64,000 bases of DNA from Thermoproteota archaeon (lineage in GTDB: Archaea > Korarchaeota > JAOZGF01 > JAOZFZ01), in NCBI GenBank assembly GCA_027492035.1, contig JAOZFT010000035.1, positions 1-64,000 on the forward strand. Direction: 5' to 3'. Within the stretch, counting starts at the first letter, position 1. Each line of letters opens with the position of its first letter. The notes below the pieces were generated by a model. That model made no database searches. It was not told the DNA's origin and worked only from the letters and a program-made list of their open reading frames with translations. The position numbers and the translations under genes were made by a program. This document shows, piece after piece, positions 1 through 64,000 of the stretch.

Positions 1-390
1 GCATCAGCCTCTTCCAACCCCCCACCCTCTTTCCCTTTTTCAAGAAAAGGAAAAAGGGCAAATATACATAATGTAAATTAAACTATTTAAAAATTTTCCT
101 TTTCAAGTTGAAAAAAATATTTAAAACTTCTCCTTAAAATTTAATATTTTTAATTAATATCTTTTTTATTAAAAAAAAGAAAAAAATAAGCGGTAAAAAT
201 AAATTTTTTTCACCAAAGAAAATTACAAAAAATTGAAGATTTTCTGTTTTAAAAGTTATTGTCTACACAGGGTTAATGCATTGCAGAGTCTGAATTCCAG
301 TTTACCTTTTCCTTACTTAATAATTACCAGGTCAAAGATCATTTTTCGTTGCAACCCTAACAAATTTTTCATGCGCCTAAAAATTACAGG

Positions 391-1644
391 TTAAACACGG
401 AAGATTACGTTTTCTTTTGAAAAAAGCTTAATTACAGCTGAAAGCATTAATAAGAGATAAATAATGTTTAGAAAGAGTGTGATTAAAGCCCTTTCTAAAT
501 TTAAAGATTTAAACACGATGTTTCGGATCACTGTAAGTGGTCCAAGAAACGGGAGATAAATTAAGTATTTAAGAGTAGCTGGTGGAAGATACATAAAAAC
601 CAGTAAAATCATAACTATCGCCATGGTTACGTATCCTGTATACTGCTGAGCTTCTTTAAAGCTTTTAGAGAACACGCCTGTCAACATGAGCAAGGCATTC
701 CCAATCATTCCCGTTAAAACTGCTGAAAAAACAATTAAAGAAATGTCTGTTACGGTTAAATTGAACTCCACAGCTTTAGAAACTCCCCCTATCCCTGTCA
801 AATTTGTCATGAAGAAAATAAATCCAGCTGCTAAGCCTATTATTTGGAAAACTATGCTTAAGAAAGATAAAATTGAGACACTCACATATTTCCCAATCAC
901 TATCTGAGCCCTAGTGACAGGCATTGTTAAGAAAGTTTCCAAAGTTCTCCTTTCTTTTTCGCCTGCAGTGGTATCTACTGCATAATGGCTTCCTGCAATA
1001 ACGGAAAATAAACCTATGAAATAGGGAATCAAAAACCCTATGAAACTGATTCCAGTAGGTACTGTTTTAACCGTAACCCTTACAACCCTCATAGGTTTAA
1101 TTATCTGCTCAGTTAAGTTTAATTTCTGTAGTCTTTCCTTTACGATTTTCTCAGAAACAGATGAAAAGAAACCGTTAATGATTTCAACTCCCATTTCTGA
1201 CCTCATATTGGAGGAATCGAAGAAAACCAGTAACTTAGCTGTCCCTCCTGAATCTAAAACTTTCGAGAAATTATTAGGTATTACTAAAACTAAGTCATAC
1301 ATGTTTTTGACAATTAATTCAGTTAAGTTTTCATTTCCAGTGAGTGTTGAAAGCTTAACAACCCCTATTCCACCCAACTCATCAACAAGTTTCTTCGCTT
1401 TAGTGTCTTGAACCAAAACTGCTACATGAGGTGGGTTACTTTTCGGTGACATGAAAAATATAGGTAAACCAAGTGATAAGGGCATTATGATGAAAGGAAG
1501 TAGTACAGCCGTAAAAATTGTTCTTTTATCCCTGAAGGCATCAAGTAACTCTTTCCAAACTATAACCAAAATTTTTGTTTGAGGTAGGTTTAAACCTATC
1601 TTTTCAGTAAGAGAAGTTTCCAAAGTTTGTTTCCTCTTTAACAA
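391..1644 (-). CDS. ABC-2/NatB-like ABC transporter permease
   Basis: KELLDAFRDKRT N-terminus, extracellular loop, multiple TM helices, GEKERRTLETFLTMP motif; directly downstream of the ABC ATPase; true start may be slightly downstream. Confidence 0.85.
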   Translation of the reverse strand: MLKRKQTLETSLTEKIGLNLPQTKILVIVWKELLDAFRDKRTIFTAVLLPFIIMPLSLGLPIFFMSPKSNPPHVAVLVQDTKAKKLVDELGGIGVVKLSTLTGNENLTELIVKNMYDLVLVIPNNFSKVLDSGGTAKLLVFFDSSNMRSEMGVEIINGFFSSVSEKIVKERLQKLNLTEQIIKPMRVVRVTVKTVPTGISFIGFLIPYFIGLFSVIAGSHYAVDTTAGEKERRTLETFLTMPVTRAQIVIGKYVSVSILSFLSIVFQIIGLAAGFIFFMTNLTGIGGVSKAVEFNLTVTDISLIVFSAVLTGMIGNALLMLTGVFSKSFKEAQQYTGYVTMAIVMILLVFMYLPPATLKYLIYLPFLGPLTVIRNIVFKSLNLERALITLFLNIIYLLLMLSAVIKLFSKENVIFRV

Positions 1645-2356
1645 GTTTCACAAATACCTCTTCAAAATCTTTTTGTTTAGTTACTTTTTCAATTTCTTCT
1701 TTTTTACCCTCAATCAATATTTTACCTTTATGGATTATTGCAACATATTTACAGATTTTCTCCACTTCCCACATGTTGTGAGTTGAAATAACCACTGTTT
1801 TTCCCTGTGAAGCATTCTTAACTATTATATCCCTTATTTCTCTTGCACTCATTACATCTAAGCCAGAGGTGGGTTCATCTAAAAAAAGAATCTCGGGGTC
1901 GTGAAGTAAGGCCCTCATTAAAGCAACCTTTTGTTTCATACCCTTAGAAAACTTCCCAACCTTCATGTTCCTCTGTTCACGTAACCCCATGACTTCCAAC
2001 AATTCATTAATTCTTTCCTTTAATTTTTCACTAGATAAATTATAGAGTTTACCTTGGAAAATTAATGTTTCTACGGGTGTTAATCTATCATACACTCCCA
2101 CATCTTCAGGTAAAACTCCAATTATTTTCCTAACCTTTAAGTCATCCCTTACTACATCGTAACCTCCAACTTCAGCTGTTCCAACAGTGGGTTTTAACAC
2201 CGTAGATAGCATCCTTAAAGTGGTTGTTTTTCCTGCCCCATTAGGGCCTAAAAAGCCAAAAATTGTGCCTTTCTTAACTTTAAAATAAATATGATCCACT
2301 GCTACTAACCCATTAAACACTTTTGTTAATCCTTTTACCGCAATTGCTGTCCCCAA
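1604..2356 (-). CDS. ABC transporter ATP-binding protein (NatA-like)
   Basis: Walker A GPNGAGKT, signature FSKGMKQ, Walker B LFLDEP, H-loop STH. Confidence 0.93.
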   Translation of the reverse strand: MGTAIAVKGLTKVFNGLVAVDHIYFKVKKGTIFGFLGPNGAGKTTTLRMLSTVLKPTVGTAEVGGYDVVRDDLKVRKIIGVLPEDVGVYDRLTPVETLIFQGKLYNLSSEKLKERINELLEVMGLREQRNMKVGKFSKGMKQKVALMRALLHDPEILFLDEPTSGLDVMSAREIRDIIVKNASQGKTVVISTHNMWEVEKICKYVAIIHKGKILIEGKKEEIEKVTKQKDFEEVFVKLVKEETNFGNFSY

Positions 2357-2668
2357 TTGTTTTCCACCTTCAAAAACAAAGGTTTACATTTTTTTTTAAA
2401 CTGTTTCCCCTCTTAACATTTACTTTTCCGTACTATTACCTCTTTATTTAACTTTTTAGCGAATCTTAAAGAAATTATTTAAAAAACCCTTTTTCTTTTT
2501 TAAATCATTGAAATTCCTATCTTCAATTTTAAAGGGGAAGTTAAGTAAGGGAAAAGGGGAAAGATTAAATTTTGAAGTTTCTCTGTTGCAAGTTTAAAAG
2601 AAGTTTGTTTCTAAGCCTTATAAAGGTTATTTTGAAGTAACAAATGATTCTCTTGAACGGGGAGGATA

Positions 2669-4303
2669 GTGGTCAGGTTTAGTTTTCTCTTGAGAATTTT
2701 TTTTCATGAAGGTAAACTTTTTTTTCGGCAGAGTAAATACGGGAAGAAGGGGGTTTTTGCTTCTTTATTCTTTGTTAACTTTGTTTCAGGTTCTCTTCTT
2801 TTCTTAACAAGTTTAAACATTGTGTACGCCTTGAATAAACTTTTCGTTCCAGAAGATGTGGTTTACAATGTTGTTTTGCTTTTCCTTAATTCTTTGTTTG
2901 TTTATTCCATTATTTTCGGAACTCTTGAATCAATAGCTCTTTTCTCTAGAGAATCTGACCAAAATTTCCTTACTTCTCTCCCTGTTTCAACCAGGGAAAT
3001 AGTTTGGGGTAAAACTTTCTGGATTTTTATTTCCTTGCTTTTCTACGTAATTTTTCCCTTTTTCTCCCTTTTCTATCCCTTAAGGACCCTTTTTTCAAGT
3101 CAACAATTGATTTTAATTTTCTCACTTAGCTTATTCTTAATTTTCATAGGTTCTTCTCTCTCAGTGCTTATCTGTTTCGCTTTGTTCACTCTTTCTTCCC
3201 CTTCCTCATTAAAAAGTAAATTTTCAATTATTGTGGGAGTTTTTCTTATTCTCAGCTTATTACTGTTCAACACTTACTTCGTGGCTTTTCCTGCTAATCC
3301 TCAAAGTTTTTACAAATTACTTCTTTTTAAATCTGAGAATCCGTTGTGGTATTTCTCACCGGCTTCCTGGAGTTTTTATTTAATTAAAGGTACAGTTGCC
3401 AATCCTTTATTGAAGCCTTTTTCCATCACATTCCTCTCTTTAACTTCATTTATGCTGTTTCTCTTCCTCAACAAATACTCAAATGCCTGGTTCGTCAGCC
3501 TCGGAAATAAATTTTCTGCTCCCCCTCACTCTACTCTCCAAAAAAGAAAGTACTTTAATGGTTACAATATAACTTATACTTTACTAAGCCGTTTAATTGG
3601 TGAAAAAATTTATTATGTGTTTTTGAATGAAACTCGTTTAACTTTTAGGGAAAACTTTCGTTTATTAAATATGGTTATTTTTGTTTTACTGCTTGTTCCT
3701 GTTCTTGCTCCCTTATATAAGGGTTCCTTTCTTCTTAAAGGAAAATTTTTTCCCCTCTTCCATTTATTAATCAACATCATACCCATTTATGTGGCTGTTT
3801 TCTGTTCCCAATCCATAGGATGGGAAGGAAAAAGTTTTATGTTAATTAAAAAATCACCCATAAAAAATTGGGAACTATTTCTAGGTAAATTTCTTTTCTA
3901 TTTATGTTCAGACTCTGCTTTAATCCTTATTTTTTCTTTTCTAATAATCCTTCAATTCCCTTTCAACTTATTTGAAAAACTAACTCTTATATTTTCACCT
4001 TTAATTGCTTCAGTAGGTGTTTTACTTTTCTCTATGTGGGTTGGTGTCACGTTTCCAAATTTTGAAGGTGAAGTTACTGGTTTACTGGGTTCAAGAAAAG
4101 AAGGAGTAAATCTTTTAGGGTCGTTAACACTTTCAACGAGTATTGTTCTCTTTTTCTTCGGGCCAGTTCTTTTCTTAACCCTAGCCTCAATAAATAATTA
4201 TATTCCACTGTTCTATTTTTCCATGCCTAGCCTTTTAACAATTTTTATGGGGCTGCTGACCTTGAGAATGTCCCTGCAAAAGATTGAAATATTAGAAGTT
4301 TAA
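2669..4303 (+). CDS. Polytopic membrane protein, putative ABC exporter permease
   Basis: About 12-14 TM segments; duplicated ABC-permease-like motifs LTSLPVSTREIVWGK and KKSPIKNWELFLGK. Confidence 0.7.
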   Translation: MVRFSFLLRIFFHEGKLFFRQSKYGKKGVFASLFFVNFVSGSLLFLTSLNIVYALNKLFVPEDVVYNVVLLFLNSLFVYSIIFGTLESIALFSRESDQNFLTSLPVSTREIVWGKTFWIFISLLFYVIFPFFSLFYPLRTLFSSQQLILIFSLSLFLIFIGSSLSVLICFALFTLSSPSSLKSKFSIIVGVFLILSLLLFNTYFVAFPANPQSFYKLLLFKSENPLWYFSPASWSFYLIKGTVANPLLKPFSITFLSLTSFMLFLFLNKYSNAWFVSLGNKFSAPPHSTLQKRKYFNGYNITYTLLSRLIGEKIYYVFLNETRLTFRENFRLLNMVIFVLLLVPVLAPLYKGSFLLKGKFFPLFHLLINIIPIYVAVFCSQSIGWEGKSFMLIKKSPIKNWELFLGKFLFYLCSDSALILIFSFLIILQFPFNLFEKLTLIFSPLIASVGVLLFSMWVGVTFPNFEGEVTGLLGSRKEGVNLLGSLTLSTSIVLFFFGPVLFLTLASINNYIPLFYFSMPSLLTIFMGLLTLRMSLQKIEILEV

Positions 4304-4365
4304 CCTTTAAAATGAAAGGTTAAGAAGCTTCTTTATAAAGGGAAAATTCGGACTGATGTGCGGAA

Positions 4366-5805
4366 ATGTATGGAATGCTTCTTGAGAAAAGAAAAATGAT
4401 TGAGGAGGAGTTGAAAGACTTCTTCCTAGCTAGTGAAGAAAGAGAAACATTTCTCAATTACTTCCTCCACTTTTTCGTAAAGCCGAGGATGAGAAATATT
4501 AAGGACTTGAAAATTGAAAGGAATAACGAAGAGGTTTTGGTTGGTTTAAAATATTTATTAATTAATGTAGCTACTGAAATTGAAATAAATATGCAGTTTT
4601 CTATCACTAACAAATTTAGGTACCGAGTAAGCGGCATAGCTCCTTCTCGTTACTTCGAAAAGCTTAAGAGAGAATTATATGCGCTAATTTACAACTATAG
4701 ATTCACTAGAGGTAAACGTTCTCTTTATCTTAGCTTGTTTGAAGGAAGCAAATCATCTCCTGAAACATCTAAACCCCCAGGGAGCTACGGGATGTATTCA
4801 AAAAATTTAGTTGGAATCTACATGACCATTTTTGGTTTATTCTTTTTCCTTTTCTATTTGTTAGGGTTTTATGCATTAGTCGCTCTTCTACTTATTCAGT
4901 TCTTTCTCTTCTACTCCTCTGACAAATCTTTGTTCAACTTGAGCACGTGGAAGGTCACGCAAGAAAATAAACGTCTATGGATTCTAAAAATAGCTGTTCC
5001 AATGGAAAAATTCAGGGATTTCTACCAACAAAACTTTCCCAAACTTAAAACTTTGAAAGAAGAAATCATCAACCGAGTATACACCCCAAAGGGGGAAATT
5101 TCAAAAGAAGATGTTTCAGAAATAATTAAAGAAAAAGAAATAAACTTATATGGTGGAGAAGTAGAAGTAAAACCTATAAATATCTTAGATGTTGTGAAGG
5201 GGGTTTCCTCTAAACTAAAAGTTAAAACTCCAAAAATAGGGTTAATCAACACTCCATTACCTAACGCAGCTGCTACAGGTCCTTCTCAGCACAAATCAAC
5301 TATTGTCATAACCACAGGTTTACTATCCTTTTCAGATGAAGAAGAACTAGAAAATATAGTCGCCCATGAACTAGGCCACATAAAAAACAAAGACCCCCTC
5401 TCCCTACTTCTTTTAAGCCTATTTGTTGAGTCGCTTAGACTAATTGTTTTCTTCACTTATTTCTCGATCATAGCCTTCATGTATTTCTTTTTAGGAGTAA
5501 CTCTTGTTTACTTTTTCGCTAAAATCTTTGAAATAAGAGCAGATTTAGAGGCGATAAAACATCTGAAACAACCGAAAACATTCGCAAATATTTTAAGAAA
5601 AATAATGTTCAGAACAGGTTTCCCTTACAGAAAATCCTTCTTAGCATGGTTTAATTGGGATCCTCACCCTCCAATCTACTTCAGAATAAAAATGATGGAA
5701 GAATTCGCTCGAAAAAAGGAAATAGAGGAAAAAAATTCAACAATTCAAGCCTTTAAAGAACTGTTTAAGGGTTTCTTTGCGGATTTATTTGACAAAACGT
5801 TCTAG
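4366..5805 (+). CDS. M48 (HtpX-like) membrane zinc metalloprotease with long N-terminal extension
   Basis: PNAAATG, AHELGH (HExxH), EIRAD and HPP motifs; TM helices. Confidence 0.88.
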   Translation: MYGMLLEKRKMIEEELKDFFLASEERETFLNYFLHFFVKPRMRNIKDLKIERNNEEVLVGLKYLLINVATEIEINMQFSITNKFRYRVSGIAPSRYFEKLKRELYALIYNYRFTRGKRSLYLSLFEGSKSSPETSKPPGSYGMYSKNLVGIYMTIFGLFFFLFYLLGFYALVALLLIQFFLFYSSDKSLFNLSTWKVTQENKRLWILKIAVPMEKFRDFYQQNFPKLKTLKEEIINRVYTPKGEISKEDVSEIIKEKEINLYGGEVEVKPINILDVVKGVSSKLKVKTPKIGLINTPLPNAAATGPSQHKSTIVITTGLLSFSDEEELENIVAHELGHIKNKDPLSLLLLSLFVESLRLIVFFTYFSIIAFMYFFLGVTLVYFFAKIFEIRADLEAIKHLKQPKTFANILRKIMFRTGFPYRKSFLAWFNWDPHPPIYFRIKMMEEFARKKEIEEKNSTIQAFKELFKGFFADLFDKTF

Positions 5806-5976
5806 AAAAACAAACAACAAGTTTAAATACACCTCTAATATGTTTTTCCTCTCCTAAATTTGTTCATGAAAAACTAAAAAGGAATTTTTTTAAAACAATG
5901 TCTTTGAGAGGAAATTTTTCTGATTTTTCACAAGTTTCCAGAGGTGCAGAGATTGTAAGTTAGGAGGTAAGAACAA

Positions 5977-6576
5977 TTGGAAAAGGAAAAAGTTGCAGGT
6001 GTAATCTCAATTATTTTCTCTCCCCCAGTAATTGGCTTATTTATAACCCTAATTTTAACATTTAAGCCCCCTTATGGGCAACAAGTAAATCCTTTCTTAG
6101 CCTTTCTTTTCGGTTTATGTTTCATTGTCATCTTACCAATTCTTCCTGTCATCTATGCTTCAAAAAAAGGGAAAGTTGAGCTGGATGTTCCAAACAAAGA
6201 GAAAAGAGGGAAGTTCCTTTTAATTTCCATAATTACTTACTTTACAGGTTTCCTTTTAGCTAACTTGCTGAACATGAAAGGATTCTCCCTAATGGTTTTC
6301 TCCTACTTCTTAGTTACTTTTTTTGTTTTGTTCTTTAATTACTTCATAAAAATTAGTATCCATACAACTGGTGTTGCAGGACCTGCTACAGCTTTAGTTT
6401 TTTTCTATGGTTTAGAGGTTTACCCATTCTGGTTTATTCTTTTACCTGTTTTTTGGGCTAGGCTGGTTCTGAAAAAACATGATCTGTTTCAATTATTGCT
6501 TGGGGTAGTTACAGGTGTATCAGTTACCTTTTTAGCTTTCCACATTGTAGTTTTTCTAAAACCTTTCTTGAAATAA
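5977..6576 (+). CDS. PAP2-superfamily membrane phosphatase-like protein
   Basis: Six TM segments; KISIHTTG and ARLVLKKH resemble PAP2 motifs 2 and 3. Confidence 0.65.
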   Translation: MEKEKVAGVISIIFSPPVIGLFITLILTFKPPYGQQVNPFLAFLFGLCFIVILPILPVIYASKKGKVELDVPNKEKRGKFLLISIITYFTGFLLANLLNMKGFSLMVFSYFLVTFFVLFFNYFIKISIHTTGVAGPATALVFFYGLEVYPFWFILLPVFWARLVLKKHDLFQLLLGVVTGVSVTFLAFHIVVFLKPFLK

Positions 6577-6635
6577 GTTGATTAGGCTTCCTCTCTTGTC
6601 TCTAATTCTCCTTTTTTAAAAATAAATTGAAAAAG

Positions 6636-7181
6636 TTAATGTGAATCAATTATCAAAGAACTCTCCCTTATTTTCTTCAGTATCTCTTTCTCTACTTTTC
6701 TAAGTGAGTCTTCGGGGTTCCTGTAATCCCATTCCAGGTAGATGGTTTCCATTCTCTTCTGCAGTTCTTCAATAAATATACCTTTCCCCTTAACCTCTAC
6801 ATATCCCCCGTTCTTGCTTCTATTGGTTTTGTTCACCCCACAACTGGGGGAGCCTGCTATACCGATGATCCCGAAAACCATTATCCCTGCATCTATTAAT
6901 TTTTGGTGATGTTTCTTAACTTCTTCCGCTAGTTTAGCACATAAACTTCTTAAACCCCTTTTTTCATATTCATCTTTTGACATAGGGTTTCTTTTCAAAC
7001 CTAAAAGTTCAAACTCGGGGCATGGAAGTACTTCTATTCCCAAATTGTATTTTTTAGCTAAATCAACAAGTTCTGGCACAAATGAAGAATATTTATATTT
7101 AACAAGCCAAGGAACAATGGTGTTCTGATTCATTAAACAATGTGCAAGAAACAAAACCTTAAAACTCCTGTTATCTACCAT
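6636..7181 (-). CDS. DUF523/TudS-related putative Fe-S thiouracil desulfidase
   Basis: HCLMNQN, PCPE and GSPSCG motifs. Confidence 0.75.
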   Translation of the reverse strand: MVDNRSFKVLFLAHCLMNQNTIVPWLVKYKYSSFVPELVDLAKKYNLGIEVLPCPEFELLGLKRNPMSKDEYEKRGLRSLCAKLAEEVKKHHQKLIDAGIMVFGIIGIAGSPSCGVNKTNRSKNGGYVEVKGKGIFIEELQKRMETIYLEWDYRNPEDSLRKVEKEILKKIRESSLIIDSH

Positions 7182-7343
7182 TCACTTTTCACCAAAGCAC
7201 CTGTTTTCTTTTCAAAAGGTTTCTTTTCAAAACCATTTTCTTAGTTTAAAGAAGCAATCGTTTAAATATTTTATTTTCTTCTTTTCCTTTTTGTTAGAAA
7301 TCCTTTTTGCCGAATAAATTTCTCAAGGGATGAAGGTGGTTCC

Positions 7344-8579
7344 TTGTACCATTACAGTCTCCCTCTTTTAAGAAAGGTTTGTGACAGAATCCTAACTCAA
7401 AACCTAAACTTAGGTGAAGGGTCTGAACTTTTCATACTTCTTTCATTTACTGCAGAAGATGAAAAAGTAGCTTTAGAAACGTTTTTAATCTATGAAATAA
7501 TGACTGAGGAAGCAAAGAAATTAGGTATAGATGTTTCCTTGATGTTTTTTCCTTCGAGGCAAAGCAGTAGTTTTTCACCTGAAAGTTTCAATATTTTGAG
7601 GGGTTTTTGGGCATTGAAACAAGGAGTTAATGAATTCATGAAAGAGAAATTCTCTTCAGTAATAGATTTTCTTAAACATTACGGCTTACCTGATGTCATC
7701 TATATTGTAAAAGACAATAAAAGTTTGGGGAGGGATAAATACGGGCTTCATCATGGTTATTCTGTTATGGAAGGGCGGGAGAAAATTAGGGACGGTTTAA
7801 GCTTAATTTTAAGCTCTAAAGTTAATGTTGCATTCAGCTCCCCCTTACCTATAAACGTTTTCATTAAATCAAATACTGTAGACTTAGCGAAGCTTGTTGA
7901 GTACAATGAATCAGTTTATAACAAATTAATTAACTGTGAAAAGATGGGTATTGAATCGTCTCCGTTAGTAATGGAAGGTAAAGGCGTTTTTACAAGCTTA
8001 ACTGCAGAGGTAGAGGGAAAAAACATATTTACTGATAATGGATATTTTACAGAAGAGAACAGGAGAATAAATATTCCTCCAGGTGAAGTTTTTTTTACCC
8101 CAACTAACCTAAACGGCACCTTAATTGTTGATGGCTTAATTGAGATCAGTAAGTACTTCTTCCTTGAACATCCCCTGTTACTAAAAATTTCTGAAAGGGA
8201 ATTGGTTGTCGATGACATGAAAGGGAAAGGAGAAATTTTTGAGAATTTCAAAAAATATTTGTCTGAAATCGAGGAAAAACTTGAAAAATTTAGACTAAGG
8301 GTTCCTGGGCCTCAATTTAGAACGCTTCGCTCCAACTTGTTTAAATTTGGAGAAGTAGGTGTAGGAACTAATCCTTCAGCTTTAATAGGTGCTTGGCCTG
8401 TACAAATAGAAAAAAGGCTAGGCACCTTACACTTTGGTTTAGGATCAGGTTGGACAGAAGAAACAAGGACTATTCACCGTAAAAAGATGGTGATAGGTGT
8501 TAAGTCCAAATTAACTGTTTTCACAGAAAAGAACAGTAAAAAGGAGTTTATCCTTAGAGGAGGCAAATTCCTTAATTAA
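7344..8579 (+). CDS. M29/aminopeptidase T-like metallopeptidase-family protein
   Basis: NIPPGEVFFTP, GEVGVGTNP and EKRLGTLHFGLG motifs; terminal HxD appears as HRK. Confidence 0.7.
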   Translation: MYHYSLPLLRKVCDRILTQNLNLGEGSELFILLSFTAEDEKVALETFLIYEIMTEEAKKLGIDVSLMFFPSRQSSSFSPESFNILRGFWALKQGVNEFMKEKFSSVIDFLKHYGLPDVIYIVKDNKSLGRDKYGLHHGYSVMEGREKIRDGLSLILSSKVNVAFSSPLPINVFIKSNTVDLAKLVEYNESVYNKLINCEKMGIESSPLVMEGKGVFTSLTAEVEGKNIFTDNGYFTEENRRINIPPGEVFFTPTNLNGTLIVDGLIEISKYFFLEHPLLLKISERELVVDDMKGKGEIFENFKKYLSEIEEKLEKFRLRVPGPQFRTLRSNLFKFGEVGVGTNPSALIGAWPVQIEKRLGTLHFGLGSGWTEETRTIHRKKMVIGVKSKLTVFTEKNSKKEFILRGGKFLN

Positions 8580-8609
8580 CCTTAACTTGGTCGATGAAAA
8601 AGCCTAAGT

Positions 8610-9068
8610 CTAGGTTTGTTCCTCTTCTGGGATAGGTAACCTGAAGTCTTCTTTCAAAATACTTAACACCACACTTGTTGTTGTTTCTGAAGCTAAACCT
8701 AGATTCAATATCTTATTTATAAAATTGTTTAATCCCTCCCTTCCCTTAAACCTCCCTATTAACACTAAATCATAAACTCCAGTTATTGAGTAAGCTTGCA
8801 TTATTTCTTTAAACTTAAGGTATTCCTCCTTTAAATCTTCGGGAGGTTTTGGGGTTTTAACCATTATGACAGCTGTGAAATCCATACCTAGCATTTTAGG
8901 ATTGATTACCGGTATAAAATCAGTGATCACTCCATTTTCAACCATTTTCTTTATTCTGTTATGTACTGTACCTACAGATACTCCCACTTCTTTAGCTATT
9001 TCTCTGTAACTTATTCTTGTGTCCTTTTGAAGAATTTTTAAAATCGATAAATCTATTTCATCAACCAT
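8610..9068 (-). CDS. Lrp/AsnC family transcriptional regulator
   Basis: DEIDLSILKILQKDTRISYREIAKEVGVS HTH; ITGVYDL RAM domain. Confidence 0.93.
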   Translation of the reverse strand: MVDEIDLSILKILQKDTRISYREIAKEVGVSVGTVHNRIKKMVENGVITDFIPVINPKMLGMDFTAVIMVKTPKPPEDLKEEYLKFKEIMQAYSITGVYDLVLIGRFKGREGLNNFINKILNLGLASETTTSVVLSILKEDFRLPIPEEEQT

Positions 9069-9230
9069 TTCCTAAACCGCTTCTTTCTTTTTTCCTTCTT
9101 TTAAAGGAGAAATGTATCTTTACTATTTTTAAAGATTTATTTTTAAATGTTTATTTTTGTTTATATTTCTCTCTATTTTTCTTTATAAATTTTATCCTAA
9201 AACCTTCCTTAAGTAACGTGAATTAAGTGT

Positions 9231-9782
9231 TTAACAATCAGATCCCCCAACTTCGTCCTTTAGGCTTTTAGGGAGTCTAACTCCTGTCTGCCCTTGGTAA
9301 AATCCTTTGTACGGTTTATCTACAAAATTTAAACATTTAATAAAAAGCACATGGAGAAACCTTATTCCCCTATACAGCCTTATTGAGTGAGGTTTAGCCC
9401 AGAAAGTTTCGATTGTTAATTCTCCTTCGAAGCCTGCATCTATGTAGGTGACAGGGGAAACGAAACCTAGCCTTGCAAAGGTGGATCTTAATCCGCAAAT
9501 TGCCACAGTATCCATGGGCATCTTCAAATATTCCTCTGTATGGAGAAGAATAGAAGTGAACTTAGGTATTTCTATTCCCTCCCTAGTTATTTCTTTTATT
9601 TCAAAAAAGTCTTCAGGCCTATTTTCAGCTAAATCTAAAACTCCATTCTTTTTAGGAAAGCCTATTTCTTTACCTATGTGAAGATCGACACCATTTTGCT
9701 GTATTGTATCTTCTTTTAAAGGTTTTATAATTAATCTACCTGCGGAAATGTAGGCCTTTAAATCAAAATCACTGAAAGACAT
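9231..9782 (-). CDS. dcd: dCTP deaminase
   Basis: IQQNGVDL, RSTFARLG, IDAGFEGELTIE and YQGQTG motifs. Confidence 0.9.
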   Translation of the reverse strand: MSFSDFDLKAYISAGRLIIKPLKEDTIQQNGVDLHIGKEIGFPKKNGVLDLAENRPEDFFEIKEITREGIEIPKFTSILLHTEEYLKMPMDTVAICGLRSTFARLGFVSPVTYIDAGFEGELTIETFWAKPHSIRLYRGIRFLHVLFIKCLNFVDKPYKGFYQGQTGVRLPKSLKDEVGGSDC

Positions 9783-9821
9783 TCCCTTATGTCCCTTCTC
9801 TCTAAAAAAGAGGGAAAGAAG

Positions 9822-10805
9822 TTAGATTTTTTGCATTATTTCTTGGTTTACAAGTCTCATGGAATTCTTTACTTTTGGCCCTACGGGGCTTCCTACAACT
9901 AATTGATCAACCCCTATCTCTATGATTTCACGTACCTTTTTTAAACAATCAGTAGGTGTGCCTGTGATCGAGAAAGCTTCAATCATTTCCGGTGTTACAC
10001 TTTTGAATGCATCCAAAATCTTTCCCTTCATTATTTTATTCTTTATATCTTCAGCTTTATCCAAAGGTATCTCATGTTTTTCTAACACTAGCGGCGGTGA
10101 ACCTGCTACTATAAAGGAAACCACTTCAGCTGCTTTTTCAGCTGCCTTTTCATAGTCTTCATCAATGCTGAAAGATGTGTAAACCACTACCTTAGCCTTC
10201 CCTTCCTCTCTTTCCTTTTCCCCTTCTCTGATCTTTTCAACAGCTTCCTTTATGTCCAAGGGGTTTGATGCATTGATTAAGACTCCATCCCCTAATTTGC
10301 CAGCTAGTTTCAACATTTTAGGCCCTTGAGCACCTATATAAATCGGGATGCTCCCTTTAACCTTGTAATTTAACCTTGCACCCTTCACTTTAAATATTTC
10401 ACCATCGTAATTAACTGTTTCACCTTGTAAAAGTTTTCTCATGATTTCCACTGCTTCTCTTATTGTTGTTAAGGGTTTATGGAACTTTATTCCTAAAGTT
10501 GACAGGGTTGCTTTATCACCAGCGCCTATGCCTAAGAAAACTCTTCCATTTGTTACTTCATTGAGGGTGGCTATTGCTGAAGCAGTCCATAAGGGGTGAA
10601 TAACGTAGGGATTAGTTACTCCCACTCCCAATTTTATTTTTTGTGTTTTGTAACCCATAGAAGCTAATGTTACATAGACGTTTCTGTTGTTGTAATGATC
10701 TGTAACCCAAACGTTTTCGAAATCAAGTTTTTCAGCTTCTACAACTGAGTTGACAAGTTTCTCTATTTTTTTAAAAGGTACAAATTCAATGCCGAAGGAC
10801 ACCAT
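9822..10805 (-). CDS. mer: F420-dependent 5,10-methylene-H4MPT reductase
   Basis: FGIEFVP, WVTDHYNNR, GVTNPY, GAQGPKML, LINAS and GSPVGP motifs typical of Mer. Confidence 0.88.
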   Translation of the reverse strand: MVSFGIEFVPFKKIEKLVNSVVEAEKLDFENVWVTDHYNNRNVYVTLASMGYKTQKIKLGVGVTNPYVIHPLWTASAIATLNEVTNGRVFLGIGAGDKATLSTLGIKFHKPLTTIREAVEIMRKLLQGETVNYDGEIFKVKGARLNYKVKGSIPIYIGAQGPKMLKLAGKLGDGVLINASNPLDIKEAVEKIREGEKEREEGKAKVVVYTSFSIDEDYEKAAEKAAEVVSFIVAGSPPLVLEKHEIPLDKAEDIKNKIMKGKILDAFKSVTPEMIEAFSITGTPTDCLKKVREIIEIGVDQLVVGSPVGPKVKNSMRLVNQEIMQKI

Positions 10806-10961
10806 TTTTTATCAACTCTTTATAAAAGGATCTCCCTTTTCTTTAGGGAGGAGAAAAGTAAAAGTGTTTATTTCCTTAGTTCTTTAAAAATGTTTATTTC
10901 CTCTTTCCCTGAAACAAAATTTACTTCTTCCCTCTTTAATGTTTCTTAACTTTTAAAAACT

Positions 10962-11441
10962 CTAATAGTATTTTTTAGCTATTCTCCATATTTTATCGTT
11001 CAAATAATGGAGATTTTTTACAGCTTTTCCTTTCTTCATTTCCTTTAATTCAACTGAAGAAACTAAGGCTTGGCCTATAGCGATCTCTATTCCCCCCTTT
11101 TCAGCTACAACTTCCACAATTTCGTCAATTTGAAACTCATCGCTTGAAGTTATTCCAGGGGCCATAACGTCTGCCCCTTTCAATATATGAAGTATAGCTC
11201 CTTTATCAACTAAAACTTTAGGCAGCTCAATTTCGAAGTTTCTTAGGGTGTAAAGGTGAGGGAAGAAAATGTTTTCTTTTTTAACGAAAAGCAGATCTTC
11301 AACTTTATATATCCTAATTTCCCCTTCCTGTAAAACCTCTACTTGAGATTTCCTTTTAATTTTATCTCTTAAACCGAATTTTTTGGTGAGAAACTCATTT
11401 ATTTTCTTGGCTTCACTTGACCTTAGAAAGAAACGCTTCAA
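10962..11441 (-). CDS. PUA-domain RNA-binding protein (MCT-1/Tma20-like)
   Basis: VDKGAILHILKGADVMAPGI and KGKAVKNLHYLNDKIW. Confidence 0.88.
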   Translation of the reverse strand: MKRFFLRSSEAKKINEFLTKKFGLRDKIKRKSQVEVLQEGEIRIYKVEDLLFVKKENIFFPHLYTLRNFEIELPKVLVDKGAILHILKGADVMAPGITSSDEFQIDEIVEVVAEKGGIEIAIGQALVSSVELKEMKKGKAVKNLHYLNDKIWRIAKKYY

Positions 11442-11442
11442 T

Positions 11443-12255
11443 CTAGGTTTCCCTCTTTGTTAAATCTAGGTATAGTTCCGGCCGTCTATCTTTTAACAAA
11501 TCATTCATTTCAGTGATTTTCTTGTTTCTAGCTTCTTCAACATTTATATCTACTGTTCTAACTTCTTCTCTTTCTTGACTGGCTCTAACCAAAACTTTCA
11601 TTCTTGGAGAGGTTACTTGACTCATGCCTGTGAACTTGAAATCAAAAATGCCTCTTTTTTCTCTCCCCACTCTATTAGAAGTTATTATAAAAACCTTGTT
11701 TTCTATTGCTCTTGTTAACATTGCTTTTTGAGCATAGGGTAAAACTAAGTTTGCCGGGTGGCAAATTATTTCAGCACCTTTTAAAGCTAAAGAGCGTGAA
11801 GCCTCGGGAAAAATCCAGTCGAAACAAATAATTACTCCCACTTTCACCTTTAAATTTTTCAAATGGAAGATTTGGAAGCCTGTGTCACCTGGTTCAAACC
11901 ATTTCTTTTCGTAATAAAAGAGGTGACTTTTCCTGTATTTACCAATATACCCTTCAGGCCCTGTGACAACAGCTGAATTAAAAATTTTCCCTTCTTCCCT
12001 TTCAATCAACCCTGCAACAATGTACATACCTTTTTCAATTGAGTAATCAATTAATTCCTTCGTTGTTTTCCCATGTGGAATTTCTTCGGCTAATTTTAAA
12101 GCTTCCTCTTTTGATGTTAAAGTGTAACCCGTGTTGAAAAGTTCAGGTAGAACCAGTAAACCAGCATCTACATTTCTCATTAACTTTAGTGCTTCTTTTA
12201 CGTTTCTTTCTTTATCACCAAATTTTATATTTAATTGAACAAAACCCACCTTCAA
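11443..12255 (-). CDS. Carbon-nitrogen hydrolase (nitrilase superfamily)
   Basis: Glu-Lys-Cys triad: LPEL, YRKSHL, ICFDW. Confidence 0.92.
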   Translation of the reverse strand: MKVGFVQLNIKFGDKERNVKEALKLMRNVDAGLLVLPELFNTGYTLTSKEEALKLAEEIPHGKTTKELIDYSIEKGMYIVAGLIEREEGKIFNSAVVTGPEGYIGKYRKSHLFYYEKKWFEPGDTGFQIFHLKNLKVKVGVIICFDWIFPEASRSLALKGAEIICHPANLVLPYAQKAMLTRAIENKVFIITSNRVGREKRGIFDFKFTGMSQVTSPRMKVLVRASQEREEVRTVDINVEEARNKKITEMNDLLKDRRPELYLDLTKRET

Positions 12256-12350
12256 ATGTGCAACCTCCCTTTTTAAGTTAAGTCATCTATTGTATTTCCT
12301 TAACTTTACCTCAGGAACCCTAATCATTTAAAAATTTATTAAGATTATTA

Positions 12351-12368
12351 GTTATAGCGTAATATAAC
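12351..12368. promoter_or_regulatory. Inverted repeat GTTATA-N6-TATAAC between divergent nitrilase and Yip1 genes, possible operator
   Basis: Seen directly (gttata gcgtaa tataac); shares TAGTTATA with the palindrome at 13181. Confidence 0.35.
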
Positions 12369-12482
12369 ATGCAGGGAAAAGGAACGGGTTCATAACTTTC
12401 GTGGGGTTAAATTGAGAAACTAAACATACTTATCCTTCCTCTACAAAAAGTTTTTGTTTATTAGGAAATCGGGGTCTTTTCG

Positions 12483-13154
12483 ATGAATTTTTTTAGAAAA
12501 GTTTTATGGATCTTTGTTCACCCATTTAAAGCATTATGTGAAATCAATGACTCTGAAGAAGTCTCTTTTAAAGGTCCACTTACCCTCCTTTTCATTTTAG
12601 CTCTTCTTTCAAGCATAAACACTTATCTGATTTTCAACAAAATTTCGGTGTCATTAAGTGCAGAAATTAGTCCTTTCTTAACTCTGGGAGGAATTTTTGG
12701 ATCAATTGGAAGTTTCATTTCGGTCTTTGTTGCATGGATTATATACTCCGCTTTTTTCCACGTTTTAGCATTACTTTTTAGGGGTGAAGGTAACTTCAAA
12801 AAACTTCTAGAAATGTTTGGCTGGAGTTACACACCTAAAATTATTTCAAGTGTTGTCAGCTTAGTAATTACCCTTTTCTTCTTTCCTGCACTGCCTGAAA
12901 TAAAAAGCTTTGTTGAAATCCCAAAAGTTTTTGAGGCAATGAGTAAAGCAAGTTGTTTTACATTTACAAGGGTCCTTGACAGATTAACTCTATTTTGGGT
13001 TCTTTTCCTTTTCGGAATAGCTCTCTGGAAAAATCATAAACTAAGAAAAATAGAAGTCCTTGTAATTATTTTGCTTCCAACTCTTCTCTACTTTGCTTTA
13101 ACTTACTTTTTCTTCCCTTCGATCTTTAGTTCGTTCCAAACTTTTCCACGGTAA
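12483..13154 (+). CDS. Yip1 family membrane protein (YknW-like)
   Basis: WIFVHPFKAL N-terminus, GEGNFKKLLEMFGWSYTP motif, five TM helices. Confidence 0.8.
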   Translation: MNFFRKVLWIFVHPFKALCEINDSEEVSFKGPLTLLFILALLSSINTYLIFNKISVSLSAEISPFLTLGGIFGSIGSFISVFVAWIIYSAFFHVLALLFRGEGNFKKLLEMFGWSYTPKIISSVVSLVITLFFFPALPEIKSFVEIPKVFEAMSKASCFTFTRVLDRLTLFWVLFLFGIALWKNHKLRKIEVLVIILLPTLLYFALTYFFFPSIFSSFQTFPR

Positions 13155-13180
13155 CATTCTCTGGAAAGGGATAAATTAAA

Positions 13181-13206
13181 ATATATCTAGTTATAACTAG
13201 ATATAT
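13181..13206. promoter_or_regulatory. Perfect 26-bp palindrome, probable repressor operator
   Basis: ATATATCTAGTTA|TAACTAGATATAT, 22 bp upstream of the ABC ATPase start and just after an AT-rich TATA-like stretch. Confidence 0.7.
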
Positions 13207-13228
13207 CGCACCTGCAGAGGTCAAAAAC

Positions 13229-13918
13229 ATGGATGCTGTAACTCTTAAAGACGTAGTTAAAATTTATAAAATGGGTAAAGTGGAGGTTCCCGCGTTAAAA
13301 GGAGTCAGCTTCTCTGTTGAAAAGGGGGAAATGGTAAGTATAATCGGGCCTTCAGGTTCAGGAAAGTCAACCTTGCTTTACATGATGGGTACACTTGACA
13401 AACCAACTAAAGGGGAGGTCTACATCGATGAAGTAGAAGTTTCAAAACTTAAAGGAAATGAGTTGGCTGAGTTGAGAGCCAAAAAAATAGGGTTTGTTTT
13501 TCAATTCTTCAATTTAATACCTAGAATGAACGCTTTAAAAAACATAGCTCTGCCTATGACCTTCCTAGGCATTTCTAAAAAGGAAAGGGAGGAAAGAGCA
13601 TTGGAACTGCTTGAAATGGTTGGTTTAAAAGATAGATGGAACCATAGACCTTCAGAATTAAGCGGCGGGGAGCAACAAAGAGTAGCTATTGCAAGGGCTT
13701 TAGCGAATAACCCTTCTATAATTTTAGCTGATGAACCCACAGGAAATCTTGATACAAAAACAGGTAAAGAAATAATTGAGCTACTTGTTGCTTTAAACAA
13801 AGAAAAAAATCAAACCATTGTGATAGTTACACATGAACCCGGTATAGCTGAGAAATGCAGAAGAATTATTCATTTAAAGGATGGCTTAATCCAAAAAGAT
13901 GAGGTGAAACCAAGTTGA
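13229..13918 (+). CDS. MacB/LolD-family ABC transporter ATPase
   Basis: GPSGSGKS, GFVFQFFNL, LSGGEQQR, LADEPTGNLD. Confidence 0.95.
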   Translation: MDAVTLKDVVKIYKMGKVEVPALKGVSFSVEKGEMVSIIGPSGSGKSTLLYMMGTLDKPTKGEVYIDEVEVSKLKGNELAELRAKKIGFVFQFFNLIPRMNALKNIALPMTFLGISKKEREERALELLEMVGLKDRWNHRPSELSGGEQQRVAIARALANNPSIILADEPTGNLDTKTGKEIIELLVALNKEKNQTIVIVTHEPGIAEKCRRIIHLKDGLIQKDEVKPS

Positions 13919-15513
13919 GGAAGAAAGTTTTTTTTACAGTTTTAACGGTTCAAATCCTGCTTGCTTTATTGTTCAATTCTAGTTTAACATTTTCTGAAAC
14001 AACTTATTTGGAAGTTGACGAAGCTTACTGGGGAAGCGGAAATTACATGTACCCTGTTTCACCTGGAGACAGAAATGTCGATTTAATAATAAGAGTGAAA
14101 AACGTTTACGAGAGTAACTTAAACTCTATAGAGGCAACTCTGCATGTAAAGCCACCTTTCACTTTGAAAAACGGACAAACAAACACTGTAACCAAGGATT
14201 ACATCAGTTTCCTACAACCAGGTGAAGAGAAAACTTTAAGGTACACTTTAAACATAAATCCTCAAGCAGGGAGAGGATACTACAACCTGCTGTTAAGTTT
14301 TAGTCTTGAATATGAATCAACTGTTTCAGGTGAAACCTTTCATTTTAAAGCGTCACAGAACGTCGAAGTGGAAGTTCCTGTATTAGGTAAACCAAATCTC
14401 AAAGTAACTCTTCAACCTGAGAAAATTGTTTCTGGGGAAATCAACCAAATGTTTTTAATGGTTTCTAATACAGGTGACAGTGTAATAAGTAACCTGTACG
14501 TGACAGCTGATGTAAGTCAAGTTTTTAAGACGCTATATACAGTCCACACCGACATTTCAAGAAATTACTACAGTAGGTTAAACCCGGGTGAAAGCTGCTC
14601 AATACCTTTCACACTTGCAGCTAAGGAATCTGACACTGAAGACATAGGTGTCTTAAATGTGCTCTTAAGTTATATTGATCAATACGGTGTGAACAGAACA
14701 AAAAGTGTTGATTTAGGTTTCTTGGTAGAGGCTGCAAAGAAACACAAACCACTAATTGTTGCCGAGACATTTACGAAACAAGAAATTGAAATTTACCCAG
14801 GTGAATCTTTCAATGTAAATTTCATCCTTAAAAATGAAGGAGAAAAAGATGCTAAAAACGTTTTCGTCCAACTTTCGACGAAAGACATGGAAGTAACTGG
14901 ATTGAACTCTCAATTTTTTAAAGAATTAAAAACTAACAGCCAGGTTCCAGTCCAATTTACAATCTCTACAGGCGGCAACATAAAACCGGGAATTTACAAG
15001 GAAGAATTAAATCTAAATTATGAAGATGAAGATGGAAACAAGTATGAAGAAACTTTTTCTTTCGGTTTAAGAATCAAAAGCCTAATAAATGTTAGGTTAA
15101 TAAACACTAAATACCCTGTATCCGTTTTTCCTGGTGAAACAATTAAGTTTGAAACTGAAGTTTTAGCCACAGGTACAAGTAATGCCCAATTTTTAGAAAT
15201 CGAAGTTAAAAAGGGAGGCCTATTTATTAAGGACACTTCATTTTATGTGGGAAGAGTGGATCTGGACAGCCCATTGCCTGTTGAAATCGAATTCACGCTA
15301 AAAAACTCGTTGAAACCGGGAAACTACAGTTTCCAAGTTAAACTAATTTACTTTGACGACTTCAATATGCAGCACGTAAAAACATTAAACTTCCCATTAA
15401 CCATTCAGCAACCAATTGTTTCAGAAACCCCTAAACCTACACATGAAACAAATCTTACGTTACTTGACCAAATAATTCTTTTCTTTGAAAAACTGGTGGG
15501 GATAAAGCCTTGA
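13915..15513 (+). CDS. COG1361-like secreted protein with repeated Ig-like (S-layer-type) domains
   Basis: Signal peptide; about four beta-sandwich repeats with PG-E/NxG/YxD patterns; TTGA overlap with the ATPase. Confidence 0.72.
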   Translation: MRKKVFFTVLTVQILLALLFNSSLTFSETTYLEVDEAYWGSGNYMYPVSPGDRNVDLIIRVKNVYESNLNSIEATLHVKPPFTLKNGQTNTVTKDYISFLQPGEEKTLRYTLNINPQAGRGYYNLLLSFSLEYESTVSGETFHFKASQNVEVEVPVLGKPNLKVTLQPEKIVSGEINQMFLMVSNTGDSVISNLYVTADVSQVFKTLYTVHTDISRNYYSRLNPGESCSIPFTLAAKESDTEDIGVLNVLLSYIDQYGVNRTKSVDLGFLVEAAKKHKPLIVAETFTKQEIEIYPGESFNVNFILKNEGEKDAKNVFVQLSTKDMEVTGLNSQFFKELKTNSQVPVQFTISTGGNIKPGIYKEELNLNYEDEDGNKYEETFSFGLRIKSLINVRLINTKYPVSVFPGETIKFETEVLATGTSNAQFLEIEVKKGGLFIKDTSFYVGRVDLDSPLPVEIEFTLKNSLKPGNYSFQVKLIYFDDFNMQHVKTLNFPLTIQQPIVSETPKPTHETNLTLLDQIILFFEKLVGIKP

Positions 15514-15528
15514 AAAAAGGGTGAGTTA

Positions 15529-16785
15529 ATGGATTTAATTGAAGCTTTCAGAATGGGTCTTGAAAGTATCAAACAACGGAAACTAAGATCCTTCCTTACA
15601 ACTTTAGGGATAGTGATAGGTATAATAGCCATAGTGGCTTTACTCTCCATTGGTGAAGGTTTCAAAGTCACGGTGAACAATGCATTTCAGTCAGTTGGAG
15701 TGAATGTTTTAACAGTAATCCCTTTCTCCTCGGAGAAAGAGGGAGGAATGTTCCCTACACGCTTCAAAGCAACCAACATAAAATTTACCTTGGATGACGT
15801 AAACAAAGTAAAAAAAGTAAAGGATGTTTCCTTAGCTGTCCCTGTTATAATGAATGCTGTAACTTTAGAGAAATCTGGTGAGGAAGTTTCAGCCACGGCT
15901 GTAGGTGTCGATATTCCTGAACTATTCAAAATGTATCCCGGACTAAAACTTGAAAAAGGGTCTATCCAAGCAAGCAAATCAGGCATGGCGTTGACACTTG
16001 GTCATTACATAGCTTACTCAGGGGAAGAAGAGTTTGTAAGAGTTGGGGAGAAAATAAAATTAAGATTTGTAGCTTTAGATAGAAACATGTACGATTACAG
16101 CTTCAGGGTTACAAGCGTGCTGAACAAGTCAGGGTTCAGTTCACTTATTGGTTCCTTCGACGAAAACATTTTCCTGCCGTTCACCACAGCCCAGAAAATT
16201 TTCAGGTCACATAGGAACATTTCAGCAATCCTTGTTTACGTAGAAGACACTAACAAAGTTGATTCGGTAGCTTCTCAAATAGAAGAAATGTATAACCACG
16301 ATGTAACTGCTTTCTCCTTCAAAACAATACTTGACGTTGTTTCGACAATGCTTAACACTTTAGAACTGGTTTTAGGCAGCATTGCTGCTATATCTTTATT
16401 CGTGGCAGGAATAGGTATAATGAATACAATGCTGATCGCTGTGATGGAAAGAACCAGAGAGATAGGTGTTATGAAGGCTATTGGAGCGAAAGATAGAGAT
16501 ATTTTAGTAATCTTCCTTTCAGAGGCTTTACTAATAGGTTTAATAGGTGGAATAACTGGTTCAGTTCTAGGCGTATTTGCGGCTGAAGTGCTAGGGAAAC
16601 TAGGCTTTGGTGGATTAGTTAGATCTATGAGAGGAGGTGCTCCTGCAGCTATTGAACCTGTTTTTTCGCCAATCCTTCTGAGTTTCGGTGTATTTTTTGC
16701 GGCTGTGGTTTCAGTGATTTTTGCTCTTTACCCTGCCTATAAAGCATCTAGGTTGCAACCTGTAGAGGCTTTAAGGTATGAGTAA
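15529..16785 (+). CDS. MacB/FtsX-family ABC permease
   Basis: RSFLTTLGIVIG, GIMNTMLIAVMERTREIGVMKAIGA, PAYKASRLQPVEALRYE. Confidence 0.94.
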   Translation: MDLIEAFRMGLESIKQRKLRSFLTTLGIVIGIIAIVALLSIGEGFKVTVNNAFQSVGVNVLTVIPFSSEKEGGMFPTRFKATNIKFTLDDVNKVKKVKDVSLAVPVIMNAVTLEKSGEEVSATAVGVDIPELFKMYPGLKLEKGSIQASKSGMALTLGHYIAYSGEEEFVRVGEKIKLRFVALDRNMYDYSFRVTSVLNKSGFSSLIGSFDENIFLPFTTAQKIFRSHRNISAILVYVEDTNKVDSVASQIEEMYNHDVTAFSFKTILDVVSTMLNTLELVLGSIAAISLFVAGIGIMNTMLIAVMERTREIGVMKAIGAKDRDILVIFLSEALLIGLIGGITGSVLGVFAAEVLGKLGFGGLVRSMRGGAPAAIEPVFSPILLSFGVFFAAVVSVIFALYPAYKASRLQPVEALRYE

Positions 16786-16804
16786 CCCTTGCTTCAATTA
16801 TCAA

Positions 16805-18193
16805 TTATACTGGCTCACTCCAGCTTTTCACTTTCTTTAAGAACCTGCCTCTTTCTACAAGCGCCCATAAAGCTTTTGCAGCTCTTTCAGGTGTAGGGTA
16901 GTTCGGGATTTTGTTTTCCTCCAACAAAGGAAGGGCGTCTTTAACTAATTTGCCAGACATGAAACATGTCACTAAGGGTTTATCAATTCCTTTACAGACT
17001 TTAATTATTTTCTTTGCTACTTCAACAGAGTTAAGAAAGTATGTTGGAACACAAATAACTAACCCTGCATTGTAGTAATCCTCTGAAAACAATGCTTCCA
17101 AAGTTTTTGCGTATGTTTCCGGATCTCCACTCGCCGTTAAATCAACAGGGTTTCCTTTGCTGCAGTGTTCAGGGAGGAAACTTAGCTTATCCATTATCCT
17201 TGGTGGAGGCTCAGGGAGATTTAAACCCAGTTCTGTTAACTTGTCGGTGGCTATCACAGCTGGGCCACCTGAATTCGTCAAAATAACTATTTTATCTCCT
17301 TCGGAGCATCTATAAATGGAGAGAACCCTGGAAAAATCAAATAAATCGTAAAGGTCACGTGCTAAAATTACGCCTGACTGTTTAAAGGCTACTAAATAAA
17401 TTTTTTCCTTACCTGCTAATGAACCTGTATGTGAATGAACAGCTTCAGCTCCCTTCTCGGTTAACCCTCCCTTAAAACCCACTATTGGCTTCTTTAAAGA
17501 AACCTTTCTGGCTGTTTCAATGAATTTTCTTCCATTCTTTACTCCTTCTACGTAGAGAATTATTACTTTCGTGTATGGATCCTCCCTTAAATACTCCAAA
17601 ACATCAGTCTCCGTTACATCCACTGCATTTCCGTAGCTTACAAACTTGTTTATGCCTAAACCTTCACTTTCAGCCCAGGCAAGCATAGCTCCGCCTAAAG
17701 CGCCACTCTGAGTTACAAAACTAATATCTCCTTTTCCTACCCTTAACTCCATTGTAGGGTAGAAATTTTTTTCTGTGTTAATCAAACCAGCACAATTTGG
17801 ACCTATAACTCTCACATTTGCTTCCTTTATTTCCTTTTTAAGTTCCTTTTCCAGCCTAAAATTTCCCACTTCGCTGAAACCAGCAGATATGATTATAATT
17901 GCCTTCACTCCTTTTTCGCTGCATTTTTTCACTAGCCCAGGCACCGTAGGAGCAGGTGTTATAATCACAGCTAAGTCTACTTCCTTGTTTATTTCATTTA
18001 AGCTTTTGTAACATTTTAAGCCGAGAATTTCTTCAGCCTTCGGGTTTACGGGATAAATTTCACCTTTAAACCCTCCCTCAACAATGTTTTTAAGAATTTC
18101 AAACCCTATCTTCCCCCTTTTTGAAGAAGCCCCTATAACTGCTACAGAATCAGGTTCAAAAAACTTTGAGAAAGCTTCTTTGTCTAAAACCAT
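16805..18193 (-). CDS. Acetate/acyl-CoA ligase (ADP-forming) alpha subunit
   Basis: AVIGAS CoA-binding fold, IGPNC, QSG, phospho-His SHTGSLAG, NSGG, NPVD. Confidence 0.9.
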   Translation of the reverse strand: MVLDKEAFSKFFEPDSVAVIGASSKRGKIGFEILKNIVEGGFKGEIYPVNPKAEEILGLKCYKSLNEINKEVDLAVIITPAPTVPGLVKKCSEKGVKAIIIISAGFSEVGNFRLEKELKKEIKEANVRVIGPNCAGLINTEKNFYPTMELRVGKGDISFVTQSGALGGAMLAWAESEGLGINKFVSYGNAVDVTETDVLEYLREDPYTKVIILYVEGVKNGRKFIETARKVSLKKPIVGFKGGLTEKGAEAVHSHTGSLAGKEKIYLVAFKQSGVILARDLYDLFDFSRVLSIYRCSEGDKIVILTNSGGPAVIATDKLTELGLNLPEPPPRIMDKLSFLPEHCSKGNPVDLTASGDPETYAKTLEALFSEDYYNAGLVICVPTYFLNSVEVAKKIIKVCKGIDKPLVTCFMSGKLVKDALPLLEENKIPNYPTPERAAKALWALVERGRFLKKVKSWSEPV

Positions 18194-18287
18194 TTCTTCC
18201 TCAACTCTTCCATGCCTCCAAAATTTTGTTTTTTAAGAAAAGAACGTTTGGAAAGGAGAGAAGTAAACTTCTCTTCCTTTTTTTCCT

Positions 18288-18914
18288 TCATTGGGAGTAA
18301 TACTTGATAAAGTAATTGTTTCTCTTCTCTTTCTCAATTGTTGTTTCAGGCCCATGGCCAGGATAAACTTTTAAGTTCTCATTCAAGGATAAGATTTTCT
18401 TAACAGATTTTGCAAGATCCTTCAGTGAACCTCCTGGGAAGTCCCATCTCCCAACTGAACCCAGAAACAGGGTGTCACCTGTAAAAATTTTTTTAGCGTC
18501 GTAAAAACAGACACTACCTGGAGAGTGGCCTGGCGAATGCATAATTTTCAGCTTCACCTGCCCAAACCTCAAAATCTGTCCATCAATTAAATAATCATCT
18601 GGAGATGGAGGCAGACTAATACTTATTCCCCATTTCTTTGCTGAAGAAGCAGCCCTCTTTAAAATTCCCTCATCCAGTTTATGGATAAGGAAGTCGGCAG
18701 AGTACTCCCTCTTTACTTCTCCCACTGCACCTATGTGGTCAAAGTGGCAGTGGGTTGCCAAAATGTACTTAATTTGGAAATCCCCCCTTTCCAATTCTTT
18801 CTTGATTAAGGGGTAGTCTCCGCCAGGATCTATAATCACTGTTTCTTTTGTTTTGTCACAAGATAATATGTAACAGTTTGCAGCTAAGGCTCCAACCTCT
18901 ATTTTTTTCAGCAT
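18288..18914 (-). CDS. MBL-fold metallo-hydrolase (glyoxalase II-like)
   Basis: THCHFDH, PGHSPG, GDTLF, PGHG. Confidence 0.92.
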   Translation of the reverse strand: MLKKIEVGALAANCYILSCDKTKETVIIDPGGDYPLIKKELERGDFQIKYILATHCHFDHIGAVGEVKREYSADFLIHKLDEGILKRAASSAKKWGISISLPPSPDDYLIDGQILRFGQVKLKIMHSPGHSPGSVCFYDAKKIFTGDTLFLGSVGRWDFPGGSLKDLAKSVKKILSLNENLKVYPGHGPETTIEKEKRNNYFIKYYSQ

Positions 18915-19015
18915 TTGCCTCCCTCATTTAAGAAAAAGATTTATCTTTAAGTTTTTGATGTTTCGGGGTAATCTAAAAAATTTTTGGAGAAGGGGAGGTA
19001 AGTTTTCTCTTTTAT

Positions 19016-20146
19016 CTAGGTTACAGTTATCTCTTTCGTTTCTTCATCAAGTAAATGTTCTCTATAGTATAGTGAGAAATGTAAATTCCATCTACCTTTC
19101 ATTCTGGGGAACACAGGAAACTTTACTATTCTTTCTTCTCCAGGTTTTAAGTAAATTATTTGTGTTTGTTCAGGAGTTAATTCTTTACTTCCTTGAAGAA
19201 GTACTGTAAAGTCGCCGTCGATCTCTCCTATGTTTTTAACAGTTGCTGAAATAACAATCCTTACAGTTTGTTTAATAGTGGATGGGGTATTGAGTTTTTC
19301 AATTTCTCCCTTAACTTGTTTAAGAACGTAAGGGTATTCCCCGAACCTAGGTAGCTTCGCTTTAATGATGTAAGTGTCAGGGGCTTGAATGGAGTTGGAA
19401 TTCTCCCATAAAAGGAAACCTTGTGAAATAGTTGTTTTAGGCTTACTTGCTTCTTTAGGAATAACTGAGTAACCTAGAATTTCTGTTTCACCAGACCATG
19501 TGATGTTTACTAAATCTATCCATGAAGCAGGGTTTTGTTTAGTGTAGAAATCATCTATATATATTTCAAAGGTTTTGTTGCTGATTTCTTTAACGTTAGG
19601 CGACTCTGTAAAAATTACAGCTATTCTTGTAACCCATGCCCCTTTATACTCATCAAAAACTCCATCAGAATTTTTGTCATAAAACGTCTCAAGTGAATCA
19701 TCTGCATGGAAGGGTTCAAGTAAAACATAGTTTACGTTTTCTTTGGGGTTTACTGAAAAGAGTAGACACGACTCCTTTATTAAATCCCTATCTATTTCTC
19801 CTATCTCTCGAACTAAACTTTTTTGAACAGGCCATAGATCTCCACCATCCAAAGTTATTGGGTGCTGCCTCATTTCAATTACAGCAACTCCATCATCTTT
19901 AAGAGTAATGAGGACATTAAGTAATATAGCCCAGTTCTCAGGCACTCCTGTAGGATGTGTGGGACTAGGTGGAATTGTAGTAGGTGAAGGCGTTATGGTG
20001 GAAGGTGTTGTAGGTGAAGCTGTGGCGGGAGAGGGGGGAGTAGGTGAAGAAGTGGGTGTAGGTGGCAAATGAATTTGTTTGTAAAACCAAAGGAATCCCA
20101 CTACCACTGCAAGTATTATAAGTAATGCACTTATTTCTTTTTTCAT
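19016..20146 (-). CDS. Membrane-anchored extracellular protein with Pro/Thr/Ser linker and C-terminal CARDB/Ig-like domain
   Basis: N-terminal TM helix, PTPTSSPTPPSP linker, VKNIGEIDG...LKPGEERIVKF pattern; ATGA overlap with upstream gene. Confidence 0.7.
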   Translation of the reverse strand: MKKEISALLIILAVVVGFLWFYKQIHLPPTPTSSPTPPSPATASPTTPSTITPSPTTIPPSPTHPTGVPENWAILLNVLITLKDDGVAVIEMRQHPITLDGGDLWPVQKSLVREIGEIDRDLIKESCLLFSVNPKENVNYVLLEPFHADDSLETFYDKNSDGVFDEYKGAWVTRIAVIFTESPNVKEISNKTFEIYIDDFYTKQNPASWIDLVNITWSGETEILGYSVIPKEASKPKTTISQGFLLWENSNSIQAPDTYIIKAKLPRFGEYPYVLKQVKGEIEKLNTPSTIKQTVRIVISATVKNIGEIDGDFTVLLQGSKELTPEQTQIIYLKPGEERIVKFPVFPRMKGRWNLHFSLYYREHLLDEETKEITVT

Positions 20147-21198
20147 TTCTTTAATACCTCCAATTTGAACTTGACTCCTTCTACTTCACAAACAGTTGCT
20201 TGAGCAACTGCACCAACTCCTACAGGTCTAAGCTTCTTTCCTTCTATACCGAAAATTATGTGGTTGTTTTGGTAGTTTCCTATTCTAGGTGTAGGTGCAT
20301 AAACTAATAATTCAATGTCGAACCATCCTGTAGGATGAAGATATATTTGAGGCCAGGCGTGGCCAGTCCAGTTTTCATTGCTTGTAGAATTTTCGTAATA
20401 GGAAATAATGGGGTTTCCTATGTAAACTAAGCCTTGAACTGTTCTGGCAGGTATGCTTTGTATTCTGCATAAAGTTATAATTACGTCCGCGAATTCGTCA
20501 CAAACTCCGTATACAATTAACCCTCTATCAGTTTTTTTAATAGCTCTCCCAGCTCCTAACCTGTTGCTTGCGGTGATACTATTTAATTCATAGTCCCCAT
20601 GTTCATGAACCCACCAGGCTATGCTCTCTAAAATTTTGTAAGGATTATCTTTACCTCTTCCTAAATCTGAAGAAATCTGCCTCAATGTTTCGTTATGAAT
20701 AGGCCAGAATTGGGTTTCTTGAAGATATTTCCTAGCTATCGCTAACGGTGCATAGGCAGCATCCTCAACTGGAAAATTCATTTTGTAGCTTGAAACCTTT
20801 ACCCTATATCTTGCTTCTATACTGACCCTTTGTTTAGGTTCTATATTCTTCAAATTTACTACGGCATAAACATTACTATCTACGTCAGTAACTATACGTG
20901 TAGGTCTAGGGTTCATTGAAACAAAGTAGGACTTTTGGTAAAAGGAGTAGTTTAGTGGTAGATTAATGTATATGAAATCGTTTTCAACGGTTTCGTTTCC
21001 AGCGTTATAAACAGTATACGTTGCATCTATATTATACTCTACAGTCTCTCCTTCGCTGAAATAGCTCGTAACTCCTTCTAAGTCTACTTTTTCTTGAAAA
21101 GAAGAAAAAATAGAGTATGAAGAAATTAAGAGCAACAAAATAATTGGAAGAAGTAGCAACTTTTTCCCTAAAAATTTTCTCTTCAAAACGTTCCACAC
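20143..21198 (-). CDS. Secreted or anchored transglutaminase-like domain protein
   Basis: Signal/TM anchor; Cys-His-Asp triad GVCDEFA, HAW, WFD; IPARTVQG. Confidence 0.85.
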   Translation of the reverse strand: MWNVLKRKFLGKKLLLLPIILLLLISSYSIFSSFQEKVDLEGVTSYFSEGETVEYNIDATYTVYNAGNETVENDFIYINLPLNYSFYQKSYFVSMNPRPTRIVTDVDSNVYAVVNLKNIEPKQRVSIEARYRVKVSSYKMNFPVEDAAYAPLAIARKYLQETQFWPIHNETLRQISSDLGRGKDNPYKILESIAWWVHEHGDYELNSITASNRLGAGRAIKKTDRGLIVYGVCDEFADVIITLCRIQSIPARTVQGLVYIGNPIISYYENSTSNENWTGHAWPQIYLHPTGWFDIELLVYAPTPRIGNYQNNHIIFGIEGKKLRPVGVGAVAQATVCEVEGVKFKLEVLKK

Positions 21199-21493
21199 CT
21201 TTACCTTTAGTTTCCATCATTTTTCTACAAAAAACTTTTACAAAAATAATCCTTTGAAAAATAAATGTTTAAAGCTTCTCCCTTTAAAAAAATTAATAAG
21301 TATCATTCTTCACTTATTCTTTTGGTGGAAATTCTTTAGGAACTTTTTTCAAGAAGAGTTTAGGAGGTTGCCGTATTTTTCAGCTTTTTAAGTTTTTGAG
21401 TATTTGTTGTATTCACAGTTACTCTAGGACTGTTAAAACCTTTATTTTGTAGGTTCACTTTTATCTTTCAAAAAAAGTTCTTTTAAATAATTA

Positions 21494-22246
21494 GTGAGTG
21501 GTGTAATGTTGGAAATAAGGGTTGGATGTTGCGGTTTTTGTTTGCCTCAAGAGAAGTTTTTCCGTAAATTTAAACTTGTTGAGGTGCAGAAAACTTTTTA
21601 TAAACCTCCTAAGGAGGAAACTGCTAAGAAATGGAGAAATTTGGCTCCTGACAGTTTTGAGTTCACTCTTAAAGCTTGGCAGCTGATAACTCACCCAAGT
21701 AGCAGCCCAACTTGGAGAAAAGCTAAACTAAAAATTCCTGTTGAGGAAGAAAAATTTTATGGCCTCTTCAAACCAACTGTTCAAGTGTTTAATGCATGGA
21801 AGAAAACCTTAGCTATAGCTAAAATTTTGAAAACTAAAGTAGTAGTTTTTCAAACACCCCCAAGTTTCACTCCTTCAGAGGAAAACATAAAAAATTTAGA
21901 TGATTTCTTTAAAAAAATAGATAGGAACGGGTTGATTTTAGGTTTTGAGCCTCGAGGAAAATGGGTTAAAGAACCTGACTTAATAAGGGAAGTTTGTTCA
22001 AGAAATAAATTACTTCATGTAACTGACTTGTTTTTCTCAATGCCCGTAACTAAGGCAGATACTGTCTATACAAGGCTTCACGGTTTAGGGAAAAGGAAAT
22101 ATTATTATGACTACACTACTGCAGACTTGAAAAAACTTCTAGAAATAATAGAGAGCATTGAAGCAAAGAGGTTCTATATTCTGTTTAATAATGTTCAAAT
22201 GTGTAGTTCAGCTAAAAAGTTCTTGGATCTATTGTTTAAACAATAA
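21494..22246 (+). CDS. DUF72 family protein
   Basis: VGCCGF, VEVQKTFY, KAWQLITH, FQTPPSF, FEPR, RLHG, FNN. Confidence 0.9.
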   Translation: MSGVMLEIRVGCCGFCLPQEKFFRKFKLVEVQKTFYKPPKEETAKKWRNLAPDSFEFTLKAWQLITHPSSSPTWRKAKLKIPVEEEKFYGLFKPTVQVFNAWKKTLAIAKILKTKVVVFQTPPSFTPSEENIKNLDDFFKKIDRNGLILGFEPRGKWVKEPDLIREVCSRNKLLHVTDLFFSMPVTKADTVYTRLHGLGKRKYYYDYTTADLKKLLEIIESIEAKRFYILFNNVQMCSSAKKFLDLLFKQ

Positions 22247-22387
22247 CCCTAAATTCTTCTCTCAAAATCTTTCCCTTCAATTTCCTTTAAGATTAAAGAG
22301 AAAGATTAGATGCTGAATTCTTAATGTAAAGAAGTAGGATTTTATTTATCTACCTCTTCACACTATTTACCCTTTTTCAAAAAGGTT

Positions 22388-23299
22388 TTATTTTGCAAAA
22401 ACTAGGTTTATAACATCTAAAATATTTGACACTTCCACTACTTCTATGTTGTAGCCTTTTTCTTTTAGGTAGTCTTGTAAATTAACAGTTACTACTTTGT
22501 ACTTGATAATTTTTAACCCAGGAATTATTTCTGTTTCATGAGGGACAAGTTTACGTATTTTTCCTTGGCCTTCAGGTACAAGGAACAATTTTCCTCCTCT
22601 CTCAGCTGCAGCTACAGCTTTTTCAGTTACTCCACCAACTTGACCAATTGAGCCGTCTTTTTCAATTGTACCTGTGCAAAAAACATCTTTTCTCATCTCT
22701 TTATTTTCAACTGTTGCAATTATTGCTGCTGTTAAAATTGCTCCTGCACTTGGCCCATCTACAACCTCTATTTTTTCATTTGAAGAAATAGAAACCACTA
22801 TGTCTATGTTACTGAATTTCCTACCTGTCACTTTCTCAGCTACTTCTTTTGCTGCTTCTAAACTGTTTTGTAAGTCTATGCCAACCTTTGGCTGAATATT
22901 AGTTAGAATTCTTCCTTCGCCATTTATGATTTCGATTTCAGCTTGCAACACATGCCCCACGTATTTATACTCGAAAAAACCTGCAGGCTCCATTGAAACA
23001 GCTACAAGGTTTACTGTTTTAGAGCCTAAAACATTTCCGTGAGTTGAAACATTTACTGTGTTATATTTCTTTCTGTAATACTCCAAAGATTTCTTTGTCA
23101 ACTGTAAAGTTTCATTAAGTACCTCAACTTGCTTTTTTAATAAGTTATTTTCCTTTGACAACCTGTTTAATTCATTTTTCAATGTTTCAATCTGAATTTC
23201 TGAAGCAGGATTTGCTTGAGTTGATTTGTAAAGTTCTACAGAAAGGAAAATGTTAAGTATCAAACTTAGTGTAAGTATTAAATAAGCAACTTTTTTCAA
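22388..23299 (-). CDS. Membrane-anchored Lon-type (S16) protease domain protein without AAA+ module
   Basis: TM helix plus coiled coil, then DGPSAG (Ser) and TGTIEKDGSIGQVGGVTEK (Lys). Confidence 0.85.
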   Translation of the reverse strand: MKKVAYLILTLSLILNIFLSVELYKSTQANPASEIQIETLKNELNRLSKENNLLKKQVEVLNETLQLTKKSLEYYRKKYNTVNVSTHGNVLGSKTVNLVAVSMEPAGFFEYKYVGHVLQAEIEIINGEGRILTNIQPKVGIDLQNSLEAAKEVAEKVTGRKFSNIDIVVSISSNEKIEVVDGPSAGAILTAAIIATVENKEMRKDVFCTGTIEKDGSIGQVGGVTEKAVAAAERGGKLFLVPEGQGKIRKLVPHETEIIPGLKIIKYKVVTVNLQDYLKEKGYNIEVVEVSNILDVINLVFAK

Positions 23300-23389
23300 T
23301 GAGATCCCCCTGTTAAATTAAAAAATTAAGAAGAACCTTTTTAAGATTTAATATCTAAACTGCGCCATTGAAACATGAAGGGAAGTTTT

Positions 23390-24298
23390 TCAAATATTTA
23401 ATTCAAGCACTTCTTCAATTTTTTCTTTCCTGAAAACCAGCATTTTTGGTTTGCATTCAGGGTAAAACCTACAGGAGAAAATACTTACTAACTTCCCGTC
23501 AAAAAAATATTTTATGCAGGGTGGGAAGTATTCATGGGCCCTAATTAAAAAGCTTAACTTATTTTTTTCCATGAATCTTTTAAACGTTTCACGGCCAAAA
23601 TACATTATTCCAGGCCCTCTTATGCTTGGTGAAAATGTTCCAACGTATTCTTTAGGGTCGTTCCATAAAATCTGAAGGGCTTTCTTGTTGGAAGGCATTA
23701 AATCTCCTTTACTGAACGAGTTTATTTCTTCTACTTCTTTCAGGTTTTCAGGGATCCCTCCATGTAAACCTAAAACTTTATCATTTAAAAGAACAACGTA
23801 TGGCATAAATGAAAATGTTTCATTGTACTCCTTGTAAGTTTCAGCGTCGTATTGCCTCAAGATTTCCTTAAAGAACCCGTAATATTTGTTTGCTAAGGGA
23901 CTTTCATGGTTTCCTCTCAAAAGAATTATTTTTTTGGGAGCTAAAATTTTGGCAGCTAACAATAAATTAATGTTTTCTATTTGTTCAGGTCCTCTATCTA
24001 CATAGTCTCCCAGAAAAACAATTTTTCCTTTGTCAGTTGCAAAAATTTTCTTCAAAGCCCATTTCGAAGTTTGGAAGTCCCCATGAGTGTCTCCTATGAA
24101 GAAAGTTTTTTCTGATTTAATTTCGAGGAGCTGTTTCTCGTGTTGAAAGATTTTTTTAGAGAGCTTTAATAGCTCCAACAAGTCCTTTCTCTTCAGAAAT
24201 TCACCCTTCCATGCTTTAATGAACATTTCTTTGTTAATTACTACATTTCCAGTTTCTGCAACATTTTTCTCCCAAATTTCTTCTGCTTCCTTACTCAT
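23390..24298 (-). CDS. PPP-family Ser/Thr protein phosphatase
   Basis: GDTHG, GDYVDRG, LRGNHE, HGG, LWNDP, IRAHE. Confidence 0.92.
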   Translation of the reverse strand: MSKEAEEIWEKNVAETGNVVINKEMFIKAWKGEFLKRKDLLELLKLSKKIFQHEKQLLEIKSEKTFFIGDTHGDFQTSKWALKKIFATDKGKIVFLGDYVDRGPEQIENINLLLAAKILAPKKIILLRGNHESPLANKYYGFFKEILRQYDAETYKEYNETFSFMPYVVLLNDKVLGLHGGIPENLKEVEEINSFSKGDLMPSNKKALQILWNDPKEYVGTFSPSIRGPGIMYFGRETFKRFMEKNKLSFLIRAHEYFPPCIKYFFDGKLVSIFSCRFYPECKPKMLVFRKEKIEEVLELNI

Positions 24299-24361
24299 TT
24301 CTCAAACTTCTCCTCACAAAACCTGTACAACCGCAAGAACTTAACTTTTCTGCCTAAATTA

Positions 24362-25120
24362 TTATTCAAATAAGGAAGAACTATTTCCCCAGAGGTAGTT
24401 AAAGTACTGTTTGGCTATTGTAGTTAAACCTATATGTTTAGACCAAACTGCCAAGTATCCCTCTTTTCCTTTTCTTCCAAGTAAGAGGATAACTTCTTTA
24501 TTGTCTGAAATTAAGCCTCCACCGAAAATGACTTCGACGTATTTTGTTTCAATAGTTTTTAATTGGTTTGTTACTTCCTTTATGTTCTTTTTTATCGTCA
24601 TTAGTTTCACTTTAACCTTATTTTTTTCTGAGGTTTTTAATGCTTCAATTATTGGTTCAACCATTTCTTTGGTGGAGTAAGGCAGGGCTAAAAGTATTTC
24701 TTCCTTTGAGTTTAGAATTATTTCTTGAGTTTTAGCCAATATGTTATGTTTCCCTCTCAATATCCATATTTCAGGTTTCTCCTTTGATTCAACCCTTTGA
24801 AAAATCGGTTGCAGCTCTTTAACCACAATTTCTCCTGCTTCTCTAAGTTCATCTTTCACTTTAAGCAATTGTACCCTTGCAGCTTCAGATGGAGGTTTTG
24901 GGAAGTAATTTGAAGGCCGTGATTCGTCACAATTAACCCAGCCCTTTTTTTCCAGTCTACCTAACACTTCATAAACTTTAGAGTATGGAATACCTGCTTT
25001 TTCACTTATTTCTTTAGCTGTTAAAGGTCTATTTTTAAGCAATGAAACATAGGCCTTCTGTTCATAACTTGTTAATCCAAGCTTTGAAAGAGCCCATTCT
25101 AATCCTTTGTTCCTCTTCAT
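24362..25120 (-). CDS. TrmB family transcriptional regulator
   Basis: LGLTSYEQKAY...GIPYSKVYEVLGRLEKKGWV winged HTH plus C-terminal effector domain. Confidence 0.92.
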   Translation of the reverse strand: MKRNKGLEWALSKLGLTSYEQKAYVSLLKNRPLTAKEISEKAGIPYSKVYEVLGRLEKKGWVNCDESRPSNYFPKPPSEAARVQLLKVKDELREAGEIVVKELQPIFQRVESKEKPEIWILRGKHNILAKTQEIILNSKEEILLALPYSTKEMVEPIIEALKTSEKNKVKVKLMTIKKNIKEVTNQLKTIETKYVEVIFGGGLISDNKEVILLLGRKGKEGYLAVWSKHIGLTTIAKQYFNYLWGNSSSLFE

Positions 25121-25162
25121 TATTTTCCACCTTTTTCACCTTATTTTTTGTTTGGAAATTTT

Positions 25163-25172
25163 TTTATATAAA
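25163..25172. promoter_or_regulatory. Palindromic TATA element TTTATATAAA between divergent trmB and tes
   Basis: Perfect 10-bp palindrome near the middle of the 87-bp intergenic region. Confidence 0.5.
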
Positions 25173-25207
25173 TGAATTCCTTTGTTACCACTTTAAGGGG
25201 GAAATAA

Positions 25208-26740
25208 ATGAAACTTGAAGAAGAATTAATTAAACCCGGCGACCAATTCATCAAAAAAACAGTGAGCCTCTGCCCAGTTTGTTCAGCCAGAATAGAAGCA
25301 GTTATCTTCCACAGAGACAACAAAGTTTACATGAGGAAGAAATGCCCTGAACATGGTGTTTTCGAAGAAATCTACTGGGCTGACTACAAACTATGGAAGG
25401 AGTACTTAAAATACGATTATGTCGGAGACGGGTTAAGTAACCCCCGCACTAAAACAATTAAGGGATGCCCCTTTGACTGCGGCATATGTCCTGAACATAA
25501 GTCCCACACCGTACTTGGAATAATAGACATAACTAATAGATGTAACATGAAATGCCCTATATGCTTCGCAAATGCAGCTAGGGCTGGTTACGTTTATGAA
25601 CCTAGCCTGGAAGAAATAGAAGAAATGATTAAGAACCTAAGAAAGAACTCTCCTGTCTCAACAACTGCTTTACAACTTAGCGGAGGAGAACCTACGGTTA
25701 GGGATGACTTGCCAGAAATAATCAGGACAGCTAAAAAACACGGGCTCAGTCACGTGGAAGTAAACACTAACGGTATAAGATTTGCTAAAGACATTGCTTT
25801 CTACCATGAATGTTTCAAAGCAGGAATGTCAACTGTTTATTTACAGTTTGATTCCTTGAAACCTGAAGTCTATGAAAAACTTCGAGGTTTTAACGTTCTT
25901 CCCTACAAACTAAAACTTTTAGAAAACGCTAGGAAAATAAAGCATGGAAGCATTGTTTTAGTTGTAACCTTAGCTAAGGGAGTTAATGACGAAGAAATTG
26001 GAGAAATTATTCGTTTCGCTGCTGAAAACAAAGATGTTATAAGGGCAATTAATGTCCAGCCTATTTCTTTTTCAGGGGCTGCTAAAAAAGAAGAAATGAA
26101 GAAAATGAGGATCACTATACCTGAATTTCTTAAATTAGTTGAGAAGGAGACAAATGGCAAAATAAAGGTTTCAGATTTCCGAGCTATACCTTGGACTTTA
26201 CCCGTGTCTAAATCGGTGGGGGCTTTAAAAAACAGGAAATATCCTGAATTCACAAACCATCCTCACTGTGGTGCAGCCACCTTCATAGTTGTTGAAGACA
26301 ATGGCGAAATAAATCCCATCACAAAGTATGTGGACGTAGATAAATTCTACGATATACTTTGGGACGTTTATAACTTGGCAATCGAGGGTAAGAAATTTAA
26401 GGCCAAGCTCAATATGTTAAAAATTGTAAAGACGGTTAAGGGAGGGCTGTTCCGCAGATTCCTATTGGATATATTGACATCAGGAACCTATGAGGCGTTG
26501 GCTAAACTAATGAATAAATTGATCATGATCGGTTGCATGCATTTTATGGATGCTTGGAACTTCGATTTAGAAAGGGTGCAACGCTGCACAATACATTATG
26601 CTACTGTAGATGGGAGAATAATTCCCTTCTGTACAATGAATACTTTACATCGTGAACCTTACGAAAAAATGTACAGTGTGAAACCTGAAATCTGGCTGGA
26701 AAGAAACAGGGAAAAGGAATTAACTCCTTCCATTACCTAA
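25208..26740 (+). CDS. tes: Tetraether lipid synthase (radical SAM, GDGT macrocyclase)
   Basis: N-terminal CPVC...CPEHG, CPFDCGICPEH, radical SAM CNMKCPIC, C-terminal CMHFMDAWNFDLERVQRC...IIPFC; 510 aa. Confidence 0.88.
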   Translation: MKLEEELIKPGDQFIKKTVSLCPVCSARIEAVIFHRDNKVYMRKKCPEHGVFEEIYWADYKLWKEYLKYDYVGDGLSNPRTKTIKGCPFDCGICPEHKSHTVLGIIDITNRCNMKCPICFANAARAGYVYEPSLEEIEEMIKNLRKNSPVSTTALQLSGGEPTVRDDLPEIIRTAKKHGLSHVEVNTNGIRFAKDIAFYHECFKAGMSTVYLQFDSLKPEVYEKLRGFNVLPYKLKLLENARKIKHGSIVLVVTLAKGVNDEEIGEIIRFAAENKDVIRAINVQPISFSGAAKKEEMKKMRITIPEFLKLVEKETNGKIKVSDFRAIPWTLPVSKSVGALKNRKYPEFTNHPHCGAATFIVVEDNGEINPITKYVDVDKFYDILWDVYNLAIEGKKFKAKLNMLKIVKTVKGGLFRRFLLDILTSGTYEALAKLMNKLIMIGCMHFMDAWNFDLERVQRCTIHYATVDGRIIPFCTMNTLHREPYEKMYSVKPEIWLERNREKELTPSIT

Positions 26741-26793
26741 CTTAATTTCCTTTCTTTTTTCTTGTTTCAAGAAATAGGTTCCATGAAATTTGT

Positions 26794-26994
26794 TCATTGA
26801 GAAACAATTTTTGCAACTTCAATCTTCAATCCTTCAATAAAATTTTTAAAGGAGGAAAACAACTTGCTCAATAATGACTTAACACTTTGAAAAACAGTTT
26901 TTACAGGTTCCTCCACTGCTGAAAAGAAAAAAATTAAGAAAACCAGAAAAACGAAGAGAGTTAAGAGCATTTTCTCCATACTTCTAGAAAACAA
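26794..26994 (-). CDS. Small protein with hydrophobic N-terminal helix, possible pilin
   Basis: 66 aa; hydrophobic helix followed by an amphipathic helix; divergent from the pilus ATPase. Confidence 0.45.
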   Translation of the reverse strand: MFSRSMEKMLLTLFVFLVFLIFFFSAVEEPVKTVFQSVKSLLSKLFSSFKNFIEGLKIEVAKIVSQ

Positions 26995-27117
26995 TTCCCT
27001 TTCCTTTAAAAGTTTTACTTCAAAAAAATCCTTTGAAGTAAAAATTAAGGGTTCTTTATTTCCTTTACAACAACAAAAACACTGTCTTCACCTTGTTTTG
27101 AGGAAAGGATTCAGGAA

Positions 27118-29010
27118 ATGATTACTCTAAATTGCCGTTGCAAGGAAATAGCTGACCCAGCTAAATGTGTGAAATGCATCATCCAAGAATTTCTTTTGCA
27201 CCCCAACAAGTTTAATTCGTCACAGATATTGTTAAAAGGTGAAAATTTTGCCTTTACAGTAAACATAAGCTACTTAACTGATTTCTTAAATAAAACAAGT
27301 AAAGAAATACTTAAAATAAAGGGGAAAGACAGAGAATTAGTTAAACCTATTTATGAACTAATTAAGGGAAATCCTTTAAAAGGGGTTCAGGCGCTTCAAT
27401 ACTTTTCAAAAAGGTACAAAATCTACAAAAAACTACTTAAGAAAGCAAAAAAAACAATTCTCTACAAGAAATTCTTTAAAAAATATGAAGAGAAGGGAGT
27501 AATCATTTATGAAGAAGTGCTCCAAAGAAGAATTCTGGAAAGAAACAATGAACCTCAACCTTTAACCAAACCAAACGGTTTAAATTTTCTTGAAACAAGG
27601 AAGAAAGGGCCATACATCTACAATTTTTACCTCACTGAAAACCAAGGAATTCACTTGCAGATAAAAAAGTTAACTGAAGTTTTGGGTTTAGACAAAGAGA
27701 AAATAAATAAGGTGAAAGAAGAACTAGAAAACTGTGAATTAGATTATTTAAACATGGATTTCAACCAAGTAATCGAGGCAAGAAAAGACCTCGCTAAGTC
27801 GCTTCTGCGTTTCTATTTCCCCCTTTTAAAAGAAGAGGAATTGGAAAATCTTTCGCTTGAATTAGCTGTTTCAAACACTAAAGTTGAAGAAATCTTCCCG
27901 CTTATCTTGAAAGGGAATGGAATAACCGAAATCTACGGTGTAAAAGGAAGAAACCTTTACATTGACCACGTAGACTTTGGAAGATGTCAACTTAATACAC
28001 TCTTGACTCAAGAATTAATAAATAAAATAGAGACTCTTATTCTGACTGAAAACTACAGCTTAATCAGTTTTAGACATCCAAGCATAAAAACAGACATTGA
28101 AAGCAAGTATTACCACTCTAGAATAAGCTATGATATCCCTCCCCTATCCAATTATGCACTAGACATAAGAAATTTGCATCTACAAGATTTAACAATTCCG
28201 AAACTTATAAATTTGGAAATGCTCACCTTGGAAGCAGCTGTTTTTCTTGTTTGGCTTGTTTGGAGCGGAACCTCAATTTTGATCACTGGACCGACAGGAG
28301 CTGGTAAAACAACACTAGCTAACTCATTGCTCCCTTTTCTGGGTTTCAAAAAAAGATTGATTTCTATTGAGGACTTAAGAGAAATAATGGATTTGAGCAG
28401 ATTCGGTGTCTTACATACCGCCTACGAAATCCCTCCTTTTGAAACTTTAAATGAAAAAGACAAATCTAAAGTTCTAGAAATATATAAAACCTTGTGGAGA
28501 AACCCTGATGTGGTTTACATAGGTGAGATACGTAGACCTGAAGAAATGGAAGCATTCCTTTTAAGTTTAGATAGCGGGATTCAAACCATAGCAACTGTCC
28601 ATTCATCAAATTTGGAGGAATTGGAGAGAAAAGTTAAGAGATGGGGGTATTATTTAACATTCCCTGAAAGCATAGTCGTGCTTTCTAAATTGAAAAGTGG
28701 GCACAAGGTACTTAGAAGAGTTTCTTCGATATACCACCCCACACAAGAAAAAATTCTCTGTAGTTTCAGGTGGGATAACAAACTACTGCAAACAGTTAAA
28801 ACAGAAGTAAACCTCTACGAAACAGCACCTTTGAAAAAAGTCAGGAAAAAAAGCTATTTATCAATTTTTGCCTTTAAAAAGGCGTTAACAACTATAAGGA
28901 ACTCTTTAATGGAGATGTCCCAGAAAAACCCAACTCCTGAAGAAATTTTAGTGAAAGTTAATGAGTGGGAGGGAAGAGTTTTTGAAAGGAGTTCAGTTTA
29001 TGCTAAGTAA
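27118..29010 (+). CDS. Type II/IV secretion or pilus assembly ATPase (TadA/VirB11/FlaI family)
   Basis: GPTGAGKT, Asp box SIEDLRE, NPDVVYIGEIR, His box TVHS; N-terminal Cys cluster. Confidence 0.88.
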   Translation: MITLNCRCKEIADPAKCVKCIIQEFLLHPNKFNSSQILLKGENFAFTVNISYLTDFLNKTSKEILKIKGKDRELVKPIYELIKGNPLKGVQALQYFSKRYKIYKKLLKKAKKTILYKKFFKKYEEKGVIIYEEVLQRRILERNNEPQPLTKPNGLNFLETRKKGPYIYNFYLTENQGIHLQIKKLTEVLGLDKEKINKVKEELENCELDYLNMDFNQVIEARKDLAKSLLRFYFPLLKEEELENLSLELAVSNTKVEEIFPLILKGNGITEIYGVKGRNLYIDHVDFGRCQLNTLLTQELINKIETLILTENYSLISFRHPSIKTDIESKYYHSRISYDIPPLSNYALDIRNLHLQDLTIPKLINLEMLTLEAAVFLVWLVWSGTSILITGPTGAGKTTLANSLLPFLGFKKRLISIEDLREIMDLSRFGVLHTAYEIPPFETLNEKDKSKVLEIYKTLWRNPDVVYIGEIRRPEEMEAFLLSLDSGIQTIATVHSSNLEELERKVKRWGYYLTFPESIVVLSKLKSGHKVLRRVSSIYHPTQEKILCSFRWDNKLLQTVKTEVNLYETAPLKKVRKKSYLSIFAFKKALTTIRNSLMEMSQKNPTPEEILVKVNEWEGRVFERSSVYAK

Positions 29011-29794
29011 CTTGGCGAAAATAAGTTTTAAAGCATTAGGAAGTAAAGTGAAGCCTCCCCCTAAGTTGAAATACGTGCTTAAAAAAAGAAACTCTAAATT
29101 ATCCCCTCTACAATTAACCTCCCTAATTCTATTTATTAATCTACTGCTTTCTTTTTTCTTAATTATTTCTGTGGTTCTCTTTTTTCAAGATTTATTTTTA
29201 GCCTCAATTATTCCCCTTATAACTTATCTAAACTATAAAGTATTATATCCCAGTATGGTAAATTTTTACTTTAACGAATTAATTGCTGAATATGAGTCAG
29301 GTTCTCCAGAATTTCTCGAGTTTTTTTCGGCTGGAATAACTAGTACCGGGAACTTACCCTACAGCATCAAAAAAGTTGCTGGAGCAAATATTAAAAAATA
29401 TAGCTCTGACATGAAAAAAATCTATAAAAGAATTAAATTGTATGGAAATCTTCCTAAAGAGGAGTTGCTAAAGTATATTGAAAATGAACCGTTACCTGTA
29501 AAAGAAGAAATAAAAAGTCTTATCTCATGTTTAGATGAAGAAGATTTTGAAAATTCATTAAAAACAGCTGTTTCAAGTGCGAGAAATAAGATAAGACAGA
29601 AATACATATTACACAGTAAAAACTTAGCTTTCAAAATCAATTTTTTCACCACCCTAAATTTCATTTTAGCTATTTCCCTCCTCCTTATGTTTTCACTCTA
29701 CAACTTTCCACCTGAAACTTTGTTGTTAACTGCTTTAGTTTGGCTTTTCTTTTCATTTAAGGTTTTGGGTGTGAAAAACTTTGAAGAATCCTAA
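28961..29794 (+). CDS. TadC/T2SSF-like membrane platform protein
   Basis: Two TM helices, helical cytoplasmic domain, C-terminal TMs; follows the ATPase; probable start ATG 29000. Confidence 0.65.
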   Translation: MSGREEFLKGVQFMLSNLAKISFKALGSKVKPPPKLKYVLKKRNSKLSPLQLTSLILFINLLLSFFLIISVVLFFQDLFLASIIPLITYLNYKVLYPSMVNFYFNELIAEYESGSPEFLEFFSAGITSTGNLPYSIKKVAGANIKKYSSDMKKIYKRIKLYGNLPKEELLKYIENEPLPVKEEIKSLISCLDEEDFENSLKTAVSSARNKIRQKYILHSKNLAFKINFFTTLNFILAISLLLMFSLYNFPPETLLLTALVWLFFSFKVLGVKNFEES

Positions 29795-30467
29795 TTTTTT
29801 AACTGTGAAACTTAAGAAGTTGTGGAGAGAAAAAGAAACAGATATAGAAAAAGAGAAAGAACTTATCTACTTCCTTAAAAACATTGGCTTGAAATTTCAA
29901 CAAAAGAAAAGTTTGGAAACAGCTTTAATTGAAGCTTTAAAAGAAAACAAAGCTATTAAAGTGAATGGAAAAACACTTCAAGCTTTAATTACTGGTAAAA
30001 GCACTGTTAAAGAGATTTTGAATATTTTAAAAGAAAAATTCAAAAGCTACAGAATATTTACGCAGCTCTTAGGTTTAATTGAGCTTCATAGACTGGACAC
30101 TGAATACATTGGTAAAAGACTAGTTTTCACTTGCGAACAAATAATTCCCTTCCTAGACCTTAAGAAGGAAAGAGAAGAAATATTCACCAGTAAAAGGTTA
30201 CAGTTCCGTTTCCTAAACGGAATTTACTCTTTTACATTGGGTGGGTTAACTACCCTCTACACAGCCTTCACTTTACTTCCAAATGGGGCTGTTTCCTTTT
30301 TCGAAAAACAAATCAACAAAAAATTGTTAGTAATCGAAATAACTATTTTACTTATTATTCAGTCGGTTCTCGGTTCAAAAATAGTTAAAGATAACTTAGC
30401 TTTCATTCCTCTTTATGTCTTAATCTTCCTTCTCTCCCTAAAATACTTTTGGTTGCTGTTTATCTGA
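29781..30467 (+). CDS. Second TadB/C-like membrane platform protein
   Basis: Helical domain (KSLETALIEAL) plus three C-terminal TMs; overlaps its neighbours. Confidence 0.55.
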   Translation: MKNPNFLTVKLKKLWREKETDIEKEKELIYFLKNIGLKFQQKKSLETALIEALKENKAIKVNGKTLQALITGKSTVKEILNILKEKFKSYRIFTQLLGLIELHRLDTEYIGKRLVFTCEQIIPFLDLKKEREEIFTSKRLQFRFLNGIYSFTLGGLTTLYTAFTLLPNGAVSFFEKQINKKLLVIEITILLIIQSVLGSKIVKDNLAFIPLYVLIFLLSLKYFWLLFI

Positions 30468-30484
30468 AAAAGGAGGTAAGTAAA

Positions 30485-30877
30485 TTGGAGGAGACAATAA
30501 GCACTTCTTTAATTTTAGCTTTGAGTTTTACACTTTTCCTAGTTACGCTTTCATTCTTCTCTGAATTTTCGGTTCAGTCAAGGAAGAAATCACTGCAAAA
30601 TCTTCTAGAAAGAATGGCTACCGATTTTGATGGAGTGATTTATTCAGTGGTAGGTGGAGGTGCTGAGTATCAAACGTTCTACTTGCCAAAAAACTTGGAA
30701 ATTCATTCGCTTACAAGTAAAGGTTCCTCAACCTTAATTTACTGCGTAAATGACGTTTACGTTGAAAGAGTTTACCCCTTCACTGTTTCAGGGTTTATTC
30801 ACATAAATGAGTCAAACTACTACTTTATCCGCTTCAGAAGCAACTCTTCAGCTGTCACTATAGAGTTGGTGAATTGA
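30485..30877 (+). CDS. Putative minor pilin-like protein
   Basis: TTG start after GGAGGT (ORF track starts at 30449); hydrophobic N-helix, long helix, beta-rich C-terminus. Confidence 0.55.
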   Translation: MEETISTSLILALSFTLFLVTLSFFSEFSVQSRKKSLQNLLERMATDFDGVIYSVVGGGAEYQTFYLPKNLEIHSLTSKGSSTLIYCVNDVYVERVYPFTVSGFIHINESNYYFIRFRSNSSAVTIELVN

Positions 30878-31314
30878 AAATGTTTAGAAATGTGCTTTCA
30901 ATAAATTTTTATTATCTATTGGGGTTAATGCTTATCTTTTTCAGTTTAATATTCTCAATCAACCTTTACTTATGGTCTAAAAAATGTGCAGCTGAGTTTC
31001 TTGTAAGTGACTTAGCTGAAGTAGTTAAGTATTCCACAAAACCCCAATATAGAGAAGTTTCAATAATTTACAAAACCCCTAATCTTCCCTTCAACTACAC
31101 CTTAATAATTTGTAATGGCACAATATATGTCAAATCAAATTTTCTTTTCGATCTTAAAAGTTCACCCTCATTCCTCAGGCCTGGTTACATTCAGAAAAGT
31201 TCAAACGCGAAAGTTAGAAGAGTTTTATTTCTACATAAAGGCTCCATTTTACTAATTAAGGGGGGATGGATAGATAAAGGAGGAACACAGTTAACAGCTC
31301 TAAAAGGAAGGTGA
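30874..31314 (+). CDS. Putative minor pilin-like protein
   Basis: FRN-VLSINFYYLLG N-terminus, single TM, PNLPFNYTL beta domain; TTGA coupling. Confidence 0.55.
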   Translation: MKMFRNVLSINFYYLLGLMLIFFSLIFSINLYLWSKKCAAEFLVSDLAEVVKYSTKPQYREVSIIYKTPNLPFNYTLIICNGTIYVKSNFLFDLKSSPSFLRPGYIQKSSNAKVRRVLFLHKGSILLIKGGWIDKGGTQLTALKGR

Positions 31315-31321
31315 TTTTCCA

Positions 31322-31531
31322 ATGATTGAAGGGATAGAGCTAAGTTTAACATTCACTGTATTCTTAATGCTTCTTCTCTTACTTCTTTCATTAACATTTC
31401 AAATGGAAGTTGTTGATGTGAAGATTGTGGAAAAAGTCAACTTTACGAACACTTCTAAAAATTTAACTCAGCCTATACCTGTCATTGAAAACCATAAATG
31501 TTTTTTCAAAGCTTGGAGGAGAATTAAATGA
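31322..31531 (+). CDS. Small putative pilin-like protein
   Basis: MIEGIELSLTF hydrophobic helix; AGGTGA ribosome-binding site; ATGA overlap with next gene. Confidence 0.5.
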   Translation: MIEGIELSLTFTVFLMLLLLLLSLTFQMEVVDVKIVEKVNFTNTSKNLTQPIPVIENHKCFFKAWRRIK

Positions 31532-31914
31532 GAAACCTCTTCCTTTGGGACATAATAGCTATGGTTCTAATTACCTCTTTCTTTCTTTCCAACCACTACT
31601 TCTCACCAAAAACCGCTTCATCAAAGAAGATACTTTCCTTCACTGAAGGCTCTTTCAAGGAAATGAAGAGGGTCTATTTCTCAGGTGAAGTCCTAAGAAT
31701 CCTTTGGGGGAACGTAACCATGGAAGACCTAGACAAAACATTCTGTCAAAATTCCATAAACAGCTGCCGTTGGATTGTTCAGCTTAAAGGTGGAAAAGGT
31801 TTTAGAATTGAAAAAGGGCCTGTTCTAAATTTTTACTCTTCCTCAATCGAGAAAATAAACTTGTACAATGAATCTCTTCTTTTAATCGTAGAAAAAGGGG
31901 TTGGAAAACCTTGA
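31528..31914 (+). CDS. Putative minor pilin-like protein
   Basis: MRN-LFLWD followed by hydrophobic helix; translationally coupled. Confidence 0.5.
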   Translation: MRNLFLWDIIAMVLITSFFLSNHYFSPKTASSKKILSFTEGSFKEMKRVYFSGEVLRILWGNVTMEDLDKTFCQNSINSCRWIVQLKGGKGFRIEKGPVLNFYSSSIEKINLYNESLLLIVEKGVGKP

Positions 31915-32852
31915 AAGGGATACCCTTAATTTTCACTCTTTGTTTATTGATTATTGGAACAACTTTAACTTTTAAAATAGTTCACCCTGACAGAACAGAG
32001 TACTTGAAAAGTTTGAAAAGCATGGAGAGAACAGCTTACGAAAGAGACATAATGTTGGCCCGTGTAACCCTGAAACTAAGGGGGCTTCTTGACAAAAAAA
32101 TTTGGGAAACATCTAAAACTAAATCAAATCCTTACACGAGCTTAACATTAAAAAATTCTGAAATAACGAAAATAACTCAGGAAGAAACAGATAAAGCTAA
32201 GGAGAAGGGGTTTCAGTTAAAACTTGCACTGAAGGTTTATCTTAAAGAACTGAAAAATTACTGCCCTGTTGATATAGAATTTAATAGAGTGATCTTAAGC
32301 GCCACAACAGGTGAGAAGGAAGAAGATAAAGGAGCTGTACAAACAATCATACACACAAATTATTTATTGACTGATTCCTTGGGTAACACCTTTATAAAGG
32401 AGAAGAGGGAAATTGACATAGTTCACCCCGTAAGAATTTACCTACTTTACAAAGTCAGCGAAGCACTTGAAAAAATAAATTTCACCCAACACCTCAATAA
32501 ATCCTTCTTCATAAACAAAAACGGAACACTTACGCCGAAAGAAACAATTGTTGCAAATTTGGAAAAACAAATGGACGAAGAAATTTCCAATTGCCTCTTC
32601 AAACTGCTCGGCTACAGGGAACTAGACGTCATTAAGTCTCAACTTAAACTAGAAATAAAAGTAAACAAGGAAGTTATAGTTGAAGTAAAGCCTCAGCCAA
32701 GTAACCAATCAAAAAAATTATTTTCTATAACCCTTTACTTGGAAGGTTACGTTAAAGATGTAAAAACTGACTCCCTAATTTATATCAGAAACCGCCTGGA
32801 AAAAGTCAAATACAGGTTTGAAAACCTAGAAAAGGTTTCATTTATTTTATAA
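31911..32852 (+). CDS. Putative large pilin-like protein with class III-like signal (MKG-IPLIF)
   Basis: KG followed directly by a hydrophobic helix; last gene of the coupled run. Confidence 0.55.
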   Translation: MKGIPLIFTLCLLIIGTTLTFKIVHPDRTEYLKSLKSMERTAYERDIMLARVTLKLRGLLDKKIWETSKTKSNPYTSLTLKNSEITKITQEETDKAKEKGFQLKLALKVYLKELKNYCPVDIEFNRVILSATTGEKEEDKGAVQTIIHTNYLLTDSLGNTFIKEKREIDIVHPVRIYLLYKVSEALEKINFTQHLNKSFFINKNGTLTPKETIVANLEKQMDEEISNCLFKLLGYRELDVIKSQLKLEIKVNKEVIVEVKPQPSNQSKKLFSITLYLEGYVKDVKTDSLIYIRNRLEKVKYRFENLEKVSFIL

Positions 32853-33050
32853 AAGAGAAAAATTACTTATTTTTTGTCAGAAACACGTCTTAAACTTTCT
32901 TTTAATAATTAAAATTTATTAAATTACCTTTTACTAAACTCTCCCCCCTCCCCCCTTTTTCTTGACTTATGAAACTAAAAAAGTAGAAGCAAAGCTTTTT
33001 TCCGCAACCAACTCTACTTTACTTTAATTGATGGTAAGAGGGGACTAGAA

Positions 33051-34757
33051 TTGTTAAGAAGGCCTCAAAAAATAATTCTTTTCTTGCTTGTACTTCTCCT
33101 TTCGTTCACCTCTTTTACGTTGTTAACAGCTTCCAAAACTGAACGATTTAAGACTCATGAATCTGTCGGCGGCCTTTCGTGGAGCGGTAGAACAGTTTAC
33201 GCCTACTGCAGAACTGGACCCCATAAAATAACCTTTTCACAACCTGTTTCAAAAAACACAGCGTATTCCAAGGCTTGCAGTTACTGCACAGGAACATTAA
33301 CAGTGAACATCCACGGCCAAAACTGTTGGTGGGACAATCAACAAAACAAGTATGTTTGTTCAGGAGCTTCCTGTGGAGAAGGAAGCGCACCTTTAAAACC
33401 TGCAACTGTACAGTACAGCTTCAACAATGAAGGTAAAGTTACAGAGGTAACTTTCTACTGTTTAGCAAACCTATACGTTACCGCAAGCAGTCATTGCTGC
33501 GGAAGCTTAACAGCAACGGCAACTTCACCATGTGGACACATGCAAAAAACAACATACATAAGCTGTCCAAAACCACCAAGCAGCGGCTCAAGTAACTCAG
33601 GCAGTTCAGGAAACTCTGCATCCAGTAACAATAATGAAGGCAGTTCAGGTAACTCAGGCAGTTCAGAAAATACTGGTTCCAGCAACCAAGGATCCAATGG
33701 GCAAGGTACTGCCTCAGGAAATTCCTCCATCAATTCAGGCAGTAGTTCAAGGTCCAAATCTTCACCTCACGCCTCTCTTGAAATTTCCAGCATTCCTCCT
33801 CTGAATTTAAGAGTTGGTGAAACTTTAAATTTTGAAGTTAAGGTTTCAAATACAGGAAATGACTACGCGACAAGTATTAGAGTTGTCTCTGAAGTTAATG
33901 GCGGTTTCAAACCTTCACATATGGAGAAAAAAATAAATTTGTTAGCTCCTAAGCAAATTAAATTGCTTAAGTTTTCCACACTAGCCATTAAAAATGGAAC
34001 CTACCGGTTTAAAATTATAGCTACTGCAAACAATGGTTTAAGTGCATGGACAGGTTTTACCGTGATTGTTGAAGGTGAAGAAACCAATTTAAGCCGTGAA
34101 AGAAATCAGTTAAATCCCTCCAATGAAAACTGCTGCCAAGAAACAGTTAACTTCCTTTTACCTGAAATTAAGGCTTGGTTAAGTAAGTCAATAGTTAAAC
34201 CTAAAGAATTAATTTATTGTTTCGCTGAAGTTAAGCCTGGAAGCTATCCAATAAGAAAGGTTACTTTTAACGATAAACAAATGACTGCTTTGCCAAGCAA
34301 CTTATGGAGAACCTTTATTTACGCCCCAGATAAACCTGGAATCTACAACTACTTAATTGAAGCATTCGACTCTAAAAACAATAAAGTAACAGCTGAAGTA
34401 GTTTTGAAAGTTACAGAAATAAAATCAAAAAAATTAACTAATACCTCTAATGTTGCATCTAGAGGTAATGAAACTTACCTAAAAATAAAGGTAAGTATCC
34501 AAGAGATAAAAGTTTTTCAACCAATTTTAACAAATTCCACATCTCGCTATGAAAAAAATTTAAACAGTGGAATGAAGCCTGAAGATGGTGTTGTTAACAG
34601 CTTTATTTACTTTCTACCCTTAGTGGTTGTTCCACTTCTGCTTATAATTCTTGCAAACAGAGAAAAAGCTGAGAAACACACTAAAATTAAACCAGCGTTC
34701 ATAAGGGAATATTTAACGATAGAAAAAAAGAAATCTAAAATAAAGAAAGCGTTTTAA
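33051..34757 (+). CDS. Cell-surface protein: Cys-rich head, Ser/Gly/Asn linker, Ig-like domains, C-terminal TM anchor
   Basis: Signal peptide; 11 Cys in the N-terminal domain; VSNTGN CARDB-like motif; APDKPGIY; TM helix plus basic tail. Confidence 0.75.
   Translation: MLRRPQKIILFLLVLLLSFTSFTLLTASKTERFKTHESVGGLSWSGRTVYAYCRTGPHKITFSQPVSKNTAYSKACSYCTGTLTVNIHGQNCWWDNQQNKYVCSGASCGEGSAPLKPATVQYSFNNEGKVTEVTFYCLANLYVTASSHCCGSLTATATSPCGHMQKTTYISCPKPPSSGSSNSGSSGNSASSNNNEGSSGNSGSSENTGSSNQGSNGQGTASGNSSINSGSSSRSKSSPHASLEISSIPPLNLRVGETLNFEVKVSNTGNDYATSIRVVSEVNGGFKPSHMEKKINLLAPKQIKLLKFSTLAIKNGTYRFKIIATANNGLSAWTGFTVIVEGEETNLSRERNQLNPSNENCCQETVNFLLPEIKAWLSKSIVKPKELIYCFAEVKPGSYPIRKVTFNDKQMTALPSNLWRTFIYAPDKPGIYNYLIEAFDSKNNKVTAEVVLKVTEIKSKKLTNTSNVASRGNETYLKIKVSIQEIKVFQPILTNSTSRYEKNLNSGMKPEDGVVNSFIYFLPLVVVPLLLIILANREKAEKHTKIKPAFIREYLTIEKKKSKIKKAF
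33594..33666 (+). repeat. Imperfect tandem repeats (aactcaggcagttcag) encoding the NSGSS linker
   Basis: aactcaggcagttcag at 33594 and 33651, with aggcagttcagg between them. Confidence 0.7.
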
Positions 34758-34791
34758 CAAACTTACTACTTCCATTTTTAAAAAAGGGTGC

Positions 34792-35760
34792 ATGGGAATG
34801 ATGAGTATAGGATTCGCTAATTTCCGTGGAGGAGTGGGTAAAACAACAATCGCTTTCTCTACAATTCTTTCAATGGCTCAGCTAAAACCAGCTGAGAAGG
34901 AGAAAAAATACATTTTTGTTGAAGCTGATTTCGGAAGCAACGCTGCAACACGGATATGGGACCCAAATTTTGAAATGGAAAAATTCCGGACGTTAAGCGA
35001 TTACTTAAAAGGTAAGTGTGAAGTTGACGAAATAGCCTATGTAAGTGATAGATACCCTATTTACAGAGAAATAGCCTTCATACCTTCAGGCAAACTAAAT
35101 ATTGAAGAAACAAGTTCAATCAAAGAAACAAATAACCTCTTAAACAAGATGAGAGAATTAAAAGAGTTTCTTGCCTCCAGAGCTGAAAAAGTAGTAATTG
35201 ACTACCCTGGCGGGGGAGGTTTAAACCATTTAGAGAACTACTTCCTTTTGTTCACTGTCACAGATGAAATAGTGCCTGTGATTCAACCTGATCCCCCAAG
35301 TATAGAAGCAGCAGATAAACTCATAAATTTCGCCCTCCTCAGCGGAGTTAAATACAGAATGGTTGTTGTTAACAAATACAGTAAAAAATTTAAGAAATTA
35401 CTTAAAGTATCTGAAGAAAAACTGGCTGTAAATGGGCAAGAAATCAAAATATTTACGGTAAACAAAGATGAGCAGGTGCCGCTTCATTGGAGTAAATTAA
35501 AACCAGTAGTTGTTAAGAAAAACCGCGTCAGAAAAGACATTGAAAAAATAGCGGCCTTTCTTCTAGATTTAGAAAATGGAACTGAAACAAAAAGCCAAGA
35601 GCAAACTGTTGAGTCTTCCCTTAAGCTAAAAACTAACAAGTTGAAAAAGATTTTTTATATCCTGAAAAACAAAGCAATTTTCTTAGGTAGGGAAAAAAGA
35701 AGTAAAGAAGAAATTTTCAAGGAATTAGAGGCTTGGCTTGAAGAAAACGAAACTGCATGA
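34792..35760 (+). CDS. MinD/ParA-family ATPase (TadZ/CpaE-like context)
   Basis: Deviant Walker A RGGVGKTT, EADFG, IDYPGG, VVNK. Confidence 0.82.
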   Translation: MGMMSIGFANFRGGVGKTTIAFSTILSMAQLKPAEKEKKYIFVEADFGSNAATRIWDPNFEMEKFRTLSDYLKGKCEVDEIAYVSDRYPIYREIAFIPSGKLNIEETSSIKETNNLLNKMRELKEFLASRAEKVVIDYPGGGGLNHLENYFLLFTVTDEIVPVIQPDPPSIEAADKLINFALLSGVKYRMVVVNKYSKKFKKLLKVSEEKLAVNGQEIKIFTVNKDEQVPLHWSKLKPVVVKKNRVRKDIEKIAAFLLDLENGTETKSQEQTVESSLKLKTNKLKKIFYILKNKAIFLGREKRSKEEIFKELEAWLEENETA

Positions 35761-35803
35761 AAAATACTTTGTTTTCACAAAAGGCTAAAGGCTTGAGGTA
35801 GAA

Positions 35804-36523
35804 ATGAATAAAACATTTATTTTTTTTCAGCCTTTAGCCTTCTTCGTGGGTGTTGCGGCGAATTTATTTATTGAAAACATATCTTTTAACCACTTCTATT
35901 TCTACCTCACAGGAACAGGGGCAGTTACATCGTTACTACTTTCCTCTTTCTTAAACGCATCCCTTTTCCTTTTACTAGGGTACTTAAACCTGGCTGCACC
36001 CACCACATTTACTGTGTTCATTAATGGGCTTTACTTCGGGGAAACCCTAAGAAAAATAGGCAACCCTACCTTACTTTTAGTTTTCATCCCTACAAAGGAG
36101 TTAGTTAAGGAGGTAATCCCTGGTTTAACTGCTTTCCTAAATGTTTTTGCAGGGCTTCAAATTTTTAAACTGGGAAGCGAAATAAGAAAAAGAAATTCCT
36201 CTTTGGCCTTAAACACTGTAAAATTTTCAGTTCTACAATTTATTTCCTTAATTCCATTCATTACCCTAAGTTTTTTAGAAAATAATGGCATTCCAGCCTT
36301 TGAATGGGTTTTTGAATTAAAAACCAGCATCTCCAACCCATACTTCACCCTCCTTTTCTTTCTTTCAGGTTTCGAGTTCCTATTAAAACGATTGATTAAC
36401 TGGAGGACAAGGAAGTTTCAAGTTTATGTAGGGGAGAGTGTGAAGGATATAAAAACAGTAAAGGATAGAGAAAAAGAAGCTGTAAAAGAAATACTTTTCC
36501 TTCTAGAGGAAGAAAAAAATTAA
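35804..36523 (+). CDS. Polytopic membrane protein (SpoIIM-like)
   Basis: About six TMs; VFINGLYFG and FIPTKE loosely match the SpoIIM family pattern. Confidence 0.45.
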   Translation: MNKTFIFFQPLAFFVGVAANLFIENISFNHFYFYLTGTGAVTSLLLSSFLNASLFLLLGYLNLAAPTTFTVFINGLYFGETLRKIGNPTLLLVFIPTKELVKEVIPGLTAFLNVFAGLQIFKLGSEIRKRNSSLALNTVKFSVLQFISLIPFITLSFLENNGIPAFEWVFELKTSISNPYFTLLFFLSGFEFLLKRLINWRTRKFQVYVGESVKDIKTVKDREKEAVKEILFLLEEEKN

Positions 36524-36897
36524 ACAGTCTCTTTAATTAACTTTTCACCTTTCCTGTCGTAAACATGGACGTCTTCAACTGAAAGAAAGGGGTAAGTTAA
36601 GATGACTATGACAAAGCCGTATGCATTGTTTAAATCAGCCACTGAGGGGTTAGGGTTGCCTGAAGGATGGGAATGTACAGAACCAATAATTGACGCATCC
36701 ATTGGGATAAGGTAAGGGTTAAAACCTGCTGAAGCAAAACCTTGAAAAAACATGGGAGGAACAACGAATTCGTTCACAAAAATTTCTTTCTTCTTAACTT
36801 TACCCCTAAGTAAAAGAATCATCTCTTTTGGGAAAGATTTCCTTGCAGCTTCTAAAAGCTCTTTCAACAACTTCTTATCAAATAATACCTTTTTCAC
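36520..36897 (-). CDS. JAMM/MPN+ metalloprotease
   Basis: PKE glutamate and HSHPSGNPNPSVAD JAMM motif. Confidence 0.9.
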   Translation of the reverse strand: MKKVLFDKKLLKELLEAARKSFPKEMILLLRGKVKKKEIFVNEFVVPPMFFQGFASAGFNPYLIPMDASIIGSVHSHPSGNPNPSVADLNNAYGFVIVILTYPFLSVEDVHVYDRKGEKLIKETV

Positions 36898-37036
36898 GGC
36901 TACCTACCCTTCTCTCTTAATCTTACAACGAAAAAAGAGAGTTTAAGGGAATTGAAGGAGAAATAAAGAAAAAAACCTTTAAAAACAATACAGAATGATG
37001 AAAAATAAAAAGAACCAATTTTAAAAAGGTAAAGAA

Positions 37037-37735
37037 ATGAACCCCTACAATTTAACTTTAACACAAATCCTTTTAACCTTAACAGGCTTATTTATAGGTT
37101 TAACTTCCTGGTGGAGCCTAACCAAAAAATATAAAGAAACCTGGATTACACCACGCTACCACCTCCTCTCCCCCTTAATAATTGCCATCTCCTTTCCCTC
37201 AATAATCCTTTCAGGTTCCCAACGCAGCATATTAGGTACGTACATCTTCTACTCTCTAATGTTAATAACTCCATTCGTTGACAAAATAATTACGAAAAGA
37301 AACTGGAAAGAGTACGGGTTCAAAAAAGACAGCCTCCCTTCAGACCTCTTGTTAGGCCTGGGGTTCGGATTAGCGGGGTTAGTAGGTGCTCTATTTAAAG
37401 AACCCTCCTGGACAATAACAAAGGAATTTATCCTTTACAACATGTTCTTCTTTATTCCAGCTGAAGAAATATACTTCAGAGGATTTATTCAACCAGTCAC
37501 CCAATCTAAACTCAATAAAAACTTGTCAAACCTAATCCAAGCAACACTTTTCTCTTTAGCATTCTATGCCTGGGGCTACAACTTGAAAAAAACATTCTTG
37601 GTTTTTGCGGCAGGGGTAATTGAAGGTGAAATATATAACAAAACACACTCCGTTTTCTGCACCTATGTTACACAAACAGCAGGTGATATTTTGCCCTCCG
37701 TAATAATTTATAACATCTTGAAAGTAAACCTTTAA
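37037..37735 (+). CDS. CPBP (Abi/Rce1-like) intramembrane protease homolog, possibly inactive
   Basis: AEEIYFRG motif present; downstream His motifs replaced. Confidence 0.7.
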   Translation: MNPYNLTLTQILLTLTGLFIGLTSWWSLTKKYKETWITPRYHLLSPLIIAISFPSIILSGSQRSILGTYIFYSLMLITPFVDKIITKRNWKEYGFKKDSLPSDLLLGLGFGLAGLVGALFKEPSWTITKEFILYNMFFFIPAEEIYFRGFIQPVTQSKLNKNLSNLIQATLFSLAFYAWGYNLKKTFLVFAAGVIEGEIYNKTHSVFCTYVTQTAGDILPSVIIYNILKVNL

Positions 37736-37887
37736 CCACTCCCTCTCTTAAAAACTAGAAATTAAAATAAAAACTAAAGAGATTTACACCGAGTTCTCTC
37801 TTATTCGAAAATTGTTCTTCAAATAAACAAAAGTTAAAAAAATAAATTTTAAACCAAAATATAAGAACCCTTTTAAAGGAGGTTTCT

Positions 37888-38820
37888 ATGAAAGAAGTAA
37901 TTGAAGCCCTAGAGAAAATAGGTATTCCAGGCAAGGACTTATATGAACTCCCAACATCCAAAAAAAAATTTCCAGATGGTTGCAACTGGAGAATTGAAAT
38001 CTCAGGTGTTGAAAGGCCATCAGTGCTAGAAACAGTTGTTAAAGAAGCAGAGGAAAGAAACATCCCAGTTCATAGGTTGATAAGTACCGTAATGGGTTCA
38101 ACCCTACTTTCCAAGGAAGAACTTAAAAAATTTGCGGAAAAAGCTGCTGAAGCAGAGGTTGAAGTCATATTGACACCTGGTCCAAGAACTTCTTGGGATA
38201 TTGGGAGACAATTAGTCACCCCTGAAGGCGCATACTCCGGTTTAAGATACCGGGGATCTGATCAATTAACCTACGTGGTAGCTGACATAAAAAGGGGTAT
38301 AGAGATAGGCTTCAGAGGATTCCTCATAGTGGATGAAGGCTTACTCTGGGTTGTTAATGAACTTAGAAAAACCGGGGAAATACCGAAAGACACAAAGTTT
38401 AAAGTTTCAATTTATGCTGGTCATGCTAATCCTGCAGGTGCTAAAGTACTCGAAAAACTTGGTGCAGACACATTTAACCCGGTGGGAGACCTAACATTAC
38501 CAATGATTGCCGCTATAAGAAAAGCAGTAGACATACCCTTAGATCTACACGTTTACCTTTTTGACTCCTTCGGCGGATTCAACAGATTCTATGAATGCCC
38601 AGAATTCGCAAGAATAGCATCTCCATGCTACTTTAAAATAGAGCCAGGAAGCTCAGTTACAAACCTCTACAAACCATGGACAGACCCAAAACTTCTAAAC
38701 TTTCTTGCAAAAGAAAAAGTGAAATACGCAGAAATAATTAAGGAATTAGTAGAGACACATTACCCAGAAGCTAAACTTTCTAAGCAAGGGGCGAAAGATC
38801 TAGCTATACCACAACCATAA
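37888..38820 (+). CDS. U32-peptidase-like TIM-barrel protein of unknown function
   Basis: WRIEISGVE, GFRGFLIVDEG, FKVSI, GADTFNP, ASPCYFK pattern. Confidence 0.6.
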   Translation: MKEVIEALEKIGIPGKDLYELPTSKKKFPDGCNWRIEISGVERPSVLETVVKEAEERNIPVHRLISTVMGSTLLSKEELKKFAEKAAEAEVEVILTPGPRTSWDIGRQLVTPEGAYSGLRYRGSDQLTYVVADIKRGIEIGFRGFLIVDEGLLWVVNELRKTGEIPKDTKFKVSIYAGHANPAGAKVLEKLGADTFNPVGDLTLPMIAAIRKAVDIPLDLHVYLFDSFGGFNRFYECPEFARIASPCYFKIEPGSSVTNLYKPWTDPKLLNFLAKEKVKYAEIIKELVETHYPEAKLSKQGAKDLAIPQP

Positions 38821-38866
38821 CCCCTCCCTATTTTTCTTTTAAAAAAGGAAACTTTGGCGGTAAAAA

Positions 38867-40282
38867 GTGGCGAAAACAAAATACACTCTTCAAGACATAC
38901 TTTTTCCAAAAACAGTTGCGGTAATAGGTGCTTCAAGAAACCTTTCAAAAGCAGGCACAATTATTCTAAAAAACCTTTTGAATCACGGTTTTAAAGGTAA
39001 AATCTACCCTGTTAATCCTAAAGCAGAAGAAATACTTGGGTTAAAAACTTACAAAGAAATCGGGGAGATACCCGAAAAAGTTGATGTGGCAGTTGTGGCT
39101 GTTAAAGCTGAAAAAGTGCCCAAAATAATGGAGGAATGTGTCAAAAAAGGTGTTAAGGGCACAGTAATAATTTCTTCAGGTTTCGCTGAAGAAGGAAGAA
39201 AAGATTTAGAAGAAGAAATACTGAAGATAGCTAAAAGGAAAGGGTTAAGGATAATAGGGCCCAACACAACAGGGGTCTATAACACAGAAAATAACTTCAT
39301 AACCTCTTTTGTACAGTTAATCAAGTCTGGAAAAGGAGACATAGCGTTCATTGCTCAAACAGGTCTGTTCCTAGGTTTTCAACTGGAACACTTATTAACC
39401 CATGAAAAACTAAAACTAAGCAAAGTAATTGGTTTAGGAAATAAATGCGACATAGATGATGCTGAAGCCTTAAATTACTTAAGAAAAGATAAACAAACAA
39501 AGGTTGTGGCAATTTACTTAGAAGGATTAAAAGACGGCAGAAAATTTCTTGAAGAAGCAAAAAAAACCTCAGCTTCAAAACCAATCATAATACTTAAATC
39601 AGGAATTACTCCAGAAGGTTCAAAAGTAGCTCTTTCACATACAGGGTCACTTACAGGTAAAAAGGAAGTATTTAATGCTGCTTGCAAACAAGCTGGTTTA
39701 ATTCAAGTAAAAACATTCACAGAAATGACAACTTTATTGAAATCCTTTTCAAAACTTCCGCTTCCGAAAGGAAACAAACTTGCGGTCATGAGTGTAACAG
39801 GTGCGGGGTGTGTGTTAGCCGCAGATTATGTCTCCTCAACAAACCTAAAAATAACTCCTCTATCCAAAAAAACAGTTACTCACCTACAATCCAAATCACC
39901 TAATTGGCACAAAGTAAAAAATCCTGTTGACATGTGGCCGATCCTGGAAAAAATAGGCATAGAAGAGGGATACAAGGAAATTCTATACTCTCTCTACAGA
40001 GATAAAAAAGTAGATAACATACTCATCGTCTTTGGGGACATGAAAAAACTAGAAGCCTCAATAAGTAATGTTAAGCCCCCATGGAAAAACAAACCAAAGA
40101 AACCTATAGTGGCTACATTAACAGGTTACAGAAGCAAAGTCGAAAGAACTAAAGAAGAACTTGAGAAACAAGGGATACCGGTTTACCATGACATAAGGGA
40201 CTCTGTTTTCGCCCTCTCCAAACTTTATCAATACAAGAAATATAAAGAAAAAAATAAAGAATCAGCAAAGAGGGAAAAGTAA
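38867..40282 (+). CDS. Acyl-CoA ligase (ADP-forming) alpha-subunit paralog
   Basis: AVIGAS, IGPNT, QTG, SHTGSLTG, NPVD. Confidence 0.88.
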   Translation: MAKTKYTLQDILFPKTVAVIGASRNLSKAGTIILKNLLNHGFKGKIYPVNPKAEEILGLKTYKEIGEIPEKVDVAVVAVKAEKVPKIMEECVKKGVKGTVIISSGFAEEGRKDLEEEILKIAKRKGLRIIGPNTTGVYNTENNFITSFVQLIKSGKGDIAFIAQTGLFLGFQLEHLLTHEKLKLSKVIGLGNKCDIDDAEALNYLRKDKQTKVVAIYLEGLKDGRKFLEEAKKTSASKPIIILKSGITPEGSKVALSHTGSLTGKKEVFNAACKQAGLIQVKTFTEMTTLLKSFSKLPLPKGNKLAVMSVTGAGCVLAADYVSSTNLKITPLSKKTVTHLQSKSPNWHKVKNPVDMWPILEKIGIEEGYKEILYSLYRDKKVDNILIVFGDMKKLEASISNVKPPWKNKPKKPIVATLTGYRSKVERTKEELEKQGIPVYHDIRDSVFALSKLYQYKKYKEKNKESAKREK

Positions 40283-40463
40283 AATTCGCATCTCTAACGA
40301 ATTATAATTTTTCCCAAAGAAATCACTTTATTTTTAGTAAAAAATACCTATTTAAACATTACAGTCATAATACATAAATAAATTTATAAATGCGAAAAGT
40401 ATTTTATTTCTTAAATTTCCCCAGTTTTCAACTGTTCAATTCCTGGAAAGGGAAGGATCTCTA

Positions 40464-42917
40464 ATGGTTGCCCACTACGGTGTTCAGCAAGTAAAAAATA
40501 GAAATAAATCATTGGAGAAAGAGTTTATAAGCATGATCATAAAGAAAGGAATAAGTAAGTTAGAGGAAGAATATCCACTACCTCGCCACACGGAGAAAAA
40601 TGCTTTCATATTAACTGACTCATCCGGTAAAATATTGGCTGCAAACGAAAACATTGAAAAAATTCTGAAATACAATGAAACTGAATTGTTAGGAAGAAGT
40701 TTCCTCTCCCTTTTCACTCCACAAATTCAAGGGCATTTATTAGCTGTTTTTAACTCCTTATCAGCTATATCAACAAAAACAGGTAGAGAATTTTCAGTAC
40801 TTCTTTCTTCTTTCGAATTAATGGATAAAAATGGTTCAAAGATCCCAATTAAAACATATCTTGCTCAGCTAAATCTTAACAACAAGAAATATTTTCTTTT
40901 CCTTTTTAAAAAGGATTCAAAAAAACAAGAAAAAATTGAAAAAACAAAGAAAATCACGGAAAGAATAAGTAGCTATGCATATAACATACTTGACTTCTTC
41001 CCAGAAGCCACAATACTCTTTGATGCAGAAGGGAAAATAATCTACTGTAACAATGCAGCTAAAGAAATTTTGGGGTACGAAAAAAATGAATTGATAGGTA
41101 AGAAAATAACTTCACTTTTCTCAAAAAAATACCGAAAATGGTTTGAAGAAAAACATCTCCCCTTTCTTAGAAGCCTGAAATTTTTTAAACCTCATTATCA
41201 TTTAGAAAAGGAGGTTGTTACAAAAGATGGAGAAACTATCAAAATGGAAACACGGGTTTCAATTCCCAAACACACAGACAAAAAAGACTTTTTAGGCATC
41301 GTCACACTTAAACCCATTTTCTCAATTAAGACGGGCAAAATTCTTTTGCCAAGTGGAAAAGAATTGAAGGAAACATCAGAAGCATTCAAAGAACTGCTGT
41401 TGACAAGCTTGGATCATGCAAACTACGGCCTAATAATTTTAAACCCTAAAATGAAAATTGTTTGGGTAAACAAATGGATTGAAAGATTTTATGGTTTGAA
41501 AAAGGAAGAAACGATAGGGAGAGGCAAAAAAGAAATCATTAAAGAGAAAATTAAATGGTTTTTTGAAAACCCAGACGAATTTGAACGTAGAATACTGGAA
41601 ACCTACGAAAAAAACCTTTACTTAAGCAAAGCAATATTCCATGTTTTACCTGGGGAGAAAAGGATGGATAAGTACGTAGAATACTCTAGCTATCCAATAA
41701 CTGCAGGAGATTTCCAAGGTGGAAGAATAGAAATTTACTATGATGTAACAGAAAGAGTGGAAAAGGAGAGGGAACTTGAGCAACTTAAAGAATTTAATGA
41801 GAGAATAGTTGAGAGTTTGAATGAAGGGTTATTGTTGGAAAATGAGAAGGGGAAAATAATTTTTGTTAACTCAAAACTCTGTGAAATGCTTGGGTACAAT
41901 GAGAAAGAATTAATAAATCATCACTGGTCAAAAATAGTCCCTGAAAAATACTTGAAAATTGTCCAGGAGGAAACTGATAAGAGGCCCTATGGCGTGGCTA
42001 GCACATATGAAACTTTCCTCTTAACTAAGGAAGGAAAAGAAATCCCGGTAATTGTTTCAGCCACTCCTTTATTTGAAAATGGAGTATATAAAGGCGTGAT
42101 ATCTTCACTTATAGAAATAAAGGAGAGGAAAGAACTGGAGGAGAAGTTAAGGAAAAGTTATGAGGAATTGTCCAGCTTTGCTCACCATGTTTCCCATGAA
42201 TTGAAAGAACCCTTAAGGAGCATGACTCTTTTTTCAATCTGTTTAAAGGAAAAACTTGAAAAAATAGACGTGGATCAAGTTTTGCGCAAAGAAATGGATG
42301 ACTACCTTTCAAGGGTAATTAAAGCTGGTAAAAGATTAAATGCAATGGTTAATGAGACCCTGAAACTAGCTTCTGTAGAAGCTGAAACTGAACCTCCTGA
42401 ACCAATTGACTTAAATGAATTATTAAATGATGTTCTTTTCGACCTTGAAGCGTTAATAAGGGAAAAAAATGCTAAAATAGTTGTGGAAAAACCATTACCT
42501 AAAATAATGGGTAGGAAAACACAAATATGTGAAGTTTTCCAAAACCTGGTCAGCAACGCTTTAAAATTCAATGATAAACCAAACCCCAGAGTTGAAATAG
42601 GTTATAGAAAAGAAAACATGCACAGCGTGTTCTATGTAAAAGATAATGGGATAGGAATGAAGGAAGAGGACATAACCAAAATATTCATTCCTTTTCTAAG
42701 GTTAAAAAATAGTAGAGAGTATCCGGGGACAGGTCTTGGTTTATCTGTAGTTAAGAAAATAATTGAGAGGCATAACGGTAAAATATGGGTTGAAAGCCAA
42801 CCCGGGAAGGGAAGCACGTTCTTTTTTACACTTCCATCCGCCCTACTCAAAAAGTCCTCGTCCCCCGCCTCTCCGCTCGGGGGGGGGGGTGGTTCTACGC
42901 AAGATAAAAAAAAGTAA
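40464..42917 (+). CDS. Cytoplasmic multi-PAS sensor histidine kinase
   Basis: About four PAS repeats, H-box SHELKEPL, N-box NLVSNALKF, DNGIG, GTGLGL; no TM segment. Confidence 0.93.
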   Translation: MVAHYGVQQVKNRNKSLEKEFISMIIKKGISKLEEEYPLPRHTEKNAFILTDSSGKILAANENIEKILKYNETELLGRSFLSLFTPQIQGHLLAVFNSLSAISTKTGREFSVLLSSFELMDKNGSKIPIKTYLAQLNLNNKKYFLFLFKKDSKKQEKIEKTKKITERISSYAYNILDFFPEATILFDAEGKIIYCNNAAKEILGYEKNELIGKKITSLFSKKYRKWFEEKHLPFLRSLKFFKPHYHLEKEVVTKDGETIKMETRVSIPKHTDKKDFLGIVTLKPIFSIKTGKILLPSGKELKETSEAFKELLLTSLDHANYGLIILNPKMKIVWVNKWIERFYGLKKEETIGRGKKEIIKEKIKWFFENPDEFERRILETYEKNLYLSKAIFHVLPGEKRMDKYVEYSSYPITAGDFQGGRIEIYYDVTERVEKERELEQLKEFNERIVESLNEGLLLENEKGKIIFVNSKLCEMLGYNEKELINHHWSKIVPEKYLKIVQEETDKRPYGVASTYETFLLTKEGKEIPVIVSATPLFENGVYKGVISSLIEIKERKELEEKLRKSYEELSSFAHHVSHELKEPLRSMTLFSICLKEKLEKIDVDQVLRKEMDDYLSRVIKAGKRLNAMVNETLKLASVEAETEPPEPIDLNELLNDVLFDLEALIREKNAKIVVEKPLPKIMGRKTQICEVFQNLVSNALKFNDKPNPRVEIGYRKENMHSVFYVKDNGIGMKEEDITKIFIPFLRLKNSREYPGTGLGLSVVKKIIERHNGKIWVESQPGKGSTFFFTLPSALLKKSSSPASPLGGGGGSTQDKKK
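42879..42889 (+). repeat. G11 homopolymer in the 3' end of the kinase gene
   Basis: Seen directly; preceded by a C-rich tract that could pair with it. Confidence 0.8.
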
Positions 42918-43012
42918 CATTTAAAACTACAACACACCTTTACCCTAAAAGCCCACAAAGAAGTATGTTAACAACTTTTTAAAAATGCAGTTAAGGTTTT
43001 AGAGGCAAAAAG

Positions 43013-43348
43013 ATGTTTTATTTTCTTTCTTTCAGCTTGTCCTCCAGAATAGCCAATTTATTGATTTCTTGGTTCATTTTAGCAATCGCTGTCTGGTTAA
43101 GTCAAAAACTTGTATTAATTAAAGAAAAAGAAAAGGGGTTTTTATCCTGCCTATTTTTATCTCTTGCAGGGAATCTAGTAGGTTCTGTGTTGATTTGGAT
43201 TCATCCATTGGGAACAGTATTGGTTGCTTTTATCTGGGTTTTACTTATAAAAGTTTGGTTTGAAACTGGATGGCTTCAAGCAATAGTTATAGCTGCTGTA
43301 GCTTGGGTAGTGGAAATAGTGATAAGCCGCCTAAAGATTCATTTTTAA
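43013..43348 (+). CDS. Small four-TM membrane protein
   Basis: Hydrophobic; IKVWFETGWLQAIVIA motif. Confidence 0.65.
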   Translation: MFYFLSFSLSSRIANLLISWFILAIAVWLSQKLVLIKEKEKGFLSCLFLSLAGNLVGSVLIWIHPLGTVLVAFIWVLLIKVWFETGWLQAIVIAAVAWVVEIVISRLKIHF

Positions 43349-44238
43349 ATCATTCTTTCAATGTTAAACTCTGCAAGTTTAATGAGTTTCTCTTTAGCTT
43401 GGCAATTCGTAAACGTGTTCAATGAATTCAAAGCCTTTCTTGTGTACTCCAAAGTTTTTTCTGAAGCCCTCTTCAAAGCTTCCTCTAAACTAAGCCCCTT
43501 TCTTTTGAGCAGTAAAGGGTAGGAGGGTCTACCTAAAACCAAATCCCTCAATGAGTCCTTTCCTGTCTGAAGAGAATTGTTTGAAAAATCTAGAATGTCA
43601 TCCTTTATTTGGAAAGCTACTCCTAAATTTAGACCGTAACTTCTTAAAGCCTGAAGTTCCTTTTGGCTACCTCCACCTAGAATTCCTCCTGAAACAGCTG
43701 AGGCTTTAAAAAGTTCAGCTGTTTTTTTAAAAGCTACTCTCAAGTAATCTTCTTCATTGAAACCGTTTCCCACTGTAGAAATAGAATCCAAATATTCACC
43801 TTCACACAATATCTTCGTGGCATGGCTTAATATAGCAAACACCTTTCTCATTTTCTTCAAGTCAGGGATGTTAAGGATTGATCTCACCACCTCTGAAAGC
43901 ACAAAGTCAGCAAGCAAAATAGCTGTAGTTAACCCATACCTTTTGTGAAAAGCAATTTTTCCTCTTCTGAAAGCAGCCATATCTATTATGTCATCGTGTA
44001 TCAAGGAAGATGCATGAATCAATTCCACAGCCAAAGCAGCAGGTAAAGCTGATTTAGCCTCTCCACCAACTATCTCAGCTGAAGCCAGCGCAATCGACGG
44101 CCGCATCCTTTTCCCAGTGGACAAAAAGAAATCCTTAAAAAGGGAACCTAAGGCATGTTTAGACCAACTGCGTACCTTTTCTTCTGCATACCTTTGAAAC
44201 ATTTTAATTTCTTCAGAAAAGATTTCTTGCAGCATCAT
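43345..44238 (-). CDS. Polyprenyl diphosphate synthase (GGPP synthase-like)
   Basis: GKRMRP, HDDIID..FRRG, KTA, FQIKDDILD. Confidence 0.92.
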   Translation of the reverse strand: MMLQEIFSEEIKMFQRYAEEKVRSWSKHALGSLFKDFFLSTGKRMRPSIALASAEIVGGEAKSALPAALAVELIHASSLIHDDIIDMAAFRRGKIAFHKRYGLTTAILLADFVLSEVVRSILNIPDLKKMRKVFAILSHATKILCEGEYLDSISTVGNGFNEEDYLRVAFKKTAELFKASAVSGGILGGGSQKELQALRSYGLNLGVAFQIKDDILDFSNNSLQTGKDSLRDLVLGRPSYPLLLKRKGLSLEEALKRASEKTLEYTRKALNSLNTFTNCQAKEKLIKLAEFNIERMI

Positions 44239-44658
44239 TTGTTAGCATCTTCCTTTTCATTTCTTCCTAACTTTAACATACTTTAAAATACTTCTTTAAA
44301 GAGAAATCTATCATAGAGATTCCTTCAAGAAACCAACTTTTTAAATTTTTACTTTCTTAAAAACAAAAGGTTTTGTGTAGAGTTAAATTCCATATTTTTA
44401 TGGAAAAGGAAAGAGTAGTAACGTTTCTAAAATGAAAATTTGAAGACTCGTTAACAGTTAATTGTGTTTCTGATCAAGGGACTACTCCCTTTTAAAAGAG
44501 AACAATTGATCACTTAAAATTTAAAGAAAGATTCTGAAAAAGAAAAATATTCCCTTGTTTAATAAATTGCTCTCCTAAATTTAGTCGATAACTTTATTTA
44601 ATGAAAAAATCATAATGTAATTTATAACATAAAAAATTTCCCTTAAAAACAAAATTTA

Positions 44659-44970
44659 GTGGTTGAATTGGTTCAAAAATTAATTCAAAACACGGAGTTA
44701 AAAAAACTGGCTTTTTTCTTGAAAGCTTTAGGGAACCCCACTAGACTAAAAATTCTTTTTCTAGTAGCTAACTCTGAAAAGCCTTTACATATTAAAGCGG
44801 TTGTTAAGAAGTTGGGAATGGACTACGCAGCGACCTATAGACACATTAAAATGCTTGAAAAGGCACAAATAATAAAAATATTTGAAGTTGGAAGGTCTCG
44901 GGTTCTGGCTGTAAATAAATCAAGAGAAATATTCCAAGTCTTAGATTACGTTAAAAAATGTGTATCTTAA
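44659..44970 (+). CDS. ArsR/SmtB family winged-HTH regulator
   Basis: LKALGNPTRLKIL...YRHIKMLEKAQII. Confidence 0.88.
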   Translation: MVELVQKLIQNTELKKLAFFLKALGNPTRLKILFLVANSEKPLHIKAVVKKLGMDYAATYRHIKMLEKAQIIKIFEVGRSRVLAVNKSREIFQVLDYVKKCVS

Positions 44971-45221
44971 CATTATTTACTTTTCCTTGGGTAACATGAA
45001 TTCACTCTTCTAAATCACTTTATTAACTTCAACATAGAACTAGAAGGTTTCTTCTTGGGAACAAGGGTCCCTTAACATTCAGTTGCTACTCTTAAACCGC
45101 ACCTATTGTTTCTGTGTTTTTCAACGGAATTATGACTTTTATTTTAAATTTTTCATGCGTAAAATTTAAATAATATATGCCTTTGTGAATAATTATTTTG
45201 CCATAAATTGTAAATTGGGGT

Positions 45222-45779
45222 TTGATAATGGCTAGGAACAGTAAAGAATTAAAAGGCTCTGAAGTGAAAAAGTTGACTTTAATTTCTGTGTTAGCTGCCC
45301 TTTCGGTTGTTTTGAAATTTTCCCCCTTAAAAATCCCGTTTCCTTTGCTTCCATATATAAAATTCGACTTAATTGAGCTTCCGCTGCTATTTGCTTTCTT
45401 TGTTTTAGGTTTACGTCTAAGCTTAGTCGGAGGAGTTGTCATGGGCTTCTCAATAGCTGTTTTCAATCCTGGAAGTGCTTTCATGAAATTCTTAGCTTTT
45501 ACTTCTACAATGCTTCCGCTCACCTTTTTCTGGAGAAACAATAAATGGTTAAGAAATAAATACCTTGGTTATCTCTCCTCTGTCCTTTCTAGAGTAGCAA
45601 TTATGGCAGTAGCAAATCTTTTAATAACCCCCCTTATCCATAATATACCTGTAGAATTTGTCCTAAAAATATTGCCTTTTATTTGCTTGTTTAATTTAGT
45701 AGCTGCAAGTTACAATGTTTTAGGTGGATACTGGATTTACTTAGCTGTGGAAAAACGCATAGGCCGAATTTCTTTCTGA
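45222..45779 (+). CDS. ECF transporter S component
   Basis: LAALSVVL (AxxxA-like), PFPLLPYIKFDLIELP, FNL; RibU/PanT-like. Confidence 0.8.
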   Translation: MIMARNSKELKGSEVKKLTLISVLAALSVVLKFSPLKIPFPLLPYIKFDLIELPLLFAFFVLGLRLSLVGGVVMGFSIAVFNPGSAFMKFLAFTSTMLPLTFFWRNNKWLRNKYLGYLSSVLSRVAIMAVANLLITPLIHNIPVEFVLKILPFICLFNLVAASYNVLGGYWIYLAVEKRIGRISF

Positions 45780-45813
45780 ATGAAAATCCTCATGTAACCA
45801 GCTTCCTGAACTA

Positions 45814-47061
45814 TTAAGTTAATTTTTCTATTTGTTTAAGAACTTCTATAAATTTATCTATTTCATCTTTCGTGTTGTAAAGGTAAAAACTTGCTCTCGT
45901 AGATCCTGAAACAGCCTTTACTTCCTTTAATTCATGCAGAGGCTGTGCGCAATGGAAGCCGCTTCTAACAGCTATTCCCTGTTCATCAAGTAATAAAGCT
46001 GTTTCGTGAGGGCTTAAACCTTCAATATTAAACGATATTATCCCCCCTCTCTCTTCAACGTTTCTGGGTCCATAAATTACTGTTTTTTCAAGTTCCTCCT
46101 CCATCCTTTCCAAGGCATAGGAAGTAAGTTCCTTTTCATGTTTCCTTACATTATCCATTCCTATCTTTTCAAGGTAATCTATTGCTGCACTTAACCCTAC
46201 CCCTCCTGCAATGTTAGGGGTTCCTGCCTCGAATTTCCAAGGCAATTCGTTCCAGTTTATTTTGAACTCTTCTTTTTCGTAATGGACAGAACTTATCATA
46301 TCTCCCCCTCCTAGGAATGGATTCATTTCATCTAAAACATCCCTCCTTCCGTAAAGCACTCCTATACCAGTCGGTCCAAGCATTTTATGTCCACTGAATA
46401 CCAAAAAGTCACAATTCATGTCTTTAACATTTATTTCCATATGAGGAACTGACTGGGCGGCATCAATTAAGGCTAAGGCTCCATGTTCATGAGCTATTTC
46501 ACAAATTTCCTTTACATCATTTATTGTACCTAAAAAATTTGAAACATGAGTTACTGCAACAATTCTTGTCCTATTATTTATTTTTTGTTCAAGTTCATCC
46601 TTTTTAAGTTTCCCTTCACTTGTTACCCCCACTACCTTCACTTTTAGCTTCCTTATTTTTGAAATAAGGTACCAAGGCACAATGTTGCTATGGTGCTCCA
46701 TAACAGTAGTAATTATCTCATCTCCCTCTTTTAGTTTCCATAAACCAAGGGAATAAGCTACTAAATTTATTGCTTCCGTGGTATTCCTTACAAAAATTAT
46801 TTCTCTCCACTTATCAGCCTTTATGAACTTAGCTACTTTTATATGGGCTTCTTCATAAAGTTCAGAAGCTTCTTGGCTCAACAAATGGACTCCTCGGTGG
46901 ATATTAGCATTTTTTTCCCTGTAAAAGTTATTTATTGCTTCAATTACTTGTTTAGGCTTTTGTGAAGTTGCTGTGTTGTCAAAATAAATCAAAGGTTTAC
47001 CTTGAATTTTCCTTTTCAAAATAGGGAAGTCCTCCCTTATTTTCTCAACGTTGCACCCCAT
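45814..47061 (-). CDS. sufS: SufS-type cysteine desulfurase
   Basis: YFDNTATSQKP, EHHSN, SGHKMLGPTG (PLP Lys), RSGFHCAQP. Confidence 0.93.
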   Translation of the reverse strand: MGCNVEKIREDFPILKRKIQGKPLIYFDNTATSQKPKQVIEAINNFYREKNANIHRGVHLLSQEASELYEEAHIKVAKFIKADKWREIIFVRNTTEAINLVAYSLGLWKLKEGDEIITTVMEHHSNIVPWYLISKIRKLKVKVVGVTSEGKLKKDELEQKINNRTRIVAVTHVSNFLGTINDVKEICEIAHEHGALALIDAAQSVPHMEINVKDMNCDFLVFSGHKMLGPTGIGVLYGRRDVLDEMNPFLGGGDMISSVHYEKEEFKINWNELPWKFEAGTPNIAGGVGLSAAIDYLEKIGMDNVRKHEKELTSYALERMEEELEKTVIYGPRNVEERGGIISFNIEGLSPHETALLLDEQGIAVRSGFHCAQPLHELKEVKAVSGSTRASFYLYNTKDEIDKFIEVLKQIEKLT

Positions 47062-47095
47062 AAACTGCCTCTCCTTTCAAACTTTTTGGAAAAGA

Positions 47096-48061
47096 TTAAA
47101 GAAAGCAGTCAGCCATTGCTTTGCAAGAAACGTAAGGCATTTCCTTATCAATTCCTTCAAGGCATGACTGGACAGAAAAAGCCGCTAGTGCTCCATCACC
47201 TACAGCTGATGATATTTGACCAGCTGAAGCTGATCTACAATCACCAGCAGCGAAAATACCAGGTTCTGAAGTCCTCAAATACTTATCAGTCAAAATAAAC
47301 CCCTTTTCATCCTTCTTTACATCTATAAAACCTGTGTTAGGTACTCTCCCAATATAAATGAACAAGGCATCAACTCCAATTATTTTTTCAACATTGTTTT
47401 TTAAATTTTTAACCACTATCCCCCTAACTTCTCCATTTCCAATTATTTCCTTTACTGCTGTGTTCCAAATGAATTGTATCTTTTTATTTTGTAAAGCTTT
47501 TTCGCGCAAAACTTTCTGGGCTTTAAGTTCGTTTCTTCTGTGGATCAGCAAAACCTTCTTAGCTATTTTAGTTAGGAACAATGCTTCAGTGACAGCTGCA
47601 TCACCGCCACCCACTACTGCAACTTCTTTATTCTTGAAGAAGGGTCCATCACAAGTTGCACAGTAAGAAACTCCCCTACCTAAAAATTCCTTTTCTCCCT
47701 TAACTCCAAGTTTTTTCGGCTCTGAACCAGAAGCAACAATTACTGTTAACCCCTTTACTTCACCCATGTTTGTTTCAATCACTTTTTCATTTCGTTGAGT
47801 AAGTTTCACTTTCGTGACTTCAGCTGTAACTATTTTTAACCCAAGCTTTTTCGCTTGAACTTCCATTTTTTTAGCTAATTCAGGTCCTGAAATAGATAAA
47901 TACCCGGGATAATTCTCTATTTTTTCAGTTAAATTCATTTGTCCACCCAAGACAGGTGACCTATCAACTAGAACTGCATCAAAACCAGCTCTGCATAAAT
48001 ATATTCCAGCAGTTAACCCTGCAGGTCCTCCACCAATAATAACTGCGTCATGTAAAAACAT
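47096..48061 (-). CDS. trxB: Thioredoxin-disulfide reductase
   Basis: GGGPAG, CATCDG, GGGDAA, HRR, AAGD. Confidence 0.92.
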   Translation of the reverse strand: MFLHDAVIIGGGPAGLTAGIYLCRAGFDAVLVDRSPVLGGQMNLTEKIENYPGYLSISGPELAKKMEVQAKKLGLKIVTAEVTKVKLTQRNEKVIETNMGEVKGLTVIVASGSEPKKLGVKGEKEFLGRGVSYCATCDGPFFKNKEVAVVGGGDAAVTEALFLTKIAKKVLLIHRRNELKAQKVLREKALQNKKIQFIWNTAVKEIIGNGEVRGIVVKNLKNNVEKIIGVDALFIYIGRVPNTGFIDVKKDEKGFILTDKYLRTSEPGIFAAGDCRSASAGQISSAVGDGALAAFSVQSCLEGIDKEMPYVSCKAMADCFL

Positions 48062-48173
48062 ATTATCACCCCTTCCAAGTTAAAAAGAGTGAAAATGTAG
48101 TTTTGCTAATTTTTAATTATTCCTCCCTGAAACTAAAAACTTGTTTTCTGGGCAGGTTTCTTTATAAAAGTGT

Positions 48174-49016
48174 TTAATTCCTTCTTAAGGTTGGAATTTT
48201 CTCTCTGTTTAAGTAGTTGTAATCTCTTGGCTCAAAATAAACTTTTATTTTTCCTTTTAGCCAGTCTCTGATCACTATTTTTGCCACTTCGCCAAGTTTT
48301 ACTTCTCCCCTTCCTGAAACTAACCCTCTTATTTTCCCAATCCCTTTCAGTATTTTTAAAGGTTCTTTCTCCTTTACTCCATACACCTCCTCGAACACCT
48401 TGCCTTTTTTCTTCATCAATTTTTTAATTAATTCAATAGCTGAAACAACGGGGTCAGTTATTTTTTCAGGTTCTATGCATCCTTTAAACACAGCTTCAAC
48501 TTCATTTTTCTCCCTATAAACTCCTGGTGTATCTAGAACCTTTAGCCAAGTAGAGGCTTTGATCAATGTGGATTTTTTTGTGAAACCAGGTTTAGGGGAG
48601 GTGCCAACTGAATGCTTCCCTTTTAAAATATTTATTATTGCTGATTTGCCTGTGTTGGGGTAACCTACAACTGCTGCTTTAACTGGTTTATTGCTGATTT
48701 TCTCTTTAGCTACTTTTTTAATTATGAACCATAGCTTCTTTGTTCCAAGTCTTTCTCTTGCACTGATGTAAACAGTTAGAAACTCTTTAGAAAAAACTCT
48801 TCTCCATTGTTCCAAAACGCTCCTTGGAACCAAATCCGATTTATTTATCACTATGACTATATTTTTACCTGATTTTAGAGCATATTTTTCGATTTCTTTG
48901 TTCCTTGTTCCTTCAGGGTTCCTTGCATCCACTACCTCCAAAACCAAGTCAGCTTCAGAAATAAGTTTCTTAACCTGTACCCATTTCCTTCTCTCAAAAA
49001 ACAAGGGAATTAACAC
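48174..49016 (-). CDS. Circularly permuted ribosome-biogenesis GTPase (YlqF/RbgA family)
   Basis: DARNP, NKSD (G4) before GYPNTGKS (G1), then DTPG (G3). Confidence 0.9.
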   Translation of the reverse strand: MLIPLFFERRKWVQVKKLISEADLVLEVVDARNPEGTRNKEIEKYALKSGKNIVIVINKSDLVPRSVLEQWRRVFSKEFLTVYISARERLGTKKLWFIIKKVAKEKISNKPVKAAVVGYPNTGKSAIINILKGKHSVGTSPKPGFTKKSTLIKASTWLKVLDTPGVYREKNEVEAVFKGCIEPEKITDPVVSAIELIKKLMKKKGKVFEEVYGVKEKEPLKILKGIGKIRGLVSGRGEVKLGEVAKIVIRDWLKGKIKVYFEPRDYNYLNREKIPTLRRN

Positions 49017-49152
49017 CTTCTAAAATTGAACTTGCTGGGAAAGGAATATATTTAAAAATTTTCCCGGTTTTTTATAGAATCTAGAAAATGTAACCTAAAA
49101 ATTTCTCCCTTTTCCCGGAAATAACTCGGGGAAAATTGGTAGTTTTTGGTAG

Positions 49153-49917
49153 GTGAGTGGGTTAGGAATGAAATGTCCTAATTGCGGTTTTGAAAACGCT
49201 GATAGCGCTAAGTTCTGTGGAAAATGTGGGTACCCTTTAACAAGTGGAGGAAAAGAACCTCCTACTCCTGAAACATCTGTTGTCTCAGCACCTACTTCTG
49301 CTTCACAGCCTCCCACTCTAACCCTTCCACAGACACAGCCTCAACTATCTACCTCTACGGCTCAAGCTATTCCTTCCTCATCTACGCATTTCGGTTTCAA
49401 AACATGCCCTAACTGTGGCTATATACTTCCACCGGAAGCTTTTTATTGTAGCGTATGTGGGACAGCACTCGAAAAAACCACTGAAAAAGTTGAAGAAGGA
49501 AAGGTTATTCCTGCCGGTGTGGAAAAATCAACTCTTTCGGATGAAGTTGGTAAACTGATTACTGAAAGAGAGAAGCTCATTGAGAAAAGGAAGAAATTAA
49601 GGGAACTTTTTGAAAAGAAAGAGGTTGATGAAGAACTTTATCTTAAACTCGACTCAGAATACTCTCAAAAACTAAACTCAGTTGTAAGTGAGCTGGACAG
49701 TAAAAAAGTTGCTGTGGACGTTAGGTTGGAGGAAGTGGAAAACATAATCCTTCAAAAGAAAAAAGAGATAGAAGAATTAAGGGTACGGATGAAACTTGGT
49801 GAAGTGCCTCAAGATGAATTCCTTAAAAAGAAAGAAGAAACTGAGAAATTGCTTAACACTTTAGAAAAGGAAAAATCAGTCCTTGAAAAATCAAGGGAAA
49901 TAATAAAAATAAGTTAA
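49153..49917 (+). CDS. Zinc-ribbon protein with C-terminal CdvA-like coiled coil
   Basis: Two CxxC-x10-CxxC ribbons separated by a P/S/T linker; helical domain with ELFEKKEVDEELY and LRVRMKLGEVPQDEF turns. Confidence 0.7.
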   Translation: MSGLGMKCPNCGFENADSAKFCGKCGYPLTSGGKEPPTPETSVVSAPTSASQPPTLTLPQTQPQLSTSTAQAIPSSSTHFGFKTCPNCGYILPPEAFYCSVCGTALEKTTEKVEEGKVIPAGVEKSTLSDEVGKLITEREKLIEKRKKLRELFEKKEVDEELYLKLDSEYSQKLNSVVSELDSKKVAVDVRLEEVENIILQKKKEIEELRVRMKLGEVPQDEFLKKKEETEKLLNTLEKEKSVLEKSREIIKIS

Positions 49918-50020
49918 AAAATTAAAAATTTTTAATCGAAGAAAAGAATAGGAAGGGGTAATTGTGTGTCCCTCTTTATTTTTAAAAAAGTCGAGGAAGG
50001 TTTTAGAGGTTTGAAATGAA

Positions 50021-50545
50021 ATGAGTGAAAATAGGCCTTTAGGAGTAACAATATTGGCTATATTGATGGCTATAGGTGGAATACTTGGCATAATAGGAGC
50101 TATCCAAATCCTAACTAATCCCTGGATAAGAATTGCTGCTGCACTAAGGGCAGTAAATATTGGGTTAATTTACTTTTCCCTTCTACTTTCTATAGTTGCT
50201 TTACCTATAGCTTACGGCTTCTGGACAGGCTTAACTTGGTCATGGTATGCAGGTTTAGCTGTGAGTGGTTTATCAGCAATTACAAACCTCCTACAATTAC
50301 CAGGTGGTATACTTGGGTTAATAATTGATGCAGTAGTAATTTACTATTTGCTTCAACCAAATGTTAAAGAATGGTTTAAGGTTATGGGTGGCCCTACGCT
50401 CCCGGAAATAAGTTTACAAGCTAAACCTTCAACTTCAGAACCGTCCTCAACCCCCCCTCCTGGAATGAAGTTCTGCGTAACTTGTAGAAGAGCTATCCCA
50501 TCCTCTAACGTGTACTGCCCATATTGTGGAGCCAAGCAACCTTAA
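50021..50545 (+). CDS. Four-TM membrane protein with C-terminal zinc ribbon
   Basis: RPLGVTILAIL...YYLLQPNVKEWF membrane domain, then CVTC...CPYCG. Confidence 0.8.
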   Translation: MSENRPLGVTILAILMAIGGILGIIGAIQILTNPWIRIAAALRAVNIGLIYFSLLLSIVALPIAYGFWTGLTWSWYAGLAVSGLSAITNLLQLPGGILGLIIDAVVIYYLLQPNVKEWFKVMGGPTLPEISLQAKPSTSEPSSTPPPGMKFCVTCRRAIPSSNVYCPYCGAKQP

Positions 50546-50923
50546 ATGAGAGGTGTTCAGCAAATGTCCCAGGTAAGTTTTCCCGTTGTGACAAAAAACA
50601 TCAATTATATGCTTATGAGGCTTGAGAAAAATTTAAGGTCTATGCCAGGCCTCCAAGTTATTAGGCAAGGAAACAGTGCGGTAGAGGTAACTGCAAGCGC
50701 ACTGGGTGGCTTGCTTAAATCAAAAGCAACAGTCACGCTGAACTTATCAGGAAACTACTATTTTGTTTCGATAACCAGTACTCCCTCTCCCTTGGGGGGT
50801 AATGAAGCCTTAAACTATGCAAATGTAGCTGTTCAAAGAGCATTTTCAACTAAGCAATGCAACAACTGCAAAAAATTCATTTTCTTAGACGATAAATACT
50901 GCATGTTCTGCGGCCAAAAATAA
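50546..50923 (+). CDS. Small alpha/beta protein with C-terminal zinc ribbon
   Basis: CNNC...CMFCG; probable start ATG 50564 after GAGGTG. Confidence 0.72.
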   Translation: MRGVQQMSQVSFPVVTKNINYMLMRLEKNLRSMPGLQVIRQGNSAVEVTASALGGLLKSKATVTLNLSGNYYFVSITSTPSPLGGNEALNYANVAVQRAFSTKQCNNCKKFIFLDDKYCMFCGQK

Positions 50924-50956
50924 CCCTTTTCTTTTCTCCCTTTCTTTAGAAAGGTT

Positions 50957-52702
50957 TTAAATTTTGAGGTGGGTTACCCACTTTATTTCTCTAAGATATT
51001 CTTTCGGTGCTTTAGTAGGTGAGTTAGTTAATAAATCTATTCCATCTTTGTTTTTTGGGAAAGCAATAACCTCTCTTATACTGTTTAAACCTAGTAACAC
51101 AGAAACCAACCTTTCTAAGCCTAAAGCTATTCCTCCATGTGGAGGAGCTCCGTATCTGAAAGATTCTAAGAGAAAGCCGTATCTTTCCATGTACTCATCC
51201 CTTTTTAAGCCGAGTAACTTAAATATTTTCTCTTGAATCTCTGCTTTATTGTTTCTTATGCTTCCTCCCCCAACCTCCCACCCATTCAAAACTAGGTCGT
51301 AAGCATCAGCTTCAACCTTTAAAGGGTTCTCTTCAAGTAATGCTTCCTCCCCCCTCTTCGGCGCCGTGAAAGGATGATGTGTTGGTTTAAGTTTTCCATC
51401 CTCTTGGCTCAATTCGAAAAGAGGGGGATTTATAATCCAGACAAACCTGTATTTTTCTTCATCCAACAAATCTAGGCTGTAGGCTATCACTCTCCTGGCT
51501 TCATTTAATGCTTTCAAAACGTTCTCTCTCTCCCCAAGTGCAAGGATGGATGTTGAATTTTCCATTTCTTTCCTTGGCGAACTGTCATTTTTACTTGTTC
51601 CAATAAATTCTTTTCTTTTCTCCCCTTCCTTGAATAAGTAAAGGTTTACTCTGTTTCTTTCAGCTATTTCCTTCAGTTTTTGATTCATTTTTCCAGTTTC
51701 TCTGTTTAATAATTCGTTAATTGTTTCTTTTTCTAGAACAATTTTTCCTCCTTCAACTGGTTCTTTAAATCTAACTATCTCTAGCCCTTTTATTCTCAAA
51801 TCAGGCTTGTCTGTTCCATACTTGTTTACTGATAAACTGTAACGTATTTTCTTGAAAGGTGTTTCAATTTTTACTTGCAAAGTTTCTTCAACCAATTGTT
51901 TCATCATCTCTTCCACTATTTCCATTAAATCCTGTGCTTCAATGAATGACATTTCTATGTCTAACTGTGTAAACTCGGGTTGCCTATCAGCTCTTAAATC
52001 TTCATCTCTGAAACATCTTGCAAATTGGTAGTATCTGTCGAATCCTGAAACCATCAAGAGCTGCTTATACAGTTGAGGACTTTGCGCTAAAGCATAAAAT
52101 TTTTTTGGGTGAAGTCTACTTGGTACAAGGAAGTCTCTGCTCCCCTCCGGTGTTGATTTAGCTAGGTAGGGGGTTTCAACTTCTACAAAACCTTTTAAAT
52201 CAAGATATTTCCTTAAAACCTTAACCACTTCGTTTTTAAACAAAATATTTCTTTGCATGAAAGGGGTTCTTAGGTCTAAGTACCTGTACCTAAGCCTTGT
52301 TTCTTCATGTGGATAAACCTCCTTTTTGAAACTCACGGGGAGTTTTTCAGCTTTGTTTAGAATTTTTAGTTCCAATATTTCTACTTCCACTTCACCTGTT
52401 TTCATTTCGGGATTTATTTGTGTTTCAGGTCTTTCTTTAACTTTCCCCTTTAATTGAATAACTGTTTCCTGAGTTATGTTCTTTAATTCTTTAAAGAAAG
52501 GATTCTTGTGATTCATCACTGCTTGGACAATCCCTGCTCTATCTCTTAAATTAATAAAAGCTAACTTGCCATGAACCCTTACACTGTCAACCCAGCCGCA
52601 AAGAACCACTTCTTTTCCAACTTCTTCCCTACTTAAATCTCCACACATGTGAGTGCGGTAACTTGTTCGGTAAACATGCTTTATTTCTACTTCAGGTTTC
52701 AT
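50957..52702 (-). CDS. aspS: Aspartate-tRNA ligase, bacterial type
   Basis: YRTHMCG, TPEGSRDFLVPSR, QSPQLYKQLLM, CFRDEDLRADRQPEFTQLD, HHPFT, GAPPHGG; 581 aa with a GAD-position insertion. Confidence 0.93.
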   Translation of the reverse strand: MKPEVEIKHVYRTSYRTHMCGDLSREEVGKEVVLCGWVDSVRVHGKLAFINLRDRAGIVQAVMNHKNPFFKELKNITQETVIQLKGKVKERPETQINPEMKTGEVEVEILELKILNKAEKLPVSFKKEVYPHEETRLRYRYLDLRTPFMQRNILFKNEVVKVLRKYLDLKGFVEVETPYLAKSTPEGSRDFLVPSRLHPKKFYALAQSPQLYKQLLMVSGFDRYYQFARCFRDEDLRADRQPEFTQLDIEMSFIEAQDLMEIVEEMMKQLVEETLQVKIETPFKKIRYSLSVNKYGTDKPDLRIKGLEIVRFKEPVEGGKIVLEKETINELLNRETGKMNQKLKEIAERNRVNLYLFKEGEKRKEFIGTSKNDSSPRKEMENSTSILALGERENVLKALNEARRVIAYSLDLLDEEKYRFVWIINPPLFELSQEDGKLKPTHHPFTAPKRGEEALLEENPLKVEADAYDLVLNGWEVGGGSIRNNKAEIQEKIFKLLGLKRDEYMERYGFLLESFRYGAPPHGGIALGLERLVSVLLGLNSIREVIAFPKNKDGIDLLTNSPTKAPKEYLREIKWVTHLKI

Positions 52703-52706
52703 TTCT

Positions 52707-54038
52707 CTAAATCCCTTCTCTCTTACTTTTCAGTTCTTTTTTGATCTCTATTGTTTCTTCTCTTCCGGGTCCCACAGAAATTATTTTTATTGGTAGATTC
52801 ACTCTTCTCTCTATTTCCTCGACATAGTTTTTAGCCTCTTGAGGCAAGGCATCGTAGCCCTTTTTAGCTATTTCTCTCCATTCCTCCCTACCTAAATCAC
52901 TCCACCCCTCTAACTCAACATATTTTGGTTTACACTTTTCTACCAGTTCAGTTGAAACAGGGAAGTTTTTAAGCTTTTTTCCGTTTAAATTATATGCCAC
53001 ACAAATTTTTAAGGGAGTTATGCCGCTTAAAACATCAAGCTTGGTTAAAGCTAACTCAGTTAATCCATTTACTCTTTTGGCATAGTTTAGGATCAAAATA
53101 TCAAGCCATCCACATCTTCTGGGTCTGCCTGTGGTTGTCCCATACTCCCCTCCTTTCTCCCTTATCAAATCCCCTGTTTCCTCCTTGAGTTCAGTTGGGA
53201 AAGGACCCCTCCCCACCCTCGTCGTGTAAGCCTTAGCTACACCTATAATCCTTTTTATTTTGTTGGGGCCAACCCCTGCTCCTGTACATGCTCCACCTGC
53301 TACTGCATTTGAAGAAGTAACATAAGGATATGTTCCGTGGTCAACGTCAAGTAAAGTCCCTTGTGCGCCTTCAAACAAAACCTTCTTACCTTGATCAAGT
53401 GCTTCGTTAATGATTAAGGAGTCATCTCCAACATACTTCTTCAATTTTTCACCATAATTAGTATATTCATTTAAGATTACGTTTTTGTATTTCTCTATTT
53501 CGTTTTTGTCCTTTATTGCTCCATACTCTATTAACCATTTCTTTTTAGCTTCCAGAACCTTAGAAATTTTTTCCTTGAATTTATTACTGACCAAATCCTC
53601 GATTCTAATGGCTTCAACTCTTTTCATTTTGTCTGAGTAAGTTGGCCCTATCCCCTTCCCTGTGGTGCCGATTTTTTCTTCCCCCTTCCTTTTTTCACTT
53701 GCTCTGTCAAAAACAGGGTGGTAAGGGAGTGTTACATGGGCTCTTAAACTCACTACTAAATCAGGTTCTATTCCCCTCCTCTCTAAAAACCTTATTTCCT
53801 CAATTAATTCCTGCGGGTTTATAACCATTCCTCCACTGCAAACAACTTTTTTACCTCTAACAGCGCCTGAGGGAATTAAGTGAAACTTAAAAACTTTGTT
53901 TTCAACTTTTACAGTGTGTCCAGCATTGCTTCCCCCGTTATATCTCACAACCATGTCAACTTTTTCAGCTAAAAAATCAACAATCTTCCCTTTACCTTCA
54001 TCTCCGAACTGTGCACCTACTACCACTATTCCAGGCAA
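52707..54038 (-). CDS. purA: Adenylosuccinate synthetase (long form)
   Basis: QFGDEGKGK, GGSNAGHT, IGTTGKGIGP, EGAQG, GTTTGRPRRCGW. Confidence 0.96.
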   Translation of the reverse strand: MPGIVVVGAQFGDEGKGKIVDFLAEKVDMVVRYNGGSNAGHTVKVENKVFKFHLIPSGAVRGKKVVCSGGMVINPQELIEEIRFLERRGIEPDLVVSLRAHVTLPYHPVFDRASEKRKGEEKIGTTGKGIGPTYSDKMKRVEAIRIEDLVSNKFKEKISKVLEAKKKWLIEYGAIKDKNEIEKYKNVILNEYTNYGEKLKKYVGDDSLIINEALDQGKKVLFEGAQGTLLDVDHGTYPYVTSSNAVAGGACTGAGVGPNKIKRIIGVAKAYTTRVGRGPFPTELKEETGDLIREKGGEYGTTTGRPRRCGWLDILILNYAKRVNGLTELALTKLDVLSGITPLKICVAYNLNGKKLKNFPVSTELVEKCKPKYVELEGWSDLGREEWREIAKKGYDALPQEAKNYVEEIERRVNLPIKIISVGPGREETIEIKKELKSKREGI

Positions 54039-54179
54039 AGAATCACCCCATGAAAAAGAAGACTGCTAAATTTTTTAAATATCCCCTTCACACTTTCTAC
54101 TTTTTAAAAAAGGAACAATAATTTTAAAAATAAAGAAAGCGCTCAATCAAATGAAATTTTTCCAAGGAAAGGGAAGATA

Positions 54180-54572
54180 ATGTCGGAACAACTTTTACAA
54201 ATTGAAAATATTTTGAAGAAACTCACTTCAGCAGGAACAAAAATAACAAGTTCTTTACTGGTTACTTCAGAAGGGCTACCTATGGCTGGAGCCATCCCTG
54301 GAGAATATGAACAGGAATCTTTAGGGGCTATGGCGGCATTAATGCTTTCCATGAGTGATGAAGTAGCAGAGGAGCTGCTTAAAAGCAAAAGCGAACTAAG
54401 TATTGTTATGAATAATAAAGGATATGTAGTTTCTTCCAGGATAAATGATGACTTATCCTTGTTAGTGACAGCTAAACCTGAAGCTAAGTTAGGTTTACTA
54501 ATTTACTTTCTTAAAAAAGCATCTAAAGAAATAAAGGAAGCACTTGAAACAAAATCTTTAACTCTAACTTAA
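54180..54572 (+). CDS. Roadblock/LC7 (MglB-like) protein
   Basis: SLLVTSEGLPM, LGAMAA, AKLGLL pattern; 130 aa. Confidence 0.88.
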   Translation: MSEQLLQIENILKKLTSAGTKITSSLLVTSEGLPMAGAIPGEYEQESLGAMAALMLSMSDEVAEELLKSKSELSIVMNNKGYVVSSRINDDLSLLVTAKPEAKLGLLIYFLKKASKEIKEALETKSLTLT

Positions 54573-54598
54573 AAGGGTTTTTGAGAGTTTAAGGATCT

Positions 54599-55240
54599 CT
54601 AGGAAAAAGTGGACTGTATAGCTAGTAGGACAGATGCTAGAAAGGCTTCAATGGTTCCCTTCGCCTGAGTAGCAACTGTTTCATAAACTAAATAATTTTC
54701 TAAACGAAGATTCTTTATTAGAAAATCTGATGGGTAAATATTCCATAAATCCCTTTTGTTTAACTGAACTACAACCGGTATTTTTTTGTTCAGTTTTTCA
54801 CCGAAAAACCTTTTTAATTCCTCTAAACTTCTTTTGTTTTCAATAAATTTTTCTCTTTGGCTGTCAATCACAAAAACAATTGTATCTGCCCCCTTCACAA
54901 CAGGTGCTCTTAAAGGAGCGTAGAAATCCTGTCCAGTAGCTGCCCAACCATGAACTCCTAAATTGAAATCTCCTAACCAAGTCAAGTCCAATTGTATGCC
55001 AAATTTTTCAAGTACAGAACTAAGAATTTCTCTATTTAATGAAAAGAACTGGTAATCATAATACAGTGTCCTGCCTCCAGAAGTAGATATACTTATTGTT
55101 TTCGTAGATGTACAGTTCCGGTTTATAGTTTGTAAGTACCTTTTCACTGCATATAAACTGGTTGTTTTCCCTGATTCTCCACACCCGTAATAAACTAGTT
55201 TTAAATGGATTTCATGCTTCTTTACGTCTATTTGAACCAA
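54599..55240 (-). CDS. mglA: MglA-family small GTPase
   Basis: KLVYYGCGESGKTT, RTLYYD, TGQ, KGADTIVFVIDSQ, NKRDL, TVA; start placed at TTG 55240 (MVQIDVKKHEIHLK), ORF track starts at 55285. Confidence 0.88.
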   Translation of the reverse strand: MVQIDVKKHEIHLKLVYYGCGESGKTTSLYAVKRYLQTINRNCTSTKTISISTSGGRTLYYDYQFFSLNREILSSVLEKFGIQLDLTWLGDFNLGVHGWAATGQDFYAPLRAPVVKGADTIVFVIDSQREKFIENKRSLEELKRFFGEKLNKKIPVVVQLNKRDLWNIYPSDFLIKNLRLENYLVYETVATQAKGTIEAFLASVLLAIQSTFS

Positions 55241-55730
55241 GTGTTCCACCGAGATGTTTAAGAGCTGACTGTAGATCCTTTCCAATCCCGAATTTTTCCT
55301 TTAAAAGCATCTCGGTCTCTTCGATTTTTTCTCTTCTTTCAATAAGTAACTTTCTAATTTGAGGCAAGCTGTTTTTAACAGTTAACCTTAATAAACCCAA
55401 ATTAACTTTAGGTAGGGTCTTTATGACTAAAAGGGAGCTTTCCTCTACATCATAAATAAAAATCTTGGATGTTTCAGTTTCAGCAAGTATCTGTTCAGGA
55501 TCAGGTTCATTCATTATTTCATGTTGAGCTATGTGAGCACCGAAAATACCTGCACATGCAGATGAGAAATTAGCTAAAAAATCTTCTCCTAAATTAAAAG
55601 GAGTTATAGCAGGCAGAACACCATCTTTCCTAATAATTACAGCGAAAACAATGCCTGGAATATCATTTAACTTACTTAGCAGCGCCTTTAACTTGTTTTC
55701 ATTTTCAATTAATTCTCTACCAAACTCCAA
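55212..55730 (-). CDS. Roadblock/LC7 (MglB-like) protein with C-terminal helical extension
   Basis: PGIVFAVIIRKDG, VNLGLLRL; directly upstream of and overlapping mglA. Confidence 0.85.
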   Translation of the reverse strand: MEFGRELIENENKLKALLSKLNDIPGIVFAVIIRKDGVLPAITPFNLGEDFLANFSSACAGIFGAHIAQHEIMNEPDPEQILAETETSKIFIYDVEESSLLVIKTLPKVNLGLLRLTVKNSLPQIRKLLIERREKIEETEMLLKEKFGIGKDLQSALKHLGGTLGSNRRKEA

Positions 55731-56214
55731 GAAGGAAACACCTCACACCCATATTCCCTAAAAACTTTTCAGAAAACTTCAACATTAAATTTATTGATTT
55801 TTAACCAAACAGTTTTCAAGCATTACTTTTGTTTCTTCTATTATATAAATTTTAAGGTTTCAATTCCGAAAATTTCAATTCAAAAATTGGCAAACCTGTT
55901 TTTTCTATAACTTTTCTTGTTTCCACTGTCTTCTTTTTTCTTTTTTAATGTGAAAAACTAGAAAATAAGTAAAGAATTCTTCTTTCTCCAGAATCTATGG
56001 TTATCTTCCCTGAAAAACATATTTTTAGGGGTAAAGGTGGAAAAGGAAATAAAAAAGGCTTTAACTCTTTTCTTCCAATGGAAAAGTTTGAAAGAGTAAT
56101 CATTTAAAAGAGGAATGTTTAAATATTTTTTAAACAAAGATTCTATTACCTTTCACATTCTTACTTCACCTTTTTTTAACGTTTTCCTTCCTTATTTGGG
56201 GACGGTGAAAGCAC

Positions 56215-56649
56215 GTGGATAGAAAAGTGAATTTGCAAATAAAATTGTCGAGTCCTTTCTTTTATGTAGGAAAAAACTTAAAAGGAGAGGTAGAAGTTGA
56301 ATGTGTTGGGGATATAGAGTTTGAGGAAATCAGATTAGAGTTTGAAGGCACCGAAAAAATCAATTTTCCATGTAGAGACTCTAATGTCTGTCCCTCCCCC
56401 ACTATCTTTTTGGCTTCCCAAATTTTTGAAACAAAGAGAAGAATAAAGGAGGGTAATAGAATAGTTTGTCCCTCCCAGATCAAAATACCTTTTGAACTTT
56501 TTATCCCCCCCTGGACTCCTCCAACTTATAGAGGAAAATACGTCCAAACAAATTATGTTTTGAGGGTTAAACTGATGAGGGAAGGGGTAACCTTATTTTC
56601 TAAAGAATTACCCATTAAAATTTTCCTTGCTCCCCCTGCAATAAGGTAA
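56215..56649 (+). CDS. Single-domain arrestin-N/Vps26/SpoOM-fold protein
   Basis: GKNLKGEVEV...IRLEFEGTE...IPFELFIP..TPPTYRG....NYVLRVKL pattern. Confidence 0.72.
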   Translation: MDRKVNLQIKLSSPFFYVGKNLKGEVEVECVGDIEFEEIRLEFEGTEKINFPCRDSNVCPSPTIFLASQIFETKRRIKEGNRIVCPSQIKIPFELFIPPWTPPTYRGKYVQTNYVLRVKLMREGVTLFSKELPIKIFLAPPAIR

Positions 56650-56736
56650 TAAAGGGTTTAAAAATTAAAAATAAAACTAAGTGGAGTCCGAAAACATATT
56701 CCCTATTATTAACTTTTTTAAGAGAGGCCTAAAAAA

Positions 56737-58005
56737 TTGCAAGAAATGAAAGGCAAAGTTTGTTTAGTTCCTTTTGTGTCACCTTTCCATAAGAAGGAAG
56801 CCTACATCGGAAAACTAAATTTTTTCAAAAAATTTCCTTGGCTGAGCTTCTACAGTCCAGTGTCAGGGGAAGATGAAGTCCTGGACGTTATTGAATGGGT
56901 TGAACAGTTTAAACTAGCCTTACTTTACCCCTTGACAGGCGGAACTTCTCAGTTGTTGGTGTCAACAATTATTTCCACTTCTACACCGACTGTGTTGTTA
57001 ACGGATGGAAGAAACAACTCCTTGCCTTCAGCGTTAACTTGTAAAAGGAAAATTGGCAAATTTAATGGAAATACCCTGATCAAGTTAATTTTCTTGGACG
57101 AAAAAAGTCTCTTCTCATTTGAAGAAACAGTTTCAGAAATTCTAAAAGTGGCTGAAGCCTTCCAAGAATTTATAGGCATGAAAATACATTTCTTGGGTTA
57201 TTTAAGCAACAAAAAGAAGTCATTCTATGACCCCTACACATTAAAAGAAAAATTCAACATCAACATTATACAAGAAAACATGGATTTTAAGAAGTACTTA
57301 AGAATTAAACTTGAACCTCAATGGCTAGAAACCTTCAAAGGCTACGAAATAATTGAGCCTTCTCAACAAGAGCTAGAGAAGGCATTTAAATTTTACCTTC
57401 TACTAAAAAAATTCCTTGAAGGAAAGGAAGCAGAAGTTTTGACGCTTGACTGTTTCCAATTAATAAACCAGGTAGGGTTTCCTCCATGCTTTGCAGCGGC
57501 AAAACTGCTTGAAAAAGGAGTGATTTTTGGTTGCGAAGCCGACTTGGCCTCAACAGTCACTATGTTTATCTTAAAAAAACTAACAGGTTCCCAGCCTTTC
57601 ATAATGAACCTATCAGCAATTTATCCAGAAAAAAATGAAGTGCTCCTTTCCCACTGCACAGCCCCCTTGAACTTAAGTGCCGGAAAGAAAAAATTACGCT
57701 CCCATTTCGAGTCAGGGTTAGGTGTCTCTGTTGAACTCACCTTTAAAAAAGGGCCTGTAACTCTTGTTCAATTTATTAACCCCGACTACGAAAAAATGTA
57801 TATTGCAGAAGGAGAAATTGTGGATGGAAATCCTAAAATTGAAAGCAATTGTAGAAGCCAAATAAAAGTGAAACCGAAATTTTCAGTTAAAAAGTTCTTG
57901 GAAGAAAATTTTGGAAATCATTTCACAGTTGTTTACGGTAAACACTCTGAAAAAATAAACAATTTCTGCAAACTAGCTGGTATTGCAACAAAAATTTACA
58001 ATTGA
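56737..58005 (+). CDS. L-fucose/L-arabinose isomerase-like protein
   Basis: DCF..PC, GCEAD, SHC, RSHFES, CRSQ, GNH motifs. Confidence 0.72.
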   Translation: MQEMKGKVCLVPFVSPFHKKEAYIGKLNFFKKFPWLSFYSPVSGEDEVLDVIEWVEQFKLALLYPLTGGTSQLLVSTIISTSTPTVLLTDGRNNSLPSALTCKRKIGKFNGNTLIKLIFLDEKSLFSFEETVSEILKVAEAFQEFIGMKIHFLGYLSNKKKSFYDPYTLKEKFNINIIQENMDFKKYLRIKLEPQWLETFKGYEIIEPSQQELEKAFKFYLLLKKFLEGKEAEVLTLDCFQLINQVGFPPCFAAAKLLEKGVIFGCEADLASTVTMFILKKLTGSQPFIMNLSAIYPEKNEVLLSHCTAPLNLSAGKKKLRSHFESGLGVSVELTFKKGPVTLVQFINPDYEKMYIAEGEIVDGNPKIESNCRSQIKVKPKFSVKKFLEENFGNHFTVVYGKHSEKINNFCKLAGIATKIYN

Positions 58006-58019
58006 AAACTGAGGAAATA

Positions 58020-58382
58020 CTAAAATTTCTTTTTAAGGGTAAGGATCAATTCGTTAATTAATTCATCCACATTATTTAGTAACTCTTTTATTTCTTGTTT
58101 TTCAGCCTTTTCTATGTGTATTCCGGCTATAACCACAGTTTTAACACCCACCTTACCAGTAATTTCCTTAGCTGCCTTACTTGCCACCTTTCCCTCTTTA
58201 TGTCTATGTGAAACCAGGGTTTTCACTGAAACACTTTCTCCCTCTTTTTCAGCTAAAGATACAGCACCGACATGAGGTTTCTCTCCACCACCAATCAAAA
58301 CAACCAAGTCATTCCCTAAAGTTAAAAGTTTCAGAAAAACATGAAGCCTACCTTCCCCAGCTTCAAAGCTAAACCCTTCCAT
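58020..58382 (-). CDS. LpdD/PAC4-like small protein
   Basis: GNDLVVLIGGG..PHVGAV, HKE, VIAGIH. Confidence 0.65.
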   Translation of the reverse strand: MEGFSFEAGEGRLHVFLKLLTLGNDLVVLIGGGEKPHVGAVSLAEKEGESVSVKTLVSHRHKEGKVASKAAKEITGKVGVKTVVIAGIHIEKAEKQEIKELLNNVDELINELILTLKKKF

Positions 58383-58508
58383 TTCATTTCCTCTACTTCA
58401 AAGGACTTAACGTGTTCAATGAAATTGTACCATTATTCAAAAAAATAGATTTAAAGATTCCATTATAAAGTTGAAGTAGTAAAACTTCTCTCCCTAAATT
58501 AAGAAGAG

Positions 58509-59420
58509 GTGCCTAATTTGAACATCGTCCATAACTTGTTTAATAAAAGAAAAATACTTTATTTAACAATTTTTGCAGTCTCTGTAATAGTTACAGGGTT
58601 CCTATTTTCATTTTTCCTGTCCCCTATACAAAAAAGCTTTTACCCTAACCGAGAAAAACTTCCTTTAAAGGCTCCTCTTCCGTTACCAACACCTGCACCT
58701 ACAATAAACAGAGAGGAAGGTGTACTTCCACACCAAACCTTTCAAAGTGAAACTTCACTCCTGGAAACAACTAACCGATTAATGATTTACACTGCAACTG
58801 TGTCTTTAAAGGTAAAAAACGTAACAACAGCCATAAACAAAATAACTTCGTTAACAGAGGAATTCGGTGGGTTTATTCAAGAAATAAACATTTACGGGAC
58901 AGAAAGAAAAGAGGGATATATAACAGTGAGAATTCCTCAAACAAACTTCCAAGAATTCCTTAAAAAAATTGCTTCAATTGGAAAACTAGAAAACAAAAAA
59001 GTTGAAGGGCAAGATGTAACTGAGAAATTCATTGATTTACAAGCCAGGTTAAACAACAGTAAAAAAGAGGAGCAAAGGCTTCTACAAATACTTGAAAAAG
59101 CAGAAACAGTAGATGAAATCCTTAAAGTTGAAAAAGAAATAAAAACAGTAAGAACGGAAATAGACACCTTGACAGGGCAAATAAAATTCCTACAAAGAAG
59201 AATAACTTACTCAACAATAAAAATATCACTTGAAGAACCAGCTCCTCAACCGCCCTGGCTTCAACTCCCAGAAACAGATTGGAGTTACCCTCTAGAATTG
59301 GGGTTAACTATACTTTTAGATTTAATTCAAGCAATCATTACTTTAACCATAGCCCTCAGCCCAATAGCTATCCCAGGTTTCCTAATATATAAACTTTACA
59401 GGAGAAAGAAGAAATCTTGA
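58509..59420 (+). CDS. DUF4349 domain membrane protein
   Basis: RLMIYTATVSL, ITVRIP, DVTEKFIDLQARL, YSTIKISL; TM helices at both ends. Confidence 0.85.
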   Translation: MPNLNIVHNLFNKRKILYLTIFAVSVIVTGFLFSFFLSPIQKSFYPNREKLPLKAPLPLPTPAPTINREEGVLPHQTFQSETSLLETTNRLMIYTATVSLKVKNVTTAINKITSLTEEFGGFIQEINIYGTERKEGYITVRIPQTNFQEFLKKIASIGKLENKKVEGQDVTEKFIDLQARLNNSKKEEQRLLQILEKAETVDEILKVEKEIKTVRTEIDTLTGQIKFLQRRITYSTIKISLEEPAPQPPWLQLPETDWSYPLELGLTILLDLIQAIITLTIALSPIAIPGFLIYKLYRRKKKS

Positions 59421-59579
59421 AACCTTTTTTCTTAATTCCGCACTAAAATAAACTTTTTTTAAATGAATCAAGTTCAAAACTTCTTTTTTTATACTAATTC
59501 CCTTTTAAAAATATTTAAAATTTTTAGAAAGAAAAAGAATGAAAATAAATATTATAAGCATTAATTAAAAATGTTTAAA

Positions 59580-60791
59580 CTAGATTTCCTCCTCTTCTAA
59601 AGAACTTAAATAATCCTTAATTGCTCTAAAATAAATCTCAGCAACCTTAAATATGGATTTAATATTAACCCATTCATTTTTACTGTGAGCTCCCTCTCCA
59701 TCAGGCCCAAAACCACATATACACGGTACACCGTGAGTTATAAACATCCATCCGTCATTCCAAGGTCCACACCCCTCAACTTTAGGTTTAAACCCTAAAA
59801 CATCAAAAAAAACTTTAACTAAAACATTAACAATTTCTTCATCCGGAGAAATTTCAACTGGAGGTACGTAAAGCAAATCCTCTAAAACATAATCAACACC
59901 CAAACCCTCCAACCTACTCCTAATTAAGTTTTTCACTTGCTCTTTATTATTGCTAGGAAGTAATCTAACATCTCCATAAGCTACACATTCATCAGGGACC
60001 ATGTTAACACCTTTACCGCCTTCAATCAACGTTGGAAAAGTAAAAACAGGTTTCCTACCTGGAAAAGTTTTACTTGGAACAAAAGGAACCTCCAAACCTT
60101 TCAAAGCATTAATTACTTTAAACATATCTAAAACAGCGTTTCTTCCTCTCCACCTCCTCTCCCACTCCAGTAAACCGGTGTGAACAGCTTCACCGAAAAC
60201 TTTAATCCTAAACCTGTAACCTCCACGATGGCCAATGGTCACCCTTTCACAACCAGGTTCCCCAATAATTGCAGCGTCTCCCTTTAAACCATGTTTTAAA
60301 AGAAAAAGGGTTCCGTAACTGGAACAAGCACAAGGTTCCTCGTCAACAACAAAAGTTAAAATTAACTTGCCCTGTAAGTCGTCTTCAAAATTAAGCAGCC
60401 TCTTAGTTACGTAAACAAAAATCCCTAAAGAAGCCTTCATATCCAAAGAACCTAAACCATACAATTTACCATTCTTCACTTCACCAGAAAAAGGGTTAAA
60501 GCTGTAGCCTGCAGCCGGTGGAACAGTGTCCATGTGACCATTTAAGACCAAAGTTTTACCTTTACCAAACTTAACTTCAGCTACAACGTTGGGTCTGAAA
60601 AGGGAAACTCCTTTAAACACAGGGGATAAACCAAATTTCTCCAATTCATCAAAAACAGCTCTAGCAACATTTAACTCAACAGGTTCATCAGCTAAACTTC
60701 CACCAGGCTTAAAAAAATTAACACTTTTAATCCTAACAATTTTCCGAATAAACTTCAACATTTCAAAATTTAACTGCTGCAATGGCTCCAA
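59580..60791 (-). CDS. M20 family metallohydrolase (ArgE/DapE-like)
   Basis: NGHMDTV, GSLDMK, DEE, GEP, AHSKNE. Confidence 0.9.
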   Translation of the reverse strand: MEPLQQLNFEMLKFIRKIVRIKSVNFFKPGGSLADEPVELNVARAVFDELEKFGLSPVFKGVSLFRPNVVAEVKFGKGKTLVLNGHMDTVPPAAGYSFNPFSGEVKNGKLYGLGSLDMKASLGIFVYVTKRLLNFEDDLQGKLILTFVVDEEPCACSSYGTLFLLKHGLKGDAAIIGEPGCERVTIGHRGGYRFRIKVFGEAVHTGLLEWERRWRGRNAVLDMFKVINALKGLEVPFVPSKTFPGRKPVFTFPTLIEGGKGVNMVPDECVAYGDVRLLPSNNKEQVKNLIRSRLEGLGVDYVLEDLLYVPPVEISPDEEIVNVLVKVFFDVLGFKPKVEGCGPWNDGWMFITHGVPCICGFGPDGEGAHSKNEWVNIKSIFKVAEIYFRAIKDYLSSLEEEEI

Positions 60792-60966
60792 AAAACAACT
60801 CCCCCAAGATTCCTTTAAACAAAATTTCTTTAAAAAAATAAAAAGCTAAGAAGTTTTATTAAGTTTATTAAAAACGTTAATTTTAAATAAAAGCATAAAC
60901 ATTTCCAGCATCGAATCCCTTCCATCAATAAATATTTATTTAAACAGTGAAAAGGTGAAGTAAAAC

Positions 60967-63564
60967 TTGAAACACGCATTAAGGAAGAGAGTAAACCCTA
61001 GAAAGAAGTCTTCCCTAATATTCACCTTAATACTTATAACAACCCTCCTTTTAATTGCTCAAATACCTTACCAAACTGCAGCAGTAAAAATTAACAAGAA
61101 AAACTCTGAAATAGCCTCCGTAACTTTAGAACCAGTAAAGGATAACTATCTCACTGACCACTACCCAACTAGTTCATTCGGAGGATTGACCTTTCTAGTA
61201 ATTGGAGCGTATGTTCCGGCAGGAACCACTTACCGGTACCGACCCATTTTGCAATTCGATCTTAGCAGCATCCCTTCAGGTTCCACAATAACAAGTGCAA
61301 AGTTAAGGTTAACAAAATGTTGCGCGACAGGGGGGCCAGGTGGTAACTTTTATGTCTATGTTTATAGGTTAACAACTAACTGGGATGAAACTCACTCTTC
61401 TTGGAATTATAAAGAAACCGGGGTCTTGTGGGCGCATCCTGGAGGAGATTATTCAGGGTACTATGGTTCTTTTTATGTCACATCTGGTGTTGCTTACGGA
61501 ACCCATTTTGAAGTTGACGTAACAAATCTGGTTAAGAAATGGGTGGATGGCACTTACCCAAACTACGGGATATTGCTTAGATCATCTGTTGAGAGCAGTG
61601 CTACTACGAACTGGATTAAATTTGCTTCAAAAGAATATAGTGATTCAGACTGGAGGCCTAAACTAATTATTGAGTATACTCCCCCAGTTACTCCCACTAT
61701 CACTTTAACACCTACTCCTGTTTCTAGAAGTGTTGAGCAGGGAAGTTCAACTAGTTACTTAGTTTCTGTTACAGCTACCGCTGTTTCCGGTGATATTGGT
61801 TTAACTGTTTCTGGTCTGCCTTCCGGTGCAACCTACAGTTTCACCAGCAACAACCAACCTGCCCCTTACACTTCAACTTTAACAATTTCAACCAGCGGCA
61901 CAACACCAACTGGAACCTACACTTTAACCATTACCGGCGCCGGTGGAGGTGTAACAGGTACTGCTCATGTTACTTTAGAAGTTACTGCCCCAGCTGTTAC
62001 ACCTGACTTTTCTATCGATGTTTCCCCGAATTCTCAAACAGTTTCTCCTGGCAACAGTGTCGATTACAGTGTTTCTGTTAATCCTTCACCGATTTTTTCA
62101 AACCCTGTTTCTTTAACTGTTTCTGGTCTGCCTTCCGGTGCAACCTACAGTTTCACCAGCAACAACCAAGTTCCAGGTTTCACTTCAACTCTGAGCATTT
62201 CCACTTCAAGCTCTACTCCAACTGGAACCTACACTTTAACCGTTACAGGTTCAAGTGGGAGCTTAACTCACAGTGAAACAGTAACTTTGGTTGTTAGTCC
62301 TGCTGCTGATTTCTCAATAAGTGTCACTCCACCTAACTTAGCTGTTAAGGCTGGTGAAAGAGCTAACTTTGCAGTTACAATAACCCATATAGGAGGGTTT
62401 AGTTCCTCTACCCAAATTTTAATTTCTGTTGAAGGGTTACCCTCAGATGCTTCCCCCTCCTTGTCTTCATTCACAACTACAAGTACAGGGAGACATGGGT
62501 ATTTACGTATAGCTACAGGCTCAACTACTGGCACATTTCCTTTGACGATTATAGCCACTGGAGGAGGAAAAACTCACACTGCAGCTGTGACTTTAACCAT
62601 TACTCCAGGAGGTGCTACCCCCACAGCTTCACCTACTGCTTCCCCTTCGGCTCCACCCACAGCTTCACCTACTCCTTCCCCTTCACCTACTCCTTCCCCT
62701 GGAGCCTTTGATTTCACTTTAACTCTTTCTCCTTCAAGCAGTGAAATTTTCCAAGGTGAAGTTGCTACGTTTGTTGTTCAAGCTAGTCTTGTTTCAGGCA
62801 CTGCTCAACCTTTAACATTAACTGTTTCTGGTCTGCCAAGCGATGCTACTTACACATTTAACCCACCTACTGTAACTCCTACAGGTACTTCAACCTTAAC
62901 TGTTACGGCTGGTTCATCAACTGGTTCATTCACCTTCGTCATTACTGCCAGTGGTGGGGGCTTAACTAAAACAGTGACTGGTTCCTTAAAAATTTCAACT
63001 AAGAAATGCATAATTGCTACTGCTACATATGGTTCTGAGCTTTCAAGTGAAGTAATGTTCCTAAGAAAATTCAGAAACAATTTAATACTGAAAACTTACA
63101 GTGGTAAACAGTTCTATAAAGTTTTTGATGCATTCTATTACTCTTTCAGTCCCCAGGTTGCTCAATTTATTTTGGAACATCCACAAATTAAACCTTTAAT
63201 GAAAGCTCTACTTTACCCGTTAATGGCTTCTCTGCATGTTTCTGCTTTAACTCAGCCCTTGTTCAGTTTAAACCCTGAACTTGGAACAATTACTGCCGGT
63301 TTAATTGCTAGTGCTTTAATAGGATTGCTTTACTTAACACCTTTACTTATAGCTTTAAGTTTCATAGTTAGAGGGTGGAATTGGAAAACTAGAAAATTAG
63401 TTCTTGTTTTCGCAACTGCTTCCTTAACTTCCTTTGTTACACTGGTCAGTGGAACAATTCTCTCTATAGATTACTTAACAATGCTTTCCTCTGCAGTGTT
63501 TGTAGTTTCTACAATGTTACTTACTCCGTCAACTTTTCTTATTGGTTTACTTAAAAATAAATAA
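60967..63564 (+). CDS. Surface protein: DNRLRE/CBM96-like domain, four Ig-like repeats, PT linker, CFI-box-CTERM-like domain with TMs
   Basis: LQFDLSSIP...SAKLRL...NYGILL...RPKLIIEY; repeated LTVSGLP modules; CIIATATYGS...LRKFRN...YYSFSP. Confidence 0.82.
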   Translation: MKHALRKRVNPRKKSSLIFTLILITTLLLIAQIPYQTAAVKINKKNSEIASVTLEPVKDNYLTDHYPTSSFGGLTFLVIGAYVPAGTTYRYRPILQFDLSSIPSGSTITSAKLRLTKCCATGGPGGNFYVYVYRLTTNWDETHSSWNYKETGVLWAHPGGDYSGYYGSFYVTSGVAYGTHFEVDVTNLVKKWVDGTYPNYGILLRSSVESSATTNWIKFASKEYSDSDWRPKLIIEYTPPVTPTITLTPTPVSRSVEQGSSTSYLVSVTATAVSGDIGLTVSGLPSGATYSFTSNNQPAPYTSTLTISTSGTTPTGTYTLTITGAGGGVTGTAHVTLEVTAPAVTPDFSIDVSPNSQTVSPGNSVDYSVSVNPSPIFSNPVSLTVSGLPSGATYSFTSNNQVPGFTSTLSISTSSSTPTGTYTLTVTGSSGSLTHSETVTLVVSPAADFSISVTPPNLAVKAGERANFAVTITHIGGFSSSTQILISVEGLPSDASPSLSSFTTTSTGRHGYLRIATGSTTGTFPLTIIATGGGKTHTAAVTLTITPGGATPTASPTASPSAPPTASPTPSPSPTPSPGAFDFTLTLSPSSSEIFQGEVATFVVQASLVSGTAQPLTLTVSGLPSDATYTFNPPTVTPTGTSTLTVTAGSSTGSFTFVITASGGGLTKTVTGSLKISTKKCIIATATYGSELSSEVMFLRKFRNNLILKTYSGKQFYKVFDAFYYSFSPQVAQFILEHPQIKPLMKALLYPLMASLHVSALTQPLFSLNPELGTITAGLIASALIGLLYLTPLLIALSFIVRGWNWKTRKLVLVFATASLTSFVTLVSGTILSIDYLTMLSSAVFVVSTMLLTPSTFLIGLLKNK
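61800..62169 (+). repeat. Exact 58-bp direct repeat (61800-61857 and 62112-62169) within duplicated Ig modules
   Basis: tttaactgtttctggtctgccttccggtgcaacctacagtttcaccagcaacaaccaa twice, 312 bp apart; a second 24-bp identity at 61906 and 62218 has the same offset. Confidence 0.9.
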
Positions 63565-63620
63565 TAAAGTAAGGAACCTTTAATTCACCTTTTTTTTCTT
63601 TTTTAATTCTTTTCTGAATA

Positions 63621-64000
63621 TTAGTTGCCTATTGTTACTGTTTCATGGATGTGCTCCATTATATCTCTAACTTGAACTCTTACTTTCCATTCTATCTGGT
63701 TTAATTGTTTCTGAAGTGTTTCTTCACAGGTTGGGCAAGCTGAAACAATTACTTCAGGTTTAGTTGAAAGAAGGTCTTTAAGTCTTTTTTTTGCTATTTC
63801 CTCAGCTATTTTGGGATTTGAAAACCTAAGTAAGCCTCCACTTCCGCAACAAAATGTTTCCTTGCCTTTATGTGGAGGACTCAATATTTTCACTCCTGTT
63901 TTTCTTAAAAGAAACCTAGGTTCATTTACTATGTTTAGCTGTCTAGCTAGTATGCAAGGGTCATGATAAACTACCCTTTCTTTCTCCCTGTACTTTCCAA
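63621..64000 (-). CDS. CCG-domain Fe-S oxidoreductase (HdrD/GlpC-like), 5' part outside the window
   Basis: Frame is open to the window edge and reads YHDPCILAR...FCCGSGG...SACPTC. Confidence 0.85.
   Translation of the reverse strand, partial: GKYREKERVVYHDPCILARQLNIVNEPRFLLRKTGVKILSPPHKGKETFCCGSGGLLRFSNPKIAEEIAKKRLKDLLSTKPEVIVSACPTCEETLQKQLNQIEWKVRVQVRDIMEHIHETVTIGN

Follow-up and report, generated by a model that had tools for sequence, protein, structure and literature searches.

Three neighbouring genes in the window, the whole stretch of 64,000 nucleotides that was analysed, encode proteins that share one type of zinc ribbon, and the first of them (ORF1) carries behind its ribbons a helical domain that is distantly homologous to the coiled-coil domain of the archaeal protein CdvA. 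The second protein (ORF2) is membrane-embedded and the third (ORF3) has a small KA1-like domain. Our overall reading, to which we give somewhat less than even chances, is that the trio represents lineage-specific proteins that come together on the cytoplasmic side of the membrane and are docked via their ribbons. The separate parts of this reading differ in strength. The domain assignments across ORF1-ORF3, collected in Table 1, are very likely correct; a functional link among the three proteins is a tentative proposal, and ribbon-mediated docking as the mechanism is doubtful.

Table 1. Features of the three-gene ribbon locus, with positions in the window
Feature	Position	Strand	Details
ORF1	49153..49917	+	254 aa; likely start 49168 (249 aa)
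ORF1 zinc ribbon 1	49174..49227	+	aa 8-25, CPNC-x10-CGKC
ORF1 Thr/Ser/Pro/Gln-rich linker	49240..49398	+	aa 30-82; T10 S10 P9 Q5 of 53
ORF1 zinc ribbon 2	49405..49458	+	aa 85-102, CPNC-x10-CSVC
ORF1 CdvA-like three-helix coiled-coil domain	49534..49911	+	aa 128-253; turns KKEVD (155-159), LGEVP (215-219)
Spacer ORF1-ORF2	49918..50020	+	103 nt; T-rich stretch after ORF1; A/T-rich TATA-like box ~30-45 nt before ORF2
ORF2	50021..50545	+	174 aa; four TM helices ~aa 8-112
ORF2 zinc ribbon	50474..50527	+	aa 152-169, CVTC-x10-CPYC
ORF3	50546..50923	+	125 aa; likely start 50564 (119 aa)
ORF3 KA1-like fold	50564..50845	+	model residues 1-94, beta-alpha-beta-beta-beta-beta-alpha
ORF3 zinc ribbon	50858..50911	+	aa 105-122, CNNC-x10-CMFC

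An earlier note on this DNA, made from the letters alone, had described three co-oriented genes between 49153 and 50923 that all carry a CxxC-x10-CxxC ribbon. The ORF listing indeed places the genes on the plus strand at these positions, and the motif was recovered in four exact copies, two in ORF1 and one each in ORF2 and ORF3. ORF2 and ORF3 abut, as was also described, when the longest reading of ORF3 is taken (TAA directly followed by ATG); depending on the start of ORF3, the distance between the two genes is 0-18 nt. The presence of a GAGGTG ribosome-binding-like motif that fits the start 18 nt downstream, together with the 119-aa form in two of the three deposited versions, would favour the downstream start. 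For ORF1, the start that matches the deposited form of 249 aa is probably the right one. Given the T-rich stretch and the TATA-like box in the spacer, the transcript of ORF1 may be separate from that of ORF2-ORF3, a suggestion that is read from the spacer sequence only. When the flanking genes were searched for in the two most closely related genomes, no match to the GTPase was obtained at E ≤ 1e-10, and the matches to AspRS were only 30-32% identical and represented a shorter protein type.

ORF1 is a soluble protein (pI 5.6), in which two zinc ribbons and a Pro/Ser/Thr linker that is probably disordered precede the CdvA-like three-helix domain. Within the helical part, the earlier note had pointed out two helix-turn units spaced as in the CdvA coiled coil. 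This spacing was right: in an ungapped alignment both units (aa 152-163 and 213-223) coincide with the turns of S. islandicus CdvA, such that E-V-D 157-159 and E-V-P 217-219 of ORF1 line up with E-I-P 99-101 and E-I-P 159-161 of CdvA, respectively. The alignment of the helical-domain family (A1) comprised 18 sequences, was ungapped over ~125 columns and displayed conserved motifs. When the family profile was compared to the PDB, the first match was S. islandicus CdvA (9s9g_A, E 5.3e-6, 29.4 bits), with profile positions 13-127 aligned without gaps to CdvA residues 76-190, and the next unrelated match was ~500 times weaker. The AF2 model of the domain (pLDDT 88) contains three helices, and in a Foldseek search with this model ranks 1-7 and 9 were all CdvA chains (probability 1.0, TMq ~0.6, rmsd 3.6-3.8 Å over 123-125 columns), at an E value of just 0.04.

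The single-sequence comparisons were closer to the detection limits. The search with PF18822 that had been suggested earlier did yield a match, of 26.8 bits for the helical domain alone (24.7 bits for the whole protein and 26.1 bits in six-frame translation), yet this remains under the gathering cut-off of 30 bits. Two members of the family exceed that cut-off (31.4 and 30.4 bits) and, among 14 control genomes, PF18822 matched Sulfolobus alone at E ≤ 1e-3. A phmmer search with the single ORF1 sequence reached 9s9g at an E value of 8.8 only. The SMC-like LmuB coiled-coil model scored ORF1 at 24.7 bits, equal to PF18822, and the family profile gave at most 15 bits on the coiled-coil-rich proteins of this genome and 10 bits on an ORF of Rad50/SMC size. 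By sequence comparison, aa ~128-253 of ORF1 is homologous to the CdvA coiled-coil domain. The CdvA-like coiled coil that the earlier note had seen in ORF1 is a true, distant relative of the domain. A defence system was considered on basis of PADLOC matches of ORF1 to the coiled-coil part of LmuB/PbeC (19-25 bits) and rejected, as these were read as generic coiled-coil cross-matches; PADLOC returned nothing for ORF2 or ORF3 and NCBIfam nothing above any cut-off for ORF1-ORF3. Complex prediction with four copies of the helical domain, run without controls, scored 0.27 against a mark of 0.42 and was uninformative either way.

ORF1 is not a CdvA, because it possesses neither a PRC barrel nor the ESCRT-III-binding (E3B) tail. 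In aa 1-110, where Pfam recognized zinc ribbons only and no PRC barrel, the two ribbons on their tether take the place of the barrel. Furthermore, ORF1 terminates (aa 254) at the equivalent of CdvA residue 196, 6 residues past the helical domain, and therefore lacks the C-terminal linker and the E3B peptide; in the CdvA study of Drobnic et al. 2026 (PMC12818579) the E3B region, which was deleted in the CdvA-deltaC construct, is situated past CdvA residue 205. With the whole-protein CdvA model NF041007, which scored the Sulfolobus control above cut-off, the genome yielded zero matches at E ≤ 1. What ORF1 has in common with CdvA of Sulfolobales/TACK archaea (NF041007, arCOG04054; PF18822; S. islandicus structures 9s9g, 9s9h, 9s9i) is the three-helix coiled-coil domain. 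The hydrophobic head-to-tail contacts of the CdvA protofilament that are given in PMC12818579 (A90, L94, I100, I149, M153 and I156) correspond to K148, L152, V158, E207, V211 and K214 in ORF1, three out of six being hydrophobic. At most, ORF1 works like the scaffold half of CdvA.

The genome, which is 93% complete, was also searched for the partners of CdvA. cdvB and cdvC were not found. The best E value for MIT was 0.21, there was no match to Vps4_C, and the best E value for Snf7 was 0.56, a model that is weak even on the Sulfolobus control and insensitive to archaeal CdvB, such that a very divergent ESCRT-III could escape it. The genome does encode two FtsZ, SepF and four PRC-barrel genes. 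The PRC barrels are separate ORFs of 70-116 aa, located on other contigs than ORF1 and with unrelated neighbours. In Haloferax, PRC-barrel proteins work together with SepF and FtsZ.

The scaffold had been called undescribed, which cannot be maintained considering that the combination of a zinc ribbon and a CdvA-like domain is already in print in Makarova et al. 2024 (PMC11188069). There, arCOG03733 of the Thermoproteales is described as having an N-terminal zinc ribbon, a long coiled coil and a CdvA-like domain. Compared to that description, ORF1 is alike in that the zinc ribbon precedes the helical domain and the gene lies outside a cdv operon. It differs in having two ribbons and a 53-aa T/S/P/Q-rich linker in place of the long coiled coil, in the absence of an adjoining ribbon-less paralogue like arCOG03734 (the helical-domain profile has no match in ORF2 or ORF3) and in its host, which belongs to a different phylum and has a full FtsZ machinery. 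A second resemblance is to the Asgard Znr_PH_CC_SB proteins (asCOG cog.011556), in which, according to the same paper, zinc ribbons occur together with a small domain of a membrane-binding type and with a helical hairpin akin to those of CdvA and the steadiness box. Whereas these are single polypeptides with a PH domain, found in genomes with full ESCRT, the corresponding parts are here split over ORF1 (ribbons and helical domain) and ORF3 (KA1-like domain and ribbon) in a genome in which no ESCRT was found, and the likeness is one of parts lists.

ORF2 (pI 9.2) was described as a four-TM protein, and four hydrophobic segments are indeed apparent in a Kyte-Doolittle plot (~aa 8-112), followed by a Pro/Ser/Thr linker and a C-terminal zinc ribbon. 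The four-TM domain is 39-44% identical to stand-alone proteins of 139 aa. Several of the homologues (32-44% identity) carry DUF7144 (PF23636) or DUF2127 (PF09900), one cluster (P0161) scoring above the PF09900 cut-off; the score of ORF2 itself is sub-threshold (15.9 bits versus a Pfam cut-off of 27). Residues 3-126 resemble these small archaeal and bacterial four-TM proteins at 36-44% identity, and the linker and the ribbon are what ORF2 has in addition. ORF2 is predicted to be a DUF7144/DUF2127-like four-TM protein with a ribbon tail, a layout that was repeated in P0160 and P0161, the sole other clusters found.

ORF3 is a basic protein (pI 9.6) with a KA1-like alpha/beta domain and a C-terminal zinc ribbon. 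The small alpha/beta domain that had been noticed was modelled by AF2 from the single sequence (pLDDT 76) and takes the form beta-alpha-beta4-alpha. KA1 domains top both structure searches with this model, that is, Foldseek (E 1.9e-4 for 4yom) and VIA, where the matches ranged from 5iri (Z 9.7, rmsd 2.4 Å over 91 residues) down to 3ost (Z 7.6). The fold is like that of the KA1 domains of the MARK/SAD/Kcc4/Chk1 kinases and of the AMPK alpha C-terminal domain (5iri, 4yom, 5wi2, 1ul7, 3ost), and the KA1 domains of METTL16 and TUT1 were among the structural matches as well (Z 9.1 and 6.9, respectively). Lipid-binding KA1 domains are basic, and so is ORF3, with a net charge of +5 for the KA1-like domain. 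ORF3 differs from these domains in sequence (8-15% identity), lacks a Pfam match for this part and is not connected to a kinase. ORF3 is KA1-like in its modelled fold, and a shared fold in itself shows no function. Pfam and NCBIfam recognized nothing in ORF3 besides the ribbon; relatives were present in none of 40 related genomes and, among 5.8 billion protein clusters, in its own cluster only. The best scores in the ESM Atlas (≤0.82) concerned generic zinc-ribbon clusters and were treated as leads only.

The ribbons of ORF1 score above the Pfam cut-offs (DZR, PF12773, 54 bits; Zn_Ribbon_1, PF13240, 52.6 bits). Those of ORF2 (20.4 bits versus a cut-off of 25) and ORF3 (Zn_ribbon_15, 19.1 bits versus 28.9) are sub-threshold and contain the exact motif; PF13240 had no match in ORF3 in the Pfam scan. 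A CxxC-x8-13-CxxC motif was found in 33 of the 1,894 crude ORFs of the genome, 16 of which have the x10 spacing, and the locus is the sole run of three neighbouring ribbon genes among these ORFs. On basis of the genome counts such a run is expected by chance ~0.01 times for any spacing and 0.001 times for x10, and the clustering is thus beyond chance. Recent local duplication of ribbon DNA can be ruled out because the ribbons are just 36-50% identical in nucleotides. Zn_Ribbon_1-type motifs are present 14 times in the genome, and eight of these lie within two three-gene clusters. The second cluster, on contig C29, has the same layout, with genes for a TM protein that bears a ribbon, a soluble protein with two ribbons and a protein that joins a GRAM domain to a ribbon. 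It is non-homologous to the ORF1-ORF3 locus and recurs in the sister genus. More generally, Zn_Ribbon_1/DZR ribbons are borne by hundreds of unrelated architectures; ORF1 had 920 matches with E ≤ 1e-3, almost all of them through the ribbons, and a PHROGs search gave ribbon matches only, of unknown function.

The helical domain was recovered in 34 of the 43 genomes of the phylum (matches covering at least 100 of the 129 profile positions), a count in which the 17 genomes that supplied rows to the profile are included. The genome's own paralogue carries an ectodomain and a TM helix, and other relatives carry SHOCT-like repeats. A profile search of genome contigs with a narrower alignment (A2) gave six loci, all helical-domain relatives in Thermoproteota/Nitrososphaerota MAGs. 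The full-length homologues of ORF1 are confined to a single cluster (P0003, 37% identity), and the homologous-protein search recovered for ORF1 and ORF3 their own clusters only. A metagenome scan with P0003 yielded 10 loci, and the four that were inspected (L038, L039, L045 and L047) proved generic double-ribbon proteins, e.g. cyclase/AAA fusions. A candidate orthologue in a related genome (G002:C87), whose match to aa 85-177 of ORF1 contains stops, was dismissed because it is a SHOCT-like fragment located where the contig ends. ORF1 and ORF3 occur together only on contigs of near-identical genomes, and none of nine inspected loci with ORF2-like genes had ORF1- or ORF3-like neighbours. The earlier note had named the lack of a CdvA match and the lack of the trio elsewhere as the observations that would speak against it: a CdvA match is present, and co-occurrence elsewhere was not found, considering the restricted occurrence of ORF3 and the fact that the membrane domain of ORF2 is stand-alone elsewhere.

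Based on the above, the following arrangement can be envisaged. The three lineage-specific proteins would probably gather at the membrane, on its cytoplasmic side. In the soluble ORF1, a flexible tether rich in Pro/Ser/Thr carries two ribbons of the Zn_Ribbon_1 type ahead of the CdvA-type helical domain, through which ORF1 might self-associate. The helical domain looks like a general-purpose module under the membrane, given that in other proteins of the phylum it comes after SHOCT-like repeats or after a signal peptide with ectodomain and TM helix, and in ORF1 the ribbons would replace such anchors. The predicted cytoplasmic tail of ORF2 ends in the same ribbon type, and ORF3 would couple its small basic KA1-like domain to that type as well. 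The ribbons could then serve as a shared docking tag, by ribbon-ribbon contacts, by contacts between ribbon and helical domain or by all binding to one partner, in an assembly that would be unrelated to ESCRT.

The main alternative is that there is no system at all, and that three unrelated, fast-evolving and non-interacting genes with a promiscuous ribbon tag became adjacent by chance in a variable spot between housekeeping genes. The orphan status of ORF3, the confinement of the trio to near-identical genomes, the abundance of the ribbons on other architectures and the promoter and terminator of its own that ORF1 may have are all consistent with this. It accords less well with a ribbon run that is seen once where ~0.01 would be expected, with the recurrence of the three-part layout in the C29 cluster and its conservation in the sister genus, and with the narrow gap between ORF2 and ORF3, and we consider it unlikely, albeit well worth bearing in mind. 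The reading in the earlier note, a membrane-tethered scaffold that steers ESCRT-type remodelling outside division, could appeal to the homology between the domain of ORF1 and that of CdvA and to the proposal, in PMC11188069, that zinc-ribbon proteins with CdvA-like or steadiness-box domains in Thermoproteales and Asgard are ESCRT-I-like adaptors. However, the link to ESCRT is unsupported because ORF1 has no E3B tail and the genome no matches to the Snf7, MIT, Vps4_C or CdvA models, and we give this reading hardly any chance.

A role in division without ESCRT could be imagined when ORF1 and its TM paralogue provide the helical domain in trans to the PRC-barrel proteins, like a CdvA that is split over several polypeptides within an FtsZ divisome, with the locus as a division accessory. 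CdvA is itself a PRC barrel plus a helical domain, and within the filament the PRC domain of one strand contacts the helical domains of the other strand (PMC12818579). The four stand-alone PRC barrels, SepF and the two FtsZ of the genome would fit such a role, as would the complex of H. volcanii PRC-barrel proteins with SepF (PMC11188069). Considering that ORF1 is unlinked to any PRC, SepF or FtsZ gene, with the PRC loci on other contigs, and that the helical domain occurs in many other fusions within the phylum, we give this scenario little chance. Finally, the ribbons and the basic KA1-like domain might bind RNA or DNA, or the proteins might be regulators like the zinc-ribbon protein ArnA. 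The first ribbon and linker of ORF1 match the N-terminus of Sulfolobus ArnA (5a8i, 8s05; E 0.005-0.007), METTL16 and TUT1, whose KA1 domains were among the structural matches of ORF3, bind U6 snRNA, and the high pI of ORF3 would agree with such a function. Against it, ORF2 is an integral membrane protein, the other fusions of the helical domain in the phylum are membrane-related and neither an HTH nor a known RNA-binding family was matched in Pfam or NCBIfam, making a regulatory or nucleic-acid-binding set very improbable. Meeting at the membrane face remains the reading that we prefer.

Taken by itself, the locus represents a variant that is specific to its lineage and lacks a conserved context. 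What makes it relevant is that the helical domain by which CdvA forms filaments is not restricted to ESCRT systems: in a small TACK-related phylum that divides by FtsZ it is near-universal, and its fusion partners there are zinc ribbons and SHOCT-like repeats as well as a membrane anchor. This distribution supports the view put forward by Makarova et al. 2024 (PMC11188069) that CdvA/steadiness-box hairpins are old, reusable building blocks. In addition, the repeated three-part ribbon clusters provide a concrete binding hypothesis for the common and unexplained Zn_Ribbon_1/DZR tags. In its widest form, which we regard as rather improbable, the Zn_Ribbon_1 tag would be a docking code, by which soluble multi-ribbon proteins gather ribbon-tailed partners on CdvA-like or SHOCT-like scaffolds, without ESCRT-III. 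Membrane members of such a code would be ORF2 and the TM-plus-ribbon proteins on contigs C12, C26 and C29, and lipid-binding-type members the KA1-like ORF3 and the GRAM protein of C29. The logic would be that of ESCRT-I, where a zinc finger meets a helical hairpin, possibly joined by the stand-alone PRC barrels, so that a CdvA would be distributed over several parts. A third locus, on contig C10, has a double-ribbon protein 25 nt upstream of a SHOCT-like helical protein, and the latter scores 22 bits with the helical-domain family profile.

The ORF listing confirmed the three co-oriented genes that the earlier note had placed at 49153-50923, here called ORF1, ORF2 and ORF3 (see the table). They are flanked by housekeeping genes on the - strand: upstream lie those for a GTPase, thioredoxin reductase and SufS, downstream those for AspRS and PurA. 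As deposited, ORF1 has 249 aa and ORF3, in two of the three members of its cluster, 119 aa, both with a start several codons inside the longest reading. A GAGGTG motif precedes the ATG of ORF3 at 50564 by 10 nt, so that the gap between ORF2 and ORF3 amounts to 0 or 18 nt. The spacer between ORF1 and ORF2 spans 103 nt; ORF1 is followed by a T-rich run, and an A/T-rich box lies 30-45 nt in front of ORF2. Judged from these sequence features, ORF1 may be transcribed separately, with ORF2 and ORF3 as a pair. For the adjacent AspRS, the matches in the two nearest genomes reached no more than 30-32% identity, with ORFs of ~421-427 aa, so that this enzyme may be a copy of bacterial type, absent from these relatives.

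Features discussed in the text (C-numbers without prefix are other contigs of the same genome)
Feature	Position	Strand	Length (aa)
ORF1	window 49153-49917	+	254
First ribbon and Pro/Ser/Thr linker of ORF1 (aa 6-69)	window 49168-49360		
ORF2	window 50021-50545	+	174
ORF3	window 50546-50923	+	125
AspRS, long form	window 50957-52702	-	581
Second ribbon-gene cluster	C29:6086-10306 (locus L098:1086-5306)		
Ribbon + DUF6677-like TM protein	C29 cluster	-	119
MG2-domain secreted protein, amid the ribbon genes	C29 cluster		631
Soluble protein with terminal double ribbon	C29 cluster		364
GRAM (PH-like) domain + ribbon	C29 cluster		142
Cys-rich protein with two terminal ribbons, then helical protein	C10:14834-15859		213 and 119
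TM-anchored paralogue of the helical domain	C12:31696-32616 (locus L037:1700-2617)	-	307
Single-pass membrane proteins with ribbon	C12:9530; C26:291		
Vps4_C match, sister genus	G001:C79:1289-1405 (locus L095)		303 (whole ORF)

The C-terminal helical domain of ORF1 (aa ~128-253) had been likened to the coiled coil of CdvA, the ESCRT-linked archaeal division scaffold. The Pfam model for the CdvA-like coiled coil (PF18822) did match aa 146-250, but at 24.7 bits, or 26.8 bits with the domain alone, it stayed below the cut-off of 30. Considering that the PADLOC model of LmuB, an SMC-like coiled coil, scored ORF1 identically (24.7 bits) and that a phmmer comparison of ORF1 with the CdvA structure returned an E-value of only 8.8, this sequence match would be weak on its own. 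Segments 27-35% identical to aa 115-254 were recovered from 28 of 40 related genomes, and 18 of these segments aligned with zero internal gaps over ~125 columns, displaying the conserved motifs KRxKLRDLLxxGEISExTFxKLDxEY and RARxxLGxIxxxEY. When the profile made from this alignment (the family profile) was compared to all PDB sequences, the best match was CdvA of S. islandicus (9s9g_A; E 5.3e-6, 29.4 bits), with profile positions 13-127 corresponding without gaps to CdvA residues 76-190; a non-polymerising CdvA mutant (9s9i) came second and the third match followed at E 0.0027. In the profile alignment both helix-turn units of ORF1 coincide with the two turns of CdvA, as the earlier note had proposed from their spacing. 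The AF2 model of the domain has three helices (pLDDT 88), and a Foldseek search of 350,542 chains put CdvA at ranks 1-7 and 9 (probability 1.0, TMq ~0.6, rmsd 3.6-3.8 A over 123-125 columns, E-value only 0.04). As to specificity, PF18822 retrieved two aligned family members above its cut-off from the 43 genomes of the phylum (31.4 and 30.4 bits) and matched, at E<=1e-3, Sulfolobus alone among 14 control genomes, while the family profile scored all other proteins of this genome at 22 bits or less and an ORF of Rad50/SMC size at 10 bits. Given the ungapped family, the ranks in both searches and the specificity in the controls, sequence and model together support the CdvA-like reading, with the domain as a distant CdvA homologue and not just a generic coiled coil. 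The best non-CdvA match of the family profile (E 0.0027), at rank 8 with Foldseek, was 8whn, the OST1/ribophorin I cytoplasmic domain of Prometheoarchaeum, which may carry a similar helical module.

Going by its sequence, ORF1 as a whole is not a CdvA, because zinc ribbons take the place of the N-terminal PRC barrel, the flexible linker and E3B peptide have no counterpart and the whole-protein CdvA model NF041007 found no match anywhere in the genome. In the construct described in PMC12818579 the linker and E3B peptide of CdvA lie beyond residue 205, whereas ORF1 stops six residues past its helical domain, at a position corresponding to CdvA residue 196, and therefore lacks both. The same paper reports that CdvA filaments are abolished by mutating the hydrophobic residues A90, L94, I100, I149, M153 and I156, the equivalents of which in ORF1 are K148, L152, V158, E207, V211 and K214. 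Only three of these are hydrophobic, so that head-to-tail polymerisation as in CdvA is no more than a possibility for ORF1. ORF1 joins an already described class of proteins that combine zinc ribbons with a CdvA-like domain. Makarova et al. (2024, PMC11188069) list among others arCOG03733 of Thermoproteales, in which a long coiled coil joins a zinc ribbon to a CdvA-like domain, additional CdvA-like proteins in Bathyarchaea, a fusion of FHA with a CdvA-like domain in haloarchaea and the Asgard Znr_PH_CC_SB family, which combines three ribbons and a PH domain with a coiled coil and a steadiness box, the latter similar in sequence to CdvA.

At E<=1e-5 the family profile had matches in 38 of the 43 genomes that represent the phylum (43 species only) in the collection searched; matches covering at least 100 of the 129 profile positions were present in 34, half of which (17) had supplied rows of the profile. 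The domain was encountered in three layouts. One, seen across the phylum (~300-330 aa), has a signal peptide, an ectodomain and a TM helix before the domain; the paralogue of this kind in the same genome, for which Pfam returned no family at E<=1e-3, adjoins a beta-CASP (aCPSF-like) nuclease gene, a pairing that is found in the sister genus as well (L016). In another (212-268 aa) two SHOCT-like or GvpG-like repeats precede the domain, and in the third two zinc ribbons do so, an arrangement that ORF1 shares with a single metagenomic cluster (P0003; 37% identity to ORF1, E 4e-29). In a tree of the domain (21 rows, none dropped) ORF1 and P0003 paired with support 81/68, as two long branches whose pairing is unsure, placed among the soluble proteins and separate from the TM-anchored ones. 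Given that one layout is membrane-anchored outright and that SHOCT-like domains have been predicted to be anchors to the inner membrane leaflet (PMC11237479), we read the domain, by analogy, as a module positioned under the membrane, for which the ribbons of ORF1 would be a stand-in for the anchor.

A role in ESCRT-type remodelling, as suggested earlier, was not supported: the 93% complete archaeal MAG (1.87 Mb) contained no match to the Snf7 (best E 0.56), MIT (best E 0.21) or Vps4_C models, in a search that very divergent ESCRT-III could escape and with a Snf7 model that is insensitive even to Sulfolobus, and ORF1 is without E3B. With two FtsZ, SepF and four PRC-barrel ORFs that stand alone, the genome has the complete set for division of the FtsZ type. 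ORF1 adds to its class a member from a phylum in which division is FtsZ-based and ESCRT was not detected. In the sister genus a Vps4_C match above the cut-off (32.2 bits) was found in an ORF at a contig start, and ESCRT-type ATPases may be patchy across the lineage.

ORF2 has four hydrophobic segments, in agreement with the four-TM protein that had been reported, and a basic C-terminal side. Over its first 126 residues it shares 39-44% identity with stand-alone proteins of 139 aa from one genus of the phylum, which had no ribbon and no ORF1- or ORF3-like neighbour at the 9 loci inspected. ORF2 furthermore shows 32-41% identity to ~75 clusters of small membrane proteins from archaea and bacteria (several with PF23636 or PF09900), and its complete layout of four TM helices, linker and ribbon is repeated in two clusters (P0160 and P0161). 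For ORF3 no relatives were found in 40 related genomes; of 5.8 billion clusters it retrieved none but its own, and from the ESM Atlas just generic zinc-ribbon look-alikes with scores under a useful level. The single-sequence AF2 model of ORF3 (pLDDT 76) has the order beta-alpha-beta4-alpha, followed by a poorly modelled ribbon, and KA1 domains ranked first in both structure searches: the SAD kinase (E 1.9e-4), then Chk1 and AMPK alpha with Foldseek, and SAD-B (Z 9.7, rmsd 2.4 A over 91 residues), AMPK alpha (9.3), METTL16 (9.1), Chk1 (8.5), MARK3 (8.2) and Kcc4 (7.6) with VIA-align (48,161 chains). The model points to a KA1-like fold. Acidic phospholipids are ligands of the KA1 domains in MARK, Kcc4 and SAD kinases, and ORF3 is basic (pI 9.6); a lipid-binding function is not proved by a shared fold.

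The trio contains four ribbons (two on ORF1 and one each on ORF2 and ORF3), all exact CxxC-x10-CxxC motifs, which bears out the sharing of one ribbon type by all three genes; those of ORF1 were above Pfam cut-offs (DZR 54 bits, Zn_Ribbon_1 52.6 bits) and those of ORF2 and ORF3, with exact spacing, sub-threshold. In a crude set of 1,894 non-overlapping ORFs from the whole 1.87-Mb genome, CxxC-x8-13-CxxC was present in 33 and the x10 form in 16. The trio locus is the sole run of three neighbouring ribbon ORFs, next to one other run of two, against an expectation of ~0.01 (x8-13) or ~0.001 (x10) triple runs from these frequencies. This statistically odd run counts for the trio as a system, as does a second ribbon-gene cluster, on C29, with the same three-part layout and unrelated core domains. 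Out of 14 occurrences of a stricter Zn_Ribbon_1-like pattern in the six-frame translation, 8 were within these two clusters, and parts of the C29 cluster, namely the GRAM-ribbon gene with the gene downstream of it, are found again in the sister genus (L089). Recent local duplication as the source of the ribbons of the trio was ruled out, since the four are only 36-50% identical in DNA. What counts against a system is the lack of conserved synteny: the contigs on which ORF1 and ORF3 occur together (149,922 and 107,016 bases) come only from near-identical genomes (clusters of at least 90% identity). A literature search returned no paper on the trio. The claim of a new system was not supported, considering this distribution and the class already described, and ORF2 and ORF3 are at best lineage-specific ribbon-tagged partners.

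The recurrence of a three-part arrangement of ribbon-tagged genes is the most useful lead. On C10, the Cys-rich ribbon protein is followed after 25 nt by a helical protein, the SHOCT-like unit of which matches the first half of the family profile (positions 9-61) with the top non-family score of the genome (22.3 bits), and other ribbon genes (on C12 and C26) encode single-pass membrane proteins with the ribbon on a short cytoplasmic tail. Together with the odd triple run and the C29 cluster, these arrangements suggest that the ribbon tag may mark proteins meeting on the cytoplasmic side of the membrane, and that ribbons tend to accompany SHOCT- or CdvA-like hairpins. The first ribbon and linker of ORF1 match the N-terminus of Sulfolobus ArnA (5a8i, 8s05; E 0.005-0.007), a regulator of the archaellum with a zinc ribbon and an FHA domain.
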